From UHGV virus genome UHGV-0120697: a stretch of 28,017 nucleotides of DNA, one strand, 5' to 3'. Made by a program: the position numbers and the translations under genes. This document shows, in pieces, positions 1-28,017 of this stretch. The stretch's first letter is position 1, and every line of letters starts with the position of its first letter. Under the pieces are notes generated by a model. That model did not search any database. It was not told the origin of the DNA and worked only from the letters and a program-made list of their open reading frames with translations. The stretch is from a virus.

Positions 1-49
1 TTTCAATGGATAAGACCAAACAGGGGGAACAAATCAACACAAATTATAA

Positions 50-1042
50 CTAATCGATGGACAGTTTATGGACACTTTCAGCCAGCGGATTAAAGTTGAT
101 CGCGTCCTGTAAGAAGTCCGGCGAAAAATGAGCGTACGTCATTGTCTGCTGAATCGTGGCGTGTCCAAGGATTCGTTGCAACGTAACAATATTTCCACCA
201 TTCATCATAAAGTGTGTGGCAAATGTATGACGCATGACATGCGTAGCCTGCCCCTTCGGCAAATCCGGTTTCACCTCCTGAAGAATCTCCCGGAACTCCA
301 GATAATTAACCTGATACAACAACCCCGTCCGACGGGTTTTAATCAGAGGCACAACCGAATCCGCCACAGGAACCGAACGGGATTTTCCGTTTTTGGTGTT
401 AAAGAACGTCACCCGGTTGCCAACGATATGCTCTCCACGTAGTTCCGATGCTTCACTCCATCGGGCACCAGTAGAAAGACACAGAATGGCAACACGACGC
501 GCATCACCCTCCAGTCGCTCAAGAAGCCGTTCAATCTCATCATCAGAAAGAAAGGCCATCTCTGTGTTCTGAACTTTCAGTTTTCGTATACCGCGTACAG
601 GGTTCGCGTTGTGAAAGACCTCAGCTTCAATCAGCACCGTGAACATGGTAGACAGTACGCATAAGTCACGATTAATACTGGACGGCATTAATCCGGCCTG
701 TAATTTCTCTGACCGATATTCAAGCATAAATTTTCGCGTCATCTGACTGGCGCGAGGATCTCCCATTTCACGAACAACCTTCCCTAGCCTAACCCTGTAG
801 CTATCCCCGTAAGCCTGATTACGCCCATCAAGCATCCACCACGCATCAAGCAGCTCTGATAATCGCCGCTGATCAGCTGGCTTAGCCTGCCATGGCTTGT
901 CATGAAAGTTCTGTAACACATACTTCTCAAACTCCTGAGCCTTTGATTTCAGGGCAAAGATTTTTCGAATCCGCTTTCCTTCCGCCCCCTGCGGTCTGAC
1001 ATCGACCTGATAACGTCCGTCTTTGAGTTGCTTAATCGACAT
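50..1042 (-). CDS. int: Tyrosine integrase, P2 Int-like (site-specific recombinase)
   Basis: About 331 aa. C-terminal catalytic region has the R..HxxR..Y pattern (MRHTFATH ... LGHATIQQTMTYAHF). GGAGG RBS before the ATG at 1040-1042; the track ORF extends to a TTG at 1057. First gene at the prophage end, same orientation as the repressor, as in P2. Confidence 0.9.
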   Translation of the reverse strand: MSIKQLKDGRYQVDVRPQGAEGKRIRKIFALKSKAQEFEKYVLQNFHDKPWQAKPADQRRLSELLDAWWMLDGRNQAYGDSYRVRLGKVVREMGDPRASQMTRKFMLEYRSEKLQAGLMPSSINRDLCVLSTMFTVLIEAEVFHNANPVRGIRKLKVQNTEMAFLSDDEIERLLERLEGDARRVAILCLSTGARWSEASELRGEHIVGNRVTFFNTKNGKSRSVPVADSVVPLIKTRRTGLLYQVNYLEFREILQEVKPDLPKGQATHVMRHTFATHFMMNGGNIVTLQRILGHATIQQTMTYAHFSPDFLQDAINFNPLAESVHKLSID

Positions 1043-1111
1043 GATTAGCCCCTCCAACGGATAAATTAACTAAACACTCCTTGCGATATGTAATTCGCTC
1101 AATGTGTAAAG

Positions 1112-1453
1112 TCAGCCAACATTGCGGCCTGATCGGGGTGATTTTTGGGTAATACCGATTGAAACCTGATCGCCCTCCGACTGAATAGATCCATCAAGAG
1201 AGAGAGCCGGAGCAATCTGCCCGGCGACAGGTAGCGTCTTATCTTTTATTAGCCACAGCATGTATTTTTCAAAGCGATCGACTTGCAGAACCGCCTCAAC
1301 GATTTTTGCTCTAGCGTTCTTTTGCCCCGATTCGTAATTCCTTATGGTTGCCAAAGACAACCCAGTAATATCCGCAAACTGCTTTTGTGTTAACCCTTCC
1401 GCCTTACGTATCTGACGTAACTTTTTTGCGTAGTCTATTGACAAGATAACCAT
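1112..1453 (-). CDS. Phage immunity repressor, XRE/Cro-C1-type HTH
   Basis: N-terminal helix-turn-helix (LTQKQFADITGLSLATIRNYESG). Start taken at the internal ATG (1451-1453) with a GAGAGG RBS; the track start at 1507 is a TTG. Divergent from the early operon across an operator-like palindrome. Confidence 0.75.
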   Translation of the reverse strand: MVILSIDYAKKLRQIRKAEGLTQKQFADITGLSLATIRNYESGQKNARAKIVEAVLQVDRFEKYMLWLIKDKTLPVAGQIAPALSLDGSIQSEGDQVSIGITQKSPRSGRNVG

Positions 1454-1474
1454 TTGAGTATTAACCTCTCGCAC

Positions 1475-1498
1475 AAAGATAACCTTTTGGTTATCTTT
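1475..1498. promoter_or_regulatory. Putative operator: perfect inverted repeat AAAGATAACC-TTTT-GGTTATCTTT between the repressor and the early operon
   Basis: 10-bp perfect arms with a 4-bp spacer, read directly; sits in the divergent promoter region (1454-1557). Confidence 0.45.
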
Positions 1499-1557
1499 AC
1501 AAGCCAAAACAAACCATCACAAGGCGCAACAAGCGCACCAACGCAAGAGGATAACAA

Positions 1558-2079
1558 ATGCGGGACTTCATTGCCGATAAAGAGTTATCTGACCACCAAC
1601 CACTTCAGGAAAGTGACACACTCAGCGGATCCATTGATGCCGCCAACGACGACGAACACGAAGAAAACAAGAAAAAGCGTTCCTACAAAAAAGGAGCGAC
1701 TTTGCGGCTGGATGGTCCGATCGCCGGGCTTTGCTCTCTGGAAAAAGGCGCGGCATATATTGGGCTAACAAAATCTGCACTGCGCGTAGCCATTCATCGC
1801 GGTCAAATGCCGGGACACAAGACGCGCACAAACCCGGAAGATGAAAACTCAGAGGGTGTATGGTGGTTTAACGCCAAAGAGTGGGGCAAGTTGGCTGATG
1901 AGCTACCAGAGCACGAGCCCCCAGAATGGCACAACTGGAAAAGTTACTGGACGTATGACCGCCAGAAAAGGAAGTTCTCTCCAGCTAATAAAGAAGACTG
2001 CCAGACCATTAACGGTAAGCGAGTTTATACAGGCAGAAGCTCAAAACTGGACCAACTCAGAAACAACAGAGGCAACTAA
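1558..2079 (+). CDS. First early-operon protein with a central HTH-like segment (possible Cox/Apl-type regulator or excisionase, unusually long)
   Basis: AAGAGGA RBS; segment AAYIGLTKSALRVAIHRGQMPG resembles a DNA-binding HTH; occupies the P2 cox position. 173 aa against about 90 aa for Cox/Apl; acidic N-terminal extension. Confidence 0.45.
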   Translation: MRDFIADKELSDHQPLQESDTLSGSIDAANDDEHEENKKKRSYKKGATLRLDGPIAGLCSLEKGAAYIGLTKSALRVAIHRGQMPGHKTRTNPEDENSEGVWWFNAKEWGKLADELPEHEPPEWHNWKSYWTYDRQKRKFSPANKEDCQTINGKRVYTGRSSKLDQLRNNRGN

Positions 2080-2083
2080 TCGT

Positions 2084-2506
2084 ATGAAAACAAACACGTC
2101 AGATTTCACAATAACTATTTCAAAAAATGACCAAGCATTAATTGATAACCTGAAATACCTTGCGGAAAAACATAATAACGGACGAATTGCAATTAATTTA
2201 CGACACATCACAGGAGTAACAATTGTAACCAGTTACTGGCATCTATATCTAATCGCTAAATCAGTACTTGAAAACAAAGATTCTGTTGTCAATGGAAGAG
2301 ATATAGATACTCTTCCTGCACAAATCAAACCGATAGCCTATCAATTGCGTAATCGTTTTAAAAATGAAGGTGGGATTATATTTGACTTTCCCGCAGCTGT
2401 AGCCGTGAGCTTCTCTCGGGAGGATATACTTCACTCATTTCGTTTTGCTCTATCAGGTGACGAGACATTATGGCAGCTAGAAGATGCCGGGAGCAGCCCG
2501 GCATAA
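2084..2506 (+). CDS. Hypothetical protein in an AT-rich island (moron candidate)
   Basis: Track ORF trimmed to the internal ATG at 2084 because 1841-2083 overlaps the preceding gene in another frame. Visibly lower GC than the flanks. No recognisable domain. Confidence 0.45.
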   Translation: MKTNTSDFTITISKNDQALIDNLKYLAEKHNNGRIAINLRHITGVTIVTSYWHLYLIAKSVLENKDSVVNGRDIDTLPAQIKPIAYQLRNRFKNEGGIIFDFPAAVAVSFSREDILHSFRFALSGDETLWQLEDAGSSPA

Positions 2507-2512
2507 ATCAAA

Positions 2513-2704
2513 TTAAAAATCAACCAGTTGTGTGACAGGTGGGTATTTACGCTGAATTTTGTCAGTTACTAACGCCAGTAATATATGAATCTCTGTGTTT
2601 AATGCGTCTTTATCACCCGTCGTTTTTACCCTGGGAGGGTTAATGTTATCCAGAGCAGCACTAAGTTCACTCAACAAATTAACAACTTTTTTATCTTCTG
2701 ACAT
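2513..2704 (-). CDS. Hypothetical small protein (63 aa), convergent with 2084-2506
   Basis: ATG with an AAGAGG RBS on the minus strand; AT-rich putative promoter region 2705-2840 upstream. Confidence 0.4.
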   Translation of the reverse strand: MSEDKKVVNLLSELSAALDNINPPRVKTTGDKDALNTEIHILLALVTDKIQRKYPPVTQLVDF

Positions 2705-2841
2705 GAAAACCTCTTAACAATTTAATTAAACATAAGCCAGGACCTGAACCGGCCAGTCCAAGTCCTAGACACACAAAAAAAATACCACAAATCAATACAA
2801 GGTGACACGAGTACACCTTACCGAAGGTACAGAGTTTTAAT

Positions 2842-3192
2842 ATGAAACTACAGCGCAATTCTTCACAGCAACGTTTCCGCAACGGTGCGGAACGCCATGC
2901 TAACCGTTTCGCTACCAGTGCATCACGTAGCAACTCTCGCTACAGCCTGAGCGAAACACACGCAACACCGGATGGCTACCCAGTAAAACAAATTGGTGAA
3001 CACACTTGGCTGATTGAAAAAGCAGGAATCGTGGTTCACAGATGCCAGCGCAACCCATTTACCGGAAAACGCATTTTTGCACTGAGCAACGGCGACAATC
3101 AGTTCGGGCAGGATTTCACATTGTACGAAGCACTTCGCACAGTTGATCGTCTGCTTCGCGGACAAAGTTTTATTAAACAGGCTGATTTATAA
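2842..3192 (+). CDS. Hypothetical early protein
   Basis: ORF in the early operon orientation; no recognised domain. Confidence 0.5.
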   Translation: MKLQRNSSQQRFRNGAERHANRFATSASRSNSRYSLSETHATPDGYPVKQIGEHTWLIEKAGIVVHRCQRNPFTGKRIFALSNGDNQFGQDFTLYEALRTVDRLLRGQSFIKQADL

Positions 3193-3202
3193 CAGGTGCT
3201 TT

Positions 3203-3490
3203 ATGACCAAAGACCATGCACAAGGTGTATTTATCCGTTTTATTGATTTTCGCGGTGAACTGTTATTACGTGCATCCGCTATTGACGGAGTGACTCCGGC
3301 GGGTAAAAACGGAGCCGACGAAGCCACTTACGTTTATCTGAACGGCACACGACTGCTTGTGGAACTTCCGTACCAGACCGTACGAGAAATCATCAGCGAA
3401 GCTGAAAAGGCACGCCAGGTTAATGGCGATGAACCCTATATCGAAATTATTTGTATGGATTCAGAAGCTGAAATACAGAAAGCAGATTAA
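3203..3490 (+). CDS. Hypothetical early protein
   Basis: Internal ATG at 3203 preceded by an AGGTG RBS (track ORF starts 3143). Confidence 0.5.
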   Translation: MTKDHAQGVFIRFIDFRGELLLRASAIDGVTPAGKNGADEATYVYLNGTRLLVELPYQTVREIISEAEKARQVNGDEPYIEIICMDSEAEIQKAD

Positions 3491-3501
3491 AGGGCGTTGT
3501 G

Positions 3502-3744
3502 ATGGGCAAAGAATATAAAACTCTCATTAACAAAGCACTTGAGCGTTTTTATTTTCGCTTAAGTGCATCAGGCGTTCATGCTGAACGTGCAGCCCGTGAC
3601 TCATTGACCAGGGCAATCCGGAGTCTGTATGACGTGGCTTTTTACGCTGATGATCTGGATGCACTTAACGAACTTTCCGAGCTGATCTGTGCCGCAGAAT
3701 GCGGGGAACATATTGAACCGTATAAGCTGGGGAATATTGCATGA
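3502..3744 (+). CDS. Hypothetical early protein
   Basis: ATG at 3502 after a GTG at 3499; tightly packed with neighbours. Confidence 0.5.
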   Translation: MGKEYKTLINKALERFYFRLSASGVHAERAARDSLTRAIRSLYDVAFYADDLDALNELSELICAAECGEHIEPYKLGNIA

Positions 3745-3854
3745 GTATATTTATCTCATGGCTTGTTCTGATTATTTCAGTGGTCTGCGCAATTGGCATT
3801 GTGCGAATTATTCATTCAGTAAAAAAGATTGAGCGTTTTTTCACTGAAGAATAA
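3741..3854 (+). CDS. 37-aa single-pass membrane micropeptide (MSIFISWLVLIISVVCAIGIVRIIHSVKKIERFFTEE)
   Basis: Not in the ORF track (below its size cut-off). ATG overlaps the upstream stop (ATGA coupling); a hydrophobic stretch of about 20 residues followed by a charged tail. Confidence 0.4.
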   Translation: MSIFISWLVLIISVVCAIGIVRIIHSVKKIERFFTEE

Positions 3855-3944
3855 CAGCACAAATAAAACACACGATTAAATAAGAAAACATGAAAACAAT
3901 CCGCACTCGCGGAGGGCTTTGTACATTCAAATAAGGCGGCAACG

Positions 3945-4262
3945 ATGAAACAAAATAAAGAAGACAAAATTCAATGCGACGCATTAGCTATTCTTGCTCA
4001 TCTCCAGGATTGCAAACTGGAAGAGGCGCTCCCCGTCGCTCTTGAACTAACCAGAACACTTGTTAGTGAAATTGACCCGGAACGCGACATCGGCACGTTT
4101 ACTGTTGCACTGGCGGCAAAGGCCCTGTTAACGGAACTCTCATCAACCCTTGATTCGCTTTTCGCCGAAATAGACGAGTTGCACGACCACATTGAAGAGC
4201 TGGAAATCCAGCTATCCCGCATCCGTCGCCAGAAACAGAACAGTGGGCGCAATGGCAATTAA
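3945..4262 (+). CDS. Hypothetical early protein (acidic, helical)
   Basis: ORF with an AAGGCGG RBS; no recognised domain. Confidence 0.5.
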   Translation: MKQNKEDKIQCDALAILAHLQDCKLEEALPVALELTRTLVSEIDPERDIGTFTVALAAKALLTELSSTLDSLFAEIDELHDHIEELEIQLSRIRRQKQNSGRNGN

Positions 4263-4455
4263 GCACTTTCCTGTCGTTCGTTTTACCTCCAGAGGACGTG
4301 AATACGAAGTCGACGAACGCCTGATTACCACAATCGACAAACACCGTTCAGAAAAGGATGCACACCACATCTACCTCACTGACGGCACTTACTTCTGCGC
4401 CACCAACGTGGTGCGGGTGAACCTTATCCGACAGGTACAGGAGTCATGCAGATGA
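4252..4455 (+). CDS. Hypothetical small protein
   Basis: Internal ATG at 4252 overlapping the upstream gene end by 11 nt (track ORF 4192). Confidence 0.4.
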   Translation: MAIKHFPVVRFTSRGREYEVDERLITTIDKHRSEKDAHHIYLTDGTYFCATNVVRVNLIRQVQESCR

Positions 4456-4697
4456 CCATTCTGGACTATATCGCCGCCAATCCGGGGTGTAGCGGTGGAG
4501 AAATCGCCGCAGCACTGAATACCCCAACCACAGCTATTAATGCGGAGTTACGCCGACTCTGGCGTAGCGGTTCAGTCATAAGAAAAGAGCGCAAAACAGG
4601 TGGTCGCTTCTCTTACCAGGTAAACCCGATGCCGTTCGGGTGCGGCAATCCACTTACCAATATGTTTAACCAGTTACTGAAGGAAGCCAGAGCATGA
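4452..4697 (+). CDS. Small winged-helix-like DNA-binding protein (putative)
   Basis: MTILDYIAANPGCSGGEIAAALN... resembles a wHTH recognition unit. CAGGAG RBS favours the ATG at 4452 over 4446. Confidence 0.4.
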   Translation: MTILDYIAANPGCSGGEIAAALNTPTTAINAELRRLWRSGSVIRKERKTGGRFSYQVNPMPFGCGNPLTNMFNQLLKEARA

Positions 4698-4990
4698 GCA
4701 TCATCAACCACCAGGAACTACGCGAACTGGCGACTGCCGTGCAAAGAATACCCCCCCGTGAATCACTACCATCTCGCGTGAGCTTACAACCGTCAGTGGT
4801 GTTGGCACTGCTGGATGAGTTGGAGCACGCCAGAACCACGGCCCCTGCCATTCGCCTGACACTCCATCATGAAATCGCTGATTTCTGCGCGACGTTGGAG
4901 GCGCCAGGCGAACCGGAAACGCCGGAAGCAATACAGCAAGAGCTGCTGCAACGCATTGACAAGGTTTTCGATTTTTTCCTTAACCAGTAA
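4694..4990 (+). CDS. Hypothetical early protein
   Basis: ATGA-coupled to the upstream gene; no recognised domain. Confidence 0.5.
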   Translation: MSIINHQELRELATAVQRIPPRESLPSRVSLQPSVVLALLDELEHARTTAPAIRLTLHHEIADFCATLEAPGEPETPEAIQQELLQRIDKVFDFFLNQ

Positions 4991-5000
4991 GGGCCGCAAC

Positions 5001-5204
5001 ATGAACAACAAGACATGGTTTCGTGCATATGCATGGGCGCTGGTATGCGTCCTCGTCTCTCTCATTCTGTATGTAGGGGTACTCCCCCGAATGATTTCAT
5101 CAGACAGCTCCTTCCTGGTATTGTTGGGCATTTTCATTGCCATGCTGTACCCGGCAGGCGTTGTTCGCCTTTTCAGTAAGTACATCAAGGAAATTAAACA
5201 ATGA
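5001..5204 (+). CDS. Small membrane protein, two predicted TM helices (67 aa)
   Basis: Internal ATG at 5001 with an AAGGG RBS after the previous stop; two hydrophobic segments; ATGA-coupled to the downstream SPFH gene. Confidence 0.5.
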   Translation: MNNKTWFRAYAWALVCVLVSLILYVGVLPRMISSDSSFLVLLGIFIAMLYPAGVVRLFSKYIKEIKQ

Positions 5205-6031
5205 AGAAATTCAGACTCTTTCAGATTCTCCCGCTTTTTGCCGCCATCCTGCTGGTTGGCTGCGATCGCGTTGAGCCAGGTAATATGGGCATCAAAGTCA
5301 ACAAGCTGGGCGACGACAAAGGCGTTGGCGAAGTGGTTGGCGTTGGTCGCTACTGGACTGGCTGGAATACCGAGGTTTACATCTTCCCGACCTTCAAACA
5401 AATGAAGACCTACGATGAGCCGTTCAGCTTTCAGATGAGTGACGGCACAACCATCGGCTATCACATCGGCGTGGCCTACAAAGTTGATCCATCCAAAGTT
5501 ACCACGGTGTTTCAGACCTACCGCAAAGGCGTGGACGACATTACCGACACTGACCTGCGCCAGAAGATCGCCGATGCACTCAACCGACTGGCCAGCAAAA
5601 TGACCACCGATAAGTTTATCGACGGTGGTAAGTCTGAACTGCTGGATTCAGCACTTAAAGATATTCAGGAAGAGATGACCCCCATCGGTATTCAGGTCAT
5701 GAGCCTCTCTTATGTCGGTAAACCGGAATATCCGCCAACCGTTATCGACAGCATTAACGCCAAAGTCACGGCAAACCAGAAAACCCTGCAACGTGAACAG
5801 GAAGTCAAGCAACGCGAAGCTGAAGCCAACATGCTGCGCGCAGAAGCTGCCGGACAAGCCGATGCCATTCGCACAAAAGCCCAGGCTGAAGCCGACGCCA
5901 TTCGTTTACGCGGCGAAGCTCTGCGCCAGAATCCCGGCGTTATGGAGCTGGAAGCGATTAACAAATGGAACGGCACGCTACCGCAATACATGACCAGTAA
6001 CACCGCTGTTCCGTTTGTTCCGGTGAAGTAA
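5201..6031 (+). CDS. SPFH/band-7 (HflK/C-, prohibitin-like) domain lipoprotein
   Basis: Signal peptide with lipobox LLVGC; SPFH-like core followed by an Ala/Glu/Gln/Arg-rich coiled coil (EAEANMLRAEAAGQADAIRTKAQAEADAIRLRGEA) and a WNGTLP tail typical of band-7 proteins. Confidence 0.7.
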   Translation: MKKFRLFQILPLFAAILLVGCDRVEPGNMGIKVNKLGDDKGVGEVVGVGRYWTGWNTEVYIFPTFKQMKTYDEPFSFQMSDGTTIGYHIGVAYKVDPSKVTTVFQTYRKGVDDITDTDLRQKIADALNRLASKMTTDKFIDGGKSELLDSALKDIQEEMTPIGIQVMSLSYVGKPEYPPTVIDSINAKVTANQKTLQREQEVKQREAEANMLRAEAAGQADAIRTKAQAEADAIRLRGEALRQNPGVMELEAINKWNGTLPQYMTSNTAVPFVPVK

Positions 6032-6037
6032 TTAAAC

Positions 6038-6081
6038 CCGGCCAGTGAAAACCGCTGGCCGGAGCAGTATCAGGATTTTTT
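6038..6081 (+). terminator. Hairpin (CCGGCCAG/CTGGCCGG) with a distal T-run after the SPFH gene; weak terminator candidate
   Basis: 8-bp GC-rich stem read directly; the T-run is 14 nt downstream, so not canonical. Confidence 0.3.
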
Positions 6082-6198
6082 AGTATGCCGTTCTCACAAA
6101 AAAACCGCTTGCCATGCCGCAATCAGTCAGGTTACATTTCCGCTGCACCTCATAAAACGGGTGCCGGGATTGGAACCCCGCTGACTATGCACGCGCAC

Positions 6199-6220
6199 AA
6201 CCGCGCCAGCGGTTTTTTTG
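6199..6220 (+). terminator. Intrinsic terminator-like hairpin AACCGC-GCCA-GCGGTT followed by T7
   Basis: Stem-loop plus U-tract read directly, inside a roughly 340-bp region with no convincing ORF. Confidence 0.4.
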
Positions 6221-6274
6221 TGCGTACCGTATCGCCACGTCTTTTTCGCGTCAGAATTATGGTGGGGCGTATGG

Positions 6275-6371
6275 GGCCGACTTCGGTCGGGCCGGATTCG
6301 TGCGTAGCCGGTAGTTCCAACCCTGTACGTCTCACCACCCCGAGCTTGGAACCTCTGGATGGTGAGTTTTT
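6275..6371 (+). ncRNA. Candidate structured RNA: UUCG-tetraloop hairpin (6275-6293), helix GTTCCAA/TTGGAAC (6314-6320 with 6346-6352) crossing helix CTCACCA/TGGTGAG (6331-6337 with 6360-6366), then T5
   Basis: Complementarities read directly. ORFs on both strands here translate to low-complexity, non-protein-like sequence. Function unknown. Confidence 0.3.
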
Positions 6372-6398
6372 AAAACTTACTACGTACGAGGCCACCCC

Positions 6399-6629
6399 AT
6401 GGCAAACCGCAAACAACAGCGCGCATACGCTGCGCGTCGTCACATCCAGACTGAAATCAACCGCAGACTTTTCCGCGCATTCCGCGTCGCGCATATCATG
6501 CACATCAATATGCTGCATGAGCGCAGCCACGCACTATCAAACATCTATTCCGCCGCTGTTTTCAGCTATCTGGCGGATGATCTGCGCGAGCTTCAACAGC
6601 TCATCCAGCAGCAAAACAAACTCCATTAA
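6399..6629 (+). CDS. Hypothetical small basic protein
   Basis: ORF with a GAGG RBS directly after the structured non-coding region; weak support. Confidence 0.35.
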   Translation: MANRKQQRAYAARRHIQTEINRRLFRAFRVAHIMHINMLHERSHALSNIYSAAVFSYLADDLRELQQLIQQQNKLH

Positions 6630-6701
6630 TTCCTGTTCCGGGCCTTTCCTGCACCTTGCGGCGGGAGGCCTTCGCACATCTGTAACAAGAGGATTGCCGC
6701 A

Positions 6702-7067
6702 ATGATTCTCGCCAACGACTTTCTTGAATACCTGCTCAACACAGAACGTGATCTTGCCGCTCGCGTGCGTGATCGTTATGACATGTACCTGAAATCCCTG
6801 CCTGTACCGCAGCTCGCTGACGGAAAGATTGTTATTGATGGTCGCTACATGATTGACAGCCACGAGGGAAATTACAGGCTTTACCGCATTGAAGGTGGCA
6901 CCCCGTCCGTTATTGGCATTTACCAGCGCCCATCCTCTGCAATCGTCGATGTGATTGCCGACAGCATCCGCATCACACATCGCCATGCCGACACAGAAGA
7001 CACCGTGCTGGAAATTCAGCGGCTGGCTACAGTCTGCCGCGACACCCTGAATGGCATGACGAAGTAA
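6702..7067 (+). CDS. Hypothetical protein immediately upstream of the replication gene
   Basis: ORF in the operon orientation; ends 7 nt before the A start. Confidence 0.5.
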   Translation: MILANDFLEYLLNTERDLAARVRDRYDMYLKSLPVPQLADGKIVIDGRYMIDSHEGNYRLYRIEGGTPSVIGIYQRPSSAIVDVIADSIRITHRHADTEDTVLEIQRLATVCRDTLNGMTK

Positions 7068-7073
7068 ATCACT

Positions 7074-9896
7074 ATGACGGCAGAGTACATCAGGGACTGG
7101 CAACAACCGCGCCACGCAGTAGGACGTGAAGGAACGGAGATCCCCGCACCTGAATCCGCACTTTCCTCCTGGCTGGATGCCTACCGGGCAGAGAACGAAC
7201 GCCGCCAGGAAATGGCTGATGCGGCGTTCTCCGCCACACCGCTGGGCAACCTGATTAATAAAAGCCTGGACGCACAGGAAAAACAGGACAAAACCATCAC
7301 ACTGGCAGGAGACGCCAGAAAACGGGCACGCGGCGCGGTGGATGAAGCCATGGCCTCGCTGCGCCTGCTGCCGTCCTATCTGCGCGATCCGCTTATTCGC
7401 CACCTCTCCTTCCTGCGCAAAAAACAGGAAGCCGATCGCCGGAAAGGCAAAAAGAGCTGGCAGGCGGAACGCTATGCACGCGGAACCCTGCGCAAAATAT
7501 TCGAACGTCTGGATCGCACTGACAGACGCTGGCTGACACCGGGTTATCGCTCCCTTGCCGGACGCGAACGCCTGGACGATTTGCTTTACCTGCCGCAGCT
7601 CAACAAACACCAGATACAGACGCTGGCCACCATGACGGCGGCGATGTTCAGCAGCACCTTCGAAAAACTCTGCGATGGCTTTGGCGCGACTGATGGCGAA
7701 CTGACCATGGATGTAACGCTGAAGGCGTATCAGATGCTGGCCCGCATGGCGTTACACCTGCACGCCATGCCTCCACATTATGACGCACTGACAACAGACA
7801 AAGACCGGAGGAACGAACCGGACACGGAGCTGCTGCCGGGCGCAATCCTCCGCCTGACCTGTGCGGAATGGTGGAAACGCAAACTGTGGCTGTTACGTTG
7901 CGAGTGGAGAGAAGAACAACTCCGCGCCGCCTGTCTGGTTTCCAGAAAAACATCGCCCTATCTGAGCCAGGACGCGTTAAGCGAGTTTCGCGCACAGCGC
8001 GAGAAAACACGCGATTTCCTGAAAAGTTTCATGCTGGAAAATGAAGACGGGTTCACGATTGATCTCGAGACGGTGTATTACGCGGGAGTAAGTAACCCGG
8101 TTCACCGTAAGGCAGAAATGATGGCCACCATGAAGGGACTGGAACTTCTGGCCGAAGCCCGTAGCGACAGAGCGGTGTTTCTGACCGTCACCTGCCCGTC
8201 AAAATACCACGCAACAACGGAGAACGGTCATCCGAACCCCAAATGGAACGGGGCCACCATGCGCGACTCCAGCGATTACCTGGTTAACACGTTTTTTGCG
8301 GCAGTCCGCAAAAAACTGAACCGCGACGGCCTGCGCTGGTATGGCATCCGCACGGTGGAGCCTCACCATGACGGCACCGTGCACTGGCATATGATGGTCT
8401 TTGCTCATCCGGAAGAAATCGACAGCATCGTGGCCATCACCCGCGATATTGCCATTCAGGAAGATCGTCACGAACTGGGCGATGATATTACTCCGCGCTT
8501 TAAGGCGGAGTATGTCGACGGCTCAAAAGGCACACCAACCAGCTATATCGCGACCTACATCGGAAAAAACCTGGACAGCCGCGCCGTAGATGGCATCGAC
8601 CCGAAAACGGGCAAGCCACGCGTTGACCACGAAACCGGAAAATCAATGGCCGAGAGCGTGGAGCGCGCCATTGGCTGGGCGCGTCTTCATCGGGTCCGCC
8701 AGTTCCAGTTCTTTGGCATCCCCTCCCGTCAGGTATGGCGTGAACTCCGCCGCCTTGCCAGCCAGATGGCACGCAACCCGGAAGGCCCGCAACGGCTGAA
8801 GGATGATGCAATGGATGCGGTACTCGCTGCCGCTGATGCCGGGTGTTTTGCCTCCTACATTGAAAAACAGGGTGGCGTGCTTGTTCCACGCAAGGACTAC
8901 CTGATTCGCACCGCCTACGACCTCGCAGATGAGCTGAACGATTACGGCGAACAGAGCGTACAGATTTACGGGATCTGGTCACCACTCATCGGGGAATCCT
9001 CCCGTGTGTGCACGCATCCGGATAACTGGAAGTTGGTAAGACGTAAACCAGAACCAGAAGACAACGCCCGCGAAAATGGTTTTGACCTTCAGGGCGGCCA
9101 TGCCGCCCCTTGGACTCGTGGCAATAACTGTCCCCGTGTACAGGAAACGGACAACAACGGGACAGAACAGCCGGAAGAACGGCCAGCACCGTGGCCGCAG
9201 CTTCCTGACGGCGTTGACGTGAACGAATGGATGCGCTCACTGAAACGGCACGAACGCCGGGCGCTGATGCGTTCGCTTCGTGACAAACAGGCAAAAAACA
9301 GCAGTGATGAAATGCAGAGCTGGACACAGAGCCGCAAACAGCAGCGGCCTTTGCCTGATAACCACGAATTACTCGCTAAAGAATGGCGGGAATCTGCCGA
9401 ATCTCTCGGCCTGCATATCGGTGAACAGCAGATGCAGCACCTGTTACGGGGCGGCAGTCTGTACGTTGACGGCAGCATCATTGCACCGCAGGGATTTGAA
9501 ATTGTACGCAAACCGGATACCCGACCGGACAGCCGGATCACGCAGCTCTGGCAGCGCCTGAGCCGTAACCACGGCGTAAGCAGTACGGAGATCCGCCATA
9601 ACCCGGTCGCCAGCTATCTGGAACAGCTGAGGGCATCAGACCCCGAAGCCGCCGCACGCCTGGCATCCACACTTCAGCAAGACCAGAACACCATGAAAAC
9701 ACCCGTTACCGTGCTTTCTGACATGCTGCGCGCCATCCGCGACGCAGAGCACGCACAGAGAATCAGTGAAACCACTGAACGCGCCCGCCGCAAAGCAGAC
9801 CTGCTGCGGGGTGGCCTGACCAGTGGAAACAAAAAACAGACAGAAACGGGATTCACAAATCCCGTAAATGAGCAAAAAACGCGCCGCGATATATGA
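7074..9896 (+). CDS. A: Rolling-circle replication initiator, gpA family (HUH endonuclease)
   Basis: HUH motif (TVHWHMMVFAH) and paired active-site tyrosines (TSYIATYIGKN); position after the early operon as in P2. 940 aa, longer than P2 gpA (about 760 aa), with a C-terminal extension. Confidence 0.9.
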   Translation: MTAEYIRDWQQPRHAVGREGTEIPAPESALSSWLDAYRAENERRQEMADAAFSATPLGNLINKSLDAQEKQDKTITLAGDARKRARGAVDEAMASLRLLPSYLRDPLIRHLSFLRKKQEADRRKGKKSWQAERYARGTLRKIFERLDRTDRRWLTPGYRSLAGRERLDDLLYLPQLNKHQIQTLATMTAAMFSSTFEKLCDGFGATDGELTMDVTLKAYQMLARMALHLHAMPPHYDALTTDKDRRNEPDTELLPGAILRLTCAEWWKRKLWLLRCEWREEQLRAACLVSRKTSPYLSQDALSEFRAQREKTRDFLKSFMLENEDGFTIDLETVYYAGVSNPVHRKAEMMATMKGLELLAEARSDRAVFLTVTCPSKYHATTENGHPNPKWNGATMRDSSDYLVNTFFAAVRKKLNRDGLRWYGIRTVEPHHDGTVHWHMMVFAHPEEIDSIVAITRDIAIQEDRHELGDDITPRFKAEYVDGSKGTPTSYIATYIGKNLDSRAVDGIDPKTGKPRVDHETGKSMAESVERAIGWARLHRVRQFQFFGIPSRQVWRELRRLASQMARNPEGPQRLKDDAMDAVLAAADAGCFASYIEKQGGVLVPRKDYLIRTAYDLADELNDYGEQSVQIYGIWSPLIGESSRVCTHPDNWKLVRRKPEPEDNARENGFDLQGGHAAPWTRGNNCPRVQETDNNGTEQPEERPAPWPQLPDGVDVNEWMRSLKRHERRALMRSLRDKQAKNSSDEMQSWTQSRKQQRPLPDNHELLAKEWRESAESLGLHIGEQQMQHLLRGGSLYVDGSIIAPQGFEIVRKPDTRPDSRITQLWQRLSRNHGVSSTEIRHNPVASYLEQLRASDPEAAARLASTLQQDQNTMKTPVTVLSDMLRAIRDAEHAQRISETTERARRKADLLRGGLTSGNKKQTETGFTNPVNEQKTRRDI
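9846..9865. promoter_or_regulatory. 20-bp palindrome ACGGGATT-CACA-AATCCCGT (copy 1, inside the 3' end of A)
   Basis: Perfect 8-bp inverted arms; an identical-arm copy lies 73 bp downstream. Confidence 0.5.
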
Positions 9897-9918
9897 AGCG
9901 CGCATAAAACAGGCAAAA

Positions 9919-9938
9919 ACGGGATTTCAGAATCCCGT
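9919..9938. promoter_or_regulatory. 20-bp palindrome ACGGGATT-TCAG-AATCCCGT (copy 2, 35 bp upstream of the parM-like start)
   Basis: Same arms as copy 1; both copies preceded by AAAACAG and followed by AAA(T/C)GA; positioned as an operator or centromere-like site. Confidence 0.5.
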
Positions 9939-9972
9939 AAACGATTAATTAATCAACATAAGGAAAAGCGAC

Positions 9973-10932
9973 ATGAAAATTTGTATCGATGACGGCTCCA
10001 CCAACATCAAGCTGGCATGGACTGAGAACGGCGAACGCCGCAACGCCATCAGCCCGAACAGCTTCAAGTCGGAATGGTCTGCGCCGTTCGGTGGCACGCA
10101 GCCCGCGAACTACATGCTTGATGGCGTGCGCTATGGTTTTGATCCGGTCAGCGATCGCTTTGTCCAGACGACTGACACGCAATACCAGTACAGCGATGTG
10201 AATGTCATTGCCATTCATCACGCGCTGGTCAAATCAGGCATCACGCCACAGGAGGTGGATGTGGTTGTCACCCTGCCACTGAGCGAGTATTTCGACACAA
10301 ACGCACAGCCGGACATAGCCAACATCAACCGCAAAAAAGCGAACGTTATGCGCCCGGTGGAGTACCAGAACGGCGAAGCATTCACTATCCGTAACGTACG
10401 GGTTATGCCTGAATCCATTCCGGCTGGCTTTAAGGCACTGGCTGACATGAGTCCGTTTGAATCCCTGCTGATTGTGGATTTAGGCGGAACCACGCTGGAT
10501 GTGGCAAAGGTTCAGGGACAACTGGCAGGTATCAGCCAGGTGTTTTGCGATCCACACGTAGGCGTTTCCCTGATGGCCGATGCCGTACTGTCGGTGATGG
10601 CCACTAACGGTATGCGTACCAGTCACCACATCGCCAATACCATTATCGAACATCGCCATGATGAAGCCTGGCTGCGCCAGCACATCCACAATGACGCGCA
10701 TTACGCCAGCCTGATGGCGGTTATTCGTGAAAAGGAAGAAACACTGAAACAACGCGTGATCCGCGCGCTGGCGGGTTTTTCGGGTTACGGGCGGGTGATG
10801 GTTGTCGGTGGCGGGGCAGAGATTGTGGCACCCGCTATCCGCGAAGCCTGCGGAGTTAATGCGACTTTCATCGCGGACGGGGTGCCACAGTTTGCTCTGG
10901 TTAATGGGCTGTACGCAATGGGCAAGGAGTAA
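9973..10932 (+). CDS. parM: Actin-like segregation ATPase, ParM/StbA family
   Basis: Actin-fold motifs: phosphate-1 (IDDGSTNIKLAW), phosphate-2 (VDLGGTTLD), adenosine (VVGGGAEIVAP). N-terminus closely resembles plasmid R1 ParM as recalled from memory (not searched). Confidence 0.7.
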   Translation: MKICIDDGSTNIKLAWTENGERRNAISPNSFKSEWSAPFGGTQPANYMLDGVRYGFDPVSDRFVQTTDTQYQYSDVNVIAIHHALVKSGITPQEVDVVVTLPLSEYFDTNAQPDIANINRKKANVMRPVEYQNGEAFTIRNVRVMPESIPAGFKALADMSPFESLLIVDLGGTTLDVAKVQGQLAGISQVFCDPHVGVSLMADAVLSVMATNGMRTSHHIANTIIEHRHDEAWLRQHIHNDAHYASLMAVIREKEETLKQRVIRALAGFSGYGRVMVVGGGAEIVAPAIREACGVNATFIADGVPQFALVNGLYAMGKE

Positions 10933-10936
10933 ACCA

Positions 10937-11248
10937 ATGACGACACCAACCAGACGGATAAGTTTCTATCTGAAGCCCGCCGCCGTCAAGAACGAAGGCG
11001 AAGCATGCGCCTGGCTGGACAGCCTTACACCAGAAGCCCGCAAAAGTGGTCAACGCGTGGCTTTTCTGGCCGGGCTGGCACTACTGAAAATGAATCCGGC
11101 AGAGGCTTACCGACTGGCTGCATGGGCTGATGATGAGGCGTTATCAATGACACAAACCAGGACAGAACGCCCCGCGTCACAGCCAGTATCAGCCGCACAG
11201 ATAACCAGTCAGATGGCCGGAAATATCCGGGCGTTATTTCCCGAATAA
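10937..11248 (+). CDS. parR: ParR-like small DNA-binding adaptor (ribbon-helix-helix type)
   Basis: Directly downstream of the ParM-like gene with an AAGGAG RBS; N-terminal RRISFYLKP...LDSLTPEAR...AFLAGLALLKMNP and C-terminal NIRALFPE resemble R1 ParR as recalled from memory. Confidence 0.55.
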   Translation: MTTPTRRISFYLKPAAVKNEGEACAWLDSLTPEARKSGQRVAFLAGLALLKMNPAEAYRLAAWADDEALSMTQTRTERPASQPVSAAQITSQMAGNIRALFPE

Positions 11249-11253
11249 CACAA

Positions 11254-11277
11254 CATCAGGGCGCATCCGCCCTGATG
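11254..11277 (+). other. Perfect 10-bp-stem hairpin (CATCAGGGCG-CATC-CGCCCTGATG) between the parR-like gene and the next operon
   Basis: Read directly; no U-tract, so a processing, stability or protein-binding role is as likely as termination. Confidence 0.45.
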
Positions 11278-11311
11278 ACTTTAACCCGGGAGCATAAACA
11301 AGGGGGACACA

Positions 11312-11644
11312 ATGCAACACATTGACAGAGAAAAAGCGCAGCGACTGATTGAGCGGATGGAAGCGCTGGCGAAAGAAGAAAATGTCAACATCCAAAAAAT
11401 AGCTGAATGTGGCCAGATAGTTCTTCGTCGTGAAAAAGACCTCAAACAACTGATGTCTGGCGAAACCAGCAAAACATGGACTTCAGGCGAGAAGACGGTT
11501 TATTGCAGCTTCTGCAATAAATCCCAGTACGAAGTCACAAAGGTGATTGCCGGACCGTCTGTTTACATCTGCAATGAGTGCGTGGATTTGTGCAATGAAA
11601 TTATCAGGAAAGAAGTGACAGACAAAAAGGAAAAAAACGCATGA
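11312..11644 (+). CDS. Small protein with a ClpX-type C4 zinc-binding domain (host ClpX N-domain mimic)
   Basis: C-terminal [38 protein letters not shown] has the C-x2-C-x18-C-x2-C spacing and is near-identical to the E. coli ClpX N-terminal zinc-binding domain as recalled from memory. No AAA+ module follows. Confidence 0.6.
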
Positions 11645-11955
11645 ACAGAAAACAGAAACAAGAGTTGAAATACTTCTTACGTAAAGAAATTGCCAGGCTT
11701 GAAGATGCAGAGTCACAATCATCAGAAATTCCGTTCGGAATGGATATCAACGACGCCCGTATGCTCCAGGCATACCGCATAGCTCAGGCTGCACTACAGG
11801 CAAAACCGTCAGATGGACTGGTTAGAGCAGTACATTTCTATGAACAGGTAAAGCGTGAGAATCCGCCAGTCGAAACCGGAGCATGGAAAGACGCTGTTGA
11901 CTGGGTGCTCAAAGAGGCTTGCCAGTCTGTAAACATTGGCATCAAAGGAGAGTGA
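11641..11955 (+). CDS. Hypothetical protein (operon gene 2)
   Basis: ATGA-coupled to the upstream gene; ends ...IGIKGE with the stop inside a 17-bp repeat. Confidence 0.5.
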
Positions 11956-11957
11956 GA

Positions 11958-12449
11958 ATGCAAATTTCACCGGTTACTCTTCGTGTTGCGAAGGCGTTTA
12001 TATCCAGACATCACCGACACAATAAACCCCCGGTGGGGCATAAATTCAGCATTGGTCTGAGAAATGATGCCGGAGAATTGATAGGTGTGGCGACAGCCGG
12101 TAGACCTGTTGCACGACATTTGGACGATGGATTAACGCTTGAAGTAAATCGCACATGTACCACAGGAGAACGCAACGCTAACAGCGCGCTTTATGGTGCT
12201 GTCTGGCGGGCAGCAAAGGCTATGGGTTATCAACGTTGTATTACGTACACCCAGGCAGATGAATCAGGAGCATCTCTCCGCGCAGCTGGTTTTGTTCGTG
12301 TGAAAGAGCTTCCTCCAAGAAAAAGCTGGGCGGAATCAAGCGTCGCCCTGCGGAGTAAACGCGATCCGGTCGGAAACGGTGGTGTTCCTCGTGTGCTCTG
12401 GGAAATCAGGAGAATGAGTACCACTGGCATTCGCATCAAAGGAGAGTGA
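11958..12449 (+). CDS. Hypothetical protein (operon gene 3), basic/His-rich N-terminus; possible acyltransferase-like fold
   Basis: ATG 2 nt after the upstream stop; ends ...GIRIKGE with the stop inside the second copy of the 17-bp repeat. Fold assignment is a weak impression only. Confidence 0.45.
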   Translation: MQISPVTLRVAKAFISRHHRHNKPPVGHKFSIGLRNDAGELIGVATAGRPVARHLDDGLTLEVNRTCTTGERNANSALYGAVWRAAKAMGYQRCITYTQADESGASLRAAGFVRVKELPPRKSWAESSVALRSKRDPVGNGGVPRVLWEIRRMSTTGIRIKGE

Positions 12450-12450
12450 T

Positions 12451-12714
12451 ATGGCAACTTTGACAAAAAAAGAACAAGCATGGTTGAGCGAATTACAGGA
12501 CGTTCTTGATCGCTGTCCATCACCGAAAAAAATTGGTTTTTACACCATTGGCGATAAAAGCATTTACCTGTATGACCTGCGCCGCATGGATGAAATCATG
12601 GAGGCTCTTGATAATCGTTCGTCAATGGATTGGTGTGTTGCTGTCCATGATATGAATGCAGGGTTTGATGAAAAGATTTTGTTCCCCTCATCAGTTGAAA
12701 GCACAGCAGGATAA
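12451..12714 (+). CDS. Hypothetical small protein (operon gene 4)
   Basis: ATG 1 nt after the upstream stop; followed by a strong terminator. Confidence 0.5.
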   Translation: MATLTKKEQAWLSELQDVLDRCPSPKKIGFYTIGDKSIYLYDLRRMDEIMEALDNRSSMDWCVAVHDMNAGFDEKILFPSSVESTAG

Positions 12715-12750
12715 GGACCCAGCAAATATACACAACCTATAAAACACTAA

Positions 12751-12774
12751 AGCGCCTCAGGGGCGCTTTTTGTT
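12751..12774 (+). terminator. Rho-independent terminator (AGCGCC-TCAGG-GGCGCT + TTTTTGTT)
   Basis: GC-rich stem-loop with a U-tract 36 nt after the last operon stop. Confidence 0.65.
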
Positions 12775-12801
12775 TGCACAAAAGTGCACAAATTTGCACA
12801 A
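12775..12801. repeat. Three direct TGCACAA repeats at exact 10-bp phasing (12775, 12785, 12795)
   Basis: Read directly; helical-repeat spacing suggests a protein-binding array (iteron- or centromere-like, or a packaging-protein site). Confidence 0.55.
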
Positions 12802-13172
12802 TTTTTTTGAACGACTTTTTACCCTTCCGGCCCGCATGGCGGCTGGATCCGTCAAGGATCCGTGCGTGCACAAAAAAACGCGCTTTTTCTGCGCGCAGGT
12901 GACGGGGGAACAGCCCGCGTTTCAGGGGGTAAATAGCATTCCCTGAACGATGTCGCAGAGACACAACAGAATGGCCATATTTCTCACGCTGAGCATGAAA
13001 AAGGCGTGAGGGCTTTTGATTTGATGGGGTGAAAGGTAAGGCCGTCAAAATCGCACTGAGGCAGCGAGAACATACAGTCAACGCGGTGGAATTGCGTAAG
13101 AGTCTGACCGTCGATGGTGGCGATAAACTGGAAGGCGTCGTGAAATTATCTGATTGATACAGGAGCTGGAGA

Positions 13173-13201
13173 GCCGGGGCATAAATTTTTTATGCCCCGG
13201 C
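13173..13201. other. Near-perfect 29-bp palindrome GCCGGGGCATAAA-TTT-TTTATGCCCCGGC
   Basis: 13-bp perfect inverted arms read directly in the non-coding stretch between the accessory operon and the orphan gene; candidate protein-binding or cos-associated site. Confidence 0.4.
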
Positions 13202-13300
13202 GAAGCAGCAGACAAGCGAAGCGCGTCAGCGATACGGCACCTTGCCGACCATACTTCATAAGTGCAAAATACGAGCAAAGAAATCAATGGAGGCTGTCTT

Positions 13301-13825
13301 ATGGTCATTAATTACAAGCAGTTAAGAGAAAAACGGGAGCAGGTAAAGGAGAGCTTTCGCCGCAATGAAGATCTGACCCCGCTTGTACGCCTTGCCCAGG
13401 GCATTGTTGATGCTTATGAAATCTCGCTGGAGCTGCCATCACAGACCTGGACAGATAGCGACGGTAATCGCCAGCATTACGTTTCATGCGGACTGGAAGC
13501 AGCCGAAGGATTTCGCAGAATGCCTTTATCCCAGATCCCTGCCGCTACCCCCAAAGCACGGGGCAGCAATGATGAGCGAAAACTGACTTTTAGTATTGAA
13601 ACGGTGGTTGACGACACACCTGGCGAAGTCGCGTTCGTGCACACGCCTGTTTCGATCGCAATGTATAACGATGAAATACAGGTTCGCGTTAATAATAATA
13701 TCGTGCCACTTAAAGAAGGTAATTCACCCTACACCACCGTTTGTGAAGCCATTCAATATTACGTTCTCTCTGAAATTGATAATCTCAAGCCTGACGGCAC
13801 CCAGAAAATGGTTCAACTCTGGTAA
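13301..13825 (+). CDS. Hypothetical protein (orphan gene next to the portal gene)
   Basis: ATG at 13301 preceded by GGAGG (track start 13262 is a GTG); ends at a bidirectional terminator; no recognised domain. Confidence 0.5.
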   Translation: MVINYKQLREKREQVKESFRRNEDLTPLVRLAQGIVDAYEISLELPSQTWTDSDGNRQHYVSCGLEAAEGFRRMPLSQIPAATPKARGSNDERKLTFSIETVVDDTPGEVAFVHTPVSIAMYNDEIQVRVNNNIVPLKEGNSPYTTVCEAIQYYVLSEIDNLKPDGTQKMVQLW

Positions 13826-13831
13826 AAAGGA

Positions 13832-13856
13832 CAGCCCCATCACGGGGCTGTTTTTT
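13832..13856. terminator. Bidirectional intrinsic terminator (CAGCCCC-ATCAC-GGGGCTG) shared by the orphan gene (+) and portal gene Q (-)
   Basis: Stem-loop with T6 on the plus strand and a T-rich tract on the minus strand; the Q stop codon lies in the loop. Confidence 0.55.
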
Positions 13857-14886
13857 CATCAAGAAGAGCATAAGAGTTAAAACGGATCACCTCTTCGCCA
13901 AGCCAGTCATTGATGTGCTTCATAGCCTCCATGACGGGCATCAGCTCGTTAATTGCGTAAACCCGCGCTGCCTTCTCCACATCGCCAAACGCACTTTTTT
14001 CGCCCGGCATCGCCCCCATCAGTTGCGGCGGAACGCGGTGCGCAGCCAGCACATCATCACGGGATGCCGCCTTAACATTCATGAATTCATCTTTTGCGGT
14101 GATCTGCTGGAACGGCAAAATTTGCACCCCCTCTTTGCCCCCGTTGGGCGCATGAATGAGCACGTTTTTAAACGCACCACCACCACGTGCCCCCTGTAGC
14201 GTTTCTTTCAGGGAGTCCATGCTTTCGCGGTTTACCTGCGCTGCACCGATGTAGATGATGCACCCGGCGTGGGATCCGTTGTCGTAGTACAGTTTTCTGA
14301 ACATGTCCGCCGAATGAGAAAGGCTGGCCGAGAGTAATGCGCCAAGATATTCCGGCATGCCGTAGATTTCCTGGTTAATATCCGGATTCATCAGGTGGCA
14401 CACTTTGCCAGGACGAAACTGAAACGCGTCCTTGCCATCCTGCACATACCACCATGATTCAAGATCGCTTCCGCGTCGCATGTATTTCGCCAGGGCGTGC
14501 CGTAATTTAAGCGGTTCGCCGAGCATATTGCTTCGAAGCTCAAGGAATGCGTTACCGAACACAAACCAGTCCAGCGCCAGCGCCGAGAAATCCTGCCGGG
14601 AAAGCAGCGGGTGCGGGATGTAGCAACCGAGTAATACATTGCGCTTAAAGTAAAGCGCAGACTGATGCCAGGACGTTTGCCGGGCTGCTCTTGCCAGACC
14701 GTACCAGTCCACCGGGGTTTCATACCACCGCCCGTTATCAGCACAGTACATATTGTCCAGCAGGTCATGCCCGGTCAGGCGATAAGGACCATCAAATGTG
14801 AATGCACTGAGCGATGATTCTTTCCTGAGCGCATCAGCGAGATCAATGCGTGAACTCATGCGCACTTTTTTATTTTTTCTGCTCAT
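13840..14886 (-). CDS. Q: Portal protein, P2 gpQ-like
   Basis: About 348 aa, size and position match P2 gpQ; downstream of and overlapping the terminase gene on the same strand. Confidence 0.9.
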   Translation of the reverse strand: MSRKNKKVRMSSRIDLADALRKESSLSAFTFDGPYRLTGHDLLDNMYCADNGRWYETPVDWYGLARAARQTSWHQSALYFKRNVLLGCYIPHPLLSRQDFSALALDWFVFGNAFLELRSNMLGEPLKLRHALAKYMRRGSDLESWWYVQDGKDAFQFRPGKVCHLMNPDINQEIYGMPEYLGALLSASLSHSADMFRKLYYDNGSHAGCIIYIGAAQVNRESMDSLKETLQGARGGGAFKNVLIHAPNGGKEGVQILPFQQITAKDEFMNVKAASRDDVLAAHRVPPQLMGAMPGEKSAFGDVEKAARVYAINELMPVMEAMKHINDWLGEEVIRFNSYALLDEKTAP

Positions 14887-16637
14887 CAGAACTCCATAAC
14901 TGTGAAACGCTCGTTTTCTCCTTCGCCGCCAATTGGTTCGTTAATGACAGCAAGCATGGTTGCCCACGCAAGGTCGCCGTGGCTGATCCCCCTCGCGCGG
15001 TCCGTTTCGTAAGTGATAAAGCCGCCCGGTGTTTTCACCTTACGCACGGCGTTAAAGGCTGCGACCAGCTCGCGTTCGGCGCGATCGTATTCCCACCGCC
15101 CGGCACGCATTATTTGCAGCATTTTCAGTACCAGCGACCGTTTTGATGACAGCGTGAAGGTGTACGGAATAGCAGCAGGGAAAAACCGTTTCACTATCTG
15201 ATAAACAGCCTCCCCGTTCCCGCCCGTCACATCAATGCCGATGTGTTCCACGTTGTAGCGACACGTGAACTCTTCAATGACTCTGGCCTGTTCTTCAAAC
15301 TCCAGCCCCTGAACGCGTCGCGTCTCCACCGTTCGAAAACGGCCACCAGGAACAGACGGAGGAACCACCACGGACACAGCGCCGCTGTCGCCGTTGCCAC
15401 TGCTGCCGTTTGCGTCATACCCAATCCATACCGGACGATTCCCCATCGGGCGGGGAGCAAAAGGTTTCCAGTCTTTCCAGTCGTCGTATCCGTCAACACC
15501 ACAGCCAATCAGGATATTCAGGTTAAATGCCGATTCCCCTTCGCGGACAAACTCACACATATAGAGATTGAGGAACTCGTCTTCGGTGTTTTCATCACGA
15601 ATTTCATCAATATCGGTGTGTTTCCAGCCGTGATTAACCACATCTTCCAGCGTGACAATTTGCCGCCACGTCCGGTCAGGGCAGATAAGCCCGTTATGCA
15701 GCGTTTTCCAGTCCACAGAAAAACGCTGGCGTTTATGCGTGGCCTTTTTCTCGTTCCAGCGGTCGCCGTTCCAGTAGGCGTATGCCTCGTGCGTTTCGGT
15801 GGATGGCGTGGAGAAGTAGGTGCGCCGCAGTCCGCTGAGGGTTGCCATAGCGCCAGCCACCTTGCGCAGTTCAGCAAAGCGACTGACCCAGAAAAATTCA
15901 TCAAAATAAAAATTGCCCGTATAGGACTGCGCCGACGCAGCAGAAGTGCCGAGAAAATGCAGCTCTGCGCCGTTGGAGAGGATGATTTTATCGCCCCCTT
16001 TCAGCTCCACATCAACTTCAGCCGCGGCCTTCTGAATAATGCTTTTAAACTGGAACGCCTGACGACGCGACGCAGACAAAAAAATCTGGTTACGCTGGTA
16101 AGGTTGCGCCACATCGTCACGCAGCGCCATCAGCAGTGCTTCCTGTGCAAAATACCAGGTCGCGCCAATCTGTCGGGATTTCAGGATCATCCTGTTACGT
16201 ATCCCGGCTTCCCTGCAAAGGGTCAGGGAGTCAAACCAGCCCCGCTGATGCCACTCCAGCCTGCTGATGATTTTTTCCCGCAGTGCGGCAATCTGTTCCG
16301 GCGTGAAATGATTTTTGAGTTTTTTCGCCCGGCCTTTCTTTCCTGTGGCCGTCGCATCCGGCTGGCCATCATGCAGTTTTTTAAGCTGCCGGGTCAGCAG
16401 GTCTATTTCCTTAAAGTCACCGCCTGTTTTATTCTGTTTTTCAGTAAGCTGGATGAGGCGCGCATCGATGGACTGCGTGACACGCTGCACGGGTGGCGTT
16501 TCATCCCACTGGTCGCGTTTTTTCCACGCATAAATCGTGTTCGGGTTTATTCCCATCAGACGTGATATTTCTGCGGGCGGATAACCCTGCCAGTAAAGTT
16601 GCCGCGCACGCTGGCGCACAAAAGCGTCCTGAATCAT
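14886..16637 (-). CDS. P: Terminase large (ATPase) subunit, P2 gpP-like
   Basis: 583 aa; N-terminal HTH-like segment; divergent from the O-N-M-L capsid genes as in P2. Confidence 0.9.
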   Translation of the reverse strand: MIQDAFVRQRARQLYWQGYPPAEISRLMGINPNTIYAWKKRDQWDETPPVQRVTQSIDARLIQLTEKQNKTGGDFKEIDLLTRQLKKLHDGQPDATATGKKGRAKKLKNHFTPEQIAALREKIISRLEWHQRGWFDSLTLCREAGIRNRMILKSRQIGATWYFAQEALLMALRDDVAQPYQRNQIFLSASRRQAFQFKSIIQKAAAEVDVELKGGDKIILSNGAELHFLGTSAASAQSYTGNFYFDEFFWVSRFAELRKVAGAMATLSGLRRTYFSTPSTETHEAYAYWNGDRWNEKKATHKRQRFSVDWKTLHNGLICPDRTWRQIVTLEDVVNHGWKHTDIDEIRDENTEDEFLNLYMCEFVREGESAFNLNILIGCGVDGYDDWKDWKPFAPRPMGNRPVWIGYDANGSSGNGDSGAVSVVVPPSVPGGRFRTVETRRVQGLEFEEQARVIEEFTCRYNVEHIGIDVTGGNGEAVYQIVKRFFPAAIPYTFTLSSKRSLVLKMLQIMRAGRWEYDRAERELVAAFNAVRKVKTPGGFITYETDRARGISHGDLAWATMLAVINEPIGGEGENERFTVMEF

Positions 16638-16791
16638 TGCTCCCCCTGAGTAATTACAGGAAGATTACCCGCGCGCGAAACTGTTCTCCTTAACCCCCTG
16701 TTCTGGCCGTTTTCTTACAACAAAAGCCCTTTGTATCAGCCTGTTACGCTTTGCCATCATGACTGAAGAACCAGTCAGAGGGGCAAAAACT
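16638..16791. promoter_or_regulatory. Divergent late-promoter region between P (leftward) and O (rightward)
   Basis: Positional inference from P2 synteny; a clean TGT-N12-ACA activator dyad was not found by eye. Confidence 0.3.
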
Positions 16792-17628
16792 ATGGCTAAT
16801 GAAAAAAAGACATCCCGCAAAAAGTTTCGCGTGGCTGTCTCCGGATCAACTGTTGATGGCCGTGAAATCAGTCCGGTGCATCTGCGTGAAGCCGCCGAGA
16901 ACTTCAACCCGGATGTTTACGCTGCCCGCGTGAACGTTGAGCACTATCTCTCGCCATGCCCGTCAAGCGAATTTTCCGCAATGGGCGATGTCACCGCACT
17001 GAGTACGGAAGACATTACGGAAGGTCCGCTGGCCGGACGTACTGCGCTGTATGCAGAAATCGAACCGACCGAGCGCATGAAGCAGCTTGTCGCGGACGGC
17101 AAGAAAATCTATTCCAGTATCGAACTGCACCCGCAGTTCTCCGTTAACGGGCGCGCCTATCTGGTCGGGCTGGCGATGACCGACACCCCGGCAAGCCTGG
17201 GCACTGAGCGCCTGAAATTCACGGCACAGCAACGTCAGGCGGTGATGACGTTCAACAGTATCCAGGGTGAAGCGCCGCTTATCTCCGAAGCCATTGAGTC
17301 TGAAATCATCGAAATGGCAGAACAACGCCAGGAAGAAGGCACCCAGTGGGTTAACCGCGTAATGGGGATTATTGGCCGTGGCCGCAAAGCGGATGACGCC
17401 AGTTTTTCCCGTATTCAGGAAGCGGTGGAAGGCGTCGCAACGTCACAGGCCGACATTATCGACCGTTTTAATGTGCTGGAAGCCCGCCATAAGCAGGACC
17501 GTCAGAAAATCACGTCACTGACCACAGAGCTGACAGCACTGAAGGAAAAACTGCGCACGCAGGACGGCGATCCGCAGAACCGCTTCACCGCAACGGGCGC
17601 AGCCTCCGACCAGCTGGCTGACTTCTGA
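16792..17628 (+). CDS. O: Capsid scaffolding protein, P2 gpO-like
   Basis: Starts MANEKKTSRKKFRVAVSGSTVDGREISP..., matching my recollection of the gpO N-terminus; ATG at 16792 with a GAGGGG RBS (track ORF starts 16759). Confidence 0.85.
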   Translation: MANEKKTSRKKFRVAVSGSTVDGREISPVHLREAAENFNPDVYAARVNVEHYLSPCPSSEFSAMGDVTALSTEDITEGPLAGRTALYAEIEPTERMKQLVADGKKIYSSIELHPQFSVNGRAYLVGLAMTDTPASLGTERLKFTAQQRQAVMTFNSIQGEAPLISEAIESEIIEMAEQRQEEGTQWVNRVMGIIGRGRKADDASFSRIQEAVEGVATSQADIIDRFNVLEARHKQDRQKITSLTTELTALKEKLRTQDGDPQNRFTATGAASDQLADF

Positions 17629-17651
17629 TAAGACAAAGGAGCAAATTTTTT

Positions 17652-18704
17652 ATGAATCTGGTGATGTCAGATATTACCCGCAACAAGCTGGGTTGCTATA
17701 TGGCGCAGCAGGCGTCGCTTAACAATATCCCGGTATCTGCACTGGTATCGCGATTTACCGTGGAACCCGCGGTGCAGCAGCGTTTTGAAAACGCCTCAAA
17801 GGAAAGTACCGAATTTACGAAAAGAATTAACGTGATCGGCGTGACCGACCAGAAAGGCGAAAAAATCCTCCTGGACACCACCGGGCCAATTGCGCGCACG
17901 AATAGCAGTTATGACGGCATCAAACGCCGTAACCCGAATAACGTGATCGATATGAAGTCTCGTCAGTACCAGTGCGAACAGGTGAACTACGATACCTTTA
18001 TTTCGTACCCACAGCTTGATACCTGGGCGGCCCACAGCGATTTTCAGTCCCGTATCAGTACACAGATCGCCCGGCAGGTAGCGCTTGATCGCATCATGAT
18101 TGGCTTTAACGGCACATCCCACGCCTACGAGTCTGATTTTCACACCAACAAGCTGCTTCAGGACGTTAACGTGGGCTGGCTGGAGCACATCAGAACCGAT
18201 GCCAGCGAGCGCGTAATGAATGACGTGACGCTGACCTCCCGCAACATGGACAACACTGTGGCGCACGCGGGTAAGTATGCGAATGCCGATGCTCTGGTAC
18301 AGGATGCGCGCTCATCCCTGCTGGATGAATGGCACAAGGAAGCTGACGACCTCGCGGTGATTATGGGGCGCAACCTGTTTAACTCGCTGCGTCTGCCCGT
18401 GCTGAACAGCATCAGCGGCCAGAATCCCAATGCGGAATTACTTGCCGGGCAGCTCATCCTGTCATCGCGCACCATTGGCGGGCTGGGCGTGTTCCTTGCG
18501 CCGTTCTTCCCGGATGCAACGATGCTTATCACCTCGTTCAACAACCTGTCGATTTACTGGCAGAAAGGTTCAATGCGTCGCCTGATGAAAGACGAGCCGG
18601 AATACAACCGCATCGCCACCTACCAGTCCATCAATGACGCTTATGTCGTTGAAGACTATGGCAAGTGCGCGATGATCACTGGCCTGAAGTTCGCCGACAG
18701 CTAA
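17652..18704 (+). CDS. N: Major capsid protein, P2 gpN-like
   Basis: 350 aa; position between scaffold and small terminase; segments recalled as conserved in gpN (FTVEP, GFNG, LQDV.VGWL, VVEDY). Confidence 0.9.
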   Translation: MNLVMSDITRNKLGCYMAQQASLNNIPVSALVSRFTVEPAVQQRFENASKESTEFTKRINVIGVTDQKGEKILLDTTGPIARTNSSYDGIKRRNPNNVIDMKSRQYQCEQVNYDTFISYPQLDTWAAHSDFQSRISTQIARQVALDRIMIGFNGTSHAYESDFHTNKLLQDVNVGWLEHIRTDASERVMNDVTLTSRNMDNTVAHAGKYANADALVQDARSSLLDEWHKEADDLAVIMGRNLFNSLRLPVLNSISGQNPNAELLAGQLILSSRTIGGLGVFLAPFFPDATMLITSFNNLSIYWQKGSMRRLMKDEPEYNRIATYQSINDAYVVEDYGKCAMITGLKFADS

Positions 18705-18713
18705 TCAACTCAC

Positions 18714-18732
18714 GGCGGGCATCATGCCCGCC
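18714..18732 (+). other. Stable hairpin (GGCGGGCA-TCA-TGCCCGCC) immediately after the major capsid gene
   Basis: 8-bp GC-rich stem, no U-tract; likely an mRNA stabiliser or attenuator. Confidence 0.4.
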
Positions 18733-18749
18733 TGTAACGGAGAGAAAAA

Positions 18750-19550
18750 ATGATTACTCCTGCACAACAACACTGGCTGAACGTGATGGCACAGCGCGCA
18801 GGCCGGGCGAATGAAGGTGTGGACCACGCCGCGCGTACCGCGCATGAAGAGGTGCTGTATCGTCTGCGTCTGGCACAGGCCAGGCTAAAGGGCGTACAGG
18901 CCAGAAGCGCGAAAGCCGCCATCAAAAAAGAGTTGTTGCCGGATTTTTCCGGCTGGATTGAGGGAACGCTGGAAGCTGACGGCGGGCAGCAGGATGAAGT
19001 GATTGCCACGCTGATGGTGTGGGCGATTGACTGCGGCGATCTTCCGCTGGCGCTGCGTATTGGTGCATATGTGGTCCGTCACAACCTCATCATGCCGGAT
19101 AACTTTGGCCGTACTGCTGCCACGGTACTGACCGAAGAAATCTGCAACCCGGTACTGACGCAGGCCGGGACGGATGCCGACGCGGATTTATCCGCCTTTA
19201 TCGAACCACTGGACACACTTTGGGAAATTGTCGCCAACCAGGACATGCCGGACGAAGTGCGCGCCAAATTATGCAAGGCGTGTGCCTTTGCCCGTCGTGG
19301 CCTGACCGATGCAGACAACATGGCCTCATCACTGAAGCTGCTGCGCGAAGCGATGCACCTGAACCCGAACGCAGGTGTGAAACGCGAGATTGCAACCCTT
19401 TCCCGCGCCCTGAAAAAAGCCGATTCCGCAGCCGCACCAGAAGACGCCAGCGCACAGCAGACGCAGGACGAAAGCAGCAAAAGTAAAAAGACAACGCAGA
19501 AGCCTGCAACACGAAAAATCACCGCGTCGCAGAAGGCGAAGCGCGGTTAA
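18750..19550 (+). CDS. M: Terminase small/endonuclease subunit, P2 gpM-like
   Basis: 266 aa; order O-N-M; conserved MPDEVRAKL segment; basic Lys/Arg-rich C-terminus. Confidence 0.85.
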   Translation: MITPAQQHWLNVMAQRAGRANEGVDHAARTAHEEVLYRLRLAQARLKGVQARSAKAAIKKELLPDFSGWIEGTLEADGGQQDEVIATLMVWAIDCGDLPLALRIGAYVVRHNLIMPDNFGRTAATVLTEEICNPVLTQAGTDADADLSAFIEPLDTLWEIVANQDMPDEVRAKLCKACAFARRGLTDADNMASSLKLLREAMHLNPNAGVKREIATLSRALKKADSAAAPEDASAQQTQDESSKSKKTTQKPATRKITASQKAKRG

Positions 19551-19565
19551 CGACTGACCCCGTCA

Positions 19566-19640
19566 GCGGGCGGCGTGCGCGGTGTTCCGGTTTGACTCCG
19601 TGACCGTTTACACCGCGCACCCACCGCCCGATTTTTTTTT
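19566..19640 (+). terminator. Long imperfect hairpin (about 18-bp arms) followed by T9 between M and L; terminator or attenuator candidate
   Basis: CGGGCGGCGTGCGCGGTG ... CACCGCGCACCCACCGCCCG then A + T9, read directly. Confidence 0.4.
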
Positions 19641-19654
19641 CAGGAGTGAACTCC

Positions 19655-20149
19655 ATGAGTATGGTTGCCAGAACTGAACCAGGACCCGCAGAGGACGACA
19701 TCACCGATACCGATGATGGCGACACTCGCATTTCAGCAGGTGCATTCTGGCCGGATATTGTGCTGCGCGAGCTGCGTCTGGCGGTACGACTGCCGGGCCG
19801 CGTGACCACCTCCCGCCTGCTGCATACCGCCACTGGGGCCGTGGCTCACGTTACCCGCGAACTGGAAGCGTGGCAGCAGGAACAGCAGGCGGCTGGCCAT
19901 CAGACGCTGGCCGATGTTCCGGCACCCGTAATTAACGGAGAAAGCGTCAATCTCTGGCACTGGCGCAATGCTGTTTATACCGCCACACGTGCCCTGATTC
20001 TGGAGCGTTACCGCGATGCGGACACAACGGACAAGGGCGATCGCCGGGCGGACGCACTGGATATACAGACATCGGATTTGTGGCGCGATGTGAGCTGGGC
20101 CATCTCTGACATTCTGTGCCGCCCGCGAATCTTTGCGGAGTTGTGCTGA
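19655..20149 (+). CDS. L: Head completion/stabilisation protein, P2 gpL-like
   Basis: CAGGAG RBS before the ATG at 19655; order after M; conserved FWPDI and LWRD segments. Confidence 0.8.
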   Translation: MSMVARTEPGPAEDDITDTDDGDTRISAGAFWPDIVLRELRLAVRLPGRVTTSRLLHTATGAVAHVTRELEAWQQEQQAAGHQTLADVPAPVINGESVNLWHWRNAVYTATRALILERYRDADTTDKGDRRADALDIQTSDLWRDVSWAISDILCRPRIFAELC

Positions 20150-20349
20150 TGAAAGTGAAGGCACTGGAAGACGACACCGTGGATTCGCTCTGTTTCCGGT
20201 ACTACGGCACGACGCAGGGCGTCACCGAAAAGGTGCTGGATGCCAACCCCGGACTCTGTCAGCAGGTATTTCTGGACGCCGGGCAGGAAGTGGAGATGCC
20301 GGAGCCGGAGAAGAAGAAACGAGAAATGATTCAGTTGTGGGGGGAGTAG
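20149..20349 (+). CDS. X: Tail protein X, P2 gpX-like
   Basis: 67 aa; start overlaps the L stop; N-terminal ...DTVDSLCFRYYGTTQGVTEKVLDANPGL... matches my recollection of gpX. Confidence 0.75.
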   Translation: MKVKALEDDTVDSLCFRYYGTTQGVTEKVLDANPGLCQQVFLDAGQEVEMPEPEKKKREMIQLWGE

Positions 20350-20351
20350 CA

Positions 20352-20675
20352 GTGAGCACCATTCAAACAGGGATCACAGAGCAGGTTATTGCGTGGCTCT
20401 TTGACCACCTGCCAACGGTTTATGCAGTAGGCGCGGCGGTCAGCATTTCCGCGCTGATGAGTCTTTATGACGGACGAACACTGGTTCAGACCGTAACGGG
20501 ATCGCTGGCGTGCGGCGTTCTTGCCATGGCCGTGGCCGGGTCGTTGCGCTTCTTCGGGTTTCCTGAAGATGCCGTAACGTTTATCGGCGCATCAATCGGT
20601 TTTATGGGGGCAGAGAAAGTACGCGACAAGGTTATTGCGGCCTTTAATCGCAGGGTGAAGGAGAAGGACGAATGA
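20352..20675 (+). CDS. Putative holin
   Basis: GTG at 20352 with a GGGGGAG RBS; small protein with hydrophobic TM segments and a charged C-terminus, directly upstream of the endolysin. Confidence 0.5.
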   Translation: MSTIQTGITEQVIAWLFDHLPTVYAVGAAVSISALMSLYDGRTLVQTVTGSLACGVLAMAVAGSLRFFGFPEDAVTFIGASIGFMGAEKVRDKVIAAFNRRVKEKDE

Positions 20676-21064
20676 GCAACACATTTAAATTCAGCAGCCG
20701 GAGCGAAAAGAATTTGCAGGGCGTAAATCCTGATCTGGTGAAAGTGACCCGACGGGCACTGGAAATTTCGGAAGTGGATTTTGGTATCACCGAAGGATTG
20801 CGCAGTCGTTATCGTCAGAAGCAGCTCGTGACCACAGGCAAGAGCCAGACCATGAACAGTCGCCATCTCACAGGGCATGCCGTGGATGTTGTGGCTTATG
20901 TCGGCAACCAGGTGTCATGGGAATGGCCGCTGTACGAAAAAATCGCAGCAGCATTCAGACAGGCCAGCCAGGAACTGAATATTCCGGTGGAATGGGGCGG
21001 CGACTGGAAGACCCTGAAAGACGGACCGCATTTTCAGTTACCACACGGAGCCTATCCGGCATGA
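20672..21064 (+). CDS. Endolysin, peptidase M15 family (zinc D-Ala-D-Ala carboxypeptidase or L-Ala-D-Glu peptidase type)
   Basis: SRHLTGHAVD and DGPHFQL zinc-ligand-type motifs; ATGA-coupled to the holin; first gene of the lysis block. Confidence 0.75.
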   Translation: MSNTFKFSSRSEKNLQGVNPDLVKVTRRALEISEVDFGITEGLRSRYRQKQLVTTGKSQTMNSRHLTGHAVDVVAYVGNQVSWEWPLYEKIAAAFRQASQELNIPVEWGGDWKTLKDGPHFQLPHGAYPA

Positions 21065-21456
21065 AGCTCTGGCCCACGCTTGGCGTCGCTTTCCTTCTGA
21101 TTACATCCATGCGTCTGTCGTGGTCGCTGGGCCGGGAGAACGCCAGAAACGAAGCGCAGGCCAGCACCCTGAAAAGTACCGTCGACACACTGAATATCAT
21201 CAGCGCCGGGGTACAGGATATGCAGCAGGTGCTGGCTCAGCTCCGCGCGGAAAATCAGCAACGCAATCAGGACGGAGAGGTAAGACGTGAACAGCTACGC
21301 AACGATATTGCAAAAGATGAATGCGCCCACGCTTTGCCTGACGCTCGTTTTACTGACAGGTTGCGCAGGCACGCAGAACGCGCCAGGGCCAGCGCCGTCA
21401 GTCCGGCTTATACCGCAGACGCTGACCATGCCGGTAACGCCTCCCCCCTTCCCTGA
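21061..21456 (+). CDS. i-spanin (Rz/LysB-like)
   Basis: ATGA-coupled to the endolysin; N-terminal TM anchor followed by a charged coiled-coil region. Confidence 0.55.
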   Translation: MKLWPTLGVAFLLITSMRLSWSLGRENARNEAQASTLKSTVDTLNIISAGVQDMQQVLAQLRAENQQRNQDGEVRREQLRNDIAKDECAHALPDARFTDRLRRHAERARASAVSPAYTADADHAGNASPLP

Positions 21457-21598
21457 CCCACCCACATGGGGAAACCTCGGAATATGGGGCGACCGCCTTC
21501 TGGATGCACTGGAAACCTGTAACGCGGATAAACGGGCCATTGCTGAACTGGATAAGAGAATAGCCGAACTGACACACCAGACGGGAGTAACACAATGA
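21317..21598 (+). CDS. o-spanin (Rz1/LysC-like outer-membrane lipoprotein) in the +1 frame, overlapping the i-spanin
   Basis: Signal peptide with lipobox LLTGC and a Pro-rich mature region; starts inside the i-spanin gene and runs past it. Confidence 0.55.
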   Translation: MNAPTLCLTLVLLTGCAGTQNAPGPAPSVRLIPQTLTMPVTPPPFPDPPTWGNLGIWGDRLLDALETCNADKRAIAELDKRIAELTHQTGVTQ

Positions 21599-23475
21599 CC
21601 AGTAAGAACTTTGCACTGATTACAGCCATGACACAGGCTGAACTGACTCAAAAGGTGAATGAACATCTTGCGAAAGGGTGGCATCTTCAGGGGGAGACGC
21701 GGGTTGCCTACGAACCCGGCACCCCGTGGTATCTAATGCAGGCAATGGTGGCCGATGGCACTACAGACATCTCACCTGATTCCCCCCAGCACGGCAGCGT
21801 GCCGGAGTGGTATTACGTGGTGGTACTTGCTGGTCAATCCAATGCCATGTCATATGGTGATGGAATGCCGCTGCCGGATTCTTACGATGCGCCCCACCCA
21901 CGCATTAAGCAACTGGCCCGTCGCAACACAGTGACTCCCGGTGGTAAAGCATGCGCATTTAACGACATCATTCCGGCAGACCACTGCCTGCATGATGTTC
22001 AGGATATGAGCGCACTGAATCATCCGAAGGCAGACCTGAGCAAAGGGCAGTACGGCTGTGTCGGCCAGGGCTTACATATTGCCAAAAAACTGCTCCCGTA
22101 TATCCCGAATAACGCGGGGATCCTGCTGGTACCATGCTGCCGTGGTGGTTCGGCATTCACTCAGGGCGCGGAGGGAACATTCAGTACGACCACGGGGGCC
22201 AGCCAGGATTCGGCGCGCTGGGGTGTGGGTAAACCGTTATATCAGGACCTGATTGCGCGCACTAAAGCTGCATTACAGAAGAACCCGAAAAATGTGTTGC
22301 TGGCGGTGTGCTGGATGCAGGGCGAATTTGACATGAGCGCTGCCACCTACGCACAGCAACCGGACCTGTTCACGGCCATGCTGAAGCAGTTCCGTACTGA
22401 CCTTTCCGGATTTAACGCGCAGTGCCATGGCGGCAGTGCTGCAGTTGTACCGTGGATTTGTGGCGACACGACGTATTACTGGAAAAACACATACGGCACA
22501 CAGTATGACTCCGTCTACGGCGCGTACAAAAACAGGGAGAGCGACAACGTTTTCTTTGTGCCGTTCATGACCGACGGTAACGGCAACAACACGCCCACCA
22601 ACTTACCGGCAGAAGACCCGGATATTGCTGATGCAGGTTATTACGGCGCGCAATCCCGTAGTAATGGTAATTGGGTATCGTCAAATCGTCCGACACATTT
22701 CAGTTCATGGGCGCGCAGGAGCATTATTTCGGATCGCCTGGCAACCGCTATTCTGAACGCAGTTGGTCGAACCAGCGCCTTCATCAGCGGTACCGCACCG
22801 GAGATTAAACCCTCGCCCGGCGGCGACACTCCATCGGGGCCGTCTGATGGTGACACATCCGTTCGTACAGTCTCCCTGCTGCCGACAGCCGGAGAGGCTG
22901 CTGCGCAGGGCTGGACCATCACCGGCGGCAGTGTTGCGCTGGAAGATGGTGTGTTTAAGGTTACCAAGCAGAGCAATAAAACCTGGTCCCTGATGCATCC
23001 GGTGGATGACGCAGTCTCCCTGCTGACACGGGGTGGCAGACTGAGCTGTAAGTTTCGACTGTCAGGCGCACTGACCAACAACCAGTTCGGTCTGGGAATT
23101 TATCTGTATACCGATGTAGCGTTACCTGACGTCGTGGCGATGACCGGGACTGGTAACCCGTTCCTGATGTCGTTCTTCACCCAGACCACAGACGGCAAAC
23201 TGAATCTGATGCATCACAAGAAAGCCGGAAACACAAAGTTGGGCGAGTTCGGGAATTACAGTAACGACTGGCAGACGCTGGAGCTGGTGTTCACCGCCGG
23301 CAGTGCCACGGTTACTCCGAAACTGAATGGAGTGGCTGGCCCGGCATTCCAGGTCATAAAAGACAGTCTGACACTGGGGCTGAATGCGCTGACGTTAACT
23401 GATATCACTAAAAATGCCGCGTACGGCGTCGATATCGGCAGCCTGGTGCTGGAAATCAATAATCCCGCAGCATAA
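21595..23475 (+). CDS. SGNH-hydrolase esterase with N-terminal DUF1737-like region and C-terminal lectin-like domain (NanS-p-like sialate O-acetylesterase candidate); moron
   Basis: GQSN block (VVVLAGQSNAMSYGDG) typical of SGNH/sialate O-acetylesterases; ATGA-coupled to the o-spanin stop; there is no counterpart between lysis and R in P2. Confidence 0.65.
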   Translation: MTSKNFALITAMTQAELTQKVNEHLAKGWHLQGETRVAYEPGTPWYLMQAMVADGTTDISPDSPQHGSVPEWYYVVVLAGQSNAMSYGDGMPLPDSYDAPHPRIKQLARRNTVTPGGKACAFNDIIPADHCLHDVQDMSALNHPKADLSKGQYGCVGQGLHIAKKLLPYIPNNAGILLVPCCRGGSAFTQGAEGTFSTTTGASQDSARWGVGKPLYQDLIARTKAALQKNPKNVLLAVCWMQGEFDMSAATYAQQPDLFTAMLKQFRTDLSGFNAQCHGGSAAVVPWICGDTTYYWKNTYGTQYDSVYGAYKNRESDNVFFVPFMTDGNGNNTPTNLPAEDPDIADAGYYGAQSRSNGNWVSSNRPTHFSSWARRSIISDRLATAILNAVGRTSAFISGTAPEIKPSPGGDTPSGPSDGDTSVRTVSLLPTAGEAAAQGWTITGGSVALEDGVFKVTKQSNKTWSLMHPVDDAVSLLTRGGRLSCKFRLSGALTNNQFGLGIYLYTDVALPDVVAMTGTGNPFLMSFFTQTTDGKLNLMHHKKAGNTKLGEFGNYSNDWQTLELVFTAGSATVTPKLNGVAGPAFQVIKDSLTLGLNALTLTDITKNAAYGVDIGSLVLEINNPAA

Positions 23476-23498
23476 GGAAGAGCAGGAGAGCAAAACAG

Positions 23499-23966
23499 AT
23501 GCTTAAGACAAACAGTCTGCGAGAGTCCATGCTTCATGGGTGTCGGTGGTGCCAGGCTAATCCCGAGAAATTCACCATTTTCGTGGAGAGCGGCAACATT
23601 GAAACGACCGGAGAAGCGCCCTCGTTTGTTTACCGCTATCAGATGGTGATGTTTGTCATGGATTACGCCGGAGAGCTGGACGACCTCACGCTGCCGCTGC
23701 TGGCGTGGTTATCCGAAAATCAGCCACAGTTGTTGCTCAATCCGGAGCGTAATCAGGACATCAAATTTTCTGCCGTTATCAATGACGATGACAGCGCCGA
23801 TCTCCTGTTTACGCTCCCCCTGCGGGAACGCGTTCGCATCACGCGCAACAGTCAGGGCACACCGCAGGCAGAACACCTGCCGGAGCCAAAACCCCGTCTG
23901 CCTTCTTCCGAAGGCGACTGGTCGCATGTATTCCAGGATGTGACGTGGGGTGAAAGCGATGGATAA
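23499..23966 (+). CDS. R: Tail completion protein, P2 gpR-like
   Basis: 155 aa; N-terminus MLKTNSLRESM... and LPLLAWLSENQP segment match my recollection of gpR; position before S. Confidence 0.8.
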   Translation: MLKTNSLRESMLHGCRWCQANPEKFTIFVESGNIETTGEAPSFVYRYQMVMFVMDYAGELDDLTLPLLAWLSENQPQLLLNPERNQDIKFSAVINDDDSADLLFTLPLRERVRITRNSQGTPQAEHLPEPKPRLPSSEGDWSHVFQDVTWGESDG

Positions 23967-24594
23967 GGCATTCACCAGCGTGGATGAAACCTTTGAGGCT
24001 ATCCGCGACAGCCTGAATCAGCAGGCCATCAATAACATCGCCAGAAAGCTGGCACAGGATTTACGTCGCGCCCAGCAGGCGCGTATCCGGTCACAAAAAG
24101 CGCCGGACGGGACCGAATGGACACCACGCAGACGCCGCGTAACCCGGATACAGGAGCGCATTCGCTTTATCTGGAATAACGAAGCACGCACGCTGAAAAA
24201 CTGGCATCACGACACGGGGAAATACGGGCGAACCATTACCGGGTGGGATGAGGATAAAAACAATATCCGCACGTTTTACCGGGATGACATCGACCGTTTT
24301 CTGGAAATACGCACCCGGCGCATCAACCAGGACAGCACAAAGCGCGTCCCCATGTTCGTAAAACTGCGCACCGCCCGCTACCTGAAAGCCCGTGCAGATG
24401 CCTCCGGTGTGACGGTGGGTTACAGCGGCGTGGCCGCACGTATTGCACGCGTTCATCAGTTCGGTGAGCGCGATCAGGTTGCGCCGGGCATTTTCACCGA
24501 TTACCCGGTACGTGAGCTGTTGGGTATCAGCCAGGCAGATGAGCGCCTGATTTATAACACGGTGCTGGGCCGGATTGCGGAGGCTGTACGGTGA
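23959..24594 (+). CDS. S: Tail completion/virion morphogenesis protein, P2 gpS-like
   Basis: Position between R and V; ATG at 23959 overlaps the R end; longer than P2 gpS, so assignment rests mainly on synteny. Confidence 0.65.
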   Translation: MDKAFTSVDETFEAIRDSLNQQAINNIARKLAQDLRRAQQARIRSQKAPDGTEWTPRRRRVTRIQERIRFIWNNEARTLKNWHHDTGKYGRTITGWDEDKNNIRTFYRDDIDRFLEIRTRRINQDSTKRVPMFVKLRTARYLKARADASGVTVGYSGVAARIARVHQFGERDQVAPGIFTDYPVRELLGISQADERLIYNTVLGRIAEAVR

Positions 24595-25172
24595 GCGCAG
24601 AACTCATGCGACTGCTGAGCAACATCATCCGCACCGGGATCATCTCTGAAGTTGATGAGAAGTCCTGGCGCGTGCGCGTTCGCAGCGGCGAACTGGAAAC
24701 AGGCTGGTTGCGCTGGAACACCACGCGCGCGGGAGCCTTCAATGTGTGGCTGCCGCCATCACCAGGCGAACAGGTGGTAATTGCCTGCATTGGCGGCAAC
24801 CCGGAAACCGCCATGATAATTGGCAGCCTGTGGAGTGATGCCAGTCCGGCCCCCGGCAAAAGCCTGAAAGAAATCGTGGTCAGCGCGCCGGATGGCGCGG
24901 TGTTCCGCTACGACGCAGACGCTGGCGCACTGAGCGCCAGCGGCATGAAAACAGCCACCCTGCAGGCATCCGTCAGCGTGACACTGGATACGCCCGTCGT
25001 GGAATGCACAAACCTTCTGAGAACAGCGACGCTTGACGTCACAAAAGGGGGAAAGATGAGCGGCAATATCACGCACAGCGGCGGCAACTTCACCTCAAAC
25101 GGCATCACAGTGCATACGCATAAACACGGTGGTGTGAAAGGCGGCAGCGATTCGACAGGAGGCCCGCAGTGA
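24591..25172 (+). CDS. V: Baseplate assembly/spike protein, P2 gpV-like
   Basis: IRTGII..., ...VHTHKHGGV... segments match my recollection of gpV; GTG start overlapping the S stop. Confidence 0.85.
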   Translation: MSAELMRLLSNIIRTGIISEVDEKSWRVRVRSGELETGWLRWNTTRAGAFNVWLPPSPGEQVVIACIGGNPETAMIIGSLWSDASPAPGKSLKEIVVSAPDGAVFRYDADAGALSASGMKTATLQASVSVTLDTPVVECTNLLRTATLDVTKGGKMSGNITHSGGNFTSNGITVHTHKHGGVKGGSDSTGGPQ

Positions 25173-25519
25173 CAACCCGCTACACAGGAATGAATCCGGA
25201 CGGGACGGGAAACCTGAATGATATGGAGCACCTGAAACAGTCAGCCAGGGACATCCTGACCACCCCGCTGGCCAGCCGGGTTATGCGACGGGAATATGGC
25301 AGCCTTGTACCTGATTTGATTGACGAACCCATGAATAACACCACGCGTCTGCAATGCATGAGTGCTGCCGTGATTGCGCTGACACGATGGGAACCCCGCA
25401 TTGCCCTGGACGCCATCGACGTTGTCTGGAAAGCGGGAGGCCGCGCCGGGGTGACGCTGTCGGGCACTGTCATGCAGACCATGCAGAATGTTGAGTTAAC
25501 CATCACGCTGAGGGAGTAA
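25169..25519 (+). CDS. W: Baseplate wedge protein, P2 gpW-like
   Basis: MTTRYTGMN... and PLASRVMRREYGSL match my recollection of gpW (GTG start). Confidence 0.85.
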   Translation: MTTRYTGMNPDGTGNLNDMEHLKQSARDILTTPLASRVMRREYGSLVPDLIDEPMNNTTRLQCMSAAVIALTRWEPRIALDAIDVVWKAGGRAGVTLSGTVMQTMQNVELTITLRE

Positions 25520-25522
25520 ATC

Positions 25523-26419
25523 ATGCCTGCTGTTGACCTTTCCCAGTTACCGGAACCCGCCATCATCGCGAAGCCTGATTTTGAGGCAATTCTGGCTGAC
25601 ACAAAGGCCATGATGATTGCGTCCTATCCTGCCGAACAGCGTGAAGCCGTCTCCGCCGCGCTGGAGCTGGAATCGGAACCCCTGAACGTTATCGCCCAGA
25701 CAACAGCGTTTCGTGAAATGCTGTTACGCCAGCGGGTCAATGAGGGTGCACGCGCCTGCATGTTAAGCCACAGCGCCGGGACAGACCTGGACAACCTCGC
25801 GGGCAATATGAACACAAAGCGCCTGGTTATCACTCCGGCAACGGATACCACCGACGCGGTGATGGAAAGCGACACATCGCTGAGACTGCGGGCGCAACGG
25901 GCGTATGACGGTCTGAGTGTTGCTGGCCCGTCAGGCGCATACGAGTATTTTGCACGCAGCGCCAGCGGTCTGGTACGCGACGCGCGAGCCATCAGCCCGT
26001 CTCCGGCCAACGTGACGGTTTCCATCCTGTCCACTGAAGGCGACGGCACAGCAACGGAGGCGTTGCTTAATACCGTTCGCGCCGTTCTGAATGCAGAGGA
26101 TACCCGCCCGGTGGCCGACCGCCTGACCGTACAGAGCGCCAGAATCGTGACATGGCGGCTGAATGCAAAACTGTACTTTTACCCCGGCCCGGAATCCGAA
26201 CCTATTCTGGCCGCGGCTGAATCGTCGTTCAGGAAGTGGCTGGCTGAGCAGGGGCTTATCGGTCAGGACGTGGCGTTGTCCGCCATTGCTGCCGCACTGC
26301 ATGTGCACGGTGTGCAACGCGTGGAGATAATCGAACCCACACAGAATATGGCCATCAGCGACATACAGGCGGCGCGCTGTGAGTCATTCACCATCAGCGA
26401 AGGTGGACGCAATGAGTAA
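25523..26419 (+). CDS. J: Baseplate assembly protein, P2 gpJ-like
   Basis: 298 aa; order V-W-J-I. Confidence 0.85.
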   Translation: MPAVDLSQLPEPAIIAKPDFEAILADTKAMMIASYPAEQREAVSAALELESEPLNVIAQTTAFREMLLRQRVNEGARACMLSHSAGTDLDNLAGNMNTKRLVITPATDTTDAVMESDTSLRLRAQRAYDGLSVAGPSGAYEYFARSASGLVRDARAISPSPANVTVSILSTEGDGTATEALLNTVRAVLNAEDTRPVADRLTVQSARIVTWRLNAKLYFYPGPESEPILAAAESSFRKWLAEQGLIGQDVALSAIAAALHVHGVQRVEIIEPTQNMAISDIQAARCESFTISEGGRNE

Positions 26420-27020
26420 TTCGTTGTTACCCCCATCAGCCAGCAATTTCATGCGTTGTGCCGAAGCCGTCGGAACACGCATTACAGACATTCCGGTAGA
26501 CCTCAACACGTTGTGGTCGCCGGACACCTGCCCGGTGCATCTGCTGCCTTATCTCGCCTGGGCGTTTTCCGTTGACCGCTGGGATCGCAACTGGCCGGAA
26601 GAGACAAAGCGACAGGTGATTCGTGATGCATGGCTGATACACCGACACAAAGGGACCATCAGCGCACTGCGAAGAGCCGTGGAGGCTCTCGGCTACCTGA
26701 TTGAAGTAAAGGAGTGGTGGCAACTCAATGAGGAGCCTGGGACATTTCGCATTGTTGTCGGAGTACTTGATCAGGGCATCACCGATGAAATGTATCAGGA
26801 ACTTGAGCGCCTTATTGCGGATGCAAAACCAGTAAGTCGCCATCTGACGGGGCTGGCGATCAGCCTGAGTGTGAACGGAAAGATTTTCGTTGGTACGGGA
26901 TGCTATTACGGCGACGCCCTGACGGTTTATCCCTACACCCCGGAGTCCATTATTGTCGAAGGGGATTATTTCCCTGCCCCGGCCATTCATTTAATTGATA
27001 ATCTGAGAGTAAACGCATGA
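26412..27020 (+). CDS. I: Baseplate protein, P2 gpI-like
   Basis: ATG at 26412 overlaps the J end; order J-I-H. Confidence 0.8.
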   Translation: MSNSLLPPSASNFMRCAEAVGTRITDIPVDLNTLWSPDTCPVHLLPYLAWAFSVDRWDRNWPEETKRQVIRDAWLIHRHKGTISALRRAVEALGYLIEVKEWWQLNEEPGTFRIVVGVLDQGITDEMYQELERLIADAKPVSRHLTGLAISLSVNGKIFVGTGCYYGDALTVYPYTPESIIVEGDYFPAPAIHLIDNLRVNA

Positions 27021-28017
27021 CAGTGAAATACTACGCCATTCTGACTAATCAGGGCGCGGCACGACTGGCTAACGCGACGATGCTCGGCAGTAAGCTGAAT
27101 CTGACGCAAATGGCCGTTGGTGATGCAAATGGTGTGTTACCAACACCAGACCCTGCACAAACAAAACTGATTAACCAGAAACGCATTGCACCGCTGAATC
27201 TTCTGAGTGTTGACCCTAACAATCAGAGCCAGATTATTGCGGAGCAAATCATCCCTGAAAGCGAGGGAGGATTCTGGATCCGTGAGATTGGTCTTTATGA
27301 TGATGAAGGTGTACTCATTGCGGTGGCAAACTGCCCGGAAACGTACAAACCGCAGTTGCAGGAAGGCAGTGGACGCACCCAGACTATCCGCATGATTCTG
27401 GTTGTCACGAACACCGAAGCCATCACGCTGAAAATCGACCCGTCTGTGGTTCTGGCAACCCGCAAATATGTGGATGATAAAATCTCAAAGCACGAACAGT
27501 CACGACGTCACCCGGACGCCTCGCTGACCACAAAAGGCTTTGTTCAACTTAGCAGCGCCACCAACAGCACCTCTGAAACGCTGGCCGCCACACCAAAAGC
27601 CGTCAAGGCGGCATACGACCTTGCAGCCGGCAAGGCCCCCGTCAGCCACACTCACCCGTGGAGTCAGATAACGGGAGTGCCTGCTGCCTCGCTGACGGCA
27701 AAAGGCACCGTACAATTGAGCAGTGCCATCAACAGCACGTCTGAAATACTGGCCGCCACACCGAAAGCGGTCAAGGCTGCATACGATCTGGCAAACGGAA
27801 AACAACCGGCAGATGCCACGCTCACTGCTCTGGCAGGACTTGCCACTGCAGCAGATCGGTTGCCTTATTTTACCGGAGCAGACCGCGCAGCGCTGGCAAC
27901 CCTTACAGCTATTGGTCGCGCTATTATCGCTAAGGGCAGTATAAAAGATGTCCTCAATTACCTTGGTTTGGGGGAAGGCTCTGCATTGCCTGTTGGTGTA
28001 CCGGTTCCATGGCCCAC
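27017..28017 (+). CDS. H: Tail fibre protein, P2 gpH-like (5' partial, runs off the window)
   Basis: ATGA-coupled to I. Not in the track because no stop is reached; translation MTVKYYAILTNQGAARLANATMLGSKLNLTQMAVGDANG... with a repeated KG(F/T)VQLSSA(T/I)NSTSE(T/I)LAATPKAVKAAYDLA motif. Confidence 0.85.
   Translation, partial: MTVKYYAILTNQGAARLANATMLGSKLNLTQMAVGDANGVLPTPDPAQTKLINQKRIAPLNLLSVDPNNQSQIIAEQIIPESEGGFWIREIGLYDDEGVLIAVANCPETYKPQLQEGSGRTQTIRMILVVTNTEAITLKIDPSVVLATRKYVDDKISKHEQSRRHPDASLTTKGFVQLSSATNSTSETLAATPKAVKAAYDLAAGKAPVSHTHPWSQITGVPAASLTAKGTVQLSSAINSTSEILAATPKAVKAAYDLANGKQPADATLTALAGLATAADRLPYFTGADRAALATLTAIGRAIIAKGSIKDVLNYLGLGEGSALPVGVPVPWP
27518..27793 (+). repeat. Two in-frame copies of a roughly 108-bp (36-aa) repeat within the tail fibre gene, 168 bp apart
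   Basis: ASLTTKGFVQLSSATNSTSETLAATPKAVKAAYDLA and ASLTAKGTVQLSSAINSTSEILAATPKAVKAAYDLA; coordinates approximate. Confidence 0.5.

Follow-up and report, generated by a model that had tools for sequence, protein, structure and literature searches.

The window, that is, the whole 28,017-nucleotide stretch of viral DNA (UHGV-0120697) that was analysed, is that of a P88-like E. coli prophage (Peduoviridae, Xuanwuvirus-type). Downstream of its spanin genes it carries an intact, ATG-initiated gene whose product is, as judged by its sequence, a NanS-p-family sialate O-acetylesterase with the full three-domain architecture of DUF1737, SGNH esterase core and lectin-like C-terminus. The enzyme itself is ordinary, since the exact protein is already present in databases, on 501 public contigs, and the P2-type gene occurs in 376 of 5426 complete E. 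coli genomes (∼7%), including O104:H4 outbreak strains. The novelty lies in the mosaic pattern in which the gene takes part: alignments indicate that the esterase and lectin parts are exchanged across phage types, whereas DUF1737 stays with the phage lineage. As to function, there is considered to be about an even chance that the protein is a sialate O-acetylesterase which is expressed late, is freed by lysis and probably attaches to the P2-type capsid.

Family assignment and catalytic centre

A preliminary description of this DNA had proposed a NanS-p-like protein, and this assignment is borne out by profile, structure and motif comparisons. Pfam profiles for DUF1737 (PF08410; aa 4-53, E 3.3e-7, 30.5 bits against a cut-off of 24), SASA (aa 75-271, E 6.2e-13, 49.3 bits against 24.8) and DUF6645 (aa 477-587, E 2.2e-19) all matched above their gathering cut-offs, PHROG 143 matched over the full length with 1080 bits, and searches of the PDB returned NanS (3pt5; aa 69-388, E 1.4e-122) and the C-domain of the phi24B NanS-p (6yp6; E 4e-30). 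The same two structures were the top Foldseek matches to the esterase core and C-domain, respectively, while NCBIfam and PADLOC returned no match to the esterase. The features by which NanS-p proteins are recognised, namely a NanS-like SASA core, the SGNH blocks, DUF1737, a DUF6645 lectin-like domain and a lysis-adjacent position in the late region, were all found (Table 1).

The GQSN motif pointed out previously is present at aa 80-83. Indeed, the core is homologous to that of chromosomal E. coli NanS (YjhS, 3pt5), with GQSNA, RGGSAF, MQGEFD and R-x-(S/T)-H-F-S common to both, although NanS is a single-domain protein, whereas the window protein is prophage-borne and has DUF1737 and the lectin-like domain in addition. 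Among 27 homologues, GQSNA, R183, G184, G243, E244, R365 and H368 are invariant and G185 is nearly so, and the catalytic centre is, on the evidence of these alignments, a NanS-type Ser82/His368 pair with no Asp. The preliminary description would have abandoned the assignment had the SGNH catalytic residues, a distal Asp among them, been lacking together with esterase activity, but the Asp part of this test is ill-suited to a family that has Ser and His only; the catalytic Asp is absent from NanS proteins and a main-chain oxygen fills its role (PMC10792757), hence a missing distal Asp would not refute esterase function. The RPTH variant of Block V has also been reported for Stx2 phage 86.

The AF2 model of the full-length protein has a mean pLDDT of 63 with a poor esterase core, and was used only for the topology of the N-domain and the fold of the C-domain. 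The latter, modelled with a pLDDT of 77-90, superposes on 6yp6 with a TM score of 0.85 and an rmsd of 2.2 Å, the further Foldseek matches being to legume and ERGIC-53 lectins and to the lectin domain of V. cholerae sialidase. The lectin-site aromatics Y510, Y515, Y540 and F611 of vb_24B_21 correspond to F498, Y503, F528 and L594 in the window protein. The first of the two linkers contains ISP, which may be compared with SISSP of phi24B gp84, a reported putative autoproteolysis motif.

Table 1. Features of the esterase gene and its surroundings in the window.
Feature	Coordinates	Strand	Basis
LysC / Rz1-like o-spanin ORF	21287..21598	+	Pfam LysC E 1.6e-13; translation
Variable module, ∼2.0 kb, relative to P88 (LysC C-terminal tail, esterase and first 14 codons of gpR)	21543..23540	+	blastn
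Shine-Dalgarno GGGAG, 7 nt 5' of esterase ATG	21583..21587	+	
nanS-p-type sialate O-acetylesterase gene, 626 aa	21595..23475	+	ORF, Pfam, PHROG 143, PDB matches
DUF1737, aa 1-53, P2-lineage subtype, putative capsid anchor	21595..21753	+	Pfam E 3.3e-7
Linker 1, aa 54-68, DGTTDISPDSPQHGS, low-complexity, Pro/Ser-rich	21754..21798	+	sequence; pLDDT <50
NanS-type SGNH/SASA esterase core, aa 69-390	21799..22764	+	alignment to 3pt5; Foldseek top match
SGNH Block I GQSNA, aa 80-84, nucleophile Ser82	21832..21846	+	equivalent to NanS 17-GQSNA-21, Ser19
SGNH Block II RGGSAF, aa 183-188, oxyanion-hole Gly	22141..22158	+	motif match to NanS
SGNH Block III MQGEFD, aa 241-246	22315..22332	+	motif match to NanS
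SGNH Block V RPTHFS, aa 365-370, catalytic His368	22687..22704	+	without Asp, as NanS
Linker 2, aa 391-430, Pro/Ser/Gly-rich, …APEIKPSPGGDTPSGPSDGDTS…	22765..22884	+	sequence; pLDDT <50
DUF6645 lectin-like beta-sandwich, aa 431-626	22885..23472	+	Pfam, 6yp6, Foldseek
gpR tail-completion gene, 23 nt 3' of esterase stop	23499..23966	+	Pfam P2_Phage_GpR E 1.4e-38

Genomic position and expression signals

Pfam matches place Phage_holin_3_1, a Peptidase_M15_4 endolysin, Rz and LysC ahead of the esterase gene, and P2_Phage_GpR and Phage_tail_S after it; the Rz neighbour gave a weak DUF2570 match (E 0.0034, under the cut-off) and a match to PHROG 214, 'Rz-like spanin', with E 1.7e-39. The 626-aa reading frame had been described as starting on the o-spanin stop, and the esterase ATG (21595-21597) does share bases with the LysC TGA (21596-21598) in an ATGA overlap, with GGGAG upstream. 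The LysC ORF itself probably starts at the ATG at 21317, which would give the lipobox LLTGC. In diverged P2-like loci, both the stop-start juxtaposition and a GGAG at the position equivalent to the esterase Shine-Dalgarno sequence are kept.

The closest comparison is with P88 (Xuanwuvirus P88, NC_026014), which has ∼96% DNA identity to window positions 1-24000 over 72% of their length and the same gene order, int-C-cox-A-parM-Q-P-O-N-M-L-X-holin-endolysin-Rz/LysC-R-S-V, but has no esterase, Rz/LysC leading straight to gpR. In blastn alignments homology stops at 21542 and restarts at 23541, 93 nt of P88 being replaced by the variable module. The earlier statement that the gene is inserted between the spanins and R, where P2 has nothing, is likewise correct, as lysC of P2 (NC_001895) overlaps R directly. 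Among complete E. coli genomes, the junction is occupied in 376 and empty in 689. More distant P2-like phages, with only 45-70% identity in their structural proteins, have the esterase in this slot as well. Esterase-positive P88-like phages include vB_EcoM-569R5, 705R2 and the btuC-ihfA prophage of O104:H4. A megablast of one diverged P2-like locus (L033), the host of which is E. coli according to cluster names, gave no match in the phage collection.

The gene had furthermore been called a moron. Presence or absence among close relatives accords with that term, but the promoter and terminator of its own and the distinct composition that it implies were not seen: a scan around the gene found promoter and terminator sites at or below shuffle expectation, none of which brackets it, and its GC content (0.545-0.56) is near that of the flanks (0.57-0.58). 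A strict-sense moron, with its own transcription signals, is rejected on these grounds, and the gene is instead a polymorphic accessory module swapped by homologous recombination. Since the scan was at chance level and the P2 Ogr-type element TGT-N12-ACA is absent from the expected P_O late-promoter region, the argument for late expression is one of synteny, the homologous region of P2 being annotated as a single O operon. The N-terminus of the esterase has no hydrophobic signal-like stretch.

Altogether, ∼350 phage genomes carry nanS-p. The lambdoid nanS-p genes (933W L0105/Z1466, phi24B vb_24B_21/gp84, and those of an Stx1 phage and 434) resemble the window gene in encoding the domain order DUF1737-SASA-DUF6645 with NanS-type SGNH blocks, and in lying in a late region adjoining the lysis cassette. 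They differ in position, since they stand between stx/Q and the holin gene, directly before the latter, whereas the window gene is 3' of the spanins and 5' of R, and in that the host genome here is a P2-like myovirus (Peduoviridae).

Mosaic pattern of the DUF1737 domain

The DUF1737 of the window is matched only by P2-like phage records, and in its loop there is an insertion of 4 residues (A-Y-E-P-G-T-P-W-Y, aa 38-46), which all P2-like copies share. DUF1737 identity is 57-100% within the P2-like phages and 82-100% within the lambdoids, but 31-41% between them and 22% to 933W. The remainder of the protein has 88-89% (esterase) and 85% (lectin domain) identity to the Stx1a/434 lambdoid copies. 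Across loci in which the esterase varies from 88 to 100% identity, DUF1737 is 100% conserved.

In the comparison of DUF1737 with the capsid, which comprises a small sample with no phylogenetic control, distant P2-like phages with the gene in the same slot show 62% identity in gpN and 57-64% in DUF1737. Stx1a_11KH263 and Stx2a_EH2246 have an identical capsid gene and 96% identity in DUF1737, yet only 35% in the lectin. Conversely, EH2246 and 933W are 95-100% identical in esterase and lectin, whereas their capsid proteins are unrelated and the DUF1737 loop differs. Phage 434, which has the gpE/gpD head of lambda, nevertheless carries an EH2246-type DUF1737 (82-86%), hence DUF1737 type need not follow capsid type, and a Mu-like prophage has the esterase-lectin cassette without DUF1737.

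Wider searches with the N-domain returned few matches. HMMER against 1.84 billion representatives gave 11, most of them short standalone or frameshifted DUF1737 pieces; a homologue search with the 68-aa N-domain found only fragments of the same protein; a single-sequence scan of genome contigs gave one weak, uninformative Hyphomicrobiaceae match; and a PDB sequence search for DUF1737 gave coiled-coil noise with no DUF1737 chain. In the AF2 model, DUF1737 has the topology beta-alpha-beta-beta (E5-11, H14-26, E30-38, E46-53; pLDDT ∼56-78), in which the loop between beta2 and beta3 holds the insertion, and so matches, with moderate confidence, the phi24B-type N-domain fold of one helix and three antiparallel strands.

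Related alleles with reported activity

In O104:H4 genomes the esterase domain occurs at exactly five places, and at one of these is a P2-like allele with 98.6% DNA identity to that of the window and 99-100% protein identity per domain. The NanS-p alleles tested from EDL933, and five from O104:H4, have all been reported to be active esterases, and growth phenotypes have been published for nanS-p alleles in both strains (PMC8065619; PMC10462455). Since the genomic copy count is five, and the esterase-domain query mostly misses chromosomal nanS (it matches only 48% of genomes, though ∼93% of isolates carry nanS), the P2-like allele is presumably among the five active enzymes.

Proposed role and alternative explanations

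In the mechanism proposed here, the esterase would belong to a capsid-lysis-tail late operon. Its gene, closely coupled to the final gene of the lysis group, lacks separate signals, so that production should be confined to lytic growth, and since the protein has no secretion signal it should leave the cell only at lysis; late expression is suggested by synteny with the P2 O operon. The SGNH core would remove O-acetyl groups from sialic acids, e.g. Neu5,9Ac2 on mucins, with the lectin-like beta-sandwich helping to target glycans. This substrate is indicated by the 85-89% identical lambdoid NanS-p (the allele type annotated yjhS) and by the near-identical O104:H4 allele. The P2-lineage DUF1737 would then dock the enzyme on gpN hexamers, as the homologous phi24B domain does on its own capsid, and fresh virions would display esterase and lectin, with later shedding by linker cleavage being possible.

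Docking on the gpN hexamers is the least certain step, and its likelihood is put slightly under evens. The precedent is phi24B, a T=9 podovirus, in which the DUF1737 of gp84 is a capsid-binding domain that sits as hexamers in capsid hexon pores, only the flat face-centre hexons bind gp84, and the full-length protein is present in fresh virions (preprint, bioRxiv 10.64898/2026.04.10.717836). The window protein resembles gp84 in family and architecture, in a predicted N-domain of one helix and three strands, in Pro/Ser-rich linkers and in an ISP near the domain boundary; it differs in the capsid concerned, P2 gpN as opposed to that of a T=9 podovirus. The P2 gpN capsid is presumably T=7, with no flat face-centre hexon. 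Moreover, the phi24B anchor, a Tyr42 'tooth' that inserts between helices of the MCP, is not conserved in the window DUF1737, where the 933W/phi24B loop ISTAGYGAEFIQ is replaced by AYEPGTPWYLMQ; W45 and Y46 of the latter are aromatic but not alignable to Tyr42. In favour of docking, DUF1737 sorts by phage type, diverges with gpN and resembles the phi24B domain in topology. Against this, the N-terminus might follow phage type through mere linkage, since recombination that imports an esterase needs a crossover within the conserved core and the 5' end consequently stays with the resident genome. The esterase is in any case dispensable for virion assembly, as P88 and the 689 empty-junction genomes do without it.

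A serious contender, although held to be somewhat less probable than not, is that the protein acts as a soluble 'public good' in keeping with the classical NanS-p model, DUF1737 having no virion role and lysing lysogens freeing Neu5Ac from Neu5,9Ac2 for the survivors. The growth phenotypes of EDL933 and O104:H4 alleles accord with such an enzyme, as do the dispensability of the gene (689 empty against 376 occupied junctions), the break in capsid tracking in phage 434, the loss of Tyr42 and the Mu-like cassette that lacks DUF1737. A soluble enzyme leaves unexplained, however, why DUF1737 should be conserved in the lineage above all other parts (100%, against 88-100% for the esterase), why its divergence parallels that of gpN, and why lambdoids with identical capsid genes retain the same DUF1737 while their lectins are swapped; the homologous phi24B protein is, moreover, structural. 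In the broader form of the docking proposal, DUF1737 would be an anchor that matches, and remains with, its capsid lineage, whereas the cassette would be swappable among Mu-like, lambdoid and P2-like phages, and P2-like phages (Peduoviridae) would have in the window protein their first capsid decoration protein. This is advanced tentatively, as on balance doubtful, but if true the head could bear up to hundreds of esterase and lectin units, and virions would bind and remodel O-acetylated gut mucus.

It appears improbable that the enzyme facilitates infection by deacetylating bacterial surface glycans, such as O-acetylated polysialic K1 capsule or O-antigen, thereby exposing a receptor or blocking superinfection. 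The idea has been raised for NanS-p, and the characterised substrates are nonetheless free and mucin-bound sialic acids (PMC8065619). Although the lectin-like domain resembles sialic-acid-binding lectin domains, an enzyme that is capsid-mounted or free would be badly placed compared with tail-mounted depolymerases, the DUF1737 precedent concerns the capsid and not the tail, and most hosts of the prophage are not known to have sialylated surfaces. Decay was also considered, i.e. that the gene is a passenger left by recombination and without current function. Databases do contain many homologues that are truncated or partial, and P88 lacks the gene, but the ORF is intact at 626 aa, 367 genomes have at least 99% identity in the N-terminal DNA, none of the catalytic blocks varies, and the slot is likewise filled in P2-like lineages whose structural proteins have only 45-70% identity; the pseudogene reading is accordingly rejected as very improbable indeed.

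Discussion of NanS-p esterases is almost wholly confined to lambdoid Shiga-toxin phages, in which they are regarded as cargo that nourishes EHEC with sialic acids from mucus. Here, ∼7% of complete E. coli genomes have a copy in a P2-like prophage, and the esterase slot is conserved in two or more P2-like lineages that diverged deeply. Should DUF1737 prove to be a capsid anchor like that of phi24B, enzymes that modify mucus would be carried on the heads of temperate myoviruses in E. coli strains both commensal and pathogenic, and this would bear on models of phage-mucus adherence and on the spread of such enzymes. P88, which is without the gene, and its gene-bearing relatives constitute a natural test pair. 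Carriers of the P2-like copy include many non-STEC human isolates.

Enzyme identity and domain organisation

Pfam matches above threshold were obtained for DUF1737 (aa 4-53), SASA (aa 75-271) and DUF6645 (aa 477-587), while PHROG 143 covers the protein from end to end (1080 bits). Over aa 431-623 the protein aligns with 6yp6, the crystal structure of the phi24B NanS-p C-terminal domain (E 4e-30). Together with the block motifs (see table), these matches bear out the proposed arrangement of a DUF1737 segment, an SGNH esterase core with a GQSN motif and a lectin-like C-terminus. The corresponding blocks of E. coli NanS are 17-GQSNA-21, 120-RGGSAF-125, 178-MQGEFD-183 and R-x-S-H-F-S ending at 303, the enzyme having no catalytic Asp and a His that is contacted by a main-chain oxygen (structural survey of SGNH hydrolases, PMC10792757). 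Since Asp is absent from the NanS catalytic centre, the refutation test attached to the original claim, which called for a distal Asp, was misplaced in that respect and should require Ser and His only; both are present, and the key catalytic-block residues are invariant in 27 homologues with identity down to 55%. The RPTH form of the last block was described earlier for Stx2 phage 86.

The 27 homologues were also used to build an AlphaFold model, in which the C-terminal beta-sandwich is confident although overall quality is mediocre (mean pLDDT 63). Foldseek searches with this model ranked 3pt5 (E. coli NanS) and 6yp6 (TM 0.85, rmsd 2.2 A) first; next came lectins of the legume/ERGIC-53 type and the lectin domain with which V. 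cholerae sialidase binds sialic acid. Inspection of the esterase sequence revealed no hydrophobic signal-like N-terminus. The protein has all NanS-p family features that can be checked from sequence and is, on that basis, an intact Ser/His esterase of the NanS type that carries a lectin-like C-domain.

Coordinates of the esterase gene, its flanking features and other genes of the window
Feature	Position	Strand	Remark
LysC/Rz1-like o-spanin ORF	21287..21598	+	Pfam LysC E 1.6e-13
Shine-Dalgarno GGGAG	7 nt 5' of esterase ATG		sequence
Esterase ORF	21595..23475	+	intact, ATG start, 626 aa
SGNH block GQSNA	aa 80-84		Ser82
SGNH block RGGSAF	aa 183-188
SGNH block MQGEFD	aa 241-246
SGNH block RPTHFS	aa 365-370		His368
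gpR	23499..23966		starts 23 nt past esterase stop
Early-region/accessory genes	5201-6031, 6085-6705, 9973-11248, 11312-11644, 11919-12449

Late-operon setting

The esterase gene follows those for terminase small subunit M, head completion protein L, tail protein X, holin, M15 endolysin, Rz and LysC, and precedes gpR, gpS, V, W and J, a neighbour set typical of a P2-type late operon. The DUF2570 match of Rz is weak and under the Pfam cut-off, and PHROG 214 ('Rz-like spanin') matches with E 1.7e-39. In P2, lysC overlaps R directly, whereas here the esterase occupies that position; ORF, Pfam neighbours and P2 comparison agree with the earlier placement of the gene between the spanins and R. The ATGA junction also stands, the TGA of LysC (21596-21598) overlapping the esterase ATG (21595-21597). 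An in-frame ATG at 21317 gives LysC MNAPTLCLTLVLLTGC, with a canonical lipobox (LLTGC), and the homologous LysC in RefSeq is a 62-aa protein without one, so that the o-spanin start in public records is probably mis-annotated. Further downstream, the gpV start overlaps the gpS stop (24591-24594), so that the window lacks the orf30/P_V promoter interval found in P2 between the O and V operons; the late genes seem to run without a break from O through to those of the baseplate. A scan of the flanks of the esterase gene detected no promoters or terminators above chance, and its GC is similar to theirs. The term moron thus holds in that this is an extra gene, missing from the close relative P88 (NC_026014), but not in the strict sense; it is an accessory late gene.

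Prevalence and the exchange module

The window is a P88-like (Xuanwuvirus-type) prophage, with ~96% identity to P88 across 72% of its first 24 kb. An identical esterase is present on 501 public contigs under the name 'DUF1737/DUF6645 domain-containing protein [Escherichia coli]'. The lysis-esterase-gpR junction was found at a coverage of at least 80% in 373 of 5426 complete E. coli genomes, and the P2-type 5' end of the gene in 376, with at least 99% identity in 367. The P88-type empty junction was found in 689 genomes, which places the module in about one third of these prophages. Carriers include 2011 O104:H4 outbreak strains, in which the prophage lies between btuC and ihfA and the esterase is 99-100% identical per domain to that of the window. 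Esterase-core matches occur at exactly five places per O104:H4 genome, and five O104:H4 NanS-p alleles have been studied, every one an active esterase (reviews PMC8065619, PMC10462455); the P2-like allele would be one of these five.

Homology with P88 breaks off in the 3' end of lysC (at 21542) and restarts 43 nt into gpR (at 23541), indicating a 2.0-kb module that carries its own LysC tail and gpR head. Such boundaries are as would be expected of homologous exchange among P2-like genomes; site-specific insertion is disfavoured, given that the module brings both flanking segments with it.

Two variant arrangements were observed. An IMG/VR locus (L007, 7885-12204) has the same esterase (N-domain and core 100%) with lysis genes upstream and no gpR/S/V/W/J match in the 4.3 kb downstream, which rearrangement, insertion or misassembly could explain. 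A 752-aa protein (P0084) from an E. coli assembly with a longest contig of 6.6 Mb joins the P2-type esterase in frame, near its C-terminus, to a tail-collar (PF07484) fibre segment, probably through rearrangement or as an assembly artefact.

The N-terminal domain sorts by phage type

With the first 69 aa as tblastn query, all matches were to three records of P2-like phages and none to a lambdoid phage, and DNA similarity to Stx1 phages starts only at ~21801, past the DUF1737 segment. The window protein and the Stx1a-phage and 434 copies are 88-89% identical in the esterase and 85% in the lectin domain, yet only 31-35% in DUF1737 (22% for 933W). IMG/VR scans revealed P2-like phages of E. coli that likewise carry the gene between LysC and gpR and have structural proteins only 45-70% identical to those of the window (gpM 54%, gpL 70%, gpR 56-58%, gpS 45-48%, gpJ 65%), the tight LysC-stop/esterase-start juxtaposition after GGAG being kept. 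N-domain identity is 57-100% among P2-likes, 82-100% among the lambdoids compared and 31-41% between groups, and in every P2-like copy the beta2-beta3 loop is longer by four inserted residues (x-E-P-G). Identity in the esterase core is 63-76% for most pairs whatever the phage type, and the lectin domain is reshuffled (28-56%), with affinities that cross types (the window with Stx1a/434, the diverged locus L033 with Stx2a). Within the window's lineage the N-domain is 100% conserved while the esterase and lectin domains are 88-100% and 90-100% identical.

Two diverged loci, L033 (~7972-8372) and L040 (~6973-7343), have a ~54-aa hydrophobic ORF (M..IMLYFSTAV.LLYL.SGGYKAV.NFWNKK...) between esterase and gpR, where the window has merely a 23-nt gap. 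A 682-aa SASA+DUF6645 esterase (P0185) is encoded at 8001-10049 on two E. coli contigs (L050 and L051) in a prophage assigned as Mu-like from Mu Gp45/46/48, a Gin-type resolvase, a Com zinc ribbon and a DNA methylase. It lacks DUF1737, in place of which are an unrelated beta-rich ~85-aa module and a Gly/Ser linker, and its gene is followed by small DUF1378 and DUF826 ORFs, as is nanS-p in Stx phages.

Described NanS-p proteins are from lambdoid phages, with the gene between stx/Q and holin, whereas the window copy is from the Peduoviridae, lies after the spanins and before tail gene R, and has a different N-domain subtype. Within the searchable literature, a single review mentions both nanS-p and P2-like phages, in unrelated passages, and none of that on DUF1737 concerns P2-like phages. 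The enzyme itself is unremarkable and has probably been assayed before in the form of an O104:H4 allele. As far as searched, there is no description of the lineage-matched N-terminal module, nor of the slot that it keeps among diverged P2-likes.

DUF1737 as a possible capsid anchor (MECHANISTICALLY)

The N-domain mosaic gains meaning from a capsid-binding precedent in phi24B. According to a 2026 preprint (bioRxiv 10.64898/2026.04.10.717836), the NanS-p homologue gp84 gives one of the most intense virion bands of that phage; fresh preparations contain the full-length form (~70 kDa), which is processed during storage. Its DUF1737 (Ala2-Ser57) comprises a helix, three strands and an anchor loop bearing Tyr42, and occupies the central pore of capsid hexons in hexameric form. 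The predicted layout of the window N-domain (strand 5-11, helix 14-26, strand 30-38, loop, strand 46-53) would place the P2-specific insertion in the loop matching this anchor. The loop is the most variable part of DUF1737 and falls into three types: ISTAGYGAEFIQ (933W/phi24B), AITPYTLMQ (Stx1a/EH2246/434) and A(Y/S)EPG(T/V)PWYLMQ (P2-likes).

Loop type was compared with capsid type. Between phages Stx1a_11KH263 and Stx2a_EH2246, identity is 100% for a 645-aa head gene (annotated prohead protease) and 96% for DUF1737, against only 35% for the lectin domains; Stx2a_EH2246 and 933W are 95-100% identical in esterase and lectin domains, yet their major capsid proteins are unrelated and their loops differ. 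Among P2-likes, DUF1737 identity (57-64%) parallels that of the capsid protein gpN (62%). Phage 434 is an exception to this tracking, combining lambda-type gpE/gpD head genes with an EH2246-type DUF1737 (82-86%). The pattern resembles that of tail fibres and tailspikes, in which a conserved virion anchor bears exchangeable distal domains. Sorting of the N-domain could also result from linkage alone, provided that the crossovers bringing in other esterase alleles fall inside the conserved core.

The enzyme would de-O-acetylate Neu5,9Ac2 and related mucin sialic acids, as suggested by the 85-89% identical lambdoid copies, the near-identical O104:H4 allele and the NanS structure. Late synthesis, alongside capsid, lysis and tail proteins, is suggested by synteny with the P2 O operon, translational coupling and the gene's lack of signals of its own, although no Ogr-box consensus was found at the expected position; lacking a signal peptide, the protein would exit the cell at lysis only. 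Its P2-type DUF1737 may then dock it to the gpN hexons, leaving virions decorated with esterase and lectin, a tentative proposal to which slightly less than an even chance is given. Shedding at a later stage, as proposed for phi24B, might be made possible by Pro/Ser-rich linkers (DISPDSP at 57-63; KPSPGGDTPSGPS in linker 2). The main rival is a classical soluble public-good enzyme with no virion association, to be weighed against the gp84 precedent. A receptor-modifying role is a minor alternative, as is a decaying relic, the latter to be read beside the intact ORF and invariant catalytic residues. Docking on gpN through a lineage-matched module is a directly testable prediction, for which P88 provides a natural control.

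Other genes of the prophage

The early and accessory genes include those for an SPFH/Band-7 protein (E 1.3e-30), an Ash-family protein and a ClpX-type C4 zinc-finger protein (E 6.8e-18), together with a weak, sub-cut-off Pfam match to Mom; a ParM and Plasmid_stab_B partition pair is present, as in P88. PADLOC defence models matched none of the six early/accessory proteins scanned, a set without Ash and ParM/Plasmid_stab_B. In an O104:H4 prophage (L001), an opposite-strand gene annotated 'serine O-acetyltransferase' (29112-29684, past the 3' end of the window) directly follows the tail-fibre assembly gene, so that one prophage has both an acetyltransferase-like gene and an acetylesterase.
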